A stretch of DNA of 59,705 bases, taken from assembly GCA_035476235.1 (NCBI GenBank), contig DATILQ010000266.1, forward strand, positions 1 to 59,705, in the 5' to 3' direction. Position numbers and translations under genes: made by a program. Positions 1-59,705 of this stretch are shown in pieces; the first letter of the stretch is position 1; every line of letters starts with the position of its first letter. Source of the DNA: Burkholderiales bacterium (GTDB lineage Bacteria; Pseudomonadota; Gammaproteobacteria; Burkholderiales; SG8-39). A model generated the notes under the pieces. It saw only the letters and a list, made by a program, of their open reading frames with translations. It had not been told where the DNA came from and ran no database searches.

Positions 1-1208
1 CTTCAGCCTTGGCAAGTGCGCCACACAGGATCACGGCCGAGTACAGCTTTCCGTACCTGGCGCACACGCCGATGGAGCCGCTCAATTGCACCGTCGACCA
101 CCGCGGCGACCAGTGCGCCGTCTGGGTCGGCTCGCAGTTCCAGACCGTCCACCAGGCTGCTGTCGCGGCGGTGCTCGGGTTGAAACCGGATGCGGTGGCG
201 TTCAACACCATGATGGCCGGGGGCGGCTTCGGCCGCCGCGCGGTCGGGAATTCCGACTTCGTGGTCGAGGCCGCGCAAGTGGCGAAGGCACGCTTCGCAA
301 CAGGCCGTCGGGGTCCCGTGAAGATGGTGTGGGCGCGCGAAGACGATGTACGCGGTGGCTACTACCGGCCGATGCACCTGCATCGGGCTGAAATCGGCCA
401 CGACGGCAAGGGCAAGGTGCTGGCGTGGAAGCACGTGATCGTCGGCCAGTCCATCATGTCGGGTGGCCCGTTCGAGCCGTACACTGTTAAGGACGGCATC
501 GAATCGACGATGACCGAGGGTGTGGCCAGGAGCGCCTATCCGTTCCCAATAGCCCTCGAAGTACACCACCCGAAGGTCAACGTGCCGGTATGGGCGTGGC
601 GCTCCGTGGGGCACTCGCACAACGCGTTCGTGATGGAGACCCTCGTCGACGAACTGGCGCGCGCGGGTGGGCTCGATCCCGTGGCCTATCGCCGCACATT
701 GCTGCGCCAACACAAGCGGCATCTGGCGGCGCTGGATCTGGCCGTCGAGAGATCAGGCTACGGAAAGCGGCGCATGGCGCCGGGCCGCGCTTGGGGCGTG
801 GCGGTACACGAGGCTTTCGACACCGTCGTCGCCTACGTGGTCGAAGCTTCGATGAAAGGCGATCAGCCCGTGCTGCACCGGGTGACCGCTGCCGTTCACT
901 GCAACATGCCCGTCAATCCGCGCACCATCGAGGCGCAGGTGCAGGGCGGCATGATGATGGGACTCGGGACCACACTGCCCGGCGCGCAGATTACCCTCAA
1001 GGACGGCGTGGTGCAGCAGAGCAACTGGAACGACTATCGGCTCGCGACCCACGCCGACACGCCGCAGGTCGCTGTCTACGTCGTGCCATCCGCCGATCCG
1101 CCGACCGGCATTGGTGAATGTGCGGTGCCGGCCATCGCACCCGCGCTCGCCAATGCGATGTCGGTTTTGACAGGCAAGCGGTATCGCAGCCTGCCATTCA
1201 GCGCGTAA
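1..1208 (+). CDS. Molybdopterin-binding subunit of a xanthine dehydrogenase/aldehyde oxidase-family enzyme (IorB-like), C-terminal part; 5' end lies outside the window
   Basis: Frame-3 ORF is open from the window edge (the listed start at 9 is TTG). The translation shows typical C-terminal blocks of this family (GGGFGRR, VHCNMPVNPRTIEAQVQGG, PTGIGECAVPAIAPALANA). Confidence 0.85.
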   Translation, partial: SALASAPHRITAEYSFPYLAHTPMEPLNCTVDHRGDQCAVWVGSQFQTVHQAAVAAVLGLKPDAVAFNTMMAGGGFGRRAVGNSDFVVEAAQVAKARFATGRRGPVKMVWAREDDVRGGYYRPMHLHRAEIGHDGKGKVLAWKHVIVGQSIMSGGPFEPYTVKDGIESTMTEGVARSAYPFPIALEVHHPKVNVPVWAWRSVGHSHNAFVMETLVDELARAGGLDPVAYRRTLLRQHKRHLAALDLAVERSGYGKRRMAPGRAWGVAVHEAFDTVVAYVVEASMKGDQPVLHRVTAAVHCNMPVNPRTIEAQVQGGMMMGLGTTLPGAQITLKDGVVQQSNWNDYRLATHADTPQVAVYVVPSADPPTGIGECAVPAIAPALANAMSVLTGKRYRSLPFSA

Positions 1209-1260
1209 CGGGCTTTGGCGCGAAAGCCGGAAGTCAGCGCGTCGGCTTTGGTCAGGTCTT

Positions 1261-2157
1261 TCAAGCCCGCGAAGTAGTTTCCCGACTATCAATATCTCGT
1301 TTGCGGTGCGTCAACCGGGCACCAGCTTGTCCTGGAGAGCTAAGGAGCGACCGGATCCGTTCCGCATCCGCCGGCGTCTCCGGACTGTAGACGACCATGC
1401 TGAGATCGGGCCGGCCGTCGACGGCGAAGGTCGAGTATTCGAGACCGATCGGTCCAGCGACCGCGTGCCGCACCTGCTTGGCGGTCTCGCCGTACGTGCT
1501 GCGCACGTCGTTCTCGCGCCACATGGCGTCGAATTCGGGGCTCAGCCGGCTGATCTCATCGACCAATGCTTCCACTTTCTGCGCCGCGCCGGATCGTGCG
1601 ATATCGGCGCGGAACGCTGCGACCACGAACCGGGCGTCACGTTCCCAATTGGGCATCGCTGCGGAAATGCCGGGGTTGCAGAAGAGCAGGCGCAGGATGT
1701 TGCGTTGCTCGGGTGCGAGCGCTCCGTAGTCGGCGAGCACCACCGACGCTGCGCGGTTCCAGGCGATGATGTCCCAGGTGGAGTTCCGCACGTAGGCAGG
1801 GCTGAGCTCCAGCGAGTCGAGCACGCGTTGTAGACGTGGGGTCACTCCCTCTACTGGGTGGTAGCGGACCTCGGGCGGCCGGCCCAGCGCGAGCAGGAAG
1901 AGATGCTCGCGCTCGTCCTGCGTCAGCATCAGCGCGCGGGAGATCCGGTCGAGCACTTCGGCCGAGGGCGCGCCGCCTCGTCCCTGTTCGAGCCACGTAT
2001 ACCAGGTCGGGCTGACGTTCGCGCGCTGCGCTACTTCTTCGCGCCGCAATCCAGGCGTGCGCCGACGCCGCATCGGAAAGCCGAGCGCTGCCGCATCGAG
2101 CTTTGTGCGTCGATCTCTCAGATACGTTCCAAGTGCGTTGTCGCGCGCTACCGGCAT
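1261..2157 (-). CDS. MmyB-like XRE-family helix-turn-helix transcriptional regulator
   Basis: N-terminal HTH (LGTYLRDRR...[25 protein letters not shown]) followed by an MmyB-type C-terminal ligand domain. Divergent from an SDR gene, a common arrangement for this family. Confidence 0.85.
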
Positions 2158-2174
2158 GCTGAGCCTGTCAGTCC

Positions 2175-2210
2175 TTATACCCGTATAACGTCACTACTTC
2201 ACCCGTATAA
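2175..2210. promoter_or_regulatory. Candidate operator: ACCCGTATAA direct repeat (2179-2188 and 2201-2210), the first copy inside the palindrome TTATAC-CC-GTATAA (2175-2188)
   Basis: Read directly in the 99-bp divergent region between the MmyB-like regulator (start 2157) and the SDR gene (start 2257). The copies are 22 bp apart, about two helical turns. Confidence 0.35.
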
Positions 2211-2256
2211 GACTCGCGCCGATAGTACACCCTCGTTCGGATATCGGAGGTTTCTT

Positions 2257-3165
2257 ATGCGTGTCTTTGTTACAGGAGCGACGGGATTCATCGGCTCGGC
2301 CGTCGTCAGAGAACTCATCGGCGCGGGACACAAGGTGCTCGGCCTGGCGCGCTCGCCTGCAGCAGCAGCGTCGCTCGCTGCGGCAGGAGCCGAGGCACAT
2401 CGCGGCTCGCTCGACGATCTCGATAGCCTGCGCCGCGGAGCGGCCGCGGCGGACGGCGTGATTCACACCGCGTTCATCCACGATTTCTCCAAGTTCAAGG
2501 AAAACTGCGAGATCGATCGTCGCGCGATCGAAGCGCTCGGCGCCGAGCTCGCTGGCTCGGAGCGTCCCTTGATCATTACCTCCGGTACCGGGCTGCTCAA
2601 TCCAGGCCGCGTCGCGACGGAAGACCATGCGGCCGATTCATCGATTCCCCGCGTCGCATCGGAGCAAGCGGCAACTGCAATGGCGGAGCTGGGCGTACGC
2701 GTCTCGGTGGTGCGCCTTCCTCCATCGGTCCACGGCGACGGCGATCACGGCTTCGTGCCAATGCTGATCGGTTTCGCGCGCGAGACGGGAGTTTCGGCCT
2801 ACGTCGGTAACGGCCTCAATCGGTGGCCGGCGGTGCACCGACTCGATGCTGCGAGCCTCTTCAGGTTGGCCGTCGAGAAAGGGGCCGACGGCGCGCGGTA
2901 TCACGGCGTCGATGAAGAAGGCGTGCCGTTCCGGGACATAGCCGCGGTTATCGGCCGCCGCTTGAATGCGCCGGCCATTAGCAAGACGCCCGAGGAAGCT
3001 GCCCGCCACTTCGGCTGGTTCGCGCACTTTGCAGAGCTCGATAACCCCTCGTCGAGTGAGCGGACGCGGAAGGTGCTGGGGTGGCGGCCGAAGCAGCCGG
3101 GCCTGCTTACCGATTTAGACCGGCCGGCGTATTTCGATACCCGTAGACACTTGGTGTCTGCTTAA
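2257..3165 (+). CDS. NAD(P)-dependent epimerase/dehydratase-type (atypical SDR) oxidoreductase
   Basis: The ATG at 2257 is preceded by GGAGG (2246-2250). The N-terminus [20 protein letters not shown] is a Rossmann GxxGxxG motif. The longer listed ORF (from 1858) overlaps the regulator gene and is rejected. Confidence 0.85.
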
Positions 3166-3175
3166 GGAAAGATCC

Positions 3176-3931
3176 ATGCGTCTCTCTGGCAACACCATTC
3201 TCATTACCGGCGGCACCAGCGGTATCGGTCGCGCGCTCGCCGAAGCTTTCTATCGGCGCGGCAATCAGGTGATCATTGCCGGCCGCCGCCAGGCGCTCCT
3301 CGACGAGATCACTATCGCTCATCCGGGCATGCACGGAATGCGGCTCGACGTCGAAGACTCCGGCGGCGTAGATGCGTTCGCGGCCGCCATCCGGGAAGAG
3401 TTCCCGAAACTCAACATTCTTATCAACAACGCCGGGGTCGCGAGAATCGAAGACCTGACCGCCGATCGCATCGATGTTTCCGTCGCGCGGTCTGTCATTC
3501 AGACCAATATCATCGGCATGATCCAGCTCACCGCGGCACTGCTGCCGGCCCTGAAGCGGCAGCCAAGCTCGACGATCATCGCGACCACATCCGGCTTGGC
3601 CTTCGTTCCTCGAAACAACTTTCCTACCTACTGCGCGAGCAAGGCCTTTCTTCACTCCTGGCTGCAGTCGGTACGCTTTCAGCTCAGAGAGACGTCGGTC
3701 AAAGTCCTCGAGCTTGCCCCGCCGTACGTGCAAACCGAGCTTGGTGGGCCGCATCAGGCCACCGACCCCGACGCGATGCCGCTCGCCGACTATGTTGCGG
3801 AAGTGATGCAGCGCCTCGGCAATCCAAGCCCCCCGGAAGGCGAAATCCTCGTGGAGCGGGTCCAAGCGCTGCGGTGGGCCGAAAGAAACGGCGTCTACCT
3901 GCGAATGTTCACCGCACTCAACGCAGACTAA
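3176..3931 (+). CDS. Classical short-chain dehydrogenase/reductase (DltE-like SDR)
   Basis: TGGTSGIGRA cofactor motif, NNAG motif and YCASK catalytic motif. Lies 10 bp downstream of the previous SDR gene. Confidence 0.9.
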   Translation: MRLSGNTILITGGTSGIGRALAEAFYRRGNQVIIAGRRQALLDEITIAHPGMHGMRLDVEDSGGVDAFAAAIREEFPKLNILINNAGVARIEDLTADRIDVSVARSVIQTNIIGMIQLTAALLPALKRQPSSTIIATTSGLAFVPRNNFPTYCASKAFLHSWLQSVRFQLRETSVKVLELAPPYVQTELGGPHQATDPDAMPLADYVAEVMQRLGNPSPPEGEILVERVQALRWAERNGVYLRMFTALNAD

Positions 3932-3936
3932 TTGAC

Positions 3937-4185
3937 ATGCGCACCGAACGCTTGGTCCCGTGTCCGCCGAAGGACGTCTGGGCGACACTTATCCAGCACG
4001 CCGCGCTTACGACGCGCGGCGCTGTGCTCATGCTTGGCGGTTGCGACGCCGGTTTCGCGGCCGACATCACGGTCTATCAGTCGCACAAGGTGCTCGAATG
4101 CGTGTGCGGCGAGGACGCCCTACGCTGGGAGCTTCATGCGCGCGGAAAAATGACGCTGGTCGTCTTTCGCGTATCGCGGATGTAG
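3937..4185 (+). CDS. Small ORF with weak SRPBCC-like N-terminus; possibly a remnant
   Basis: Internal ATG of the 3874-4185 ORF. MRTERLVPCPPKDVWATL resembles the first strand/helix of SRPBCC proteins, but 82 aa is too short for the fold. Confidence 0.25.
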   Translation: MRTERLVPCPPKDVWATLIQHAALTTRGAVLMLGGCDAGFAADITVYQSHKVLECVCGEDALRWELHARGKMTLVVFRVSRM

Positions 4186-4207
4186 GACTTCTACCATGGT
4201 GCGACCT

Positions 4208-4615
4208 TCAGGGAAGGTGAAGGACGGGGCCCAGCGCCAAAGAGCCGTCACCGAGAAGGGACAGGGCGACCAGGCCGACGATCCAGAACGCCGGATATTC
4301 CCAGCCGCCGTCTTTGTTGCTGAATAGCCAGCCGTTCTTCCCATGCACCAGGACGATTGTGCCGGCGATAAGCGGCACGAGGAGCAGTGCTATCCATCGC
4401 GTCTCGATGCCAAGAAGCAGGAGCGTACCGCCGCCGATCTCGGCTGCGATCGTGAGATAGGCGAGAAACCCGGGCACGCCGAGCGATTCGAAGTACTTTG
4501 CGGTGCCTGCCGGCGTGAACACTTTGATCTTGAGCCATGCGTGCGCATAGAACATAACGGCTAGGGAGACGCGCAGCAGCAGGGCCGCATCCGCGGCGAG
4601 ATCTTGGTTGGTCAT
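4208..4615 (-). CDS. DoxX-family inner-membrane protein
   Basis: The ATG at 4615 is preceded by GGAGG. The 135-aa protein has four hydrophobic helices and DoxX-like blocks (LLLRVSLAVMFYAHAWLK, AEIGGGTLLLLG). Confidence 0.85.
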   Translation of the reverse strand: MTNQDLAADAALLLRVSLAVMFYAHAWLKIKVFTPAGTAKYFESLGVPGFLAYLTIAAEIGGGTLLLLGIETRWIALLLVPLIAGTIVLVHGKNGWLFSNKDGGWEYPAFWIVGLVALSLLGDGSLALGPVLHLP

Positions 4616-4780
4616 TTGTCCTCCGAACTCCAATATTACTGCGCCAAGCCGATTTGTTTCATGAAGTCCTGGTTGTCCCAGAACAGCCATTCGTGGTCCA
4701 TCGTATCGCCTTTCCAGTGCCCGATGGTGGCCATGCCGATCGCGAAGCGCTTGCCGGTCGGCTGGATGAACTTGCAAGCG

Positions 4781-5347
4781 TCACAGCGCGGAGAGATAGC
4801 GCGCGATGGCGTTGCGTTCGCGCTCGGTCAGCATTTGCATGAATTTCGGCATGTCGAGGTTGTTGGTCCGCTGCTCGGCCGCAAAGGCGCGCATTGCCGC
4901 GACTAGGTATTCATAACTGAGCCCGGCCAGCCTGGGCGCCGGCATGCCACCCTGGAAGTTCGGCTGATGACACGCCTGGCACTGCGCGATGCCTTTCGGC
5001 GCTGACGGCGCTTTTGCGCGCGCGCTACGCGCTGGCCAGGTCTTGGCCGCGAAATAGGCAGCGAGGTTGCGAAGGTCGGTCTCGGCCAGGTCCTTGGCGA
5101 TGGGTGACATGACCGCGCTGTTGCGCTCGCCGTTCCGAAAGTCGCGCAACTGCTTCATCAGGTAGCTCTGTTCCTGACCCCAGATGACAGGGATGGTCTT
5201 CGGGTCGGTAGGAACGCCTTTGTCGCCATGGCATGCCGCGCAGAGCTGCGCTTTCGCCTCGATCTCATCCGCGGCATGTGCAGGCGGGATGGCGAGCGCA
5301 AGGCTCATCCCCATTTCCAAAATAGCCGAAAGGAAGCGTGCGAACAT
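4781..5347 (-). CDS. Periplasmic diheme cytochrome c (c4-like)
   Basis: Signal-peptide-like N-terminus and two CxxCH motifs (CAACH, CQACH), each followed by a distal Met region. Confidence 0.85.
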   Translation of the reverse strand: MFARFLSAILEMGMSLALAIPPAHAADEIEAKAQLCAACHGDKGVPTDPKTIPVIWGQEQSYLMKQLRDFRNGERNSAVMSPIAKDLAETDLRNLAAYFAAKTWPARSARAKAPSAPKGIAQCQACHQPNFQGGMPAPRLAGLSYEYLVAAMRAFAAEQRTNNLDMPKFMQMLTERERNAIARYLSAL

Positions 5348-5404
5348 ATCCCCTCCCCGTTGCCCGGGTATGATAGGTGAGTCGAGCCCCGTCAGGAGAG
5401 CCCC

Positions 5405-7060
5405 ATGCGAGCCAGACTGATGTTGACACTAGCCGCCACTGCCGCCGCGATGGCTCTTCCTCCGGCCATCCATGTTGTCCGCGCTCAAGGTCAGGCGGCC
5501 CTCGCCGGCATCGTCAGCTCCGAGCCCGAAGGCAAGATGGAGGGCGTCGTCGTCACCGCCCGCCGGGCCAAATCGATCGTCCAGGTCAGTGTCAGCACCG
5601 ACGCGGACGGCCGCTACAGCTTCCCGCGGAACCGGTTGGAACCTGGCGAATACACGCTCAGCATCCGCGCCGTGGGCTACGACATCGATTCCCCGGCCAA
5701 GGCGACTGTAAACGGGAAAGCCGCGACGGCCGACATCAAGCTGAAGAAGACAAGGAATCTCGCCGGCCAACTCACCAACGCCGAGTGGATGATGAGCATC
5801 CCCGGCACCGAAGAGCAGAAGGCCGGACTGCTCAATTGCGTCGGCTGCCACACGCTCGAGCGTGTCATGCGCTCGACGCACGATTCCGACGAGTGGACGC
5901 GCGTGATCAGCCGCATGATGGGCTATGGCGCCGTAAGCCAGCCGATCAAGCCCCAACCCATGCTGGATCGCGCTCGCGCGGGAACGCCCGAGCAATATCG
6001 CAAGCTGGCCGACTATCTCGCGACCATCAACCTGAGCGCTGTCGACCGATGGCCGTACGAACTGAAGACGCTGCCGCGTCCCAAGGGCCGTGACACTCGC
6101 GCGATCGTCACCCAGTACGACGTGGTGCGGCCGACGAGCGAGCCGCACGACGTGCTGGTCGATAAGGAAGGCAAGGTCTGGTACACCGATTTCGGCGAGA
6201 TGTTCATCGGCAAGTTCGATCCGAAGACGCTCAAGCTCGTCGAATATCCGATCAAGAAGTTCAAGGAAAAGGCGCCGACCGGACTGCTAAGCATCGAGTT
6301 TGATCACGAAGGCAAGATCTGGTTCGACACGATGTATCAAGGCTCGCTCGGCTGCCTCGATCCCAAGACCGGCAAGATCGCCTATTACCCGCTGCCGCCC
6401 GAATACAACAACGACACCGTGCAGCTCAACTTCACGGGACTGCGCTACGACGTCGACGGAAAGGTGTGGACCAAGAGCGTGGGCACGCAGCACATCTTCC
6501 GGCTCGATCTGAAAACCAGCAAATGGGAGCGCTTCCACCCGACCGACTACCTCCCGGAGAGCGCGCCCAAGAACGCTACCATCTATCAGGTCATTTCGGA
6601 CTCGCAAAACAATCTGTGGATGGCCGAATTCACCGCGGGACATCTGGGCAAGATCGACGCCAAGACAACGAAAGTGACGTGGTACCCGATACCCACGCCG
6701 AACGCTCGCGCCCGCCGCATGGTCATCGACGACCAGGACCGGATCGTGGTGACTGAATATCGCGGTAACAAGGTCGCGGTATTCGACACCAGGGCGGAAA
6801 AATTCACGGAGTACGATTTGCCGCCCCGCACATATCCGTACCGGGCCAATTTCGACAAGAACGGCGAAATCTGGGCGTCGACGATGCACACCGACCGGGT
6901 CGTACGGCTCGATCCCAAGACCGGCAACGCTGTGCAATACCTGATGCCGTCCGACACCAATATGCGCACGGTGTTCGTCGACAACTCGACGACGCCGACG
7001 ACGTTCTGGGTCGGCAGCAACCACGACCACCGGATCGTTAAGGTCGAGCCACTCGACTAA
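5405..7060 (+). CDS. Secreted protein: carboxypeptidase-regulatory-like beta-sandwich, single CxxCH heme-c motif, and a Vgb/SMP-30-like beta-propeller
   Basis: Signal peptide; GVVVTARR...DADGRYSF...GEYTL block; CVGCH at about residues 145-149; then repeated blade-like segments (GKVWYTDF, GKIWFDT, NLWMAEF, RIVVTEY, GEIWAST). Confidence 0.8.
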   Translation: MRARLMLTLAATAAAMALPPAIHVVRAQGQAALAGIVSSEPEGKMEGVVVTARRAKSIVQVSVSTDADGRYSFPRNRLEPGEYTLSIRAVGYDIDSPAKATVNGKAATADIKLKKTRNLAGQLTNAEWMMSIPGTEEQKAGLLNCVGCHTLERVMRSTHDSDEWTRVISRMMGYGAVSQPIKPQPMLDRARAGTPEQYRKLADYLATINLSAVDRWPYELKTLPRPKGRDTRAIVTQYDVVRPTSEPHDVLVDKEGKVWYTDFGEMFIGKFDPKTLKLVEYPIKKFKEKAPTGLLSIEFDHEGKIWFDTMYQGSLGCLDPKTGKIAYYPLPPEYNNDTVQLNFTGLRYDVDGKVWTKSVGTQHIFRLDLKTSKWERFHPTDYLPESAPKNATIYQVISDSQNNLWMAEFTAGHLGKIDAKTTKVTWYPIPTPNARARRMVIDDQDRIVVTEYRGNKVAVFDTRAEKFTEYDLPPRTYPYRANFDKNGEIWASTMHTDRVVRLDPKTGNAVQYLMPSDTNMRTVFVDNSTTPTTFWVGSNHDHRIVKVEPLD

Positions 7061-7064
7061 GCTG

Positions 7065-7101
7065 CGGCACCGTCGCGACCGCGCCGATAATGCCGGTGCC
7101 G
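7065..7101. terminator. Inverted repeat CGGCACCG(7065-7072)/CGGTGCCG(7094-7101) between convergent genes; possible bidirectional terminator
   Basis: A perfect 8-bp stem is visible, but the loop is 21 nt and there is no T-tract. Confidence 0.25.
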
Positions 7102-7127
7102 AGGAGGCTGTTGCTATCCGCCACGAG

Positions 7128-7340
7128 CTAACTGCAGCAGGATTTTTGCGCCTGGATCGGAGGGCACTTCACCGAGCCGAACGAGCAGAAGACGCAGCAA
7201 TCGCCGGCGTTCGGCTTCAGCACGGCTCCGCAGCTCGTGCATTGATAGAAGAACTGGCAAGCTTCCGTCGGCATGGTTTCCGACTTGGCGAACCCGCACT
7301 TCGGGCAGGTGAGGACCGATTCGAGGATCGGATCGCTCAT
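7128..7340 (-). CDS. GDCCVxC-domain small cysteine-rich protein (mer-operon-associated family)
   Basis: 70 aa with CPKC, CTSC and GDCCVFC motifs. Its start overlaps the merP stop by 4 nt. Confidence 0.8.
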   Translation of the reverse strand: MSDPILESVLTCPKCGFAKSETMPTEACQFFYQCTSCGAVLKPNAGDCCVFCSFGSVKCPPIQAQKSCCS

Positions 7341-7615
7341 TGTCTCGGCGTCGATGGATAGCCGGCATTCGCCGTCGCCTTGATTAGAGCGTCGACGTTG
7401 GTCTGGCTGTCGTCGTAGGTAACCACGGCTTCCTTGGTCTTGAAGCTCGCGTCAACCTTGGAGACTCCCTGAACCCTGGAAATGGCCTTTTTCACCGTTG
7501 CGGGGCACATTTCGCAGTACATACCCGGGACGGACAGGGTGACGGTTTTCACCTCGGCCAGGGCAGCCGACGAAGCGAAGGCGAGAAAGGCAATCACAAG
7601 GGTATTGCGAAGCAT
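7337..7615 (-). CDS. merP: Periplasmic mercury-binding protein MerP
   Basis: Signal peptide plus an HMA fold with GMYCEMC (canonical GMTCxxC). Located directly downstream of merT. Confidence 0.9.
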   Translation of the reverse strand: MLRNTLVIAFLAFASSAALAEVKTVTLSVPGMYCEMCPATVKKAISRVQGVSKVDASFKTKEAVVTYDDSQTNVDALIKATANAGYPSTPRQ

Positions 7616-7624
7616 GATTTCTCC

Positions 7625-7975
7625 TTAGTACAAAAGCGATGCGTAGTACGGATAAGTGAGCATGACGAGGAACACGGCAGCGACCATCCAGAAGCCGATC
7701 TTGTAGCCGCGTTTGACCTTTGGCACTGCACACGCGGCGCCCGGCTCGCAGGCTTGCGCCGGCCGGTAAATGCGGTTCCATGCGAATCCGAGCGCGATGA
7801 TCGCGATCCCGATGAACACCGGGCGATAAGGCTCCAGGAGCTGCAGACTGGCTAACCATGCTCCGCCCATGCCGATACTCACAAGGACGAAAGGCACGAC
7901 ACAACACGCGCCGGCGAGCAACGCGGCAATTCCGCCCGCGGCGAGCGCAGCCGACTCCTGAGGCATTTTGTCCAT
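7625..7975 (-). CDS. merT: Mercuric ion transport protein MerT
   Basis: 116 aa with three TM segments, a CC pair in TM1 (GACCVVPFVL) and a second Cys pair (CEPGAAC). Confidence 0.9.
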   Translation of the reverse strand: MDKMPQESAALAAGGIAALLAGACCVVPFVLVSIGMGGAWLASLQLLEPYRPVFIGIAIIALGFAWNRIYRPAQACEPGAACAVPKVKRGYKIGFWMVAAVFLVMLTYPYYASLLY

Positions 7976-8009
7976 CCGCGCACCTGTGCAAGTTTGCTGA
8001 GCGAGAGTA

Positions 8010-8040
8010 AGCTTATTTCCGTAGTTGACTACGGAATCAA
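8010..8040 (-). promoter_or_regulatory. MerR-type promoter/operator for merT: TTGATT -35 (8040-8035), 19-bp spacer holding the dyad TCCGTAG-N4-CTACGGA (8018-8035), TAAGCT -10 (8015-8010)
   Basis: Read on the minus strand as TTGATTCCGTAGTCAACTACGGAAATAAGCT. This architecture matches the classic mer operator (Tn501 TCCGTAC-N4-GTACGGA within a 19-bp spacer). Confidence 0.75.
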
Positions 8041-8049
8041 GAGGCCCTT

Positions 8050-8559
8050 ATGGCGGAGCAAGCGGTGGAGATCAAGATCGGCGCGCTCGCAGAGCAAAGT
8101 AGCGTGCACGTGGAGACGATCCGGTACTACCAGAGCTTGGGACTGATGCCGAGACCGGTGCGGGCACACGGCGCAGTAAGACGCTATGGCCAGGACGCCG
8201 TGGACCGCCTGCGCTTCATCAAGCGGGCTCAGGGCCTCGGATTTTCACTGGACGAGGTGAAGCTTCTGTTAGGGCTATCAATCGGCGAGCATTGTCGGGA
8301 GACGCGCACCCTCGCGGAGCGCAAGCGAGAACTCGTCAACAAGAAAATTACCGATCTGCGCGCGATCCAGTCGGCATTAAATACGCTTATCGCGGCATGC
8401 GGCACCGGAAAGCACGGGCGTGGATGTCCAATCATCGAAAGCCTCTCCACCGAGGAGCGCCGCCGATCTCCCGATGCCGGAAACAATCGACGAGGTGATC
8501 GTTTACCATTCCAACCGCCTGCATGTACGCATAAGCGACCGTTGGGCCGACGAAGCTGA
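8050..8559 (+). CDS. merR: Hg(II)-responsive transcriptional regulator MerR, with an unusually long C-terminal tail
   Basis: N-terminal HTH (IGALAEQSSVHVETIRYYQSLGL) and the three metal-binding Cys in the expected places (GEHC..., ACGTGKHGRGCPIIESL). Divergent from merT. Confidence 0.9.
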   Translation: MAEQAVEIKIGALAEQSSVHVETIRYYQSLGLMPRPVRAHGAVRRYGQDAVDRLRFIKRAQGLGFSLDEVKLLLGLSIGEHCRETRTLAERKRELVNKKITDLRAIQSALNTLIAACGTGKHGRGCPIIESLSTEERRRSPDAGNNRRGDRLPFQPPACTHKRPLGRRS

Positions 8560-9031
8560 ATCCCCGGTGCTTGAGGTCCTTGCTGAATGCCTCGGATTCG
8601 GGCGAAGTCGCCGGAATCTGCCGCGTAGCCTTCCAGTGGTTGAGCTTCGGCCGCCCGCCGACAAAACCCCAGCAGTAGGAGTCAAACTTCCCGAACTCTT
8701 GCTGGATCTTGAGAAATGCACGTGCGTTGCGCACAGCGGCTTCGATCTTCATCCGGTTGCGAATGATCTCCACATCGGAGGCTAGACTCTCGATTTTTCT
8801 CTCGGAGTAGCGCGCGACTTTCTCCGGATCGAACTTGTCGAACGCGCGGCGATACCCTTCCCGCTTCTTGAGCACGAGCGACCAGTTCAATCCCGCCTGC
8901 GCGCCCGATAGGACGAGGACCTCGAAATGTTTGCGGTCGCTATGAACCGGGACACCCCATTCCCGGTCGTGATATCGGAGTAGCAGAGGACCATCCACGC
9001 TGGCCCAGGAGCAGCGCTTGTTTGTTCTCAT
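8432..9031 (-). CDS. tag: DNA-3-methyladenine glycosylase I
   Basis: Starting at the internal ATG at 9031, the protein reads MRTNKRCSWA...LLLRYHDREWGVP...LSGAQAGLNW...GPTVAYAYMQAVGMVNDH, typical of Tag. Confidence 0.9.
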   Translation of the reverse strand: MRTNKRCSWASVDGPLLLRYHDREWGVPVHSDRKHFEVLVLSGAQAGLNWSLVLKKREGYRRAFDKFDPEKVARYSERKIESLASDVEIIRNRMKIEAAVRNARAFLKIQQEFGKFDSYCWGFVGGRPKLNHWKATRQIPATSPESEAFSKDLKHRGFSFVGPTVAYAYMQAVGMVNDHLVDCFRHREIGGAPRWRGFR

Positions 9032-9035
9032 GTCC

Positions 9036-9449
9036 TTATGCCCCGAACATTCGTCGATCGACCTTGCCCTCCAGCCTCTGAGCCAGTTCGGTCGAGAACC
9101 TGACGATCTGGTGAAACGGCCGGTGATAGAGGCGGATGTTTTCGATCTGTCCAGCTTCGTTGCGAGTGATGATGGTCGTACCCGCGATGTCGAAGCCGAA
9201 GCCCGCACCTTCCCATTCGAAGAACGTCTTGCGGCCCGCGACGGTCTCATGCGTGAAGTCCAGCCGGTCGTACATCGTCGTCGTGGCGGCGAAGAAGGCG
9301 CCAACGAGCTCCACACCGATGCAGCGTTCGTTCATGACCGACGTTTCAAGGGAAACGGTCCGGGAAAACGCCGCGGCGAACTCTGCCGTCCCATTTTTGC
9401 GCACCAAGGCTCTCCAGGGGCTGCCAGGCGCGCTCGGGGTCGGCGTCAT
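9036..9449 (-). CDS. NTF2/SnoaL-like fold protein
   Basis: 137 aa, sized and patterned like SnoaL-type proteins. Sits between the hydrolase and tag with gaps of 1-4 nt. Confidence 0.55.
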   Translation of the reverse strand: MTPTPSAPGSPWRALVRKNGTAEFAAAFSRTVSLETSVMNERCIGVELVGAFFAATTTMYDRLDFTHETVAGRKTFFEWEGAGFGFDIAGTTIITRNEAGQIENIRLYHRPFHQIVRFSTELAQRLEGKVDRRMFGA

Positions 9450-9450
9450 C

Positions 9451-10230
9451 TCATTGGCCCTTGGCGGATGTCCCCGACTTGTTGGCCGCTTCGACGATCA
9501 GCTTTGCGACGTCGGCGGGACGCGAGAGCATCGGCACATGGCTGGAAGGCAGCATGATCGTCTTCGCGTTCATCGCCTTGGCGAACTTGCGCTCGAGGTC
9601 CGGCTGGATCATCCGGTCGTTGCTCGCGACGACGTACCACGTGGGCTTGGCCTTCCAGGCGGCGTTCGCCACCTTGCCGCCAAAGGCGGCGGCGTTCGTC
9701 GGCCCCTGAGTCGCGGCCAGTACTCTGCGCTCTTGGATGGGAAGATCCTGTGCGAAGCTTTCGACGACGCCCTTGGTCGTGATCTTGAGGAAGCCCGCGG
9801 AGTCCGGCCGGACTTCCGCGCCTCCCGGAGCCGGGGGAAACTCCTTGCCAAGGTCGCCTAGCGCCTGACCGGCGTCAGGGGCAAATGCCGCCACGTAGAC
9901 GAGCCCGACGACCTTCGGCTCGGCTCCCGCCTCCGTGATCACCATCCCGCCGTACGAATGGCCCACGAGAATGACCGGGCCATCCTGAAGCGCGATGGCG
10001 CGTTTAGTGGTCGCCACGTCATCGGCGAGCGACGTGAGCGGATTCTGAACCGCCACGACATTGAGACCCGCCTTCTCGAGTAACGGGATCACCTTGGCCC
10101 AACTCGAGCCGTCGGCCCAAGCGCCATGCACCAGGACCACATTTCTGACGCGCGCGGCATCGCCATCCGCCGCGATCGTCAAGGCCGAAAATCCAAGGGC
10201 GAGGAACAAAGTCAGAAGGCGCGCACTCAT
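9451..10230 (-). CDS. Secreted alpha/beta-fold hydrolase
   Basis: The ATG at 10230 is preceded by GGAGG. Signal peptide, VLVHGAW oxyanion region and a GHSYGG nucleophile elbow. Confidence 0.85.
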   Translation of the reverse strand: MSARLLTLFLALGFSALTIAADGDAARVRNVVLVHGAWADGSSWAKVIPLLEKAGLNVVAVQNPLTSLADDVATTKRAIALQDGPVILVGHSYGGMVITEAGAEPKVVGLVYVAAFAPDAGQALGDLGKEFPPAPGGAEVRPDSAGFLKITTKGVVESFAQDLPIQERRVLAATQGPTNAAAFGGKVANAAWKAKPTWYVVASNDRMIQPDLERKFAKAMNAKTIMLPSSHVPMLSRPADVAKLIVEAANKSGTSAKGQ

Positions 10231-10335
10231 GGAACCTCCGAGGGTTGAAACGGCATTGGCCTTATGCCCGACGACCTTCTGCCCGTCTTGTACGGCCGGC
10301 CCGGATTTGTAAATTCGGACCATGAAACCCGATAG

Positions 10336-11277
10336 TTGACGCGTTCGGCCACCCTGACCAGACTAGTGACCGGCGTCCTTATGGGTCCCAGCGATCTGTC
10401 TTCGACCATCGGCAGGCGGTTCCACAGGCCGCCCGTACCTAGCGCCATCGCCTGCCTGCAGTCGAAAGATCCGATCACCTTCTCGCACGTCGCGAGCGGT
10501 ACGGCGATGTCCGCTCCGACCCTGGCGCCGCCGGTCGAGAACGCCTTCGCCGTGCACGTCCATCATGCGCCGCTGTTCCGCGGCGACATCTGGATCCAGG
10601 GAGGCCACCGGCGGATGCCAGTCGTGCCCGTTGGCGGCGTCTTCGTCTTCGACCTTCGCACCGAGCCGGTCGCCCAGGTCCACGAGCCCTTCGAGTTTTC
10701 GCGGTTCCAGATCTCGCGGGCCACGATGGACGAGCTCGCCTTCGAGCACGGCATCGGGCGCCTCGGCGACCTGCGCGCCCAGGCTTTCGAGCCCGATCCC
10801 GTCCTGAGGCACCTGGCGCAGGCGATGCTTCACCGGGTGCTTCATTTCGGGCCGGAGTCCGAAACGCTATTCAGCGACGGGATCGCGCTAGCCTTCTTTG
10901 CTCATATCGGGCAGAAGTACGCCGGCATTACCCGGGCGCCCGTCCTGGACGGAGTTCTCGCGCCCTGGCAAATGCGCCGGTTGACCGAATGGGTAGAGGC
11001 CCACCTGGACGGGTCGGTCTCCATTGCGGATCTGGCAGGGCTGGCGAATCTTTCGCGCACTCACTTTGCGCGGATGTTCCGGAGGTCTTTCGGGACGTCG
11101 CCTCACCAATGGCTGCTTTCGTGCCGCATCGACCGTGCCAAGAAATTGCTTAAAGGCCCGCTCCCGCTCGCGGCAGTCGCCGCCATGTGCGGATTTGTCG
11201 ACCAGAGCCACTTCACCAAGGTATTCACGCGGCTCGAAGGCGTAACGCCCGGCAGCTGGCGCCGGCAGCTGCAGTGA
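10336..11277 (+). CDS. AraC-family transcriptional regulator (start codon uncertain: TTG 10336, ATG 10381 or ATG 10507)
   Basis: C-terminal double HTH (SIADLAGLANLSRTHFARMFRRSFGTSPHQW...CGFVDQSHFTKVFTR). Confidence 0.85.
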   Translation: MTRSATLTRLVTGVLMGPSDLSSTIGRRFHRPPVPSAIACLQSKDPITFSHVASGTAMSAPTLAPPVENAFAVHVHHAPLFRGDIWIQGGHRRMPVVPVGGVFVFDLRTEPVAQVHEPFEFSRFQISRATMDELAFEHGIGRLGDLRAQAFEPDPVLRHLAQAMLHRVLHFGPESETLFSDGIALAFFAHIGQKYAGITRAPVLDGVLAPWQMRRLTEWVEAHLDGSVSIADLAGLANLSRTHFARMFRRSFGTSPHQWLLSCRIDRAKKLLKGPLPLAAVAAMCGFVDQSHFTKVFTRLEGVTPGSWRRQLQ

Positions 11278-11388
11278 CCAAACAACCGTGAGCGGCAAAT
11301 ACCTCGAGGACTTCGCGCCCGGCACAAGCGGGCCGCTTGACCGCGGATCGACCATGAACGGATCACTGCTCCGGAAAGGAGAACGATC

Positions 11389-11835
11389 ATGTCAGGAAGC
11401 ACCATCCGGCTGCATCGTGTACTGCGCGCGACGCCCGACAGGGTATATCGGGCGTTCCTCGATCCGAACGCCATGGCGAAATGGCTGCCCCCGAACGGCT
11501 TCACCGGCAAGGTCCATCATATGGAGGCCAAAGTCGGCGGGACTCACAAGATGTCGTTCACCAATTTCAGCACCGGCAAAAGCCACTCCTTCGGCGGACG
11601 ATATCTCGAACTGAGGCCGCACGAGCGCATCCGCTACACCGACAATTTCGACGACCCGAATCTCCCGGGGGAAATGCAGACCACGGTAACGTTGAAGAAG
11701 GTCTCGTGCGGAACTGAGTTGAACATCGTGCAAGAAGGCGTTCCCGACGTCATCCCGGCCGAGGCGTGCTACCTCGGCTGGCAGGAGTCCCTTGCGTTGC
11801 TCGCGAAGCTCGTAGAGGCCGAAATTCCGGACTAG
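11389..11835 (+). CDS. SRPBCC-superfamily protein (Aha1/AHSA1-like)
   Basis: AAGGAG RBS upstream. IRLHRVLRATPDRVYRAFLDPNAMAKWLPP and GGRYLELRPHERIRYT are typical blocks of this family. Confidence 0.85.
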   Translation: MSGSTIRLHRVLRATPDRVYRAFLDPNAMAKWLPPNGFTGKVHHMEAKVGGTHKMSFTNFSTGKSHSFGGRYLELRPHERIRYTDNFDDPNLPGEMQTTVTLKKVSCGTELNIVQEGVPDVIPAEACYLGWQESLALLAKLVEAEIPD

Positions 11836-11895
11836 CTCCGGTAGCGCAGCGCATCGACCATCAGGGTACCTAAAACCTCCAACTACGGGAGATCC

Positions 11896-12540
11896 ATGAA
11901 AGTTGGCATCCTGGGTTCGGGATTGATGGGCGGGAAGCTGGGAACGATCTTCGCGCGAGCCGGACACGAGGTGGTATTCAGCTATGCGCGCAGCGAGCAG
12001 AAGCTGAAGCGGCTCGCGCGCGAGGCGGGCGGCAGCGCGCGCGCCGGGACGCCGCGTGAGGCGGCGCACGACGCGGACGCGGTCTTGCTGGCCGTGCACT
12101 GGCTGCGGTTCGACGATGTTCTGAAACAGGCAGGCGACCTGTCGGGAAGGCTCGTCGTGACCTGCTCAATGCCGATGAACGAGGACGACACCGAGCTCGT
12201 CGTGGCCCATACCTCGTCGGGCGCGGAGGAACTGGCGAAAAGGATTCCCAAAGCTCGCGTCGTGGCAGCATTCGGGACCGTCCCGAGCGAAGTGTTCTTC
12301 GACGTCTATGAAGCGAGGCGCAAAGCGAAGCGGCCGAGCCTGCTGTACTGCGGCGACGACCGGCGCGGCAAGGAAGTGGCCGCCGGCCTGATCCGCGACA
12401 TCGGCTTCGATCCGGTGGACGCCGGGCCTTTGCGGATCGCCCGCTATACCGAGCCGTTCACGATGCTCGTGGCCCAGCTCGCTTACGAAATGGATGGAGG
12501 CCCGGAATTGGCGTATCGCTTCGAGCGGTTCGGAAAATAG
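11896..12540 (+). CDS. NADPH-dependent F420 reductase-like / NADP oxidoreductase
   Basis: N-terminal Rossmann motif MKVGILGSGLMGGKLG and about 214 aa with the family's overall pattern. Confidence 0.8.
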   Translation: MKVGILGSGLMGGKLGTIFARAGHEVVFSYARSEQKLKRLAREAGGSARAGTPREAAHDADAVLLAVHWLRFDDVLKQAGDLSGRLVVTCSMPMNEDDTELVVAHTSSGAEELAKRIPKARVVAAFGTVPSEVFFDVYEARRKAKRPSLLYCGDDRRGKEVAAGLIRDIGFDPVDAGPLRIARYTEPFTMLVAQLAYEMDGGPELAYRFERFGK

Positions 12541-12554
12541 GGGCAGATACCCGG

Positions 12555-12812
12555 TTATAGATAGGTTTCATCGACATAACACCACGCCCACTTGCTATCC
12601 GGGAACGTCTTCATGACCGGATGCCCGGTGTCACGGAAGTGGGCGGTGGCATGCCGACCCGGCGTTGAATCGCAGCAGCCCACATGACCGCAAGTCTGGC
12701 AGATTCGCAGCTCAACCCATTTCTGCCCTGACTTGAGGCATTCCTCGCAGCCGTTACCGCTCGGTGCAGGAGCGTTCGCCAGGAGATTGCGATGCGAGCA
12801 TTGATTTGCCAT
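12555..12812 (-). CDS. UBP-type zinc-finger protein
   Basis: 85 aa with the Cys/His pattern CEEC...CQTCGHVGCCDS...H...H characteristic of zf-UBP. Confidence 0.8.
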   Translation of the reverse strand: MANQCSHRNLLANAPAPSGNGCEECLKSGQKWVELRICQTCGHVGCCDSTPGRHATAHFRDTGHPVMKTFPDSKWAWCYVDETYL

Positions 12813-12841
12813 GCGGGCAGCCTAGCTGACTCTGACTCCAG

Positions 12842-14332
12842 TCATTCGGGCATTCCGGCCAGTCGCAGGCATTCTGCGAGATGGCGGCTATCGTCGGCAT
12901 CCTTGAACGGCATCCTGGCGACCAGCTTATCGACGGTGGCGCCAGGCTGAACCGCCAGGCACCGCGCCACCACTTCCCGCGCGCGTTCCGATTGCCCGAG
13001 CTTCGCGTGGCACGCCGCCAGCATCGCGAGTGCCCGCAGAGAGTGGTTCGTCACTCCCCGCTCGAAATCCGGCAAGGCATCGGCGTAGCGGCGCAACACG
13101 AATTGGGCGACGCCCAGCCCGCGCCAGTACCAGCCAGGCCCGAAATACGGGTCCGCGCGCCGCGCCTCCCGCAGCATCTCGAGCCCCTCTTCGGCGCGGC
13201 CGATGTGGGACAGAACGATGCCGAAATCGGCCCGATTCCATTGGTTAGCGGGGTTCATCTCGAGGCCGCGCGCCGCATGGTGCAGAGCAAGATCGAACAA
13301 TCGCTGCTCCATGCAAAACTGTCCCAGGATAGTGTGGCAAGTACTTTCGTCTTCGGCCAGCTCAACGGCGCGCCGCGCCAATGCGAATGCGCGATCGAGG
13401 GTTTCGCGTGGTGCCGACAGGTCGTTCTCCCATTCCCGGGCGACCAACGCTGCCAGCAGGCTGTGAGGCAGTCCGTAGCCGGGGTCGATCTCGATCGCAC
13501 GCTCGAAGGCGCGCTTCGCCTCGGCTGCCGAGGCGGGGTCGTCCCACGGCAGCGCGTTGCCGCGCAGCATATGATCGTAAGCGTCCATACTCGACGGGGG
13601 TTTGCGGCGGGCGCGATCGGCTCCGCTCGCCTGCATGCGGCCCACCAGGGTTCCGACGATCGTCTGCACCACCTCGTCCTGCACCGCAAAGAGTTCTGCC
13701 AGCGGACGATCGAAGCGCTCGCCCCAGACATGATTACCGGTCTCGGAATTGATGAGCTGCGCGGTGATCCGGATGCGTTCCCCCAGCCGGCGCACGCTGC
13801 CCTCGACGAGGTAACGAACGCCCAGCTCGCCCCCGACCCGCTGCATGTCGACGGACTTGCCCTTGAACCGGAAGGTCGAGTTGCGCGAAGTCACCGCCAG
13901 CGAGCGCCATCGCGACAGGTCGGTGATGATGTCCTCGGTGATGCCGTCGGCGAGATAGTCCTTCTCCGGATCGCCTCCCATGTCGAGGAACGGCAATACC
14001 GCGATCGACAGCGATTCGTGGGTGGAAACAGCCTCCGCGCCGAGTGCCGCGGTGAACCGATAGCCTCGCCCCGGAATCGTGGCTATCGATTGAGGCCCCA
14101 GGACCTTGCGCAGGGCGCTGATCTGCACCTGAAGGTTGTTCTCCTCCACCACCAGCCCGGGCCAGACCAGCTCAAGCAACTCCTCCTTGGTGACCAGGCG
14201 CTCGCGCCGCTCGATCAAGGCGAGCAGAACGTCCAACGCCCTCGCCCCCAGCGCCACTGGCAGCCCCTCCGCGAGCAGTTGCCGGCTAGCCGGATTGAGC
14301 TCGAACCCGCCGAAGCGGTATGGGTTGTTCAC
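12842..14332 (-). CDS. CadC/OmpR-type winged-helix DNA-binding regulator fused to a TolB-like region and TPR repeats
   Basis: The N-terminus (YRFGGFELNPASRQLL...LGARALDVLLALIERRERLVTKEELLELVWPG...GRGYRF) is a trans_reg_C domain with no receiver domain. The C-terminal half is TPR-like. Confidence 0.85.
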   Translation of the reverse strand: MNNPYRFGGFELNPASRQLLAEGLPVALGARALDVLLALIERRERLVTKEELLELVWPGLVVEENNLQVQISALRKVLGPQSIATIPGRGYRFTAALGAEAVSTHESLSIAVLPFLDMGGDPEKDYLADGITEDIITDLSRWRSLAVTSRNSTFRFKGKSVDMQRVGGELGVRYLVEGSVRRLGERIRITAQLINSETGNHVWGERFDRPLAELFAVQDEVVQTIVGTLVGRMQASGADRARRKPPSSMDAYDHMLRGNALPWDDPASAAEAKRAFERAIEIDPGYGLPHSLLAALVAREWENDLSAPRETLDRAFALARRAVELAEDESTCHTILGQFCMEQRLFDLALHHAARGLEMNPANQWNRADFGIVLSHIGRAEEGLEMLREARRADPYFGPGWYWRGLGVAQFVLRRYADALPDFERGVTNHSLRALAMLAACHAKLGQSERAREVVARCLAVQPGATVDKLVARMPFKDADDSRHLAECLRLAGMPE

Positions 14333-14359
14333 CCGCGGAAATCTACCCCAATGGCGGCC

Positions 14360-14387
14360 GTTTCAGAAGGTTTCAGCCACGCTTCAG
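14360..14387. promoter_or_regulatory. Phased heptamer repeats GTTTCAG (14360-14366), GTTTCAG (14370-14376), GCTTCAG (14381-14387); candidate winged-helix regulator sites
   Basis: Read directly in the divergent region 28-55 bp upstream of the CadC-like regulator start. The period is 10-11 bp. An inverted copy CTGAAAC lies at 14431-14437. Confidence 0.3.
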
Positions 14388-14475
14388 CCGCCTAAAGGAC
14401 TGAATCGGCCCGGCAGCGAGACCCTACGCACTGAAACGCCAGGTGTCCAACCGATTCAACTTTAGGAGATTCGCC

Positions 14476-14700
14476 ATGAACACATCGACCCTGACCGTCG
14501 CGAGCGCGGCCCTGGCCACCGTCATCGCCCTGGGGATTCTGTGGGGGGTAGTCACTCTTTTCCAGAGCAGAGGTGCGCCGATGGAACGGCTCGCTGCCGC
14601 CGAGCGTGCCTGCGCCGAGCACGCATTCCAATCGGAGCGTGCGGCCTGCATGAATGAATGGCTTGCGGCGTCGCGGCCCGAGACCATCGCGCATCGTTAA
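14476..14700 (+). CDS. Small membrane-anchored hypothetical protein (74 aa)
   Basis: The ATG at 14476 is preceded by AGGAG. One N-terminal TM segment (LTVASAALATVIALGILWGVVTLF) and a Cys-containing helical tail. Confidence 0.4.
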   Translation: MNTSTLTVASAALATVIALGILWGVVTLFQSRGAPMERLAAAERACAEHAFQSERAACMNEWLAASRPETIAHR

Positions 14701-15495
14701 TCACAGCGGAAACGGGTTATCGGTGTTCAGGTTGTAGTTCCTTCCTGCGGGGAAATGGGCGCTGATGACGGACTGGAAGTCCTGCCACGCTGTCGATTTA
14801 CCGGTGAGGTTCTGGTAGGTCGCTGCGAGCGTCGGGCCGCCGGAGGCCACGATATCGGTCCAGTTCCTGTTCAACTGAAACCGCAGCCAGTTGAGAAACA
14901 GCACCGAGCAACCGATCGATGGATAGTGCGTGTCGGACGGATACGTTTGCTCGACGTAGTTCGCCCGCGGGCTGTTGAGCCAGGAATTGGACGATATGAA
15001 GCCAGCCGGCTCGACGCCCCTGTAAATGTCGTTCGCGAGGACCCGCGAGAGGCCTTCGCCGTTGCTCGCGCCGCAATCCCAGCCGCGGCCGAAGTTCGCC
15101 ATGAACACTTCGTCGGCCTCCGCCACCAGCAGCGAGCGGATGAAATCCACCGCACCGCCTGACTTTCCGCCGATCGAGACGTCGGTTCCCATGCAGCTCG
15201 AATGCGATGCGCCGGTAGCGTCGGGGGTAATCTGCACAATGAATGGCAGCCGGTGCGGCGTGATGCCGCCGAAAACCTGCTGCAGCGTGGCGTAGTCCCG
15301 CTCGCAGTTCTGCAGGATCGCATCCGCGAGAGCAACGCCCGTCTTGCCCAGGCTGGTCACGTAGGAAACATCGAAATGGTCCGTATTTCCGACGTGCGTC
15401 AGCTGGCTTTGCCGACGCATTCCCATGACCGCGGCCCGGCGTGCCCGGGCAACGGTAACGCGGTGATGCACGTTGCTAATCAGTTTCTTCGCCAT
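14701..15495 (-). CDS. Hypothetical protein (264 aa) with no family I can name
   Basis: Long ORF with non-biased composition, unlike the GC-artefact ORFs. Start taken at the ATG at 15495. No signal peptide. Its stop abuts the stop of the convergent small ORF with zero spacing. Confidence 0.6.
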   Translation of the reverse strand: MAKKLISNVHHRVTVARARRAAVMGMRRQSQLTHVGNTDHFDVSYVTSLGKTGVALADAILQNCERDYATLQQVFGGITPHRLPFIVQITPDATGASHSSCMGTDVSIGGKSGGAVDFIRSLLVAEADEVFMANFGRGWDCGASNGEGLSRVLANDIYRGVEPAGFISSNSWLNSPRANYVEQTYPSDTHYPSIGCSVLFLNWLRFQLNRNWTDIVASGGPTLAATYQNLTGKSTAWQDFQSVISAHFPAGRNYNLNTDNPFPL

Positions 15496-15586
15496 TTGTC
15501 TAACCCTCTCAATGGACGCAGAGGTAAAACGCGGCACGATTTTTACATAAACGCTAGGGATCTCGGCTCAAGGGTATAGTGGCTCG

Positions 15587-16567
15587 GTGGCTACCCGACG
15601 GGCCTTCATCGCGGGCGCGCTTGCGGTCGTCGCTGCGCCGCTCGCCGCGCAGGAGACGAAGGCCGGGCGGGTCTACCGCATCGGCGTGCTCGAGTCGGTC
15701 TCCCTTGCCGACAATGCGGCGAACATCGATGAATTTCGAAACGGGCTGCGCGAGCTTGGTTATGTCGAGGGTCAAAACCTGCTGATCGAGTATCGCTCGG
15801 CGGAGGGCCGCGTGGCCCTCTACCCGAATCTCGCCGCCGAACTGGGCGGGCTCAACGTCGATTTGATCGTCGCCCGCGGCACGCCCGCGACGCTGGCCGC
15901 CAAGAACGCTCGCGGAAAGATTCCGGTAGTCACCGCTCCGGTCGCAGACCCGGTGGAGAGCGGACTGGTAGCGAGCCTCGCGCGCCCGGGCGGCAACGTC
16001 ACGGGCCTTGCCATGCTGGTGAGTGAGCTGGAGACCAAGCGGGTCGATCTGCTGCGCGCCCTCGCCCCCCGCACGAAGCGGGTTGCGGCTCTCATGAATA
16101 TGCGCAGTCCGACATTCGCCTCCGTGTGGAAAGCCATAGACGAGGCGGCGCGATCCATGGGACTACAGGCGCTGCTGGTCGACGTGAGAAGGTTCGCTCA
16201 AGTCGCGCCCGCGCTCCGAACCGCAAAAGCGCAGGCCGCCGATGCCCTCGTCGTGCGACTCGGACCGCTTACGGAAGCCCGCCGCCGAGCGCTCGTCGAG
16301 CTCGCCGCGCAGCATCGGCTGCCGGCGATCTATGAGTCCCGGCTGTTCGTCGACGCCGGCGGACTGGTTTCGTACGGCGTGAGCTCACCGTCGACGTATT
16401 ACCGCGCAGCCACGTTCGTTGACAAGATCTTCAAGGGCGCGAACCCGGCCGAGCTGCCCATGGAGCGGCCGACGAAGTTCGAGCTGATCATCAACCGCAA
16501 GGCCGTGAAGGCGCTCGACCTGGTCGTGCCGCCGGATCTGCTGCTGCGCTCGAACGAGATGGTTTAA
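15587..16567 (+). CDS. ABC-transporter substrate-binding protein (ABC_sub_bind type); no cognate permease or ATPase nearby
   Basis: GTG start and a Tat/Sec-like signal (RRAFIAGALAVVAAPLAAQ). YRIGVL...GNVTG...LPAIY are family blocks. Confidence 0.85.
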   Translation: MATRRAFIAGALAVVAAPLAAQETKAGRVYRIGVLESVSLADNAANIDEFRNGLRELGYVEGQNLLIEYRSAEGRVALYPNLAAELGGLNVDLIVARGTPATLAAKNARGKIPVVTAPVADPVESGLVASLARPGGNVTGLAMLVSELETKRVDLLRALAPRTKRVAALMNMRSPTFASVWKAIDEAARSMGLQALLVDVRRFAQVAPALRTAKAQAADALVVRLGPLTEARRRALVELAAQHRLPAIYESRLFVDAGGLVSYGVSSPSTYYRAATFVDKIFKGANPAELPMERPTKFELIINRKAVKALDLVVPPDLLLRSNEMV

Positions 16568-17532
16568 TCGACCGTCACGTTGTAGCGGGTGACAAGGCTC
16601 GACCAGCGCTCGATTTCTTCGTGCAGGAACTCGACGTGCCGCGCGGGCGCGATCGCCAGCACGCGGCCGCCGTCGCGCTCCACCCGGCCGGCAAACTCGG
16701 CATCGCGGATGATCCCGGCGAGCGCGCTGCGCAGGGTGGCGAGGACCGGGCCCGGCGTGCCGGCCGGCGCGAACAGCGCGAACCAGCTCTCGCCCTCGAA
16801 GTTGAGCAGGCCCGACTCGCTGAGGGTCGGCACGCCATCGAGCTGCGGCGAGCGGCTCGCCGAGGAAACGGCAAGCGCCTTCAGGCGGCCTGCCTGGACG
16901 TGGTGCTTGGCCGCCGACAGGTTGTCCAGCATCACGTCGAGCCGGCCGGCGAGCATTTCCTGGTGCGCGGCGGGCGCTCCCTTGAACGGCACGTGGACCA
17001 TGTCCAGGCCAAGGCTCTTGAACAGGATCGTTCCCCAGACGTGTTGCAGCGTGCCGAGGCCCGCCGAGCCATAGGTGAGCATGCCCGGCCTTTCTTTCGC
17101 GTACTGCACGAGCTCCTGCAGGCTGGAGCCAGGCAAGTCGGCACGCGCCACCAGCACGAACGGATAGGCGGAGAGGTAGCCGAGCGGCACGAAGTCGCGC
17201 AGCGGCTCATAGGGCAGGTTCTTGAGCAGCGCGCGGTTCATGACCATGTTGAAGATGCCGCCGACGAGAAGGGTGTATCCGTCAGGTGCGGCTTTGGCGA
17301 CATACTCGGTGCCGATCAGCGAGCCGGCGCCGGGACGGTTCTCGACGATCGCAGCCTGGCGGAACCGCTCACCCAGCTTTTGCGCGACATGACGCGCGAG
17401 GATATCGGTGCCGCCCCCCGCGCCGATCGGCACGATCAGACGAATCGGGCGCGCAGGGTACTCCTGCGCGAGGGCGGTGACGCCGAACAGCCAGATCAGG
17501 ACGCAGCCGGCATGACGCGAGAAGGAGCCCAT
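16564..17532 (-). CDS. Bug-family (TctC-like) tripartite tricarboxylate transporter substrate-binding protein; orphan
   Basis: Starting at the ATG at 17532, the protein has a signal peptide, then YPARPIRLIVPIGAGGGTDILAR and PDGYTLL blocks typical of Bug proteins. No tctA/tctB nearby. Confidence 0.9.
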   Translation of the reverse strand: MGSFSRHAGCVLIWLFGVTALAQEYPARPIRLIVPIGAGGGTDILARHVAQKLGERFRQAAIVENRPGAGSLIGTEYVAKAAPDGYTLLVGGIFNMVMNRALLKNLPYEPLRDFVPLGYLSAYPFVLVARADLPGSSLQELVQYAKERPGMLTYGSAGLGTLQHVWGTILFKSLGLDMVHVPFKGAPAAHQEMLAGRLDVMLDNLSAAKHHVQAGRLKALAVSSASRSPQLDGVPTLSESGLLNFEGESWFALFAPAGTPGPVLATLRSALAGIIRDAEFAGRVERDGGRVLAIAPARHVEFLHEEIERWSSLVTRYNVTVD

Positions 17533-17608
17533 CCGGCCTGGAACTTTACACCGCGTTTGTCGGTTTCCTCGCGCTTGGCCTAGACTTCTCAGCGGAGGCC
17601 GGACCGCG

Positions 17609-18394
17609 ATGCTCAAAGAAGGAAAAGTCTATCGACTCACCGAAGAAGGCCGCAAGGCCTGGGAGAGCCAGGACGTGGCGATCCCGGCCGAGTACCGGCG
17701 CATTCTCTGGCTGATCGAGACCGAGGCGCACGTCGACGTCGTGCGCGGCTGCTTGCGCGAGTATCCGGATGAGCTGCTCGACGAATGGCTGGGAGAGCTC
17801 GAGGAGCTCGATCTGCTTCACTCGAAGCAGACCGTGGTCGAGTACGACCTGGATCTTTCCGCGGCGGACGCGAAAGCGCGTGCCCTGGTGGAAGAAGACA
17901 CGGTACGCCTGGACCGGGACGCCCTGGAGATCGGCAGCAAGCTGGCGCGCGACGGGGTCTATATCGCCGAGGAGCGTTTGATGAACCGCGCCGGCGTCCA
18001 GAAGCCGCGCGCCGAGACGGTGGTCCTCGTCGTCGAGGATGACCCCGACCAGCTGGCGCTCGCCGATCTCAGGGTAACGATGGCCGGATACGTGGTGCGC
18101 ATCGCGGACTCGGTGAATGCGCTGCTGCATTCGCTGCTGGACCACGGCACACCCGATATCCTGGTTCTCGACGTCATGCTGCCCGACGGCGATGGCTTCG
18201 ACGTCCTGGCGAAGATGCGCCGGCACCCGATCTACGCCATGCTGCCGATCGTGCTGCTCACGGCAAGGAGCGACCCTGAGGACATCCGCAGGGGACTCGG
18301 GCTGGGCGCGGACGGCTATATCACCAAGCCGTACAGCAAGAACATTCTTGCGGGGACGATCCAGCGCGTACTGAAGCAGTCCGCTGCAGCCTAA
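17609..18394 (+). CDS. Response regulator with a C-terminal receiver domain and an uncharacterised N-terminal domain of about 135 aa
   Basis: The REC domain is visible (VVLVVEDD..., DILVLDVMLPDGDGF, LLTAR, GADGYITKP). I did not recognise the N-terminal domain. Confidence 0.85.
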   Translation: MLKEGKVYRLTEEGRKAWESQDVAIPAEYRRILWLIETEAHVDVVRGCLREYPDELLDEWLGELEELDLLHSKQTVVEYDLDLSAADAKARALVEEDTVRLDRDALEIGSKLARDGVYIAEERLMNRAGVQKPRAETVVLVVEDDPDQLALADLRVTMAGYVVRIADSVNALLHSLLDHGTPDILVLDVMLPDGDGFDVLAKMRRHPIYAMLPIVLLTARSDPEDIRRGLGLGADGYITKPYSKNILAGTIQRVLKQSAAA

Positions 18395-18476
18395 CCGCGT
18401 TCCCGCGCAGTCAGCTTGGCGCAAGGGAGCAGCAGGCGGCATGGCATACACTGGGTGCGCGGAATGGGGGTTCGCC

Positions 18477-18608
18477 ATGGAACAGCCGAAGCAGGAAGGC
18501 GTGCCGTTCAAGCAGATGAAGCCCCGCCAGAAGGTGTTTTTCATCCTCAAGCTGGCGGTCTGCATTCTGACTTTCGGCCTCGTGTTCCCGAACGTCATGA
18601 GCGACTGA
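18477..18608 (+). CDS. Candidate 43-aa small membrane protein (below the ORF-track cutoff)
   Basis: Translated by hand as MEQPKQEGVPFKQMKPRQKVFFILKLAVCILTFGLVFPNVMSD. Basic N-terminus plus one TM segment, with low-bias composition. Confidence 0.35.
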   Translation: MEQPKQEGVPFKQMKPRQKVFFILKLAVCILTFGLVFPNVMSD

Positions 18609-18621
18609 GCGCCGCGCCGGG

Positions 18622-20739
18622 CTACTCGCGCACGCGCGTAATCTTTTTCACGTCGGGGAGTCGCCGCAGCGCGCGTATCACTCGCGCGAGGTGCTGGCGA
18701 TTGGCGACCTCGACCACGAAGTGCATGTTGGTGAAGACCGCGCGGTCCTCCGCCATGGTGATCGAGTCGATGTTCGAGCCGGCTTCCGCGATCTCGGAGG
18801 CGACCTTGGCGAGCACGCCGCGGCGGTTCTCCACCATGGCGTTGATGGCCGCCTGGAAAAGCCGCGTGGTGCGCGGATCCCACTCGACGTCGATCCATTG
18901 ATCGGGCTCGTTCTTGCGCGAGCGCACGATGCTCCCGCAATCGGAGGCGTGCACCACCAGGCCCTGGCCCTTCTTGATCGAGCCGACGATCGCGTCGCCC
19001 GGGATCGGCCGGCAGCAGGTGGCGAGCTGCACCGCCATGCCCTCCGTGCCGCGGATCACGACGCTGCCGCCGGGCTTGGCTTCCTCGCGCGCGGCGTCGC
19101 TGCGCTTGAGCAGCCGCCGCGCCACCACCGCCGGCAGCCGCTTGCCCAGGCCGATGTCGGCGAGCAGCTCCTCGCGCGAGCGGGCGCCGCCGTCGCGCAC
19201 GACGCGCTCCCAGCTGGCGTCGTCGACGTCGGCGAGCGAGCCGTTCAGCGCCTTGATCGCCTGGTCCAGCAGCCGCTCGCCGAGCCCGGCCGATTCCTCG
19301 TACTGCATGGTCTTCAGGAAGTGGCGGATGTTGGAGCGCGCCTTGGCCGTGCGCACGTACTGCAGCCATCCCGGGTTGGGCTTGGCGTGGCTGGCGGTGA
19401 TGATCTCGACGCGGTCGCCGTTCCTGAGCTCGGTGCGCAGCGGGACCAGCTCGCCGTTGACCTTGGCCGCCACGCAGCGGTTGCCGATGTCGGTGTGCAC
19501 TGCGTAGGCGAAGTCCACCGCGGTCGCGCCGCGCGGCAGCGACAGGATCTTGCCCTTGGGCGTGAACACGTAGACCTCGTCGGGGAACAGGTCCACCTTG
19601 ACGTGCTCGAGGAACTCCTGCGGGTCGCCCGACTGGTGCTGGATCTCGAGCAGCGACTGCAGCCAGCGGTGCGTCTGCTTCTGCAGCTCGGAGAGCTTGT
19701 CGGTGTCGTCCTTGTAGATCCAGTGCGAGGCGACGCCGGAGTCGGCGATGCGGTGCATCTGCTCGGTGCGCACCTGGACCTCCAGCGGCACGCCGTAGGG
19801 GCCGATCAAGTCGGTGTGCAGCGACTGATAGCCGTTCGCCTTGGGAATGGCGATGTAGTCCTTGAACTTGCCGGGGATCGGCTTGTAAAGGGAGTGCAGC
19901 GCGCCGAGCGCGAGATAGCAGGCCGGCACGTCCTTCACGATCACGCGGCAGCCGAAGATGTCGTGCACCTCGGAAAACGAAAGATGTTTCTCGATCATCT
20001 TGCGGTAAGTCGAGTAGACGTGCTTTTCGCGGCCCTGCACGCTCGCCTCGATGCCGCTCTCGGAGAGCTTGCGCTTGACCGCTTCCAGCGTCCTGCCGAT
20101 CATCTCGCGCCGGTTGCCGCGCGCCGCCTTGGTGGCCTTGGCCAGCACCTTGTAGCGCGACGGGTAGAGGTGCGAAAAGGCGAGCTCCTGCAGCTCGTGG
20201 TACAGGCTGTTCAGCCCCAGCCGGTTGGCGATGGGGGCATAGATCTCCATCGTCTCGCGCGCAACGCGGCGGCGCTTGGCGGGCGGCACCGCGCCGAGCG
20301 TGCGCATGTTGTGAAGCCGGTCGGCGAGCTTGATCAGGATGACGCGCACGTCGCGCGCCATGGCGAGCAGCATCTTGCGGAAGTTCTCGGCCTGCGCGTC
20401 CTCGGCGCTCTGGAACTCGATGCGGTCGAGCTTGGAGACGCCGTCGACCAGCTCGGCGACCGGCTTGCCGAAGGTGTCGGAGATCTCGTCGTTGGTGACC
20501 GAGGTGTCCTCGGTCACGTCGTGCAGCAGCGCCGCCATCAGCGTCTGCCCGTCGAGATGCCAATCGGCGAGGATCTCGGCGACGGCGAGGGGGTGCGAGA
20601 TGTAGGGGTCGCCCGACTGGCGCGTCTGCCCGGCGTGCGCCGCCTCGGAGAACCGGTAAGCCTCGGCGAGGCGCGCGACGTCCTTCGGCTTCAGGTAGCC
20701 GAAGCGATCGGGGTTCGGCAATGAGACCGCAGCAGCCAT
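18622..20739 (-). CDS. spoT: Bifunctional (p)ppGpp synthetase / pyrophosphohydrolase
   Basis: HD hydrolase domain (HPLAVAEILAD...LHDVTEDT), RelA/SpoT synthetase, TGS and C-terminal ACT regions. Conserved gmk-rpoZ-spoT context. Confidence 0.95.
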   Translation of the reverse strand: MAAAVSLPNPDRFGYLKPKDVARLAEAYRFSEAAHAGQTRQSGDPYISHPLAVAEILADWHLDGQTLMAALLHDVTEDTSVTNDEISDTFGKPVAELVDGVSKLDRIEFQSAEDAQAENFRKMLLAMARDVRVILIKLADRLHNMRTLGAVPPAKRRRVARETMEIYAPIANRLGLNSLYHELQELAFSHLYPSRYKVLAKATKAARGNRREMIGRTLEAVKRKLSESGIEASVQGREKHVYSTYRKMIEKHLSFSEVHDIFGCRVIVKDVPACYLALGALHSLYKPIPGKFKDYIAIPKANGYQSLHTDLIGPYGVPLEVQVRTEQMHRIADSGVASHWIYKDDTDKLSELQKQTHRWLQSLLEIQHQSGDPQEFLEHVKVDLFPDEVYVFTPKGKILSLPRGATAVDFAYAVHTDIGNRCVAAKVNGELVPLRTELRNGDRVEIITASHAKPNPGWLQYVRTAKARSNIRHFLKTMQYEESAGLGERLLDQAIKALNGSLADVDDASWERVVRDGGARSREELLADIGLGKRLPAVVARRLLKRSDAAREEAKPGGSVVIRGTEGMAVQLATCCRPIPGDAIVGSIKKGQGLVVHASDCGSIVRSRKNEPDQWIDVEWDPRTTRLFQAAINAMVENRRGVLAKVASEIAEAGSNIDSITMAEDRAVFTNMHFVVEVANRQHLARVIRALRRLPDVKKITRVRE

Positions 20740-20763
20740 GGGGTCAGACCCGACCCCATTCTC

Positions 20764-20988
20764 TTACAAGCCCGTCGCGGGCGGGGTCGGATTCTTCTTC
20801 AGTACTTCGGTGCCGACCTTGCCGGTGGCGATCTCGCGCAGCGCGATCACGGTCGATTTGTCGCGGTTCGGCTCGACCAGCGGCGAAGCGCCGGCGCCGA
20901 GTTGGCGCGCGCGGTAAGTCGCCGCCAGCGTGAGCTGGAAGCGGTTGGGAATTCTCTTCAGGCAGTCGTCAACGGTGATGCGGGCCAT
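20764..20988 (-). CDS. rpoZ: DNA-directed RNA polymerase subunit omega
   Basis: [30 protein letters not shown] is a canonical RpoZ N-terminus. Confidence 0.95.
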
Positions 20989-21547
20989 GTGTTTTGCGTT
21001 CAGTCCTGATGATGTCGGCGAGCTGCCGCCGAGCGGTATCGAAGTCTTTGTTAATTATACTGTATTTGAACTCGCCGGCGTGCGCCAGTTCATCGCGGGC
21101 ATTTTGCATGCGGCGCTGGATGACGTCCTCGGCATCCAGGCCGCGGGCGCGCATGCGCCGCTCCAGCTCCTCGATCGAAGGCGGCAGGATGAACACGCCG
21201 ACGGTGTCGGGATAGAGCTTGCGCACCTGCTGCGCCCCTTGCCAGTCGATTTCGAGGATCAGGTTGTCGCCGCGCTCCAGCGCATCGACGATCAGCTTCT
21301 TCGAAGTGCCGTAGCGGTAGCCGTGCACCTCGGCGCTCTCGAGAAACTCGCCGCGGCTGCGCATGGCGAGGAACGTCGCGTCGTCGACAAAATGGTAGTC
21401 GACGCCATCCTTCTCGCCCGGGCGCGGCGCTCGCGTGGTGTACGAGACGGAGAACTTGAGGCTCGGGTCCTCCCGCATCAGCGCGTCGATCAGCGACGTC
21501 TTGCCCGCCCCCGACGGCGCGGTGATCACGAACAGAAGCCCGCTCAT
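20969..21547 (-). CDS. gmk: Guanylate kinase
   Basis: P-loop [30 protein letters not shown], and context upstream of rpoZ. The 3' end overlaps rpoZ by 20 nt. Confidence 0.95.
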
Positions 21548-22410
21548 TCGATGTTCTGCACCTGTTCACGGACTTGCTCGACCAGGACCTTGAGCTCGAG
21601 CGCGCAGTCCGACAGCGGCTGGCTCGCCGCCTTCGAAGCGAGCGTGTTGGCCTCGCGATTGAGCTCCTGGGCGATGAAGTCGAGCCGCTTGCCGACCGCC
21701 CCGCCCTGCTTGAGCGTGCGCTCGGCCTCGGCGAGGTGCGCGCGCAGGCGCTCCAGCTCTTCGTCGACGTCGACCTTGGCGGCGAACACCGCCAGCTCCG
21801 CGCGCACGCGGTCGTCGTCGGCGCTGCCAAGCGCCTCGCGCAGCCGCTCGGCGAGCCTGGCCTGGTAAGCGGCGAGCGATTGCGGCACGAGCGGCGCCAC
21901 CTCCTCGACGCGCCGGCGCATGGCGGCGATGCGCTCGCCGATGGTCGCAGCGAGCTTCGCGCCCTCGCGGGCGCGCGCCGCCACCAGCTCGTCCAGCGCG
22001 GCCTGGCACAGCCGCTCGGCGATCGCGCGCAGCGTCTCTTCGTCAACCTCGCGCTCGGCGACCACGCCGGGCCAGCGCAGCACATCTGCGACGCGCAACG
22101 GCGCCGCGTCCGGAAAGGTCTTCTGCGCCTCGGCCGCCAGGTGCTTTAGCCGCGCGATCGCCTCCGCATTCAGACGTTGCGGCCGTTGCGGAATATCCTT
22201 GTCATTCAGAAACAGACGGCAATCGACCTTGCCGCGGGCGACGCGCGCAAGGATCAGGTCGCGCAGCCTGGGCTCGAGCGGGCGCAGCTCCTCCGCGACG
22301 CGGAACTGCAGATCGAGGAAGCGCGCGTTCACCGAGCGCAGCTCGAGGCTGAGCGTGCCGCGGGGCGAATCGGCCGCTGCGGCGGCGTAGCCGGTCATGC
22401 TCTGGATCAT
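21544..22410 (-). CDS. yicC: YicC-family stress-induced protein
   Basis: The start MIQSMTGYA... and the C-terminal EANTLASKA...[12 protein letters not shown] are hallmarks of YicC. ATGA overlap with gmk. Confidence 0.9.
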   Translation of the reverse strand: MIQSMTGYAAAAADSPRGTLSLELRSVNARFLDLQFRVAEELRPLEPRLRDLILARVARGKVDCRLFLNDKDIPQRPQRLNAEAIARLKHLAAEAQKTFPDAAPLRVADVLRWPGVVAEREVDEETLRAIAERLCQAALDELVAARAREGAKLAATIGERIAAMRRRVEEVAPLVPQSLAAYQARLAERLREALGSADDDRVRAELAVFAAKVDVDEELERLRAHLAEAERTLKQGGAVGKRLDFIAQELNREANTLASKAASQPLSDCALELKVLVEQVREQVQNIE

Positions 22411-22429
22411 TTCGTTATCATAGGAGGAG

Positions 22430-23320
22430 ATGGCGTCCCAAGCCAACCAGCCGGGCGGGCAAGTCAACGAGCCGATTCCTGTAGGCACGCAGCTCGAGAA
22501 CTACCGCATCGTCCGCCTTCTCGCCTCCGGCGGCTTCTCGTTCGTGTACCTCGCCCATGACGAGAATGATGCGCCGGTCGCGATCAAGGAGTACCTGCCC
22601 TCGACGCTCGCCTTGCGCGCGAACGGCGAATCGTTTCCGCGCATCCCGGAGCAGGACCTGGCGACCTTCCGCGTCGGCATGAAATCCTTCTTCGAGGAAG
22701 GCCGCGCGCTCGCGCGCCTGTCGCATCCGAATATCGTGCGCGTGCTCAATTTCTTTCGCGCCAACGAGACGGTCTATCTCGTGATGCGCTACGAACGCGG
22801 CCGCACGCTGCACGATCACATCGGCCGGCGCCGCGGCGCGCTCAAGGAGGCCTGGATCCGCGCCACCTTCGCCCAGCTGCTCAACGGCCTGCGCGAAGTG
22901 CATTCGAACAAGCTCCTGCACCTCGACATCAAGCCGTCGAACGTGTACCTGCGCACCGACGGCACGCCGGTGCTGCTCGACTTCGGCGCCGCGCGCCAGG
23001 CGTTCTCGGCGGAGGGCATGAAACTGCCGCAAACCTTCACTCCGGGGTTCGCCTCGCCCGAGCAGCATGTCGATCGCGAGGTGCTCGGTCCCTGGAGCGA
23101 CATCTACTCGGTCGGCGCCACCATGTATGCCTGCCTGGGCAACGCGCTGCTGCAGCCTGCCGACCAGCGCCTGACAGACGACAAGCTGGGGCCGGCGCGG
23201 CGCGTATGGGAGGGAAAGTATTCCCACGAGCTGCTCGAAACGGTGGACTGGTGCCTGCAGCTGCATCACCTCGACCGGCCGCAGAGCGTGTTCTTGCTGC
23301 AGAAGGCCCTGCGGTCGTGA
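22430..23320 (+). CDS. Soluble Hanks-type Ser/Thr protein kinase (kinase domain only)
   Basis: GGFSFVY glycine loop, VAIKE lysine, HLDIKPSNV catalytic loop, DFG, SPE. AGGAGG RBS. Confidence 0.9.
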   Translation: MASQANQPGGQVNEPIPVGTQLENYRIVRLLASGGFSFVYLAHDENDAPVAIKEYLPSTLALRANGESFPRIPEQDLATFRVGMKSFFEEGRALARLSHPNIVRVLNFFRANETVYLVMRYERGRTLHDHIGRRRGALKEAWIRATFAQLLNGLREVHSNKLLHLDIKPSNVYLRTDGTPVLLDFGAARQAFSAEGMKLPQTFTPGFASPEQHVDREVLGPWSDIYSVGATMYACLGNALLQPADQRLTDDKLGPARRVWEGKYSHELLETVDWCLQLHHLDRPQSVFLLQKALRS

Positions 23321-24219
23321 AGTTCTCCATCGTGCAAGACAGCCGGCGCGGCACGCGGCGCCTCAACGAGGATCGCGTCGGCCACTGGGAGTCGCCCGGC
23401 GCGCTGCTGATGGCGGTGGCCGACGGCCTCGGCGGGCACCTGCACGGCGAAATCGCTGCGCACCTCGCGATCGAGTGCTTCGGCGCGGCGTTCCTGCGCG
23501 AGGCACGCCCGCAGCTCGCCGACCCGGTACAGTTTCTCCCGCGCACGATGGCCGCCGCGCACGAGGCCATCGTGCGGCACACGGAGAAGCTGCAGCTGTC
23601 CGACATGCCGCGCACGGTGCTCGTCGCCTGCGTAGTGCAGGACGGCCATGCCCACTGGAGCAATGTCGGCGACTGCCGGCTTTACCTGCTGCGCGAGGGC
23701 CGCGTGCTCGCCCGCACACGCGATGACACGGTGGTGCAGCAGCTGGTGGACGAGGGCCGCATCCGCGAGGAGGCGATCGCCTCGCACCCCGAGCGCAACC
23801 GGCTGCTGCAGACCCTCGGCGGCTACCTGGCCCCGCGGCCGGCGGGCGCAAGCGCCCGGCTGGCAAAAAACGACGTGCTGCTGCTCTGCTCGGACGGCTT
23901 CTGGGGACCGCTCACCCAGCGCCAGCTGGTGCACGGTTTCATCGCCAACCCGCTCGGTCAGGCGATTCCCGATCTCATGGCGCTCGCCGAAAAGAGGGCC
24001 GGAGACGAGGCCGATAATCTCTCCGTGGTGGCGCTGGCGTGGGGCGAGGACGAGGTCGCCGCCGCCGATGTCGCGCAGACCGTCCCGCAACTCGAACCCG
24101 CGACCGACGTGCAGGACTTCAGCGCCACCGACCTCGATTTCCTGCGCATGTCCGACGAGGACATCGAAAGAGCGATCGCCGAGATCAAGGCGGCCCTGCG
24201 CAAGAACGCGCCGCGATGA
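23317..24219 (+). CDS. PP2C-family Ser/Thr phosphatase
   Basis: The GTG start overlaps the kinase stop (GTGA). NEDR, AVADGLGGH, CSDG and DNLSVV motifs. Confidence 0.9.
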   Translation: MKFSIVQDSRRGTRRLNEDRVGHWESPGALLMAVADGLGGHLHGEIAAHLAIECFGAAFLREARPQLADPVQFLPRTMAAAHEAIVRHTEKLQLSDMPRTVLVACVVQDGHAHWSNVGDCRLYLLREGRVLARTRDDTVVQQLVDEGRIREEAIASHPERNRLLQTLGGYLAPRPAGASARLAKNDVLLLCSDGFWGPLTQRQLVHGFIANPLGQAIPDLMALAEKRAGDEADNLSVVALAWGEDEVAAADVAQTVPQLEPATDVQDFSATDLDFLRMSDEDIERAIAEIKAALRKNAPR

Positions 24220-24815
24220 AACTCGTCCTGGCCAGCAACAATCCCGGCAAGCTGCGGGAGATCGGGGCGCTGCTCGCGCCGCGGTCGATTGAAGTCGTAC
24301 CGCAGTCCGTGCTCGGGGTCGGCGAGGCCGGTGAGCCGCACGCCACTTTTCTCGAGAATGCGCTCGCCAAGGCCCGGCACGCGAGCCGGGCCGCGGGCCT
24401 GCCCGCGCTTGCCGATGACTCGGGACTGTGCGTCGAGGCACTCGCTGGTGAGCCCGGAGTGCACTCGGCCTACTACGCGGGGCGCCACGGCAGCCGCGAG
24501 GAGCGGGACGCCCGCAACAATGAAAAAATTCTCCTGAACGTGAAGCAGGATCGCAAAGCCTATTATTGCTGCGTCATGGTCCTGCTGCGGCATCCCGACG
24601 ACCCGCGCCCGCTTGTCGCCGAAGGCATCTGGAGAGGCGAGATCGCCCGCGCCCCGCGCGGCACAAACGGCTTCGGCTACGACCCGCTGTTCCTGCTCCC
24701 CGAGCGGGGGCTGACGGCGGCGCAGCTCGATCCCGCGCAGAAGAACCGCGTGAGCCACCGCGGACGGGCGTTGGCGAAGCTTTTGGAGCTGTTGAATGGA
24801 TCCAGTCGTCCTTAG
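24216..24815 (+). CDS. rdgB: Non-canonical purine NTP pyrophosphatase (RdgB/HAM1)
   Basis: ATGA overlap with the PP2C stop. MKLVLASNNPGKLREI, DDSGL, FGYDP and SHRGRA motifs. Confidence 0.95.
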   Translation: MKLVLASNNPGKLREIGALLAPRSIEVVPQSVLGVGEAGEPHATFLENALAKARHASRAAGLPALADDSGLCVEALAGEPGVHSAYYAGRHGSREERDARNNEKILLNVKQDRKAYYCCVMVLLRHPDDPRPLVAEGIWRGEIARAPRGTNGFGYDPLFLLPERGLTAAQLDPAQKNRVSHRGRALAKLLELLNGSSRP

Positions 24816-26004
24816 CAAGCCCGGGGAAGTCAGGCTGGAGCTTCTGCCTCCGCTCGCGCTCTATGTTCACATCCCCTGGTGCGTGCGCAAATGCCCGTAC
24901 TGCGACTTCAACTCGCACGAGCGCGCCGGAGCGCTGCCTGAGCGCGAATACGTTGGAAAGCTCATCAACGACCTTGAGGAGCTTCTTCCTGCCGTGTGGG
25001 GAAGACGCATCGTCAGCGTGTTCATCGGCGGCGGCACGCCGAGCCTGTTCTCGCCCGCATCGATCGAGACGCTGCTTTCCGGCGTGCGCGCGCGCCTGCC
25101 GCTCGAGCCAGGGGCTGAAATCACGCTCGAAGCAAATCCGGGCACGGTCGAAGCGGCGCGCTTCGCCGGCTTCAGGCAGGCGGGCGTGAACCGCATCTCG
25201 GTGGGCGTGCAAAGCTTCGACGACCGCATGCTCGCGGCCCTCGGCCGCATCCACGGCGCGGACGAGGCGCGCCGCGCCGTCGCCGCGGCGCTGGAGAGCT
25301 TCGACAACGTGAATCTGGACCTGATGTACGGGCTGCCGGGCCAGACGCTGGCGATGGCGGGTTCCGACATCGAAGAGGCCGTGCGCCTGGGCGTGCCGCA
25401 CGTCTCGGCCTACCAGCTGACGATCGAGCCCAACACCGTGTTCTGGAGCAAGCCGCCGCAGCTGCCTCAGCATGACGAGAGCGCCGACATGCAGCTGGCG
25501 GCGGAGGGCGTGCTCTGCGCCGCGGGCTATGGGCATTACGAGACCTCGGCTTTCGCGCGCCCGGGGCATCGCTGCCGCCACAACCTCAACTACTGGGAAT
25601 TCGGCGACTATGCCGGCATCGGCGCCGGCGCGCACGGCAAGCTGAGTTTCCCCGGGCGCATCACGCGGCATTCGCGCATCAAGCAGCCCAGGGAGTATCT
25701 GCTTGCCAGGAGCTCCCTGATCGAGGACCGCGAGGTGCCGGCGGACGAGATTCCTTTCGAGTTCATGCTCAACGCGCTGCGGCTGGTGGAGGGTTTTCCC
25801 ATGGCGCTGTTCGCGGAGCGCACCGGTTTGCCGCCTGCGATGGTCGAAGCGAAGCTGGCAAAGGCGGAAAGCCAGGGCCTGATCGAGCGCGACTGGAAAC
25901 GCGTCTGCCCGACCGAGCGCGGGCGGCACTTCCTCAACGAGTTGCTTCAAATATTCCTTGAGGGAGCGCCCGCTCGATCATCAGCAGCCGAAGCTTCGTT
26001 TTGA
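24796..26004 (+). CDS. hemW: Radical SAM heme chaperone HemW (HemN-like)
   Basis: LYVHIPWCVRKCPYCDF radical-SAM CxxxCxxC motif. Canonical rdgB-hemW context. Confidence 0.9.
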   Translation: MDPVVLSKPGEVRLELLPPLALYVHIPWCVRKCPYCDFNSHERAGALPEREYVGKLINDLEELLPAVWGRRIVSVFIGGGTPSLFSPASIETLLSGVRARLPLEPGAEITLEANPGTVEAARFAGFRQAGVNRISVGVQSFDDRMLAALGRIHGADEARRAVAAALESFDNVNLDLMYGLPGQTLAMAGSDIEEAVRLGVPHVSAYQLTIEPNTVFWSKPPQLPQHDESADMQLAAEGVLCAAGYGHYETSAFARPGHRCRHNLNYWEFGDYAGIGAGAHGKLSFPGRITRHSRIKQPREYLLARSSLIEDREVPADEIPFEFMLNALRLVEGFPMALFAERTGLPPAMVEAKLAKAESQGLIERDWKRVCPTERGRHFLNELLQIFLEGAPARSSAAEASF

Positions 26005-26476
26005 GCCCGCCCATGGCGGAGAAGCCGCCTGCTTTCCCGCCCGCCGCGAGCACGCGATGGCAGGGCACCACGATCGCGAAGGGATTGCGGGCAAGCGCTA
26101 CGCCTACCTCGCGCGCCGAGCCGGGCGCGTTCAGCCGCGCTGCAATTTCGCCGTACGTGGTAGTGCTGCCGCAGGGAATGCTGCGGGCGACGCGATAGAC
26201 TTCGCGATCGAAATCCGGCACGCCGTCCAGGTCGAGCGCGATCGGGGAGAGATCGATCGCCTGGCCCTGCAGCAACGCGACGATGCGCTCGAGCGCATCC
26301 TGCACCGGCTGCGGCGGCGGCGCCTCGCGCGCCTGCGGAAAGCGCTTCCGGATCCGCGCCCGGGTCTCGCTGTCGCGCCGCTCGGGCAGACGCACGGCGA
26401 CGATGCCGCGCTCGCCCCAGGCGATGGCGCAGCGCCCGATCGGCGTGGCGAAAAGCGCAAAGCCGTGCTCTGCCAT
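25934..26476 (-). CDS. ogt: Methylated-DNA--protein-cysteine methyltransferase
   Basis: Starts at the internal ATG at 26476. Active-site VPCHRV and the TTYGEIA helix. Confidence 0.85.
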   Translation of the reverse strand: MAEHGFALFATPIGRCAIAWGERGIVAVRLPERRDSETRARIRKRFPQAREAPPPQPVQDALERIVALLQGQAIDLSPIALDLDGVPDFDREVYRVARSIPCGSTTTYGEIAARLNAPGSAREVGVALARNPFAIVVPCHRVLAAGGKAGGFSAMGGLKTKLRLLMIERALPQGIFEATR

Positions 26477-26480
26477 GGCC

Positions 26481-27134
26481 TTATTTTCGCCTGAAAAACA
26501 GGTCGCGGATCGGATGGCCGAGGCGCTGGCCGCGCATCTCGAATTTCGTCGTCGACCTTTCAATGAATCCGGTCTTCGCGCTCTCGAGGAGCGACTCCTG
26601 CGTAAAGACTGAATTCATGTGCTCGGCATAGTCCGGCCAGTCGGTGGCCGCATGAAGCGTGCCGCCGGGCCTGAGCTTGCGCGCCGCAAGCGCCGCGAAT
26701 TGCGCCTGCACCAGGCGACGCTTGTGGTGGCGCTTCTTCGGCCAGGGATCGGGAAAGAACAGGTGAATCGCGGCGAGCGCGCCGTCGGGAATCATGCGCG
26801 TGAGCACCTCCACGGCGTCGTGCCGGATGATGCGGACGTTGGCGAGTCCGTCCGCGGCGATGCGGTTGAGCAGGCTGCCGACGCCCGGACCGTGCACCTC
26901 GACGGCGATGAAATCGGCCTCGGGCTTCGCCCTGGCGATCGCTGCGGTGGTCTCGCCCATCCCCGACCCGATTTCAAGAACCAGGGGAGCAATGCGGCCA
27001 AAGATTTTTCCTGAATCGATCGTTTCCGGCTGAAACGGCAAACCATACTTCGGAAAGAGCTCTTCAAGCGCCCTTCGCTGCGCGGACGTCGTCCTGCCCT
27101 GGCGCAGGACGTAACTGCGGATTGGCCGATTCAA
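26481..27134 (-). CDS. trmB: tRNA (guanine-N7)-methyltransferase
   Basis: [27 protein letters not shown] motif and [14 protein letters not shown] block. TTG start overlaps the thiG stop. Confidence 0.9.
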
Positions 27135-27934
27135 GCCGCCTTCGGCTGCGAGGAGGAGATCGTGCCTTCGGTGGGCGAGCTCGGCGCCGCGGAGTAGAGC
27201 TTTTTCGGCATGCGGCCGGCGAGGAAGGCTTCGCGCCCGGCCTCGACCGCCTTCTTCATCGCTTTGGCCATCAGCACGGGATCCTTTGCCGCGGCGATCG
27301 CGGTGTTCATCAGCACGCCGTCGCAGCCCAGCTCCATCGCGATCGCGGCATCGGAGGCGGTGCCGACCCCGGCGTCGACCAGCACCGGCAGCTTCACTTT
27401 ATCGATCACGAGCTGCAGGTTCCAGGGATTGAGAATCCCCATGCCCGAGCCGATGAGCGAGGCAAGCGGCATGACGGCGACGCAGCCGGCGGCTTCCAGC
27501 ATCTGCGCCTGGATCGGGTCGTCGGAGCAGTAGACCATCACCTTGAAGCCTTCCTTGACCAGCTGCTGCGCGGCCTTCAAGGTTTCCGGCATGTTCGGGT
27601 AGAGCGTGTGCGGGTCGCCGAGGACCTCCAGCTTGACCAGGTCGTGGCCGTCGAGCAGCTCGCGCGCGAGGCGCAAGGTGCGTACCGCGTCGGCGGCGCT
27701 GTAGCAGCCGGCCGTGTTCGGCAGATAGGTGTACTTGGAAGGCGGCAGCGCCTCGAGCAGGCTCGGCTCGCTGGGGTTCTGGCCGATGTTGGTGCGCCGG
27801 ATCGCCACCGTGACGATCTCCGCCCCCGACGCCTCGACCGCGGCGCGCGTTTCGGCGAAGTCGCGGTACTTGCCGGTGCCGACAAGCAGGCGCGAGCCGT
27901 AACGCCTGCCTGCCACGACGAGCGCGTCCTTCAT
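27131..27934 (-). CDS. thiG: Thiazole synthase
   Basis: Starting at the ATG at 27934: [25 protein letters not shown] and [11 protein letters not shown] blocks. Confidence 0.95.
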
Positions 27935-27935
27935 G

Positions 27936-28139
27936 CTAGCCACCGCCGACTGCCACGACGATCTCCAGCCGATCGCCGTCGGCAATCAAAGTGCTGCGGT
28001 GAGCGCTCCTCGGGACGATCTCGCCGTTTCGCTCCACCGCCACCTTCTTGCCTCTGCAGTCGAGCCTCGCGAGCAGCGCCGCCACATCGAGCGGCGCGTC
28101 AAAGCGCTGGGCGTCGCCGTTCACGGTAACCCTGATCAT
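27936..28139 (-). CDS. thiS: Sulfur-carrier protein ThiS
   Basis: 67 aa ending in GG, immediately upstream of thiG. The start at 28139 (MIRVTVNG) is preferred over 28151. Confidence 0.85.
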
Positions 28140-28208
28140 GGAAACAATCATACCCCAGCAGCCTCGCTGTCTTCCCGTTAGACTGGCGCAAAAAAGGGGA
28201 GAAATGCG

Positions 28209-28661
28209 ATGACTTCAACGCTGCTGCTGGCTCAATTTGCGTCCCAGAATATCGCCCTGTTCTGCTGCGCGCTTTTCGCAGGGGCCGCCACCTACGTCAG
28301 TCTTGTCGAGCACCCCAGGATGGACGAGGGCGAAGCGGAACTGGCCGACATCACCCTCCTGGCATCGCACCCCAGGCCCGCCATCTTTCAGGCCGCGCTC
28401 GGCGTCGTCGGCTCATTGGCCGCGCTGCTTGCCGGATCGGCAGCCGGAGCCACGTGGTGGCTCGCCGGCGGGGCGGTCCTCGGAGCAGCGGCGTTATGGC
28501 AGGTGTTCGCAGTGCTGCCCTTGATCCGCCGTCTTACCGGAAGCAAGGGCCGCGCGAATCCGAGAAATGCGGCGCAGATCATTGCAAGGCTGGCGAAGCT
28601 GCACGCTGCGCTGAGCCTGGCGGCCCTGGCTGCGCTATTCATGTTCATCATGAAAGCCTGA
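28209..28661 (+). CDS. DUF1772/anthrone-oxygenase-like membrane protein
   Basis: 150 aa with four hydrophobic helices and a family-like N-terminal block ([20 protein letters not shown]). Confidence 0.55.
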
Positions 28662-28681
28662 GCCGGTAGAATCCCCGACAC

Positions 28682-28755
28682 GCGGGTGTAGTTCAATGGC
28701 AGAACGGCAGCTTCCCATGCTGCATACGTGGGTTCGATTCCCATCACCCGCTCCA
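28682..28755 (+). tRNA. tRNA-Gly (anticodon CCC)
   Basis: Cloverleaf folded by hand: acceptor GCGGGTG/CACCCGC, D stem GTTC/GAAC, anticodon stem GCAGC/GCTGC with loop TTCCCAT, T arm GTGGG-TTCGATT-CCCAT, encoded CCA. Confidence 0.95.
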
Positions 28756-28773
28756 CAGTGCTAAATTGAGTGC

Positions 28774-29679
28774 GTGCCGTACTCGGTCGAAGGCAAGCTC
28801 GTCGTCGCGATTTCGTCGCGCGCGCTGCTCGACTTCGAGGACGAGAACCGCGTTTTCGAGCGCGACGGCGAGGACGCCTATATCGCGCTGCAGCTCGCGC
28901 GCCTGGACGTGCCGGCGCGCGAAGGGGTCGCGTTTCCGCTGGTGAAGAAGCTCCTCGCTTTCAATACGCCGCAGGCGCAACGCGTCGAGGTCGTGATCCT
29001 GTCGAAGAACGACCCGGTGTCGGGCCTGCGGGTGTTCCGCTCGGCCGAGCGCGCAGGGCTGCGCCTGGAGCGGGGTGTATTCACGCGCGGAAGCAACCCG
29101 TATCGCTACCTTGACGCTCTGAAGGCCAACCTGTTCCTGTCGGCGAACGAAAGCGACGTGATGAGCGCGCTCGACTCGAAGGTGCCCGCGGCGCGCGTCT
29201 ACCCGGAGTCGGCGCAGGCGGCGAGCCGCCATTCCGGCGAGGTGCGCATCGCCTTCGACGGCGACGCGGTCCTGTTCTCCGACGAGGCGGAGCGCGTATA
29301 TCAGAAAGACGGCCTGGATGCGTTTACGCGCCATGAGGCGGCGCATGCGCTCCAGCCGCTGCCGCCGGGCCCGTTCAAGCCGTTGCTCGAAGCGCTGCAG
29401 CGCCTGCAGGCGGCCGCCGGCACCGACGTGCCGATGCGCCTGCGCACCGCGCTGGTGACCGCGCGCAGCGCGCCGGCCCACGAGCGCGCGGTGCGCACGC
29501 TCATGGAATGGAACATCGCGGTGGACGAAGCGATGTTTCTCGGGGGCCTCGACAAGGGGGGGTTCCTGAAGGCTTTCGAGCCGGACTTCTACTTCGACGA
29601 TCAGCGCGGCCACGTCGATTCCGCACGCGCGCATGTCGCTGCCGGCCACGTGCCCTACGGGGTTGCGAACCTGCGCTAG
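28774..29679 (+). CDS. 5'-nucleotidase (cytosolic IMP/GMP-specific-like family)
   Basis: GTG start. KLVVAISSRALLDFE..., VVILSKNDP, RIAFDGDAVLFSDE and FYFDDQ blocks match this family as I remember it. Confidence 0.75.
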   Translation: MPYSVEGKLVVAISSRALLDFEDENRVFERDGEDAYIALQLARLDVPAREGVAFPLVKKLLAFNTPQAQRVEVVILSKNDPVSGLRVFRSAERAGLRLERGVFTRGSNPYRYLDALKANLFLSANESDVMSALDSKVPAARVYPESAQAASRHSGEVRIAFDGDAVLFSDEAERVYQKDGLDAFTRHEAAHALQPLPPGPFKPLLEALQRLQAAAGTDVPMRLRTALVTARSAPAHERAVRTLMEWNIAVDEAMFLGGLDKGGFLKAFEPDFYFDDQRGHVDSARAHVAAGHVPYGVANLR

Positions 29680-30878
29680 AGGAACAGCTCCCGCGGGTCG
29701 ACCTGGAGCTTGCTCTGCTCCATGGTGCGCCGGATCCGGTAGGGCTCGTCCGGCCGCAGCTTGGGATCCTTGTCGAGGTCGAGGATCTTGTGCGGCCGCA
29801 TCGGGTTGCCCTGGCCGTCGAGCACCACCATCACGCGCGGCTTGAGGCGCCGCACCAGGTTCTGCGCGATGACGATGCCGACTTCGGCGGAATTGAGCTC
29901 CACCACGCTGCCTACCGGGAACGCGCCGACGCACTGGATGAATTGCTCGACGAGCTCGGAGTGATAGCCGGTGCCGCGCTCCCGGTACAGGAAGCTGAGC
30001 GCGCTCGATGGCGACAGCGTCTCGGCGTAGGTCCGCACCGCGGTCAGCGCGTCGAAGGTATCGGCGATCGCCGCGAGCGAGCCGTAGAGCCCGATCTGCT
30101 CGGCCTTGAGCCCGCGCGGGTAACCGCTGCCGTCCTGCCGTTCGTGGTGCAGCAAGGCAAGCTCCGGCAGCCGCGACGGCAGGCCGGGCGTCGCCTGCAG
30201 GATCTCCGCCGACAGGGCGACGTGCTTTTTCGCGAACTCCGCCTGCTCCGGCGTCAGGGGTCCCTGCTTCTCCATGATCGAGGCCGGCAGCTGGGTCTTG
30301 CCGACGTCCTGCAGCAAGCCGAGCAATCCGAGCAGCTCGAGCTCCTCGCGCGCCAGCTCCAGGAAGCGCGCGAACACGATCATGTAGATGGAGACCTGCA
30401 GGGCGCGCGCATGTGCCGCCGCGCTCTTTTCGCGCAGCTTGGAGACCAGCAGCAGCGCATCGGGATTACGCACGACGCTGTCGGTGAGGCGCGTCACCGA
30501 TTCCCTGACTTCCCTGCCCTCCAGGACGGTACTGCCCTGGGTGAGCGGCCGCAGAAGCTCGTTCACGGCGGCGACGGTGTGCGTGTAGACCGGGGCCGCG
30601 CGCTGCACCTCGGTTTCGACATTGACCGTTTCGGGATAGACGGTGTTGCCGCGGATCTTGAAGCTGGGCAGCGCGCGCGCCCGCGAGCGATCCTCGAGCC
30701 CGGTTTTCTCCACGTCGACGAAGACGTGCTTGCAGAATTTCTTCAGGGCCTCCAGCTGCTGGTCGGTGCGCAGGTGAAAGCCCTGGAACATGAAAGGCGT
30801 ATCGGTCCACGGGCGATCGAGCTCGGCGATGTACATGCCGAACTCCAGCTGCCCCACCGGAACCTGTTTCCTCTCCAC
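29676..30878 (-). CDS. HD-GYP domain cyclic-di-GMP phosphodiesterase-type protein with a DUF3391-like N-terminus
   Basis: N-terminal LEFGMYIAELDRPW and C-terminal HHERQDGSGYPRGL (HD-GYP signature). Confidence 0.9.
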   Translation of the reverse strand: MERKQVPVGQLEFGMYIAELDRPWTDTPFMFQGFHLRTDQQLEALKKFCKHVFVDVEKTGLEDRSRARALPSFKIRGNTVYPETVNVETEVQRAAPVYTHTVAAVNELLRPLTQGSTVLEGREVRESVTRLTDSVVRNPDALLLVSKLREKSAAAHARALQVSIYMIVFARFLELAREELELLGLLGLLQDVGKTQLPASIMEKQGPLTPEQAEFAKKHVALSAEILQATPGLPSRLPELALLHHERQDGSGYPRGLKAEQIGLYGSLAAIADTFDALTAVRTYAETLSPSSALSFLYRERGTGYHSELVEQFIQCVGAFPVGSVVELNSAEVGIVIAQNLVRRLKPRVMVVLDGQGNPMRPHKILDLDKDPKLRPDEPYRIRRTMEQSKLQVDPRELFL

Positions 30879-30882
30879 CGCC

Positions 30883-32067
30883 TTATTCTAGCGGCAAGGA
30901 CTCCTCGACGAGCGCGGCGAGGTAGCCCGCGCCGAGCGGAATCACCTCATCGTTGAAGTCGTAGTTCGGATTGTGAAGGAAGCAGCCGCCCGGGCCGCCG
31001 CCCTGGCCGAGCCACACGTAGGCGCCGGGGCGCTCGAGCAGCATGTAGGAGAAGTCTTCGCCTCCCATGGTGGGATCGGCGTCGGTGACCACGTTTCCCT
31101 TGCCGAAGATGCGCTCGCCGATGCGCGCGGCGAACTGCGCTTCGCGTTCGCTGTTGATGGTGGGCGGATAGCCCCGCCGGAAATCGACCTCGGCGCTCGC
31201 GCCGAATGCCTGCGCGACGTGCGTCGCGATTTCCTTCGCGCGCTTCTCCGCGAGCTCGCGCGTCTCGCGCCGGAAGCTTCGCACCGTGCCGATCAGGCGC
31301 ACGGAGTCGGGGATCACGTTGAATGCGCCGAGCTGGCTCGTCTGCATCGAGGCGATGCTCACCACCACCGCGTCCACGGGACTGACGTTGCGGCTCGCAA
31401 TCGTCTGCAGCGCGGTGATGATGTGCGACGCGGCGACGACCGGATCGATGACGAGGTGCGGCATCGCCGCGTGTCCGCCGCGTCCGCGCACGATGATCTG
31501 GATCTCGTCGGTGGCGGCCATGACCGGTCCTGCGCGCACCGCCAGCTTTCCGGGCGGCAGCCCCGGCCAGTTGTGCAGCGCATAGATCTCGTTCGCCGGG
31601 AAGCGCTCGAACAAGCCTTCCTTCACCATCACCTGCCCGCCGCCGCCGCCTTCCTCGGCAGGCTGGAAGATGAGATAGGCGGTGCCGCCGAAGTCGCGGG
31701 TCTCGGCCAGATAACGCGCGGCACCCAGCAGCATGGTGGTGTGCCCATCGTGCCCGCACGCGTGCATGCGGCCATCGTGGCGCGAGCGGTAGGGCACGCT
31801 CCCGGTCTCGTGCACCGGCAGGCCGTCCATGTCGGCGCGCAGGCCGATGGCGCGGCCGCCTGAGGTGCCGCGGCCTTTCACCACGCCGACCACCCCGGTC
31901 TTCGCCAGGCCGCGATGCACTTCGATGCCCCAGCTTGCCAGCTTGTCTGCCACCAGCGCCGAAGTACGGGTCTCCTCGAACGCCAGCTCGGGATGCGCAT
32001 GCAGGTCGTGCCGGATCGCCTTCAGCTCGGGGTGGTATTTGCGGATGTGCTCTACGGGGTTGCCCAT
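30883..32067 (-). CDS. M20D-family amidohydrolase (hippurate hydrolase / N-acyl-amino-acid amidohydrolase-like)
   Basis: Starting at the ATG at 32067: IRHDLHAHPELAFEE, ACGHDGH and FQPAEEGGGG blocks. Confidence 0.9.
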   Translation of the reverse strand: MGNPVEHIRKYHPELKAIRHDLHAHPELAFEETRTSALVADKLASWGIEVHRGLAKTGVVGVVKGRGTSGGRAIGLRADMDGLPVHETGSVPYRSRHDGRMHACGHDGHTTMLLGAARYLAETRDFGGTAYLIFQPAEEGGGGGQVMVKEGLFERFPANEIYALHNWPGLPPGKLAVRAGPVMAATDEIQIIVRGRGGHAAMPHLVIDPVVAASHIITALQTIASRNVSPVDAVVVSIASMQTSQLGAFNVIPDSVRLIGTVRSFRRETRELAEKRAKEIATHVAQAFGASAEVDFRRGYPPTINSEREAQFAARIGERIFGKGNVVTDADPTMGGEDFSYMLLERPGAYVWLGQGGGPGGCFLHNPNYDFNDEVIPLGAGYLAALVEESLPLE

Positions 32068-32087
32068 GGCCCCATTAGAATCCGGGC

Positions 32088-33131
32088 GTGCCCGCTTTCG
32101 CAAGCCTTCTCATCGCCTGGCAGCGCCGTCACGGGCGCAAAGGGCTTCCCTGGCAGGACACGCGGGACCCGTACCGCATCTGGCTCTCGGAAGTGATGCT
32201 GCAGCAGACGCAGGTGGCGGCGGTCATTCCCTACTACCGGCGCTTCGTCTCGCGCTTTCCAGACGTGCAGGCGCTCGCTCGCGCGGACGAGGACGAGGTG
32301 CTGCGGCTCTGGAGCGGCCTCGGCTACTACGCGCGCGCGCGCAACCTGCATCGGGCCGCTCGAAAGATCGTCTCCGAACACGGCGGCAGATTCCCGGATG
32401 CGGTAGACGAGATCGAGCAGATTCCCGGCGTCGGGCGCTCGAGCGCCGCGGCGATCGCGTCGTTCGCCTTCGGCCGCCGCGCTGCGATTCTCGACGGCAA
32501 CGTCAAGCGCGTGCTCGCCCGCTGCTACGGCGTCGAAGGCTGGCCGCGGGAGCGCGAAGTAGAAGCGAAGCTGTGGCGGCTTGCGGAGCGCCTGCTTCCC
32601 AAGGACGACGTTGGCGTCTACACGCAGGCGCTGATGGATCTCGGCGCGACCGTCTGCATAAGGAATCCGCGTTGCGAGGTGTGCCCGGTGAGGCGACGCT
32701 GCCTGGCGCGGCGCGAGAACCGGGCGCACGAGCTGCCTGCACCGCGACCAAGGAAGGAAATTCCGCTGAGAGACGCCACCTGGCTGCTGCTGTTGCACAA
32801 CCAGCAGGTCCTGCTCGAACGCAGGCCCGGCGCGGGGCTTTGGGGCGGTCTGTGGGCTTTTCCGGTGGCGAGCAACGCGGGATATGCGGCGCAAGCTCGC
32901 GAACTGGGTTGCGAGATCTCATCGACGCGCGAGCTGGAGCCGCTCGAGCACGGCTTCACCCACTTTCGCCTGCGCATCCGCCCCGTGCTATGCGGGGTCG
33001 CAAGAACGCTGCCGGGCGTCGCGGCCCCGGGGCGGCTCTGGATTGATCTGGAGGATGCCGCGCAGGCCGCCGCGCCGGCCCCGGTGAAAAAGCTCATCGC
33101 GCGGCTGCGCGCGACTAACGCGTCATGGTGA
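32088..33131 (+). CDS. mutY: A/G-specific adenine DNA glycosylase
   Basis: LPWQDTRDPYRIWLSEVMLQQTQV, GLGYYARARNLH, the Fe-S cluster Cys pattern (C...C..C.....C) and a NUDIX-like C-terminus. Confidence 0.9.
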   Translation: MPAFASLLIAWQRRHGRKGLPWQDTRDPYRIWLSEVMLQQTQVAAVIPYYRRFVSRFPDVQALARADEDEVLRLWSGLGYYARARNLHRAARKIVSEHGGRFPDAVDEIEQIPGVGRSSAAAIASFAFGRRAAILDGNVKRVLARCYGVEGWPREREVEAKLWRLAERLLPKDDVGVYTQALMDLGATVCIRNPRCEVCPVRRRCLARRENRAHELPAPRPRKEIPLRDATWLLLLHNQQVLLERRPGAGLWGGLWAFPVASNAGYAAQARELGCEISSTRELEPLEHGFTHFRLRIRPVLCGVARTLPGVAAPGRLWIDLEDAAQAAAPAPVKKLIARLRATNASW

Positions 33132-33549
33132 GGCGGATGCGGTTACGCCCGAAAACGTAGGCGTAATCGCGTGTCGCTGCCAGCTCCTTGGTGAGAAGGA
33201 CTCCGAGGCCGCCGATCGCGCGCCTTTCGAGCGTCGTCGTCATGTCGATAGGCTTGTCCGGCAGCCTGGCGTAGGGATTGAATGGCGGCGCGGTGTCCTC
33301 GTAGGTCACCTGTACCGCGCTGGGCCCCGCCTCGAGGCTCAACCATACGGGCGCATCGCAGTCCTGCCGATGGCCGTGCCGGATGGTGTTGATGAACAGC
33401 TCCTCCACGACCAGGTGGAGCCGCAGGCAGCGCTCCCGCTCGATGCCCGCCTGGTCGCAAAAATCTGTCAGGAACGCGGACAAAGGTCGCAACTCGGCGA
33501 GCCGCGACGGAAACATCGCCAAGCGGGAGTTTTTAACGCTATGGGCCAT
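33115..33549 (-). CDS. RsbW/SpoIIAB-type anti-sigma-factor-like Ser kinase (HATPase_c_2)
   Basis: 144 aa with N-box EELFINTIRHG and G-box GGLGVLL. Size and layout are those of partner-switching kinases. Confidence 0.8.
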   Translation of the reverse strand: MAHSVKNSRLAMFPSRLAELRPLSAFLTDFCDQAGIERERCLRLHLVVEELFINTIRHGHRQDCDAPVWLSLEAGPSAVQVTYEDTAPPFNPYARLPDKPIDMTTTLERRAIGGLGVLLTKELAATRDYAYVFGRNRIRLTMTR

Positions 33550-33601
33550 GGGATCCGGCGCATTATAGAATCCGTTGAAGCGACCTTAAGGGAGGGCCAT
33601 C

Positions 33602-34039
33602 ATGCGTTGGGCACTTTTGGTATGCCTGTTCTGCTTCGCGGCCGGCGTTTGGGCGGGCGATGTGGGGCAGATCAAGGCCGCTACGGGAGCGGTGTTCCTC
33701 GAGCGGCAAGGCCAGCGGCTGCCGGCCACGGCGGGCATGCCGGTGCAGGAGTCCGATACGCTGGTCACCGGCGCCGACGGCTCGGCCGGGGTGACGTTCT
33801 CCGATAACAGCGTGCTTTCGGTGGGCCCGGGCAGCGTATTGGCGATCGAGCGCTATGCGTTCGATTCGACCACGCACAACGGGCATTTCGATGCCTCGCT
33901 GAAGAAGGGAACGCTCGCCGTCGTCTCCGGCAAGATGGTCAAGCAATCGCCGGACGCAATGAGGGTGCGCACGCCTTCCTCGATCATGGGTGTTCGCGGT
34001 ACCGAGTTCGTCGTGAAGGTCACCGAACCGGGAAGCTGA
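33602..34039 (+). CDS. Secreted FecR-domain protein
   Basis: Signal peptide, then G.V.......G......G..V...D.L.TGADGSAGVTFSDNSVLSVGPGS... and the GVRGTEF motif. Confidence 0.8.
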   Translation: MRWALLVCLFCFAAGVWAGDVGQIKAATGAVFLERQGQRLPATAGMPVQESDTLVTGADGSAGVTFSDNSVLSVGPGSVLAIERYAFDSTTHNGHFDASLKKGTLAVVSGKMVKQSPDAMRVRTPSSIMGVRGTEFVVKVTEPGS

Positions 34040-34042
34040 GCG

Positions 34043-34711
34043 ATGCTGGTGCTGGCGCTCGGCGCGCTGGTCATCCTCGGCGCGATCTTTGCGCAGCCGG
34101 CGCCGCTCGAAGAGGCCGTCGTCGCAGCTCCGCCCAGCCCGGAGCGTCCTACCAGCACAGTCATCGTGCCGCCGGCGCCGCTCGAAGAGACCGTCGTGGT
34201 TCTGCCTAGCCTAGACGGTCATACCGGCACGGTCATCGTGCAGCGCGGCGGCGAGCGCCATGTGCTCAACCGGCCGTTTGCGGCGAGCCGGCTGGCGGGC
34301 GGGCAGTCCGAAATGGTGCAGCTATCCGCTGTCGAAGTGCGCCAGTCTTTCGCTGTCACGCTCGAAGCCCTGCCCGCCAGGCCGACCACGTTTCTGCTTT
34401 ACTTCGTGAGGGGCACCGACGAGCTGACCGACGAATCGAAACAGGAGCTGAAAAAGATCCTGGCAGAGCTGAAGCAGCGACCCGTCCCGAACATCATGGT
34501 CGTCGGGCACACCGATACCGTCGGCAAGCTTGAAGCGAACGACCTGCTGTCGGCACAGCGCGCCGAGCGGATGAAGGGCTTCCTCACCGAGATCGGAATT
34601 CCCGCCAGTCAGATCCAGACTGCCGGCCGCGGCGAGCGAGAGCTACTCGTGCCGACCGCCGACAACATCGACGAGCCGCGCAACCGGCGCGTCGAGATCA
34701 GCGTCCGCTAG
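34043..34711 (+). CDS. OmpA-like peptidoglycan-binding protein
   Basis: The C-terminal VVGHTDTVG...NDLLSAQRAERM...GRGE...NRRVEI is the OmpA_C signature. The N-terminus carries a duplicated PAPLEE(A/T)VV segment. Confidence 0.85.
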   Translation: MLVLALGALVILGAIFAQPAPLEEAVVAAPPSPERPTSTVIVPPAPLEETVVVLPSLDGHTGTVIVQRGGERHVLNRPFAASRLAGGQSEMVQLSAVEVRQSFAVTLEALPARPTTFLLYFVRGTDELTDESKQELKKILAELKQRPVPNIMVVGHTDTVGKLEANDLLSAQRAERMKGFLTEIGIPASQIQTAGRGERELLVPTADNIDEPRNRRVEISVR

Positions 34712-36689
34712 CGCCTGCGCCGTTCCAGCGCACGCAAAGCAGGGCAAGGTCGTCTGATTGCTCCGTAGTGCCGGTGAACTTGCGCACGTCCGCTCGCACC
34801 GCCGCGACGACCGCGTCCGGCGCGGCCGACGCGAGGGGTGTCAATACCGCATGCAGGCGCGCGGCGCCGTAGAACTCGCCCGCCGCGTTCATCGCCTCGG
34901 TCACGCCATCGGTGAGCACGCACAGCCACTCGCCCGCTTCCAGGACGCGGTGCCCGCTCGGATACTCGAAGCCCTCCAGCACGCATAGCGGCGGCCCGCC
35001 GGAATGCTCGACGCGTTCGGGGACGCTGCCCGGCCGGCAGGCAATCGGCGGCTCGTGGCCAGCGTTGCAGAAAGCCAGCGCGCCGCTGCGCACGTCGAGC
35101 AGCCCTGCGAACGCCGTGACGAAGAACGATTCCGCGTTGTCGCGGCAGATTTCCGCGTTTGCGAGCATGAGGAGCGCGCCGGGGTCGCGAGGGCCCCGCA
35201 GGGCGATGCTCTTCAACAGCGACTTGGACAGCGCCATGAACAGGCTGGCCGGAAGTCCCTTGCCCGAAACGTCGCCGACCACCAGGAACAGCCGGTCCGC
35301 GTCCAGCATGAAGCAGTCGTAAAAATCGCCGCCGACCATTCGCGCCGGCTCGAGCAGCGCGTCGAGGGCAAAGCCCGTCTGCCCGGCGAAAACCGTGCGC
35401 GGCACCGGCAGCAACCCCATCTGGATGCGCCGCGCGGCTTCCAGCTCGCCGGCGACGCGCGCCTGCGCTTCGCGCAGCAGCCGCCGCTGGCGGTCGGCTT
35501 CGGCAAACGTCGCGCCGAGCAGGGCCGCGAAGACGGCGATTGCCGCGAGCGCCGGAGCCGCGACGTTCAGCAACAGCCCGGTCATGAAGGCGAGGATCCC
35601 CGCGGCCGCCAGCGCGAGCAGGCCCGCCGCCAGAAGCGCGAAGGACATCCACGGGCGCGCTGCCGGAACGAACAAGACGAGCAGGACCCCCACGCCGGCC
35701 AGCAGCGCGGCTTCGGTCCACGCCGCGCCCGTGGGCCGGCGCAGATACGTGGCATCGAAAATCTGCTCGAGGATTTGCGCGTGCACTTCCACCCCTGGGA
35801 TGCGCTCGCCAAGCGGGGTGGCCTGGAAATCGAGCAAGCCCAATCCCGACACGCCGACGAGAACGAATTTGTCGCGGAACAACTCGGCAGCGGCCTTTCC
35901 GGAAAGCACATCCTCGGCCGAGACGAAGCGCTGCGCATCGTGACGCCCGAAATACACGTTCAGCATGCCGTCGGACTGGATCGGAATGGACACGGAACCG
36001 ACATTGAGGTCCACCTGCTCGCCGCCGCGGTCGTCGATGCGCAGGTCCTGCGTGCCGGTGGCGATGCGAACCATCTCCACGGCAAGCGCCGGCACGATGA
36101 CTTTTCCGATGCGCGCAACCAGGGGGATTCGCCGGACGATGCGATCCGGCGAGTCGGCGCTGATCAGCCCGCGGCCGGCGGCTGCCCGATCGATCTCCGG
36201 CCGGCTCTGCAGCTGGCCATCGAACTGCCGTAACGGCAGCTCGCGCTGGCCGGACGACAGCACCGGCGCCACGTGCGGCGGATGCGGGAAACGGCGGTCG
36301 CGATAGTCGATCCCGGCGATGCCCAGCACCACCTTCCCGCCTTGGACCGCCTGCGCGAACGCCGCGTCGGCTCCCGCCACCGAGCGGTCCGGCTCGACGA
36401 ACAGCAGGTCGACGCCGATCGCCGCCGGCCCGGCGCGCGAAATGGCGCGCACGAGGTCCGCCGTAACGCTGCGTGGCCATGGCCACTGCCCCAGCGTGTC
36501 GAGCGAGCGCTCGTCGATGTCCACGATGACTGCCGGCGCGGAGCTGCGCACGCGCGGCATCAGCCTTTGATAACCGTCAAACAGGGTTTCGCGCAGCGCC
36601 GCGACCGGCGGCGACTCGAGGCCGATGAGCAGAACGCAGACGGCGAGCAGCGCTGCGCCTATCAGCCGCGGCGCTGAACGCAGTCTCAG
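34698..36689 (-). CDS. CHASE2 sensor, transmembrane region and PP2C (SpoIIE/RsbU-type) phosphatase; start codon uncertain (CTG 36689 or 36683)
   Basis: N-terminal TM, then CHASE2 blocks (VIVDIDERSLDTLGQWPWPR, IGVDLLF), three TM helices, and a PP2C domain with GGDFYD and VVGDVSGKG. The upstream part of the 904-aa ORF overlaps the MBL gene out of frame and is rejected. Confidence 0.85.
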   Translation of the reverse strand: MRLRSAPRLIGAALLAVCVLLIGLESPPVAALRETLFDGYQRLMPRVRSSAPAVIVDIDERSLDTLGQWPWPRSVTADLVRAISRAGPAAIGVDLLFVEPDRSVAGADAAFAQAVQGGKVVLGIAGIDYRDRRFPHPPHVAPVLSSGQRELPLRQFDGQLQSRPEIDRAAAGRGLISADSPDRIVRRIPLVARIGKVIVPALAVEMVRIATGTQDLRIDDRGGEQVDLNVGSVSIPIQSDGMLNVYFGRHDAQRFVSAEDVLSGKAAAELFRDKFVLVGVSGLGLLDFQATPLGERIPGVEVHAQILEQIFDATYLRRPTGAAWTEAALLAGVGVLLVLFVPAARPWMSFALLAAGLLALAAAGILAFMTGLLLNVAAPALAAIAVFAALLGATFAEADRQRRLLREAQARVAGELEAARRIQMGLLPVPRTVFAGQTGFALDALLEPARMVGGDFYDCFMLDADRLFLVVGDVSGKGLPASLFMALSKSLLKSIALRGPRDPGALLMLANAEICRDNAESFFVTAFAGLLDVRSGALAFCNAGHEPPIACRPGSVPERVEHSGGPPLCVLEGFEYPSGHRVLEAGEWLCVLTDGVTEAMNAAGEFYGAARLHAVLTPLASAAPDAVVAAVRADVRKFTGTTEQSDDLALLCVRWNGAGASGR

Positions 36690-37642
36690 AGATCGATCTC
36701 CATCCCGTCGTAGGCCGCCGAGACGCGCAGCGGCTGCGCGCCGCGGGTAAGCTCCTCGAGGCGACGCGTGTCCTTCAGCACGGCTTCGATCGCCGCGTCG
36801 CCGGAGCTGGGCTCGTGGTGGAACAGCACCAGGTGCTTGACGCCGGCCATCTGGCAGAGCTCGACCCCGACGATGTTGCTCGAATGGCCCCAGTCGGCCT
36901 TCACCGAGGCCACCTCGGCGAGCGAGTACATGGCGTCGAACACGACGACGTCGGCGTCCCGGAAGAAGGCGACGAAGGCCTCGGCCTCGCCGCGGTTCTC
37001 GAGCTTGTGCTCGGAGTCGGTGGAGTAGATCAGTGCTTTGCCGCCCCACTCGAACCGATAGCCGTAGGAATCTCCCGAATGACGCTGGATCTTGGGCGTC
37101 ACGCTCATGCCGCGCGCCACGTAGGTCTCGCCGGGCACGAGCTTCACGAACTCGATCTTCGCGGCGAGCTGGTCGAACGGCACCGGGAAACAGGGCGGCG
37201 CCTGCTGCAGCCGGAGCGCCTGCTCCAGGATATCGTGGCAGCCGTGGATGCGGATGGTCGTCCCCGGCACGTAGGCGGGTCCGAAGAAGGGAAAGCCCAT
37301 GATGTGGTCCCAGTGGACGTGCGACATGAACACGTTCACCGTCGCCGGCCGGCCGCCCTGTCGCGCCAGCACGTGAGCGCCGAAGGGCCGTGCCCCGCTG
37401 CCCATGTCGCACACGAAATATTCATTGCTGCCGGTCTCCAGCTCGACGCACGACGAGTGGCCGCCGAAGGTATGAGTGAGCGCGAACGGCAGCTCCCGCT
37501 GCGCAAAGGCGTAGGCCGCGCCGAACGACTCGAAACGCCGGCCGTCGGCCGCGACCAGGGCCTGGGCGAGCCTGTCCCGGACGTCGGCGGCGGTGAGCGC
37601 CACCGGCATTGAACCGCGCGTGCCCCAAAAGCGGACGCGCAT
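36686..37642 (-). CDS. MBL-fold metallo-hydrolase
   Basis: RFWGTRGS N-terminus, HVHWDH metal motif, later DSEH and H residues. 318 aa. Confidence 0.85.
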   Translation of the reverse strand: MRVRFWGTRGSMPVALTAADVRDRLAQALVAADGRRFESFGAAYAFAQRELPFALTHTFGGHSSCVELETGSNEYFVCDMGSGARPFGAHVLARQGGRPATVNVFMSHVHWDHIMGFPFFGPAYVPGTTIRIHGCHDILEQALRLQQAPPCFPVPFDQLAAKIEFVKLVPGETYVARGMSVTPKIQRHSGDSYGYRFEWGGKALIYSTDSEHKLENRGEAEAFVAFFRDADVVVFDAMYSLAEVASVKADWGHSSNIVGVELCQMAGVKHLVLFHHEPSSGDAAIEAVLKDTRRLEELTRGAQPLRVSAAYDGMEIDL

Positions 37643-37648
37643 GCCCGC

Positions 37649-38023
37649 TCAGCCGCGCTCGAAAGCTTCGACCGCCTCAGACGAAACCGAAGCGAGCGCC
37701 TCGCGCATCGTTGGGAAGACGTCGAAAACGAGGTTGAAGCGGCTGATCTGGAAAATTTCGCCGACCAGAGGCTGCAGGGAAGCGATCACCAGGCGGCCGC
37801 TGCGGCTGACGGCCTGCCTGGCGGCAAGCATCAGGCAGCGCAACCCGGCGCTCGACACATACTCGAGGCCGGACAGATCGAAGATCAGCGCCTGGCCCTC
37901 GCGCAGGCACGCGTCCAGGTGCGGAGCGAGGTCGTTCCTGAAGGCTTCGCAGTTGTCGTGGTCGAGACGTCCCACGGGCGCTACCACCCGGACTTTGGCA
38001 TAGTTTCGGTGCGCAAGCGCCAT
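37649..38023 (-). CDS. STAS-domain anti-sigma-factor-antagonist-like protein (RsbV/SpoIIAA type)
   Basis: 124 aa. FDLSGLEYVSSAGLRCL matches the phosphorylatable-serine loop (DLSGV.F.DSSGL). Confidence 0.85.
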   Translation of the reverse strand: MALAHRNYAKVRVVAPVGRLDHDNCEAFRNDLAPHLDACLREGQALIFDLSGLEYVSSAGLRCLMLAARQAVSRSGRLVIASLQPLVGEIFQISRFNLVFDVFPTMREALASVSSEAVEAFERG

Positions 38024-38050
38024 TGTTATGGTTCCGATCCGAACCGTATT

Positions 38051-38371
38051 TTAGTGGAGAACCTTCATGAAGACGGTTCGCGAAAGCAGTTTACTGCCTT
38101 CGCTCTCGGATACGGGTTCGACGCTGACGCAGTCCTTGTGCGGAGCAATCGCAAGGTACGCGGCCTGCCCTGCGACGACGCGCTGAGTAATCGCGGTCTC
38201 CCGCCAGCCTGACAAGGGGGAGTAACAGCGTATCGCGACGCGGTGCTCGCCGGCCGGCAGCTTGAGCCGCGTGTGCTGACCCGATCGGATCGCCGCGATG
38301 TCGTCCTGATTGACGTTGATGTAAAAACTGGTGTCATCGGCAATGAAGGCGCGAGGGCGGATGAGCGCTAT
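38051..38371 (-). pseudogene. DUF2846-like domain ORF with no usable start codon or signal peptide; possible remnant
   Basis: The C-terminal 106 aa of ORF 38051-38578 (IALIRPRAFIADDTSFYINVN...LKLPAGEHRVAIR...AGQAAYLAI...) look like DUF2846. Upstream, the frame overlaps the LON-domain gene with R/A-rich composition and has no ATG/GTG/TTG after that gene's stop. Confidence 0.4.
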
Positions 38372-38937
38372 CTCCCCAGGAGGTTGTTGAGGCGCTCCAG
38401 CCGCGCGCGGGCGTCGGTCAGCTCGAACAGCTCCTGCTTCGCCGAAAGGGGAAGCGGAAGGAGTTCGGCGAGACGGGCGCTCACCCAGGCGCTGGAATCG
38501 AACCGGTGCGGCGGCTCGAACAGCCCCTCGCCCTGCTGCGCGATCACGCGCTCGAGCAGACGCACGCAGGACTTGCACTGTTCCGGCACCGGCGCGTCGA
38601 TATCGTCGGGAAGCATTTCGATCGAGGCGCGCGCGAGGCCGCTGGGCTCGACTCGCCGGCCGACGATGCGAAAGCGCCGCTCGCCGCGGGCGATGATATG
38701 CAGCATGCCCAGTTGCGGCATGTCCCAGGCGGCGATACGGGCGAGACAGCCGATCTCCACCGGGGTCGCCGGCGCGCCGACTTCAGCGCCATCGCGGATC
38801 AGGCATACGCCGAAGGGCGTGTCGTCGCGCAGGCAGGCCGTGGCCATTTCCATGTAGCGCTGCTCGAAGATCCGCAACGGCAGGCGTCCGCCGGGAAACA
38901 GCACCGTGTTCAGGGGGAAAAGCGCGAACTCCTGCAT
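38368..38937 (-). CDS. Stand-alone LON N-terminal (substrate-binding) domain protein
   Basis: Starts at the ATG at 38937 (1-nt overlap with the rapZ stop). FPLNTVLFPGGRLPLRIFEQRY is the LON_substr_bdg signature. Confidence 0.85.
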   Translation of the reverse strand: MQEFALFPLNTVLFPGGRLPLRIFEQRYMEMATACLRDDTPFGVCLIRDGAEVGAPATPVEIGCLARIAAWDMPQLGMLHIIARGERRFRIVGRRVEPSGLARASIEMLPDDIDAPVPEQCKSCVRLLERVIAQQGEGLFEPPHRFDSSAWVSARLAELLPLPLSAKQELFELTDARARLERLNNLLGR

Positions 38938-39788
38938 TACGCCTGCGCGCCTTCGCGAGCCAGGCCGCGATGGCGCACCAGGACGCGCCACTGCACACGA
39001 AACGCCTCGGCGAGCCGCTCGGCGAGGTAGACGGAGCGGTGACGGCCGCCGGTGCAGCCGATGGCCACGGTAACGTAGCTGCGGTTCTCCCGGGCGATCT
39101 CCGGCAGCCAGCGCGCGAGCAGCGCCCGCACGTCCTCCAGCCAGCGCTGGACTGCGGCGTCGCGGCCCAGGTACTCGGCCACGGTGCTGTCGCGACCGGT
39201 CAGAGGGCGCAACTGCGGAGCGTAGTGCGGGTTGGGCAGCATGCGGCAGTCGAGCACCCAGTCGGCGTCGAGCGGAATGCCGTCGCGGTACGCGAACGAC
39301 TCGAAAAGCAGCGTGAGCGAGCCCGCGTCGAGAGCGAGCAGTTCCCTGATCCAGTTCTGCAGCACGCGCGGCTGCAGCTCGCTCGTATCGATGCGATGCG
39401 CGAGCGCCGCGACGCCGGCCAGCAGCGTGCGCTCGCGCCCGATCGCCTCGGATAGCGTCAGACCGGAGCCGGCGAGCGGATGACGGCGCCGTGTCTCGGA
39501 GAAGCGCCGCAGCAGCGTCGGAGAATTCGCCTCGAGGTACAGCACCCGGCCGTCGACGCCGCGGCTGCGCAGCTTGGCGATGTTCTCGGGCAGCGCGGCA
39601 ACAGCCGCGCTTCTTGCGTCGACGCTCACGGCGGCCCGCTCGTGGCCCGCCTCGGCCAGAAAGTCCACCACCTCGAGCAGCAGCGTCGCGGGCAGGTTGT
39701 CGACGCAGTAGTAGCCGCTGTCCTCGAGCACCTTGAGCGCAATGCTCTTGCCGGAGCCGGACAGCCCGCTCACCAGGACGAGCTGCAC
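38937..39788 (-). CDS. rapZ: RNase adapter protein RapZ
   Basis: MQLVLVSGLSGSGKSIALKVLEDSGYYCVDNLP and the C-terminal IGCTGGRHRSV. Context downstream of hprK. Confidence 0.95.
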   Translation of the reverse strand: MQLVLVSGLSGSGKSIALKVLEDSGYYCVDNLPATLLLEVVDFLAEAGHERAAVSVDARSAAVAALPENIAKLRSRGVDGRVLYLEANSPTLLRRFSETRRRHPLAGSGLTLSEAIGRERTLLAGVAALAHRIDTSELQPRVLQNWIRELLALDAGSLTLLFESFAYRDGIPLDADWVLDCRMLPNPHYAPQLRPLTGRDSTVAEYLGRDAAVQRWLEDVRALLARWLPEIARENRSYVTVAIGCTGGRHRSVYLAERLAEAFRVQWRVLVRHRGLAREGAQA

Positions 39789-40712
39789 CTACTTTTCGCC
39801 TTCGCTCTCGCTGCCGTCGAGCTCGCGTTTCTGTCGCGTCAGGAACTCGGCGGTCGAGTCGACGCCGCGCAGCTTGAGGATGTGGTTGCGCACCGCGGCC
39901 TCGACCAGCACGGCGAGGTTGCGGCCGGCGGCGACCGGGATGATGACCTTGCGCACCGTCACGCCGAGAATGTCCTCCCACAGGTCGGCAAGCGGCAGGC
40001 GCTCGCCGGGATCTCGCCCTTCGGGGCGGGGCTTCTCGAGATGCGCGATCAGCTTGAGCTTCATCTTCGGGCGCACCGCGGTCTCGCCGAAGATGGTGCG
40101 GATGTTGAGCAGCCCCAGGCCCCTCACCTCGAGAAAATCCCTCAGCATCGGCGGGCAGCGGCCGTCGAGCGTGTTGGCGGCGATGCGCGAGATCTCCACG
40201 ACGTCGTCGGCCACCAGGCCGTGCCCGCGGCTGATGAGCTCGAGGCCGAGCTCGCTCTTGCCCACGCCAGACTCGCCGGTGATCAGCACGCCAAGGCCGA
40301 GCACGTCCATGAAAACCCCGTGCCGCTCCGTGCTCTCGGCGAGCGCCTTGGCAAGGTAGCGCGCCAGCTTGTCGATCACGCGCGCGGCCGGCAGCGGCGA
40401 GGTAAAGAGCGGCGTGTGGGTCCTCGCCGCGGCTTCGAGCAGCTGCGGCGGCGGCGTGACGCCGTCGGCGATGATCACCGCTGCGGGCGCGAACTCGAAC
40501 AGCCGCTCGACGAATCCGGCAAGCGTGCCGGCCTCGTAGGCGCCGACGACCTGGATGCTGTTGGGGTGGGTAAGGTTAAGGTGGCCGATCAGCGAGGCGG
40601 CCCTGGCCGCCTCGCGCCGCACCGCGGTGCCGCCTTCGCGCCCGGCGATCCAGGCGAGCGACAACGCCTCGCGGTTGTCGTCATGCAGCCGCGCGACGTT
40701 GACCTGCAGCAT
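39789..40712 (-). CDS. hprK: HPr(Ser) kinase/phosphorylase
   Basis: GVLITGESGVGKSE P-loop and LVADDVVE signature. rpoN-ptsN-hprK context. Confidence 0.95.
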   Translation of the reverse strand: MLQVNVARLHDDNREALSLAWIAGREGGTAVRREAARAASLIGHLNLTHPNSIQVVGAYEAGTLAGFVERLFEFAPAAVIIADGVTPPPQLLEAAARTHTPLFTSPLPAARVIDKLARYLAKALAESTERHGVFMDVLGLGVLITGESGVGKSELGLELISRGHGLVADDVVEISRIAANTLDGRCPPMLRDFLEVRGLGLLNIRTIFGETAVRPKMKLKLIAHLEKPRPEGRDPGERLPLADLWEDILGVTVRKVIIPVAAGRNLAVLVEAAVRNHILKLRGVDSTAEFLTRQKRELDGSESEGEK

Positions 40713-41166
40713 CCGGTTGCCACGCCGTGATCAGCTGGTGAAGGGCGCGAGCGTCCGGCGCCCCGCTCATCGCCTCGCGCAGCGCTTTGTCGCTGAACAT
40801 CTGCGCGAGCTCGGAAAGGATCTGCAGGTGCTTCTCGGTCGCCTTTTCGGGAACCAGCAGCACGAATACCAGGCTGACGGGATTGCCGTCGGGGGCGTCG
40901 AAGGGCACCGGCTGCGCGGGGCGCAGGAACGCGCCCAGCGCCTCCTTCAGTCCCTTGATGCGGCCGTGGGGAATCGCTACCCCCTGGCCGAGCCCGGTCG
41001 AGCCGAGGCGCTCGCGCGCGAACAGGCTGTCGAAGACCAGGCTGCGGGCGAGGCCGTGATGGTTCTCGAACAGCAGGCCGGCCTGCTCGAACAGCCGCTT
41101 CTTGCTCGACACCTGCAGGTCGAGCACGATGTGGTCGGCGCGCAGAAGATTGGCGACGAGACTCAT
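40681..41166 (-). CDS. ptsN: PTS-Ntr EIIA (nitrogen regulatory IIA protein)
   Basis: GQGVAIPHGR phosphorylation-site histidine block. Located directly after rpoN. Confidence 0.9.
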   Translation of the reverse strand: MSLVANLLRADHIVLDLQVSSKKRLFEQAGLLFENHHGLARSLVFDSLFARERLGSTGLGQGVAIPHGRIKGLKEALGAFLRPAQPVPFDAPDGNPVSLVFVLLVPEKATEKHLQILSELAQMFSDKALREAMSGAPDARALHQLITAWQPDAAGQRRAAA

Positions 41167-41196
41167 TGGAGCGCGCGGATTATACGCGCTTCTCCC

Positions 41197-42600
41197 CTAT
41201 AGGGATTTTCTTTGATTGACCGGCGGGATCTGCAGCGCCTCACGGTATTTTGCAATCGTGCGGCGGGCCACCACGATGCCCTGCTCGCCGAGGATCTGGG
41301 AGATGCGCGCGTCCGAAAGCGGGGCTTTCGCGTCCTCGGCGGCCACCAGCTGCTTGATCAGCGCGCGGATCGCGGTCGAGGACGCGGCGCCGCCGGCCTC
41401 GGTGGCGACGTGGCTGCCAAAGAAATACTTGAGCTCGAAAGTGCCGCGCGGCGTGGCCATGTACTTCTGCGTGGTGACGCGCGAGATGGTGCTTTCATGC
41501 AGCCCGAGCGCCTGCGCGATCTCGCGCAGCACCAGCGGCCGCATCGCGACTTCGCCGTGCTCGAGGAAATGGCGCTGCTGCTCGACGATCGCCTGCGATA
41601 CGCGCAGGATGGTGTCGAAGCGCTGCTGCACGTTCTTGATCAGCCAGCGCGCCTCCTGCAGCTGGGAGGCGATGGCGGCGCCGCTGTTGCGTGCTCCCGC
41701 CGCGAGCTCGGCGTACAGGCGGTTGATGCGCAGGCGCGGCATGGCGTCGGGATTGAGGCTCGCGCGCCAGACGCCGCGCTGCTTGCGCACGATGACGTCG
41801 GGAATCACGTAGCGCGTCTCCACCTTGGCGTAGGCGGCGCCCGGACGGGGGTTGAGCGCCTGGATCAGGCGCTGCGCCGCGCGCAGCGCCTCCTCGCCGG
41901 CGCCGGTGATGCTCTTCAGGCGCGTGTAATCGCGGCTCGCCAGCAGCTCCAGATGCTTTTCCACGATGTCGAGCGCAAGGCGGCGCGCCGGCTCATCGGG
42001 CATGATGCGCAGCTGCAGCGCCAGGCACTCCCTGGGGGAGCGCGCGCCCACGCCGGCGGGCTCCAGGTTCTGCAGGTGCCTGAGCGCGATGCCGAGCTCC
42101 TCGAGATCGGCTTCGGCCTCGGCGGGCAGCAGCGCGGCGATCTCCTCGAGCGGCTGGGTCAGATAGCCGTCTTCGTCGACGGCGTCGATCAGCAGCTGGA
42201 CGAATACGCGGTCGCGATCGCCGAGGTTGGTGAGCGAAAGCTGGCCGCGCAGGTGGTCGCGCAGCGTCGGCGTGTCCGGCGCGGTAAAGCTGCGGTCGCC
42301 GTCTTCATCGTCATCCGGCCCGCGCCAGCTGGAGGCGATTTCCGCCGACCAGTCGGTGTCGGGAGCTGCGGGCTCGGCGCTGCCGCTCGCGCCCGGGCCG
42401 CCCGCCGGCGCGGGCGCGGCAGGCGCGGCCTCGGGCTCGCCTTCGGCATCCTCGCGCTCGAGCGCCGGGTTCTCCATCAGCATGCGGTCGATCTCCTGGT
42501 TGAGCTCGACCGTCGACAACTGCAGCAGGCGGATGGACTGCTGCAGCTGCGGCGTTAGCGTGAGGTGCTGCGACAACCGGAACTGCAGGGACGGCTTCAT
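41197..42600 (-). CDS. rpoN: RNA polymerase sigma-54 factor
   Basis: N-terminal Gln/Leu-rich region I ([11 protein letters not shown]) and a C-terminal RpoN box ([10 protein letters not shown]). Confidence 0.95.
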
Positions 42601-42638
42601 CGTGGGGAGTGTGCCGTCATGGCGTGAAGACAGCGAGG

Positions 42639-43385
42639 CTACATCCGGAAGTTCTCGCCGAGGTAAACACGGCGCACGCTGTCATTATAAACAATCTCCT
42701 CGGGATGCCCCGAGGCGAGCACCGCGCCTTCGTTGATGATGTAGGCGCGGTCGCAGATGCCCAGGGTCTCGCGCACGTTATGGTCGGTGATCAGGACGCC
42801 GATGCCGCGTTCCTTGAGGAACCTGATGATGCGCTGAATGTCGAGCACCGCGATCGGGTCGACGCCGGCGAACGGCTCGTCGAGCAGGATGAAAGCCGGC
42901 TTGGTGGCGAGGGCGCGCGCGATTTCGAGGCGGCGGCGCTCGCCGCCCGAGAGCGAGATCGCGGCGTGCTTGCGCAGATGCGCGATGTTGAGGTCCTTCA
43001 GCAGCTCGGCGAGGCGCGGCTCGATCTCGCCCGGCTGCAGTCCCTGCAGCTCGAGGATGGCCTGCACGTTTTCCTCCACCGTGAGGCGCCGGAACACCGA
43101 GTTCTCCTGCGGCAGATACGAGATGCCCAGCCGCGCGCGGCGGTGGATCGGCAGGTGCGTGAGCTCGGTGGTGTCGAGGTGGATGCTGCCGGCGTCGGCC
43201 GGTATCAGCCCGACGATCATGTAGAAGCAGGTCGTCTTGCCCGCGCCGTTGGGGCCGAGCAGCCCCACCACCTCGCCGCTGGAGACATCGAGCGAGACGT
43301 CCTGCACCACGGTGCGCGACTTGTAGCGCTTGCGCAGGCGCTGCGAGCGCAGCTGGCTCAGCCCGGTGCGCTCATTGGCCTTCAT
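42639..43385 (-). CDS. lptB: LPS export ABC transporter ATP-binding protein
   Basis: Starting at the ATG at 43385: [39 protein letters not shown] overlap with lptA. Confidence 0.95.
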
Positions 43386-43903
43386 TTTTTTTCCGCATCG
43401 GCCGGGCTGAGCTTCGGCTGGATCACGGCGCGCACGCGCCCGCCGCTCGACCCCTTGCCGGCGCTGACCGAGAAGAAATCGGAGCGCTGGTCGACCAGGA
43501 TGTAGTTGCCCGCGACCTCGTCGCCTTCGCGGTTGACGCGCGCGTTCTCGAACAGCTCGATCTTGCTGTTGCGGTCGTCGATCTCGATGCGCAGGGCCTC
43601 GCCGTCGACCCAGGCGCCGTCCCTGCCTTCCTTCGGGTCCTGGCGCTGCCGGAAACGCACCGGGTTGCCGGTGGCGGTCGAGGATTGATAACCCTCGGCA
43701 TCCTGGCGCACGACGATGCGCTCGGCGCGCACCAGGATGGTCCCCTTGGTGAGCACCACGTTGCCCTCGAAGATGTTCATGCGTCGCGTGTCGTCGGCGC
43801 TCAGGCGGTTCGCTTCGATCTGCGTCGGTTTGTCCCGGTCCGCCTTCTCGGCCCAGGCGACGCACGCCGCCGAAAGAATTGCCGCCAGCCAGATGCGCTT
43901 CAT
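43382..43903 (-). CDS. lptA: LPS transport periplasmic protein LptA
   Basis: Signal peptide and OstA-like beta-jellyroll repeats ([10 protein letters not shown]...). Positioned between lptC and lptB. Confidence 0.9.
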
Positions 43904-44469
43904 GGCCCCTTCTTCGGCTCGAAACGCCCCCGCACATCGGCGTTCAGCGTGAACTGGCGCGACCCGGTGTTGTACTCCATGCCGCGGCCGCTCAGCGAGC
44001 TGCGGTCCTCGACGATCGTGACCTCGCGGTCGGTGCGCACGAGAGAGCGGTCGCGCACGATGTGCAGGAAGCTGGTGCTCAATCGCGCTTCCGGGCGCTC
44101 GGCCATGGCTTCGCGCACCAGCACGACGTTGTCATAGAGAAAAACCTCCTCGCCGTCGCGCGACAACGCACCGCGCTCGGCGCTCAGCGTGATGCGCGGC
44201 TCGGCGGGCTTGGTCTGCACCATGCGCGGAGCCTGCAGCTCGGTCGAGTCGTCGTCGGGGTAATGTACCATCCGCGCCGCCGACATCACCGCCTCGGCGA
44301 CACCGTCGCGGTTGTACGTGGTGGTCAGGAAGTTCGACACCGTGTAGTCGGGGTCGTGGCGGCGCAGCGGCGCATGCGGCTCTTCCTCGCGCACCGCGCG
44401 CTCCAGGTAGAAGGTCAGCAGCGCGAGCGCCAGCATCAGCACGAGCGGGAACAGCCGCGTGCTCCTCAC
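43900..44469 (-). CDS. lptC: LPS export system protein LptC
   Basis: The GTG start overlaps the kdsC stop (GTGA). N-terminal membrane anchor. Assigned mainly by position in the kdsC-lptC-lptA order. Confidence 0.8.
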
Positions 44470-45005
44470 TTCAGGTACTCCTGCAGCACGCGGTCCATGG
44501 TTCCCTGTGCGCGCATCAAGAACTCGCAGACCTCGCGCACCGCGCCGCGTCCCGCCGGCGCCGCGCATACATAGTGCGCCCGCTTGCGCACCTCCTCTGG
44601 CGATTCGACGGGGGCGCAGGCGAAGCCGCAGCGCGCGAGCACCGGAATGTCGACGAGGTCGTCGCCCATGTAGCCGGTCTGCTCCGGGGCGAGGCCCAGG
44701 CGCTCGATGAGCGAGCGATACGCGGCCAGCTTTTCGCCGATGCCCTGCAGCACGTGCTCGATGCCGAGCTCGAGCGCGCGCGCCGCCACGCCGCTCGAGG
44801 TGCGCCCGGAGAGAATCGCCGCCTGCACGCCGCTCTGCCGCAGCATCTGGACGCCGAGGCCGTCGACCGAATGGAAGCCCTTCAGCTCCTCGATTCCGCG
44901 CGCGCCGTACCAGAGCGTGCCGTCGGTCAGCACGCCGTCGACGTCGAGGATCATGAGGCGGATGCGCCGCGCCCGTTCCAGCGCGTCGGAGGCGGGATGA
45001 GGCAT
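44466..45005 (-). CDS. kdsC: 3-deoxy-D-manno-octulosonate 8-phosphate phosphatase
   Basis: HAD motif ILDVDGVLTDG and YMGDDLVD. Located after kdsD. Confidence 0.9.
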   Translation of the reverse strand: MPHPASDALERARRIRLMILDVDGVLTDGTLWYGARGIEELKGFHSVDGLGVQMLRQSGVQAAILSGRTSSGVAARALELGIEHVLQGIGEKLAAYRSLIERLGLAPEQTGYMGDDLVDIPVLARCGFACAPVESPEEVRKRAHYVCAAPAGRGAVREVCEFLMRAQGTMDRVLQEYLK

Positions 45006-45012
45006 GCCTGCT

Positions 45013-46014
45013 TCAGATGACTTTGGCGCGGAACAGGTCGTGCATGTTGAGCGCGCCGACCAGCCGGTCGCGCTCGTCGACCACCAGCAGCTGGTTGACC
45101 TTGTGCCGCTCCATCAGCTGCACGGCCTCGACCGCCAGCGCCTCGGCGCGAATGGTTTTGGGCCCGGTCGTCATGACGCTGTCGACGGCGGTGGCATGGA
45201 AGTCGGCGCCTTTCTCCAGCGAGCGGCGCAGATCGCCGTCGGTGAAGATGCCGCGCACGCGTCCAGCTTCGTCCACCACCGCGGTCATCCCCATGCGGCT
45301 GCGCGACATCTCGACCACCGCCTGCATGGCCGGCACGCCGCTCCGGACGCACGGCATGTCATTGCCGCGGCGCATGACCTCGGCAACGTGCACCAGCGCC
45401 TGGCGGGACAGCCTGCCGCGGGGATGGCTGCGCGCGAAATCGTCCGCCGAGAAGCCGCGCGCGCTGAGAAGAGCGACGGCGAGCGCGTCTCCCAGCGCGA
45501 GCGCCGCGGTGGTGCTCGCCGTCGGCGCGAGATTGTGGGGGCAGGCTTCCTGCTCGACCGCGGCGTCCAGATGCACGTCCGCTTCACGCGCCAGCGCCGA
45601 ATCCGCGCGCCCCGTCATGGCGATCAACTTTGCGCCGCGCCGCTTCACCAGCGGAACGATCTCGAGCAGCTCCTCGCTCGAGCCGGAATACGAGATGGCA
45701 ACGAACACGTCGCCGCTCTCGATCATGCCGAGGTCGCCGTGGCTCGCCTCCGCGGGATGCACGAAGTAGGCGGGCGTTCCGGTGCTCGACAGCGTGGAGG
45801 CGATCTTGCGCGCGACGTGACCCGACTTGCCGATCCCGCTGACGATCACGCGGCCGCGGCGCCCGTGGATCAGCGACACGGCAGCGAGGAAGCGCGCGTC
45901 GAGGCGCTCGATCAGCCCCCGCACCGCGTCGGCCTCGATGGCCAGCACGCGCCGGGCGATATCGAGCGCGCCCGGTGCGCTGTCCTGCTGTTTTTTCGGC
46001 GCCGCCTTTATCAT
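45013..46014 (-). CDS. kdsD: Arabinose-5-phosphate isomerase
   Basis: Starting at the ATG at 46014: SIS domain (VSGIGKSGHVARKIASTLSSTGTP) plus tandem CBS domains. Confidence 0.95.
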   Translation of the reverse strand: MIKAAPKKQQDSAPGALDIARRVLAIEADAVRGLIERLDARFLAAVSLIHGRRGRVIVSGIGKSGHVARKIASTLSSTGTPAYFVHPAEASHGDLGMIESGDVFVAISYSGSSEELLEIVPLVKRRGAKLIAMTGRADSALAREADVHLDAAVEQEACPHNLAPTASTTAALALGDALAVALLSARGFSADDFARSHPRGRLSRQALVHVAEVMRRGNDMPCVRSGVPAMQAVVEMSRSRMGMTAVVDEAGRVRGIFTDGDLRRSLEKGADFHATAVDSVMTTGPKTIRAEALAVEAVQLMERHKVNQLLVVDERDRLVGALNMHDLFRAKVI

Positions 46015-46032
46015 TGCGGGCAAGTATAGCCC

Positions 46033-48012
46033 ATGGATTCCGCGGTCGTTTCTCTCCAATCGGTGCTCGTGCTGCTCGCGAGCAGCGTGCTCGCGGTGGC
46101 GGTCTGCAGGAGCCTGCAGCTGCCGCCGATGATCGGCTATCTGGTGACCGGCCTCGCCCTGGGCCCGCACGCGCTGGGGCTGGTCTCCGACATCGAGGAA
46201 ACCCGCCGGCTCGCGCAGTTCGGCGTGGTGTTCCTGATGTTCTCGATCGGGCTCGAATTCAGCTTGCCGAAGCTGCTCGCCATGCGGCGCGCGGTGTTCG
46301 GGCTCGGCCTTGCCCAGGTGGCCGCGACGATCGCGCTCGCCGTCGGCGCCGCGCTGGCCGCCGGCGCCTCGTGGCAGGCGGGGCTCACCCTCGGCGGCAT
46401 CGCCGCGATGTCCTCGACCGCGATCGTCTCCAAGCTGCTCGCCGAGCGGCTCGAGCTCGACACGGCGCACGGCCGCCAGGTCATCGGCATGCTGCTGTTC
46501 CAGGACCTCGCGGTGGTTCCCTTGCTGGTGCTGCTTCCAGCGCTCGACCAGCCCGCCGACGCGCTCGGTGCGGCGCTCGCCATCGCCCTCGGCAAGGCGG
46601 TGCTCGCGCTCGCGGTCGTGATCACCCTCGGGCCAAGGCTGATGCGCGCCTGGCTGGGAATCGTCGCGCGCCGCCGCTCGAACGAGCTGTTCGTCCTGAA
46701 CGTGCTGCTCGTCACGCTGCTGCTCGCCTTCGTCACCGGCCTGGCCGGCCTGTCTCTCGTGCTGGGGGCGTTTCTCGCCGGGATGCTGATCTCCGAGACC
46801 GAGTTTCGCTTCCAGGTCGAGGAGGACATCCAGCCCTTCCGCGATGTTCTGCTCGGGCTGTTCTTCGTGACCGTCGGCATGATGCTCGATCTGCGCCTGG
46901 TGCTCGGCGAGTTCGCGCTGGTGATGCTGCTGTTCGTGCTGCTGGTCGGCGCGAAGTTCGCGCTCATCGCGTTGCTATCGTCCGCGTTCGGCAGCGCACC
47001 GGGCACTGCGCTGCGCGTCGGGATCGCCCTCGCCCAAGCGGGCGAATTCGGCTTCGTGCTGCTGTCGCTCGCCGCACCGACGCGGGTGGTGCCCGAACCC
47101 GTGCTGCAGGGCCTGCTCGCCGCCATGATCCTCTCGATGCTCGCGACGCCGTTCCTCATCGCGGCGAGCGATCGCATCGTCATGCGCCTGTCGGGCGCGG
47201 AGTGGATGCTGCGCTCGCTCGAGCTGCATCGCATCGCGGCGCAGTCGATCGAGGTCGAGCGTCATGTCATCGTCCTGGGCTACGGGCGCAACGGGCAGCG
47301 CCTGGCGCGGCTGCTCGACGCCGAAGGCGTGCGTTACGTTGCGCTCGATCTCGATCCGGAGCGGGTGCGCGAGGCGGCGCTCGCCGGCGACGCGGTGGTT
47401 TTCGCCGACAGCTCGCGTCGCGAGGCGCTGGTTGCAGCCGGCATCGCGCGGGCTGCGGGCGTGGTCGTGACGTTCGCCGACGTCGACGCCGCGGTGCGCG
47501 TGCTCGCCCACATCCACGCGTTGAATCCAGCAGTGCCGGTGATCGTGCGCGCGCGCGACGAGGACGATATTCCCCGTCTTACCGCCGCCGGCGCATCCGA
47601 AGTCGTGCCCGAGGCGTTCGAGTCGGGCGTCATGCTGGCTTCGCACACGCTGGTGCTGGTCGGCGTTCCGCTCAGCCGCGTCATGCGCCGCATGAGCCAG
47701 GTGCGCGGCGAGCAGTATCAACTGCTGCGCGGCCTGTTCCACGGCAGCGGCGACGGGCTCGACGGCGACGGAGAAGCGGTTGCGCGCCTGCACTCCGTCA
47801 TGCTCGATGAGCACGCCCACGCCATCGGCAGGCCGCTCGCGCAACTCGGGCTCGACGCGTTAGCCGTGCAGGTGAGGGCTGTGCGCCGGCGCGGGGCGCG
47901 CAGCAAGCTGACCGCGGCAGGGGCGGGTGCCTTGCAAGCCGGAGATGTGGTCGTGCTTCTCGGCGATCCCGAATCGCTCGCCGCCGCCGAAGCGCGGCTG
48001 CTGCGCGGCTAG
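46033..48012 (+). CDS. CPA2-family monovalent cation:proton antiporter with C-terminal RCK (TrkA-N/TrkA-C) domains (YbaL/KefB-like)
   Basis: About 12 TM Na_H_Exchanger core, then a VIVLGYGRNGQRLA Rossmann motif and a TrkA-C-like tail. Confidence 0.9.
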   Translation: MDSAVVSLQSVLVLLASSVLAVAVCRSLQLPPMIGYLVTGLALGPHALGLVSDIEETRRLAQFGVVFLMFSIGLEFSLPKLLAMRRAVFGLGLAQVAATIALAVGAALAAGASWQAGLTLGGIAAMSSTAIVSKLLAERLELDTAHGRQVIGMLLFQDLAVVPLLVLLPALDQPADALGAALAIALGKAVLALAVVITLGPRLMRAWLGIVARRRSNELFVLNVLLVTLLLAFVTGLAGLSLVLGAFLAGMLISETEFRFQVEEDIQPFRDVLLGLFFVTVGMMLDLRLVLGEFALVMLLFVLLVGAKFALIALLSSAFGSAPGTALRVGIALAQAGEFGFVLLSLAAPTRVVPEPVLQGLLAAMILSMLATPFLIAASDRIVMRLSGAEWMLRSLELHRIAAQSIEVERHVIVLGYGRNGQRLARLLDAEGVRYVALDLDPERVREAALAGDAVVFADSSRREALVAAGIARAAGVVVTFADVDAAVRVLAHIHALNPAVPVIVRARDEDDIPRLTAAGASEVVPEAFESGVMLASHTLVLVGVPLSRVMRRMSQVRGEQYQLLRGLFHGSGDGLDGDGEAVARLHSVMLDEHAHAIGRPLAQLGLDALAVQVRAVRRRGARSKLTAAGAGALQAGDVVVLLGDPESLAAAEARLLRG

Positions 48013-48707
48013 AACGCGCGGCAGAGGACGTAGGTATTGGTGCCGGTCTCCGCGTAGTTCGCGTTGCCGCCGGCGCCGGCGGCGGTGGCGTCAGCGACGA
48101 TCGCGGGGTTGGGCGCCGCCTGCAGCTGACCGCGCACGGTGCCGGACAGGCGCTGGCCGTCGTCCATCTGCGTGTCGACGGCAATCGCGATCTTGTCAGG
48201 CAGGTTGGCCGAGCAGATGATGAGCCCGGAGAATCCGCCCGCGCCGGCGGCAGCCCCCAGCACCGGGCCGCCCGCGCCGTCGCCGGTCTGCACGCCGATC
48301 TGGCCGGTGACCGCATTGAAAGGCTGCTGCGCGCCGTTGCCGGAGACAAACCCGGCGCGGCGCAGATGGTCCCACCACATGCAGGACTCGGGGGTGCCGG
48401 CGACGGAAACCGCCGGACAGGTGTTGTTGTAGGTGCCGGCGACCACGCCGTTGCCCGTGCCGGAGATGGCAGCCGGCGCGGTGGTCCAGCGCGTCGCCGC
48501 GTTCGGGTCGTCACCGGGAATGGCGCGGTAACGGTCCTGGTAGCCGTGGTAGGCCGCCGAGACGCCGGAGAAATCCGCGATCACGTTCTTGATCTTCGCC
48601 TGGGTGATCATCTCCTGCCCCTTCAGGATGCCGCCCAGCAGCAGCCCGATGATCACCAGCACGATCGCGATCTCCACCAGCGTGAAGCCTTGCTGCCTGT
48701 TCTTCAT
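48009..48707 (-). CDS. Type IV pilin-like protein (prepilin-type N-terminal cleavage/methylation domain)
   Basis: Leader MKNRQQG|FTLVEIAIVLVIIGLLLG (Gly-1, Phe+1, Glu+5). Two Cys pairs, including one near the C-terminus. GGAG RBS. Confidence 0.85.
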   Translation of the reverse strand: MKNRQQGFTLVEIAIVLVIIGLLLGGILKGQEMITQAKIKNVIADFSGVSAAYHGYQDRYRAIPGDDPNAATRWTTAPAAISGTGNGVVAGTYNNTCPAVSVAGTPESCMWWDHLRRAGFVSGNGAQQPFNAVTGQIGVQTGDGAGGPVLGAAAGAGGFSGLIICSANLPDKIAIAVDTQMDDGQRLSGTVRGQLQAAPNPAIVADATAAGAGGNANYAETGTNTYVLCRAF

Positions 48708-48747
48708 TGCCAATCTCCCCTGGACCCGTCCAGGCGAGAGCCTACCC

Positions 48748-48762
48748 GCAACATCCGTGCCA
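48748..48762 (-). promoter_or_regulatory. Sigma-54 (-24/-12) promoter for the pilin gene: TGGCAC-GGATG-TTGC
   Basis: The reverse complement of 48748-48762 reads TGGCACGGATGTTGC, an exact match to the TGGCAC-N5-TTGC core. It lies about 40 nt upstream of the pilin ATG (48707). Confidence 0.7.
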
Positions 48763-48824
48763 CGCAAAAATGGGTCAAAAAAGCGGCCAGAACATCAATT
48801 GACGAGGCAACGGCGTCGAGTTCC

Positions 48825-48852
48825 CGACACTTGCGTCGGTCCTTCGACACTT
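48825..48852 (-). promoter_or_regulatory. Direct repeat CGACACTT (48825-48832 and 48845-48852; GTGTCG on the pilin strand); candidate enhancer (bEBP) sites
   Basis: Two identical 8-mers 20 bp apart, roughly 90-115 nt upstream of the predicted sigma-54 start site. Confidence 0.3.
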
Positions 48853-48853
48853 T

Positions 48854-49579
48854 CTACCTTTTCGTCCCGCGAGCGATTCGCGCCTCCAGCTCGTCGAGTC
48901 GCTGCTTGAGGAAGCGGGCCTCGGCGGGATCGCGGATGGCCCCTTTCGCGAGCAGCCCGCCGATCATGATCTTCGCCGCCTCCAGCTCGCTCATGTCCTC
49001 GAGGATGAAGATCTCCATCTGCTTGGCCCAAACCGGGACGTCCTCCGCAGTCGTGTAGTGGTCGATCGCCGCGGCGAAACGGCGCGCCAGCGCCAAGTCC
49101 CCCAGCCGGTGCTTGGCAAGGAGCGCCGCGTGGGCAAGCCACGGCCAGCGCCGGTTGGGATCCTTGAGAAACTCCTGGTACACGAATTCCAGGGCGATGC
49201 GACTGCGCGCCTCGTCGGGGACTTCGGCATACACGCGCGCCGCGAGAAACAGCGGATACTCGCTGCGGGGGTCGAGCTCGAGGATCGCGCGCAGCCAGCC
49301 GGTAAGCCGGCGGTAATCCAGGTTCTTGTAGGGCAGCGCGTTTCCCCCGCCCAGGTCGAAAGCCTGGACGTACAACGCGACGAGCCGTGCGGCGGCCTCC
49401 GGCTCGCCGAAGCTCGCCAGGCGCAGGGCCTGCACCGGCGGCGGCGGCGGAAGATCCGCGGCGGCCGGCGGCGCGGGCTGGCGCGTGCCTTGCCAGGCCA
49501 GCTGCGCGGCGAGGCTGAGCCCGAGCGCGAGCCATACCCCTGGCGGCACGCAGGCGAGTGCTCGCGCGTCGCGATTCAC
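48854..49579 (-). CDS. Membrane-anchored, mostly helical hypothetical protein (241 aa)
   Basis: The GTG start overlaps the stop of the upstream permease gene (GTGA). One TM (GVWLALGLSLAAQLAW), a Pro-rich linker, then helical TPR-like repeats. I recognise no family. Confidence 0.55.
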   Translation of the reverse strand: MNRDARALACVPPGVWLALGLSLAAQLAWQGTRQPAPPAAADLPPPPPVQALRLASFGEPEAAARLVALYVQAFDLGGGNALPYKNLDYRRLTGWLRAILELDPRSEYPLFLAARVYAEVPDEARSRIALEFVYQEFLKDPNRRWPWLAHAALLAKHRLGDLALARRFAAAIDHYTTAEDVPVWAKQMEIFILEDMSELEAAKIMIGGLLAKGAIRDPAEARFLKQRLDELEARIARGTKR

Positions 49580-50337
49580 AAGTTGCGCCGGTGAAAATCG
49601 AACAGGCCGGCCGCGATCAGGAGCCCCGTGTACAGCACGAGCCCGGCGAGCGCGGCCGCGTAGGCCCCGGCATCGGGCGGACCATAGAGCAGCCACCCGG
49701 TCCGTGTCACCGCCTCGAGCCGCGGCAGGAGCAGCGCGATCGCGTCGACGCCCCAGCGCGCCAGCTCGTGCGGCAGCGAAGCTTCGGCCAGCGGCCCGCC
49801 GGCGATCGACTGGATCGCCGCCATCGAGCGGGCGAGAACGTAAAGCCCGGCGCTCGCCGCAATCGCGGGGACCTGCTGCGCGAGCGTCATGGAGAAAAAA
49901 AGTGCCGCCGCGGCGACCAATGCGCTCTCACAGGCGAGCGACAATGCCCATAGCGCCACCGTGCCCGCGCTCGCCCAGAGCAGCAGCGGAGCCGCGCAGG
50001 CCGCGGCGAGCGCGACCCCGCACAGCGCAAAGCCGGCGAGACGCCCGAGGTATTGCGTGGAGCGCGACAGCGGCAGCGACAGCATCCGCTCGAGCTCCTT
50101 GTCGTTGAGCTCGCGCAGCGTGCTGGAAGCCACGTGCGCGGCGATCAGGAACACGGCGCTGGCGCGCAGCAGCGCCGCGACGATCGAAGCCTGCAACGCT
50201 CGGCTTTCGGTGAGCGACACCTGCGAAAGAAATGCCGCCAAGCCGAGGGCGACGGCGATGCTCGCGGCGGCGAGCCAGGGCAGGCCGCTGCGGCGCGCCT
50301 CCAGCAGCACGAAACGGGCGAGAATGGCAGCTGGCAT
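49576..50337 (-). CDS. ABC-2/NosY-like six-TM permease with no adjacent ATPase
   Basis: 253 aa, six hydrophobic helices, and an N-terminus (ARFVLLEARRSGLPW) like ABC-2 family permeases. Confidence 0.65.
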   Translation of the reverse strand: MPAAILARFVLLEARRSGLPWLAAASIAVALGLAAFLSQVSLTESRALQASIVAALLRASAVFLIAAHVASSTLRELNDKELERMLSLPLSRSTQYLGRLAGFALCGVALAAACAAPLLLWASAGTVALWALSLACESALVAAAALFFSMTLAQQVPAIAASAGLYVLARSMAAIQSIAGGPLAEASLPHELARWGVDAIALLLPRLEAVTRTGWLLYGPPDAGAYAAALAGLVLYTGLLIAAGLFDFHRRNL

Positions 50338-50372
50338 GTTTTCATTTGTAGACTAGTCGCGGGATTCCGCCA

Positions 50373-52094
50373 ATGCAACCCGCGCGTCTCTTCGAGCCGG
50401 TGATCACGCGCCTGGCCAACAGCGTCTGGGCTTTCAGCCAGGGCCATTGGCGCCTGGTCGTGGTGGCGATGCTCGCTACGCTTCACGTCGCGGCGTTCCG
50501 CGGCGTCGCCGACCCATGGGCGCGCGCGCTCCTGCTCGTGCACCTCGGTCTGCTGCTGCTGTGGCAGCCGTTCCTGCGCGCCGAGCAGCGCATCTCGCCG
50601 ATGCAGGGCTTCATCCTTTCGCTGGTCGCGTTTGCCGTCATGCTGGCGCTCGACTGGTGGCTGCTCGTGTTCTGGGTGGTGGTGCTCGCCGGACTCGTGG
50701 GCGGCAAGGTCTACCAGCACCACGCGCGCTGGCAGCGGCTGAGCTACCTGGTGGTGCTGGCGTATCTTCTCGCGCTGCTAGCGGTGGTGATCCTGCCGGA
50801 GATCGCCCCGAGCCCGCAAATCACCCCCGAGATCCGCGGCGCCGCCGAATATCTGCTGCCGCTTGCGTTCGTGCTCATTCTGGCGCTTCCGGAGGAGCGC
50901 GAGCCGGCCGACACGGCGCAGGTGATCGATTTCTTCTACAGCATGTTCCTGATGCTCCTGCTGGTCGTCGTGATCCTGGGCAGCTTCACTTTCATGACGC
51001 TCAGGCGAACCGGCTATCTGGAAGCGCTCACCTACACCGTGTTCCTGACGGCCGGCGCGGTGCTGCTCGTCGGGCTGGCGTGGAACCCGCGCAGCGGGTT
51101 CGCCGGGCTGAACGTGTTTTTCGTGCGCTATCTGTTCTCCATCGGCCTGCCGGTGGAGCAGTGGCTGCATTTCCTCGCCGAGCTGCTGCAGCGCGAAGCG
51201 CGCCCGGAACGCTTTCTCGTCGAGGCGCTCAGCGGCCTCGCGCGCCTGCCGTCGGTGTCCGGCGTGAGCTGGAAAACCGCGGAGGCGAGCGGCGAGAAAG
51301 GCGAGCGTACGCCGCACGCCGTCGACTTCGAGAATAGCGCCGTTTCGCTGCGCATCTACTCGCGCTACCGCCTGAGCCCGGCGCTGCTCTGGCACCTGCA
51401 CCTGCTCGGGCAGCTGCTTGGCGAGTTCTACATGGCGAAGCTGCGCGAGGAGCAGCTGCGGCAGGCGAGCTACGTCCAGGCGGTGCACGAGACCGGCGCG
51501 CGCATGACGCACGACATCAAGAACCTGCTGCAGTCGCTGAACGTGCTCTGCGCGGTCGCGGCGCGCGACCATGGCCGCGATTCCGCGGAGCTGCAGGCGC
51601 TGATCCGGCGGCAGCTGCCGCTGATCACCCAGCGGCTGTCCGAGACGCTTGCCAAGCTGCGGCGCCCGGACGCCGCCGGGGAAACCTACGTGCCCGCGCA
51701 AGCCTGGTGGGACGCGCTCGGCCGCCAGTACCGCGGCGAAGGCGTCGAGTTCGAGGCGAGCAAGCTGCCGCACGCTGCTCGCCTGCCGCGATCGTTGTTC
51801 GACAGCGTCGCCGATAACCTGATCCGCAACGCGCTCGCCAAGCGCGCCACGCGCGTGCAGGTCTCCCTCGATTGGGACAGCAGCATCGCCTTGCGGGTGC
51901 GCGACTCGGGAAGCGCCGTGCCGCGCGAAATGGAGTCGACGCTAATGCGTGCCCCGGTGCAATCCGCAAGCGGCGGCCTCGGCATCGGCCTGTATCAGGC
52001 GGCGCGCCAGGCCGAGTCGAGCGGCTACCAGCTCGCTCTCGAGAGCAACCTGGACGGCGACGTCTGCTTCGCTCTGACCGGGCCCGCCGCCTAG
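50373..52094 (+). CDS. Polytopic sensor histidine kinase (about 7-8 TM N-terminal domain); no response regulator nearby
   Basis: H-box ARMTHDIKNLLQSL, N-box DNLIRNALAKRA and G-box GGLGIGLYQA. The N-terminal 300 aa are almost entirely membrane helices. Confidence 0.85.
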   Translation: MQPARLFEPVITRLANSVWAFSQGHWRLVVVAMLATLHVAAFRGVADPWARALLLVHLGLLLLWQPFLRAEQRISPMQGFILSLVAFAVMLALDWWLLVFWVVVLAGLVGGKVYQHHARWQRLSYLVVLAYLLALLAVVILPEIAPSPQITPEIRGAAEYLLPLAFVLILALPEEREPADTAQVIDFFYSMFLMLLLVVVILGSFTFMTLRRTGYLEALTYTVFLTAGAVLLVGLAWNPRSGFAGLNVFFVRYLFSIGLPVEQWLHFLAELLQREARPERFLVEALSGLARLPSVSGVSWKTAEASGEKGERTPHAVDFENSAVSLRIYSRYRLSPALLWHLHLLGQLLGEFYMAKLREEQLRQASYVQAVHETGARMTHDIKNLLQSLNVLCAVAARDHGRDSAELQALIRRQLPLITQRLSETLAKLRRPDAAGETYVPAQAWWDALGRQYRGEGVEFEASKLPHAARLPRSLFDSVADNLIRNALAKRATRVQVSLDWDSSIALRVRDSGSAVPREMESTLMRAPVQSASGGLGIGLYQAARQAESSGYQLALESNLDGDVCFALTGPAA

Positions 52095-52900
52095 GGAAGC
52101 ACGCCTGCGGCAATGAGCTTGCCGTAGAGCTCGCCGACGGTGATCCAGGTGAACTGATCGTCGAATTCGCCGTTCGCCGCGCCGTTTGGCGCGGGCACGT
52201 GAAACACGAATATCTGGTCGCCGTTCAGGTTGGCAGCCTCGTCGACGCCGGTTCCGCCGCTCGTCGCCGCGTTCTTTCCGGTGGAGAAAACGATTGTCAC
52301 GACGAGGTTTTGGCTCATGACCTGGTTTGCGGCGGAGCCGCAGGTGGTGCCGGTAATACCGGTCCCCGATTTGCAGATGAGCAGGTCGCTTGGCTGGCAG
52401 CTGATGCCGTTGCCCTTCAGCCAGGTGGCATTCTCGAAGTGCGGCAGCGTAGCGGTGCCCGAGCAATTGGTGATGGTTTTCGCGACGGCGTAGCGGATGC
52501 GGTTTTGCCACGCGTCGATCGCGAATCCGGCGGCGTCCACCGTCGGAAAGCCGATCGTCACCGCGGGCAGGAGACCGCCCACGACGCCGCCGGGCGTGCC
52601 GCCGTAATAGTCTTCTACGTTTGCGGCATCCTTGCATTCCCCCGCGGCGTTGCGCACCTCGACGCCGGCGCTGTTTGCGCGCGCGGGGCAGGGCAGGCGC
52701 CCATTGACGATCGCGAACGCAAGCACCAGCTCCCGCGCCTGCTCCAGCCGCCGGCGGGTGTCCTCGAAATTGCGCTGCTCGGTCTGCGCGGCCAGCGTGT
52801 ACAGCAGGCTCGACAGCATCAGCGTCACCACAAGCAGCACGATCGCCAGCTCGACCAGGCTGAAACCGGCGCTGCCCGGGGGATGCTGGCGTGCCCGCAT
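52091..52900 (-). CDS. Minor-pilin/pseudopilin-like protein (prepilin-type N-terminal domain)
   Basis: Starting at the ATG at 52900: PGSAG|FSLVELAIVLLVVTLML (Gly-1, Phe+1, Glu+5). Contains a GRLPCP motif. Confidence 0.8.
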   Translation of the reverse strand: MRARQHPPGSAGFSLVELAIVLLVVTLMLSSLLYTLAAQTEQRNFEDTRRRLEQARELVLAFAIVNGRLPCPARANSAGVEVRNAAGECKDAANVEDYYGGTPGGVVGGLLPAVTIGFPTVDAAGFAIDAWQNRIRYAVAKTITNCSGTATLPHFENATWLKGNGISCQPSDLLICKSGTGITGTTCGSAANQVMSQNLVVTIVFSTGKNAATSGGTGVDEAANLNGDQIFVFHVPAPNGAANGEFDDQFTWITVGELYGKLIAAGVLP

Positions 52901-54693
52901 CAGTTGAAGTCGACGACGACGATGCGGTCGTTGAAGGGCTTCTTCAGCGTCGCATCGACCGCGGTGCTGACCGGCTGGCGCTCGAAGCTGCCGGCGGCAT
53001 TGCCGAATTCGAGGTAGTCGGCGAGAGTGCCGCTCGGGCGCGCAGTGCCGTTGATGCTGCGCCCGGTGAGAATCAGGATGGCGCGCTTGTTGTTGGCGGG
53101 AGTCAGGTTGCTGACGGTGACACAGCTCGTTCCGGGGTTGCAAGCCGGCGCAGTCGGAAGCGCAGCCGGCGTCGTCGTCTGTGCGGCGGCGTAATAGAGG
53201 ACGCGGTACCACTCGTTGCGCATGAACCAGCCGGTGACCGGGTCGGTGGAATTCAGCACGGGATGATCCGCCAGAAGCGCGATCGGCATGCTGATGTTCA
53301 TTTGATAGCACGTCAGCCCCAGGAGAGTGCAAAGCAGGCTGGAGATGAGGTTGCCGCCGCCGATCGGGATGCTGCCGCTCAATGTCACCCGCGCGGAGCC
53401 GTCCGCGGCCATCGGCGCGCTGACTACGCTCCTGCCGGCGGGATCTATGCCGGTCATGGCCACTGTCGTGTCGAATTTGCGCATCGCCATGCCGACGTTG
53501 TTCGCCGTCGCCGCCAGCGTGAAGCTCATCGACGTGCCCCCGCCGAGAAGGGGCACGTTAGCCGTGACGGTGCAGTCGACGCTCGCCGCGAGCACCGAGC
53601 AGCTCGGGGCAGGGGAACCCAGCGCGGCACCGCCGGTGCGGGTAAACACCGGGGCCGGTGGACTCACCCAGCGCACGAAGGTCGGATCGCACGGCGATCC
53701 CACGCTCGGCGTGCAGGGCGTGCTGGTGCCCGGGGCGTTCGAAAACATGACCGGCAGCAGGCCTTTACAGACGCCACCCGCGCACGAAGCGCTGCTCGCC
53801 TGATAGCTCGCGGTCAGCGACGGATCCGCGAACGGCGCGGCAAAGGGATAGACCGGATTGCCGGCCGAGACGTTTGCTCCCCAGATGTTCGTTGCGTAGA
53901 CGCCTTTCAAGAGCGGCACGATTTCGCGCTCCACGCGAGACGCAATCGCCGCCTCGATTGCCGGCATGACGTCTGCAACTGTGATGCGAACAACCTGGTC
54001 GTTGAACGACATCGTCGGCCCGGTCGTGGCGAACGTCGACGTGCCGGTATTGAAGCACTCGACGTAATCGCGCGCGTCGATGGCAGGAGACGGAGCGCTG
54101 CGCGCCTGGTTGCGGGCCGTGCAGCCCGCGCTCGCCAGCACGTTCATCGCCGCGCCCGGAGCAATGATCAGCGCTACCGCGGCATTCGCCTGGCCATCGA
54201 CGTTGAGCTGGCCGATGGTGTTCGAGTTGATGGTGAGGGTTGTCGTGCTCGTCACCAGCTGCCAGCCGGGAGATACCACATACCAAAGCGGCTCCGCCGA
54301 CGAGTCGACGAGTTTGTCGAGCCCCAGCGTGCGCCAAGGCAATCGACCGACTGTCGCGCAGGTCGGCGCGTTGGGCGGACCGACGTAGGGCGCCGAGATG
54401 CCTTCCGCACTGGTGCCGACCAAAGCCGCGCCTTCCGGGCAAGGAAAACGTCCCGGATTGTTCTCGCCGGACTGAGCCGCATTCATTGCCACGTAGCCGA
54501 TCAGTGCTTGTTTCGCCTGGTTGAGGACGAGGGCGTTGTGGTCGCGGTTGGACGCGGTGAAGATGCCGGCGCTCAACGCGCTGGTCCGCGAGATCAGGAA
54601 CCATGACGCGCCGAGTACCACCACGACGAGCAGCACGAGCAGCGCAGCGCCGCGTTGCAGCCGCCGCGCGCGGATGCATTTAGGGCCGGCCAC
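52900..54693 (-). CDS. Large (597 aa) PilX_N-like pilus-associated protein
   Basis: GTG start. The N-terminus RRLQRGAALLVLLVVVVLG resembles the PilX N-terminal anchor. Contains a GRFPCP motif and is Cys-rich with a Thr/Ser/Ala-rich body. Confidence 0.65.
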   Translation of the reverse strand: MAGPKCIRARRLQRGAALLVLLVVVVLGASWFLISRTSALSAGIFTASNRDHNALVLNQAKQALIGYVAMNAAQSGENNPGRFPCPEGAALVGTSAEGISAPYVGPPNAPTCATVGRLPWRTLGLDKLVDSSAEPLWYVVSPGWQLVTSTTTLTINSNTIGQLNVDGQANAAVALIIAPGAAMNVLASAGCTARNQARSAPSPAIDARDYVECFNTGTSTFATTGPTMSFNDQVVRITVADVMPAIEAAIASRVEREIVPLLKGVYATNIWGANVSAGNPVYPFAAPFADPSLTASYQASSASCAGGVCKGLLPVMFSNAPGTSTPCTPSVGSPCDPTFVRWVSPPAPVFTRTGGAALGSPAPSCSVLAASVDCTVTANVPLLGGGTSMSFTLAATANNVGMAMRKFDTTVAMTGIDPAGRSVVSAPMAADGSARVTLSGSIPIGGGNLISSLLCTLLGLTCYQMNISMPIALLADHPVLNSTDPVTGWFMRNEWYRVLYYAAAQTTTPAALPTAPACNPGTSCVTVSNLTPANNKRAILILTGRSINGTARPSGTLADYLEFGNAAGSFERQPVSTAVDATLKKPFNDRIVVVDFN

Positions 54694-55111
54694 GCCGCAC
54701 CTGGATATCGCCGTCGCCGATCACGTCACGCACTTCACCGGTGCCGCGGTCGAGCACTTCTCCCGGCTTCAGCCCGATGCGCGCCCCGCCGTCACCGACC
54801 GGCACGCGCACTCGCCCGCCGCTGCGGCCTGGGTCGCGCAGCGCCTCGGCCGAACCGTCCTGGAGCGATTCGCCGTTCACCCAGACCGTGGAGCGACCCT
54901 CGGAGCGCACGACATAGCCGTCGAGACGCGTGGTGGGAGAGGCCGCGACCGGGGAGGCGGCCGGCTTGTCCGGCACGCGCGCCTTGCGCCGGGCGTCGAG
55001 CGCGGCGCGCTGCTCCGGCGTGAAGAACAGACGGCCGAATTCCTGCGCGCCGGAGGCACCGGCCGCCGCCGCGAGCCATAGGCCGAGCAGGAAGACGAGC
55101 GCTGGCTTCAT
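54680..55111 (-). CDS. Small secreted pilus-assembly protein (MshK/PilP-like by position and pattern)
   Basis: The ATG at 55111 overlaps the upstream stop (ATGA). Signal peptide. RLDGYVVRSEGRSTVWVNGE resembles the conserved strand of MshK/PilP-like proteins. Confidence 0.5.
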   Translation of the reverse strand: MKPALVFLLGLWLAAAAGASGAQEFGRLFFTPEQRAALDARRKARVPDKPAASPVAASPTTRLDGYVVRSEGRSTVWVNGESLQDGSAEALRDPGRSGGRVRVPVGDGGARIGLKPGEVLDRGTGEVRDVIGDGDIQVRRGRP

Positions 55112-55716
55112 CGTTTGGCCGCCCGATCGATGATGGTGATCAGGTCGATCTCGCAATCGGCGCGCAGCCGCGGCACGATGGACGCGCCGGTCGCTGCCTG
55201 GCCGGTGCGCGTGATCAGGCATTGCTTCACCGAGTAATACGCATTGCCGGAGGCGCGCAGGTCGGCAAGGAAGCGCAGCAGGTCTTCCTCGTGCAGCAGA
55301 GCGAGCTCCACCTTCATGGTGCTGGCGTAGAAATCCACGTTGGCGGGCTTGCCCGGCGCCGAGATCAGCAGCTTCTGCCGGTCGACGCGGTAGCGCAGGT
55401 CGAGCAGCTCGCGCTGATTGCGGATGTGGGTAATGGCGTCGGCCCATTCCAGCCGGCGCTCCTCGCCCAGGATGTTGAGCTGCTTCAGTTGCTGATAGAC
55501 CTCGAGCTTCTCCTTGACCTCGCGCTCTTCCTCCGCGATGCGGGTCAGGCGCTCGGTGCTTTCCCGGCGGTCGGCCTCGGCCGCGGCAAGCCGCAGCTGG
55601 GCGCTGCGCACCGATTGCTGGGCGCCCCACACCAGGCCGGCGCCGGCGGCGACCAGCGCCAACGCGGCGAGGCCCGGCAGCAGCAGCTTCCTGAGCTCTT
55701 CGCGCGTCAGAGTCAC
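55108..55716 (-). CDS. PilO/MshJ-like bitopic pilus-assembly protein
   Basis: GTG start overlaps the upstream stop (GTGA). N-terminal TM, coiled coil (AEEEREVKEKLEVYQQLKQL), C-terminal globular domain. Assigned by topology and position. Confidence 0.5.
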   Translation of the reverse strand: MTLTREELRKLLLPGLAALALVAAGAGLVWGAQQSVRSAQLRLAAAEADRRESTERLTRIAEEEREVKEKLEVYQQLKQLNILGEERRLEWADAITHIRNQRELLDLRYRVDRQKLLISAPGKPANVDFYASTMKVELALLHEEDLLRFLADLRASGNAYYSVKQCLITRTGQAATGASIVPRLRADCEIDLITIIDRAAKR

Positions 55717-57272
55717 GGCAGCCTCCGCGCCAGCGTGACCGTGAAGCGCGGCGCCTCGCCGGACTCCGCGCTGCCGCCGCCGATGTCGCCGGTGAGCGTG
55801 CCCTCCGAGGTGATATCGAAGGGTAGCTGCGTGCGGACCAGCTCGTAGCCCGGCGCTGCGCCGAGCGCCGCGGCGAAGCGCTGCACCTGCGCCGTGATCG
55901 CGCGATAGTCGTTGCGCTGGGTGGCATTGACGCGGCCGGAAAGCTCCAGAGTCTCGGTGGCGTTGCTCTGCGCGGGTTTCGCGGCCGCAGCGTCGGGGGC
56001 CGCGCCGGCGGGTCGGTCACGCCGTGCCTCCGGGCGCCCCACGCCCCAGTTGAAGCTGTCGAGCTCGATCTGGGGAAACTGCTCGAGCACGCGCGAGACG
56101 TGCACGAAGGCCCGCTCGGGCGACGCGCTGCGCTCGGCGATGCGCCGAAACTCGACCACCGCGACCTTCAGGTTCTCCGTCGAGGTCTGGGTCACCGGAA
56201 AGCCCGCGGTGATGCGCTCGTATTGCGCGGCGGCGAGACGCGCGTCGCGCTGCTGGTCGGCGGCCCGATCGCGCACTTGCAGCGCGTCGACGAATTGCAC
56301 GCCGGCGTACAGCGCGCAGGCGGCGAAGCCGAGCGCGCCGGCAGCGACGATGCCGCGCTGCAGCTGCCATACCTGATAACGGCGCCGCTCGGCGCTGCTC
56401 GCGAACTGCTCACGCGGCGGCTTTTTCGCGGCGAGATGAAGATACAGCGCTTCGCCGAGCACCCGCTCGGGCGCACTGCGCACGCCGACGCTGCGCATCG
56501 CCTCGCCTTCGTCGACGGTGTGGAACACGAGCCGGGCGTCGGACGCCAGCACCTGCTCGAAGCTCGAGCGCTGCCCGCGCGGCGCGACCACGAATACCTG
56601 CACCGGCGGCCCCTCGCGGGGAAGCACGCGCAATGTGCCGAGGTACTGCGCGAGCCGCAGCATCTCGGAGCGCACGAACAGGGCGAGCGCCTGCGGCACC
56701 ATGTCCACGGTGCGCTCCAGGCGCGCGAACCGCAGCCGGCCTGCCTCGATGAAGCACTGCCGCAACCCCGCCCGGTTGACCGTGACGACGAAGGCGCGTC
56801 CGCCTTTCGCGCCCAGCTTGCGCGCCAGCGCCGGCGCGAGCAGCGGCACCGAGTAGACGCCGGTCAGCTTGGTGCCCGCTTCCTCCAGCGCATCCAGCCA
56901 GGGCGCAAGCTGCTGCGTGTTCGTGAACGAGGCGAGCAGCAGCCGTTCGTTGCGCCGCGTGCCCGCCACGTAGCCGAGCGACAGCGCCGCGGCGAGGCGG
57001 GTGTCGCGGTAGCGCTGCGCCAGCCGGCGCTGCAGCACGGCGTCGCGGTCGCCGCCGCGCAGGAACGGAATCTGGTCCTCGTGGAAGTCCTCGCCCGCGA
57101 CGTCGACCAGCACGCAGAACAGCTTGCCCTGCAGGCCGCGCAGGTGCTCGCGGAACGCCGTGACGCCGAGCTCGTCGCCGGAGAACTTCGCCTCCAGCTC
57201 GAGCCCGGCCCCGGCGCTGCGGTAGAGGTAATGGTCCTCGGCCGTGAAGTAGAGAATGCGTCGCGTGGCCAT
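55713..57272 (-). CDS. PilM-PilN fusion-like (MshI-like) pilus-assembly protein
   Basis: 519 aa: a cytoplasmic N-terminal domain of about 320 aa, a single TM (IVAAGALGFAACALYAGVQFV), then a coiled-coil periplasmic part. Lies immediately after the GspF-like gene. Confidence 0.5.
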   Translation of the reverse strand: MATRRILYFTAEDHYLYRSAGAGLELEAKFSGDELGVTAFREHLRGLQGKLFCVLVDVAGEDFHEDQIPFLRGGDRDAVLQRRLAQRYRDTRLAAALSLGYVAGTRRNERLLLASFTNTQQLAPWLDALEEAGTKLTGVYSVPLLAPALARKLGAKGGRAFVVTVNRAGLRQCFIEAGRLRFARLERTVDMVPQALALFVRSEMLRLAQYLGTLRVLPREGPPVQVFVVAPRGQRSSFEQVLASDARLVFHTVDEGEAMRSVGVRSAPERVLGEALYLHLAAKKPPREQFASSAERRRYQVWQLQRGIVAAGALGFAACALYAGVQFVDALQVRDRAADQQRDARLAAAQYERITAGFPVTQTSTENLKVAVVEFRRIAERSASPERAFVHVSRVLEQFPQIELDSFNWGVGRPEARRDRPAGAAPDAAAAKPAQSNATETLELSGRVNATQRNDYRAITAQVQRFAAALGAAPGYELVRTQLPFDITSEGTLTGDIGGGSAESGEAPRFTVTLARRLP

Positions 57273-57274
57273 GG

Positions 57275-58480
57275 CTAGAATTTCATCTTCGAGATCGTGT
57301 CGTACACCGGTCCGAGGACCGACAGCATCACCCAGCCGAGAATGGCGCCGAGCAGCAGCGTCAGGGCCGGCTCGATCATCGCCTGCACCTTGCCGATCGA
57401 TTCCTTCACTTCGCGGTTATAGAAATAACTGACGTTGAGCAGCGCGGTGTCGAGCGCCCCGGTGTTTTCGCCGATGCGCAGCATCCGGATCACGAGCGGC
57501 GGGAACACGCCGAGGTCCTGGAACGCCGCCGTCAGGTTCTTGCCTTCGGCGATCTGCTGGCCGGCCCGGTGCAAGGCGGCTTCCAGGGGCCGGTTGCCGA
57601 CGATTTCCTCGCAGCTGCGGATCGCGTCGAGGACCGTGATGCCCGAGGCGTACATCATGGCGAAGCTCGAGGCGAAACGCGACAGGATGATCTTTCTCAG
57701 GATCGGGCCGATCAGCGGCATCGTGATCTTGTAGTGATCCAGCGCGTATTCGATGGCCGGGTTCGTCCGCATTGCAAACTTGAGGCCGAACCAGGCGGCG
57801 AACGGCGCGGCGACGACGGCCCACCAGTAGTTCACGAAAAAGTCGGACACCGCCATCAGGATGCGCGTCTGCAGCGGGATGTCCTGCCCCATGTTGCGGA
57901 TGAACCCGGTCATCTGCGGCACGAGGTAGATCATGAGAAAGAAGGTGACGAGCAGCACGATGCCGCCGACGAACGCCGGATAGAGCATCAGCTTCTTGGT
58001 CTGCGCCGCCAGCTCGTCCTCCCACTTCAGCGACTCGGAGAGGCTTCTGAGCACCTCGGGCAGCTTGCCGGTCTGCTCGCCCGATCGCACCAGGCTCACG
58101 AACACCTTGCTGTACACCTCCGGGTACTCGGCGAGCGCTTGCGACAGGTTGCGGCCGCCTTCGATCGATTCGATCATCCCGGACACCACCTCCCGGAAGC
58201 GCGGGTTCTCGACGCTCTCGCGCAGGTCGGCCAGCCCCTCCATGACCGGCACCCCGGCGCCGGCGAGCTGCTCGAGGTGAAAGCAGAAGTTGATCAGGTC
58301 CCGGCGCGTGACCTTGCCGCCGCCGATGAGCCGGGAGCGCGTGCTGGAGGGAGCGCCGAGCACCAGATCGAGCTCCATGCGGGCGAGGCGCTGCTCGAGA
58401 TCGAACAGGTTCACCGCCTCCACCCGGCCCACCACGCTCTTGCCCCGGGCGTCTATGGCCTTGTAGGTGAAGAGGGGCAA
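57275..58480 (-). CDS. GspF/PilC-family platform protein
   Basis: TTG start with GGAGG RBS. FTYKAIDARGK N-terminus, duplicated T2SSF domains and three TM segments. Confidence 0.9.
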   Translation of the reverse strand: MPLFTYKAIDARGKSVVGRVEAVNLFDLEQRLARMELDLVLGAPSSTRSRLIGGGKVTRRDLINFCFHLEQLAGAGVPVMEGLADLRESVENPRFREVVSGMIESIEGGRNLSQALAEYPEVYSKVFVSLVRSGEQTGKLPEVLRSLSESLKWEDELAAQTKKLMLYPAFVGGIVLLVTFFLMIYLVPQMTGFIRNMGQDIPLQTRILMAVSDFFVNYWWAVVAAPFAAWFGLKFAMRTNPAIEYALDHYKITMPLIGPILRKIILSRFASSFAMMYASGITVLDAIRSCEEIVGNRPLEAALHRAGQQIAEGKNLTAAFQDLGVFPPLVIRMLRIGENTGALDTALLNVSYFYNREVKESIGKVQAMIEPALTLLLGAILGWVMLSVLGPVYDTISKMKF

Positions 58481-58496
58481 TGGGCCTCCGGGCGGC

Positions 58497-59705
58497 TCAG
58501 GCCATGCGGTCGGTCAGGTCGACCACGCGCATCAGCTCGTCCAGGCTGGTGGCTCCCTGGCGGACCAGGCGCGCGCCGTCGTCGGCGAGGGTCTTGAACC
58601 CCTGAGCGCGCGCCGCAGCGAGGATCTCCCGCGCGGTGGCGCGGCGCGCCACCATCTCGTCGAGCGCGCCGTCGACCTTGAGGATCTCGAGGATCGCCTG
58701 CCGCCCGCGGAACCCCTGGTAGTCGCAATGCTCGCAACCGACTGCGCGGTAGAGCGCTGCGGACTCGGTGGGCGTCACGCCGAGCAGCCGGCGCTCCCTC
58801 GCGTCGGGGTCATAGGATTGCCGGCAGGTGCGGCACAGTCTCCTCACCAGGCGCTGCGCCAGGATGCCGATGATGTTGCCGGCCAGGATGTCGGGCACGA
58901 TGCCGATGTCGAGCAGCCGCGGGAAGGCGCCCACCGCGGAGTTGGTGTGCAAGGTCGTGTACACCTGATGGCCGGTCATCGCGGCGCGGAACGCCATCTC
59001 GGCGGTGTCCTGGTCGCGAACCTCGCCGACCAGGATGGCGTCGGGGTCCTGGCGCATCATGGCGCGGATGCCGTTCGCAAAATCGAGCTTCGCCGCCTCC
59101 GACACCGAGGTCTGCCGGATGAGGGTCATCGGGTACTCGACCGGGTCCTCCAGCGTCATGATGTTGATGCCGTCGGAGTTGATGTGGTTGAGGATCGAGT
59201 AGAGCGTCGTGGTCTTGCCGCTGCCGGTCGGGCCGGTGACCAGGATGATGCCCTCCGGCCGGGCGATCATGCGCTTGAGCAGCTCGAGCTGCTCCTCCTC
59301 CAGGCCGAGCTTGTCGAGCGGCACGATGCCCTTTTGCCGGTCGAGGATGCGCAGCACCAGGTTCTCGCCGTGGGTGGTCGGCAGGCTGGCGACGCGGAAG
59401 TCGACGACGCGGCCCGCCATCGTCGCCGAGATGCGCCCGTCCTGCGGCGCGCGGGTCTCGGCGATGTTCATTTTCGCCATCACCTTGATGCGCACGGCCA
59501 TCGCCGGCCAGTAGGTCTTGTGCAGCGAGCGGATCTGGCGCAGCACGCCGTCGATGCGGTAGCGGATGCGCAGGAAGTTCTGCTCGGGCTCGAAGTGGAT
59601 GTCCGAAGCGACGCGCTCGACGGCGTCGGCCAGCAGCGCCGAAATCAGGCGCACGACCGGCTGCGAATACTCGTCGCCGTCGACGATGGTGGTGTAGTCG
59701 ACCTC
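58497..59705 (-). CDS. GspE/PilB-family secretion ATPase; N-terminus outside the window
   Basis: The frame stays open to the window edge (EVDYTTIVDGDEYSQPVVRLISALL...). ASDIHFEP, Walker A GPTGSGKTTT, Asp box, Walker B, His box and a tetracysteine motif (CRTC...CEHC). Confidence 0.9.
   Translation of the reverse strand, partial: EVDYTTIVDGDEYSQPVVRLISALLADAVERVASDIHFEPEQNFLRIRYRIDGVLRQIRSLHKTYWPAMAVRIKVMAKMNIAETRAPQDGRISATMAGRVVDFRVASLPTTHGENLVLRILDRQKGIVPLDKLGLEEEQLELLKRMIARPEGIILVTGPTGSGKTTTLYSILNHINSDGINIMTLEDPVEYPMTLIRQTSVSEAAKLDFANGIRAMMRQDPDAILVGEVRDQDTAEMAFRAAMTGHQVYTTLHTNSAVGAFPRLLDIGIVPDILAGNIIGILAQRLVRRLCRTCRQSYDPDARERRLLGVTPTESAALYRAVGCEHCDYQGFRGRQAILEILKVDGALDEMVARRATAREILAAARAQGFKTLADDGARLVRQGATSLDELMRVVDLTDRMA

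Follow-up and report, generated by a model that had tools for sequence, protein, structure and literature searches.

A recurrent six-gene CHASE2-PP2C cassette links a STAS switch protein to a putative MBL-fold phosphodiesterase without an adjacent sigma factor

Introduction

In Bacillus, the RsbU-RsbV-RsbW and SpoIIE-SpoIIAA-SpoIIAB modules combine a PP2C phosphatase, a STAS protein carrying a phospho-serine and an HATPase_c_2 kinase, and in RsbU-type phosphatases an N-terminal sensor is joined to the catalytic domain via a helical linker, part of the coiled-coil linker mechanism of sensor-PP2C proteins (PMC12143880). Gram-negative genomes often encode STAS/kinase/phosphatase modules that lack a sigma factor and whose outputs are mostly unknown. 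In the SiaABCD system of Pseudomonas aeruginosa, a switch protein that controls an enzyme has its phospho-state determined by a membrane PP2C and a small kinase. This switch protein, SiaC, is a Thr-phosphorylated STAS-like protein. SiaC directly binds and activates the diguanylate cyclase SiaD (PMC8457831, PMC7647112), so there is precedent for activation of a nucleotide-signalling enzyme by a phospho-switch protein. HsbR/HsbA and SypE/SypA are other sigma-less switches to which the locus described here can be likened.

At the cell envelope, YfiBNR is a three-part stress sensor in which an OmpA/Pal-like protein that binds peptidoglycan is combined with a periplasmic protein and a signalling enzyme of the inner membrane. 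FecR-domain proteins have been linked to CHASE2 sensors with various outputs. In Betaproteobacteria, the 'BiofilmReg' operon of Burkholderia (PA4035/PA4036-like) couples an exported FecR protein, which binds peptidoglycan through a fused LysM, to a CHASE2 sensor with a histidine kinase and response regulator as output (PMC5192318). Similarly, a conserved Campylobacterota cluster unites a CHASE2 adenylate cyclase, a cAMP phosphodiesterase, a FecR protein of the outer membrane and a TPR protein (PMC9239204); because its CHASE2 protein is a cyclase, the phosphodiesterase has an obvious substrate. Within the MBL superfamily, the YhfI/RNase Z/PhnP branch (PF12706, 'atypical class II phosphodiesterases') is defined by an HxHxDH binuclear site and a common fold; YhfI is a phosphodiesterase that prefers cAMP/cGMP (PMC9117128), and Rv1339 and CpdA are cAMP phosphodiesterases (PMC9293780).

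Here we analyse a locus in a 59,705-nucleotide stretch of Burkholderiales DNA (the window), which a sequence-only reading had described as a partner-switching module lacking a sigma factor and extended by an MBL-fold hydrolase and a FecR/OmpA pair. That reading could match the combination to no described system, and we likewise found none for the six genes in the literature searched; as far as that search reaches, the system is a new form of sigma-less partner switching. Comparative genomics of the cassette names one candidate output enzyme for modules of this kind.

A conserved six-gene signalling cassette

All open reading frames of the sequence-only reading are present in the window, and Pfam profile searches confirmed the seven domains assigned to them (Table 1). 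The motifs quoted for them (EYVSSAGL, GGDFYD, GDVSGKG, HVHWDH, and the kinase N-box and G-box) were all found in the translations, and alignments across orthologues show the catalytic and acceptor residues to be intact rather than degenerate. The reported spacings also stand, with a gap of 6 nt between the STAS and MBL genes, a convergent overlap of 14 nt between the OmpA and PP2C genes and a divergent gap of 52 bp between the kinase and FecR genes; the FecR and OmpA genes lie 3 nt apart. The kinase gene is transcribed separately, and its 3′ end overlaps mutY convergently by 17 nt.

Table 1. Coordinates of the cassette genes and their features in the window
Feature	Position	Strand	Evidence and size
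STAS switch protein	37649-38023	-	Pfam STAS/STAS_2 ~1e-14; 124 aa
MBL-fold hydrolase	36686-37642	-	Pfam Lactamase_B_2 2e-13; 318 aa
CHASE2-PP2C phosphatase	34698-36689	-	Pfam CHASE2 4e-54 + SpoIIE/PP2C 4e-46; 663 aa if CTG start
Phosphatase TM1	36618-36665	-	Hydropathy, approximate
Phosphatase periplasmic CHASE2	35679-36638	-	PF05226, residues 18-337; approximate
Phosphatase TM2-4	35499-35717	-	Hydropathy, approximate; helical linker next
Phosphatase PP2C/SpoIIE domain	34725-35300	-	PF07228; approximate
OmpA-like protein	34043-34711	+	Pfam OmpA 4e-19, residues 120-215; 222 aa
FecR-domain protein	33602-34039	+	Pfam FecR 4e-12; 145 aa
Kinase/FecR divergent intergenic region	33550-33601		52 bp, read from sequence
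RsbW/SpoIIAB-type kinase	33115-33549	-	Pfam HATPase_c_2 (PF13581) E 4e-19, full length; 144 aa

The expectation that these genes would travel together was borne out by a neighbourhood comparison, which found all six in about 40 other species-level genomes, a clustering far beyond chance. Gene order and orientation are identical in the recurring cassettes (L001 and L007-L050). Among the 44 loci whose MBL is at least 51% identical to that of the window, 31 hold the complete set, 5 lack the kinase only, and another 5 are broken by contig ends, with a gene order that matches as far as the sequence reaches. The flanks are unrelated between lineages, and the orthologous loci have no recurrent flanking gene family beyond generic ones. 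Labels on the metagenome-assembled genomes (MAGs) span Burkholderiales, Rokubacteria, Alphaproteobacteria, Binatus and Chromatiales; for the many loci that lie on MAG contigs, such labels may be unreliable. Among cultured bacteria, Duganella flavida and Rugamonas carry the cassette. The six-gene set is a real signalling cassette, kept in many soil bacteria.

The three roles of the Bacillus modules can each be recognised. The STAS protein scores above the cutoff of the NCBIfam ant_ant_sig model and, like RsbV-type antagonists, has a conserved phosphorylatable serine: Ser58 (codon 37850-37852, motif YVSSAGLR) aligns to the phospho-serine of SpoIIAA and TM1442 and is unchanged across 47 aligned cassette orthologues. 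The kinase has the N-box (EELFINTIRHG) and G-box (GGLG) of an RsbW-type HATPase_c_2 serine kinase, with E-x-x-x-N and GGLG conserved in 36 orthologues. In the phosphatase, the PP2C metal-binding motifs GGDFYD, GDVSGKG, TDG and DD, which include the metal-binding aspartates of RsbU-type PPM/PP2C enzymes, are retained across 43 orthologues; the domain resembles those of Rv1364c, SiaA (a weak match) and RssB. Its hydrophobic segments (residues ~9-24 and 325-397) give the layout of a CHASE2 sensor, in which one TM helix at the N-terminus precedes the periplasmic domain and three more follow it, ahead of the output domain.

Unlike the Bacillus modules, the cassette has no sigma gene in or near it across about 40 genomes, places an MBL gene, often fused to STAS, between STAS and phosphatase, and has as its sensor a periplasmic CHASE2 domain that is partnered by FecR and OmpA proteins. 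Searches of the whole window with sigma seeds and an HMM yielded no sigma-70-family ORF; rpoN lies at 41197-42600. The claim that no sigma output sits beside the cluster extends to the orthologous loci: a sigma-70-family gene is adjacent in 0 of 40 and absent within ~8 kb in 36, and the remaining 4 have one 3-6 kb off, all of ECF type. The sigma factor or anti-sigma target that the kinase of an RsbU/V/W-type system sequesters, usually encoded alongside it, is missing from these surroundings. Membership of SiaABCD was also rejected. With 42.5 bits under the SiaA equivalog model, whose cutoff is 700, the phosphatase is no SiaA orthologue, and the cassette has no GGDEF gene; its probable output is an MBL-fold hydrolase rather than a GGDEF cyclase, its sensor differs, and its switch protein, in contrast to the DUF1987-type SiaC, is a canonical STAS protein with a serine.

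An MBL-fold hydrolase linked to the STAS protein

The MBL protein has the metal-ligand motif H108-x-H110-x-D112-H113 followed by H188, D209, H253 and H275; among 39 homologues H108, H110, D112, H113, H253 and H275 are invariant and H188 and D209 at least 90% conserved. Its AF2 model (pLDDT 91.8) best matches YhfI, ELAC/RNase Z, PhnP and yeast PDE1 in Foldseek, with a probability of 1.00 for YhfI, RNase Z and PhnP, and a PDB profile search returned the same group. The HxHxDH motif, the downstream His/Asp ligands and the alpha-beta/beta-alpha fold are those of the phosphodiesterase branch of the superfamily, and the enzyme is probably, as judged from its model, a phosphodiesterase of the YhfI/RNase Z/PhnP branch. 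Every NCBIfam match is far under its cutoff, including the RNase Z equivalog TIGR02651 (49.0 bits against 292.95) and the cyclic-nucleotide-degrading phosphodiesterase equivalog NF041851 (51.7 bits against 400), so the protein is related to these two families but a member of neither. While it shares the binuclear site and fold of the branch, identity to characterised MBL phosphodiesterases is 15-18% (TM ~0.6 normalised to the query), and it differs from the branch by an extra helical insertion of ~45 residues after the first strand (residues ~14-56), by an invariant N-terminal motif FWGxRGSxP, and by the fusion or linkage to STAS, which is specific to this family.

Membership of the MBL gene in the module had been the least certain claim of the sequence-only reading, and it became the strongest through tight spacing to STAS and fusions in many lineages. 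In nearly all loci the STAS-to-MBL gap is -7 to +57 nt. The MBL clade is also found fused as STAS-MBL, as MBL-STAS and in MBL-STAS-Ser/Thr-kinase giants: of the 150 best representative clusters in the MBL family, ~46 contain a STAS domain, one search yielded more than 70 STAS-MBL fusion clusters, and fusions are also found within the cassette itself (L046, L047, L090). The phospho-Ser (S56) is invariant in 47 STAS-MBL fusions. Such repeated fusion, together with the invariant phospho-Ser, marks STAS and MBL as a functional pair, for which the natural fusions act as an internal control. The earlier reading allowed for the MBL protein as either the regulated output or an input enzyme; from sequence comparison we regard it as most likely the regulated output of STAS. 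The coupling is not always phospho-Ser based, since MBL-STAS-kinase giants often carry Thr, Ile, Val or Ala in place of the canonical Ser. The AF2 model of a natural STAS-MBL fusion (pTM 0.68) has a disordered linker and a docking geometry that carries no confidence.

Envelope components

The FecR-domain protein begins with the signal peptide MRWALLVCLFCFAAGVWA, and hydropathy shows N-terminal signal-like hydrophobic segments in both it and the OmpA-like protein. The FecR-OmpA pair accompanies the CHASE2 phosphatase in ~36 loci with its position kept, in agreement with the linkage proposed from the window alone and with the known FecR-CHASE2 pairings that serve other outputs. Relative to BiofilmReg, peptidoglycan binding would fall to a separate OmpA-like protein, and the cytoplasmic output consists of PP2C, STAS and MBL. 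The Campylobacterota cluster likewise brings a CHASE2 sensor, a FecR partner and a phosphodiesterase together, but without the STAS, kinase and PP2C layer. In NCBIfam the OmpA-like protein has sub-threshold similarity to YiaD, PA1041, YfiB and Pal (57.5 bits against a cutoff of 128 for YfiB); YfiBNR, with its diguanylate cyclase output, is an analogy of mechanism only, its homologous part being the OmpA-like domain. FecR/FecI-type trans-envelope anti-sigma signalling, in which a FecR protein with a TM helix and an anti-sigma domain in the cytoplasm works with an ECF sigma factor and a TonB-dependent transducer, was rejected: the cassette FecR protein consists of a signal peptide and FecR domain only, and no ECF sigma or TonB receptor was found in the cassette among the orthologous loci.

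A proposed pathway and its alternatives

We see an even chance that the locus is a horizontally mobile, self-contained six-gene cassette with, at its core, a STAS/MBL pair set by phosphorylation of the STAS serine. The exported FecR protein and the peptidoglycan-anchored OmpA-like protein would form a periplasmic front end that reports the state of the envelope or peptidoglycan to CHASE2, a step suggested by the conserved FecR/OmpA linkage and the reported FecR-CHASE2 pairings. The CHASE2 signal would then cross the membrane via the helical linker to the PP2C domain, presumably by an RsbU-type coiled-coil/dimer mechanism. PP2C would dephosphorylate STAS Ser58 and the RsbW-type kinase would rephosphorylate it, activities predicted from domains and motifs, and the phospho-state of STAS would decide its binding to, and switching of, the co-translated MBL enzyme, a putative binuclear-metal phosphodiesterase that probably acts on a nucleotide, cyclic or linear, or on RNA. 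No sigma factor would take part. By analogy, such logic resembles SiaABCD, or an HsbA/SypA-type use of STAS as an effector-binding switch, more closely than RsbW-sigma sequestration. A broader version, to which we give slightly less than even chances, holds that STAS and the MBL clade form a widespread unrecognised unit, a phosphodiesterase gated by STAS phosphorylation, with interchangeable input layers; these would be CHASE2/FecR/OmpA with PP2C and the RsbW-type kinase here, and a fused Hanks-type kinase/STAND module in Chloroflexota.

The STAS, kinase and PP2C roles of a partner-switching module thus stand with their conserved residues, whereas direct control of MBL by STAS is more likely than strict partner switching, in which a kinase sequesters its target. 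In the strict form the kinase would hold a sigma factor or regulator encoded elsewhere until dephospho-STAS freed it, with MBL as an accessory or second output. The STAS, HATPase_c_2 and PP2C proteins are the exact RsbV/W/U trio, the kinase is present in 31 of the 36 otherwise complete loci, and known Gram-negative partner-switching systems can have unlinked targets. We nonetheless consider such a target unlikely, given that none of the 40 loci has a sigma gene next to the cassette, that no other flanking gene is conserved and that the fusions join MBL to STAS and not to the kinase. Moreover, the kinase is the least conserved member, missing from L016, L017, L019, L045, L046 and L090, several of which retain the invariant Ser, and relocated in L040; as the sole dispensable or relocatable member, it fits a scheme in which STAS, not the kinase, is the partner of MBL.

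Direct control of MBL by STAS must also be weighed against the reverse arrangement, in which MBL makes or destroys a small molecule, for instance a nucleotide, that STAS binds or that tunes the kinase or phosphatase, and the true output is STAS binding elsewhere. Fusion and operon linkage agree with this direction just as well, STAS domains are reported to bind nucleotides in some proteins, and orphan STAS-MBL fusions (L087-L089) have no PP2C or kinase nearby. Yet there is no further conserved gene to act as output, and the invariant phospho-Ser of the fusions speaks for an effect of phosphorylation on the enzyme joined to it, which makes an input role for MBL rather improbable in our estimate; fusion as such indicates functional linkage in which information could flow either way, with MBL equally an input or feedback enzyme. 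Far less probable still is a mere passenger, co-located with the phospho-relay and functionally unconnected to it. Distant members of the MBL family do stand alone in unrelated contexts, with no STAS near and no consistent neighbourhood, but the gene is kept between STAS and PP2C in ~40 genomes with different flanks, and STAS fusions arose repeatedly and independently in three architectures; by these fusion and synteny data the passenger reading is effectively refuted.

If MBL is gated by STAS as we favour, the cassette would connect two elements that are little understood, the CHASE2 sensor, for which no ligand is known, and FecR-domain proteins that stand alone, with a simple read-out in the form of phosphodiesterase activity and STAS phosphorylation, and would open a genetic route to what CHASE2/FecR sensors detect. 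Should the enzyme degrade a cyclic nucleotide or process RNA, envelope state would feed straight into nucleotide signalling or RNA turnover, with no transcription factor in between, and a nucleotide second messenger or specific RNA as substrate would make this a new output class for partner-switching-like signalling. The cassette is experimentally tractable, since it occurs in culturable Oxalobacteraceae (Duganella, Rugamonas).

Phosphatase start codon and kinase/FecR intergenic region

The 4-nt overlap claimed between the MBL and phosphatase genes holds if CTG at 36689 is the start; there is no canonical start codon there, and no in-frame ATG, GTG or TTG lies between 37412 and 36560. TM1 exists only with this non-canonical start. 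The CTG is part of a CTGA that overlaps the MBL stop, lines up with the codon, ATG/GTG, at which homologues P0329 and P0338 start, and recurs in identical sequence in L091 and L092, two further assemblies made independently, where gene callers picked ATG 36560 and TM1 was thereby lost from the annotation. Within the divergent region between the kinase and FecR genes, a consensus promoter scan gave no full -35/-10 match; a candidate minus-strand TATAAT lies 12 nt upstream of the kinase ATG, and plus-strand AAGGGAGG precedes the FecR ATG.

Domain content and conservation of the cassette

Every domain that an earlier, sequence-only reading had assigned to the cassette is confirmed by Pfam, with window proteins scoring well over the gathering threshold, and the motifs and intergenic spacings quoted there were found in the window as described. 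Among NCBIfam models, the STAS switch protein scored over the cutoff for the anti-sigma-antagonist superfamily, while sub-threshold matches linked PP2C to SiaA and RssB, the MBL protein to RNase Z and cyclic-nucleotide phosphodiesterase, and the OmpA-like protein to YiaD, YfiB and Pal. Ser58 of STAS (codon 37850-37852) aligned to the phosphoserine of SpoIIAA and TM1442, and the PP2C domain could be aligned to Rv1364c, SiaA, RssB and SpoIIE with its metal-binding aspartates kept. No match for the kinase sequence was found in the PDB. Hydropathy of the CHASE2-PP2C protein showed the topology expected for CHASE2 (TM1, then the periplasmic domain, three further TM helices and a helical linker leading into PP2C), and signal-like N-termini were seen in both the FecR and the OmpA-like protein. 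The reading as an anti-phage defence system was rejected, because the sole PADLOC match was that of the OmpA domain to ZorB/MotB.

Genes of the cassette (33115-38023) and their positions in the window
Feature	Position	Strand	Support
STAS switch protein	37649-38023	minus	Pfam
MBL-fold hydrolase	36686-37642	minus	Pfam
CHASE2-PP2C membrane protein	34698-36689	minus	Pfam
RsbW-type kinase	33115-33549	minus	Pfam
FecR-domain gene	33602-34039	plus, between minus-strand genes	Pfam
OmpA-like gene	34043-34711	plus, between minus-strand genes	Pfam

Homologues of the MBL protein number in the thousands; the best 120 share at least 75% identity with it, and nearly all of these have 318 aa. All six genes, in unchanged order, were found in a 90% identical relative (L004), with flanks as in the window, and in a 76% identical locus (L001) with entirely different flanks, namely FAA hydrolase on one side and CDP-alcohol phosphatidyltransferase with UvrC on the other. 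For a species-level view, one genome per GTDB species was scanned with the MBL-family alignment, the best 80 loci were kept, and these were annotated with HMMs grown iteratively from the window's own proteins. Every locus whose MBL protein was at least 51% identical to that of the window (L007-L050) proved to be of the cassette type. The arrangement STAS > MBL > CHASE2-PP2C > < OmpA < FecR, kinase > was complete in 31 of them, so that the gene set does co-occur across genomes; five more lacked the kinase only, and another five were interrupted by contig ends, the remaining part agreeing. The three variants were L015, where MBL adjoins a STAS-kinase pair of opposite orientation, L026, without OmpA, FecR and kinase, and L034, a fused STAS-MBL standing alone. 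Going by MAG labels, which call for caution, the hosts include Burkholderiales, Usitatibacter, Casimicrobiaceae, Rokubacteria, Alphaproteobacteria, Binatus and Chromatiales, and those in culture are Duganella flavida and Rugamonas sp. All-versus-all clustering of flanking ORFs gave no seventh conserved gene, and such a member was dismissed, since the recurrent families (hybrid histidine kinases, ABC ATPases, SDRs) were generic and present in at most 7 of 40 loci. Because no further flanking gene is conserved, these comparisons argue that the six genes are the whole unit and that it moves as a block.

Pairing of STAS with the MBL enzyme

A HMMER scan of 1.84 billion representative proteins returned 807 clusters at E <= 1e-30, and in about 46 of the best 150 of these STAS was fused to an MBL domain. 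Three architectures were seen: STAS-MBL (about 420-460 aa), MBL-STAS (about 440-465 aa) and MBL-STAS-protein kinase, with or without AAA_16 and TPR (700-1640 aa). With the L034 fusion as query, more than 70 further STAS-MBL fusion clusters were recovered. In three loci (L046, L047, L090) the fused gene lies within the cassette and is followed by CHASE2-PP2C, OmpA and FecR, while the fusions of L087-L089 are orphans that lack a neighbouring phosphatase or kinase. For unfused genes, the distance from STAS stop to MBL start is -7 to +57 nt in nearly all loci, a 4-nt overlap being frequent. The predicted phospho-acceptor serine is invariant in all cassette STAS proteins and, as S56, across 47 aligned STAS-MBL fusions; in the kinase-fused proteins the canonical position is often Thr, and also Ile, Val or Ala. 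Such a pattern is classic Rosetta-stone evidence that STAS and MBL form a functional pair, probably a physical one, and the recurrent fusions and tight spacing show that the MBL gene, noted from the sequence as foreign to the canonical scheme, belongs to the module. An AF2 model of a natural fusion (pTM 0.68) had a disordered linker and inter-domain geometry that was not confident.

Three of the MBL-STAS-kinase proteins were checked by Pfam, and the loci carrying them are from Chloroflexota. Giants of this Chloroflexota type, with MBL, STAS and Ser/Thr kinase domains (L058 8001-12719, L072 2587-7062 and L069 5072-7318; proteins P0137, P0162 and P0170), have an architecture that appears uncharacterised. 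In the window, the STAS and MBL ORFs share a frame, with TGA-GCG-GGC between them (37640-37655), and read-through of one stop would restore the fusion that is natural in other lineages.

At 30-45% identity, MBL members (in Leptospira, Treponema, Verrucomicrobiota, Marinimicrobia and elsewhere) have no shared gene context and occur on their own, which indicates that an older enzyme family was recruited to STAS control. A Pfam census of 109 neighbours of these distant standalone homologues gave no consistent partner; 3'-5' exonucleases occurred four times only, and we suspect that all four come from one lineage, Puniceicoccales.

Predicted activity of the MBL enzyme

In the family alignment the binuclear-metal site is complete (H108, H110, D112, H113, H188, D209, H253, H275) and an N-terminal FWGxRGSxP motif is invariant. 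The AF2 model is confident (pLDDT 91.8, pTM 0.90), and in it a helical insertion, some 45 residues long, follows the first strand. Foldseek against the PDB placed B. subtilis YhfI at the top, followed by a B. anthracis ELAC homologue, RNase Z, PhnP, PqqB, PNGM-1 and yeast PDE1, all at 15-18% identity and a TM score of about 0.6 normalised to the query, and a profile search of PDB sequences recovered this group again, with CPSF73 and RNase J in addition. Against viral structures, where an Apyc1-like match was sought, Foldseek gave weak generic MBL matches only, and all curated family models scored far under cutoff. YhfI prefers cAMP/cGMP (PMC9117128), and the 'atypical class II phosphodiesterases' of PF12706 take in the cAMP phosphodiesterases Rv1339 and CpdA (PMC9293780). 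Given the fold and profile group (YhfI, RNase Z, PhnP) and the cAMP phosphodiesterases of PF12706, the MBL protein is predicted, with near certainty, to be a phosphodiesterase, although it is an orthologue of neither RNase Z, PhnP nor any named cyclic-nucleotide phosphodiesterase. For its substrate, the leading guesses are cyclic nucleotides, linear nucleotides and RNA.

Proposed periplasmic input and the phosphatase start

In about 36 loci the CHASE2 phosphatase gene occurs together with the FecR and OmpA-like genes, which form a convergent pair every time. A LysM-FecR peptidoglycan-binding protein coupled to a CHASE2 histidine kinase has been described in Burkholderia and Pseudomonas (PMC5192318), and a second published coupling, in Campylobacterota, joins a CHASE2 adenylate cyclase to a cAMP phosphodiesterase and a FecR protein (PMC9239204). 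The window cassette places the same type of input on a PP2C output. Since two related couplings are published and a PP2C is attached here, the FecR-plus-peptidoglycan-binder/CHASE2 sensor appears to be a reusable input device. By analogy with YfiBNR, the OmpA-like protein may serve as a tether that binds the FecR protein or lets it go, depending on the state of the envelope. In one Burkholderiales MAG (L013 3392-5573) the OmpA-FecR pair is tandemly duplicated inside the cassette. The window's OmpA-like protein is 222 aa long, compared with 197-198 aa in relatives, and its N-terminal region (34043-34300) holds a direct repeat, PAPLEE[A/T]VV, which suggests a small internal duplication.

From 37412 to 36560 the phosphatase frame holds no ATG, GTG or TTG. 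The start at 36689 proposed by the sequence-only reading is a CTG codon that makes CTGA with the stop of the MBL gene and lines up exactly with the start codons, ATG or GTG, of P0329 and P0338 (67% identical). A 94% identical homologue (P0271) starts instead at the position of the window's ATA 36662. In this region (36560-36700, minus strand) the window, two other assemblies (L091, L092) and the 90% relative (L004) have the sequence TCTCTGAGACTG in identical form, and its presence in two independent assemblies rules out a sequencing error. Gene callers on the contigs of those two assemblies picked ATG 36560, which would remove TM1. The CTG alignment, the identical DNA and the loss of TM1 from ATG 36560 together make a non-canonical start, possibly by termination-reinitiation, likely but unproven. 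That no canonical start codon precedes the first TM helix in this gene may reflect non-AUG initiation or termination-reinitiation. No slippery site for a programmed frameshift that would link MBL and phosphatase is visible at the junction.

Output of the cassette and a proposed mechanism

RpoE, SigB and SigF seeds were run against the window and a set of 86 loci in search of sigma factors, followed by Pfam-validated ECF matches and an HMM built from them. Neither seeds nor HMM found a sigma-70-family ORF anywhere in the window, and only 4 of 40 cassette loci held one, each 3-6 kb off the cassette. A sigma factor displaced nearby was dismissed on these sparse, non-adjacent matches, and the view that no sigma factor is encoded in or beside the cassette stands, no adjacent sigma/anti-sigma pair having been found in orthologous loci. 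The rpoN-ptsN-hprK-rapZ neighbourhood is common to the window and close relatives only, and is absent in L001 and other lineages. Sigma-less STAS/kinase/PP2C systems are already known.

We propose that an envelope signal would reach CHASE2 through FecR and OmpA and pass along the helical linker to a PP2C dimer, a route demonstrated for RsbU and put forward for sensor-PPM proteins in general (PMC12143880). PP2C would then remove phosphate from Ser58 of STAS, opposed by the RsbW-type kinase, and the resulting form of STAS would bind and switch the predicted MBL phosphodiesterase, much as the switch protein SiaC directly controls the enzyme SiaD (PMC8457831, PMC7647112). Direct control by STAS is favoured over kinase-mediated sequestration because the fusions involve STAS, not the kinase, and because the kinase is the only member missing or relocated in some cassettes. 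A rival account gives the kinase a target unlinked to the cassette. Another casts the MBL protein as an input or feedback enzyme. Pfam searches of extra ORFs in the kinase-less variants, for other kinases or outputs, gave nothing relevant. Direct switching of MBL by STAS remains our preferred reading, and we consider the mechanism as a whole evenly poised between right and wrong.

Literature searches on CHASE2 with partner-switching and on STAS with MBL gave no description of the cassette, in line with the earlier failure to match the combination to a described system, and databases carry only general labels for the proteins ('MBL fold metallo-hydrolase', 'anti-anti-sigma factor', 'CHASE2 domain-containing protein'). 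In the literature searched, the features not found described are the proposed MBL-phosphodiesterase output, the pervasive STAS fusion and the CHASE2/FecR/OmpA input. Overall, the initial observation is confirmed, and its interpretation as a sigma-less partner-switching module is supported.

Neighbouring sequence

On the minus strand of the 52-bp divergent region (33550-33601), a perfect TATAAT precedes the kinase ATG by 12 nt, and a consensus scan of this region gave no -35/-10 pair. No Shine-Dalgarno sequence lies upstream of the kinase, whose mRNA would be nearly leaderless if the TATAAT were used. Just past mutY (28774-32103) are a 5'-nucleotidase-family gene, an HD-GYP (DUF3391 + HD_5) gene and an M20 peptidase; they are syntenic in close relatives (L004) only, not in other cassette-bearing lineages, and are thus probably unrelated to the cassette. 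L004 also carries a ribosome hibernation factor gene (Ribosomal_S30AE, 6407-6700) between rpoN and ptsN, which is absent from that position in the window, as the two genes are only about 30 nt apart there (41166-41197). Between the LON-substrate-binding-domain gene and STAS, an ORF remnant (38051-38367, minus) has weak DUF2846 similarity (E 0.003, under cutoff) and, past the stop of the LON gene, lacks a usable start codon; since L004 has only about 106 nt at this place, it is probably a gene fragment or an insertion.
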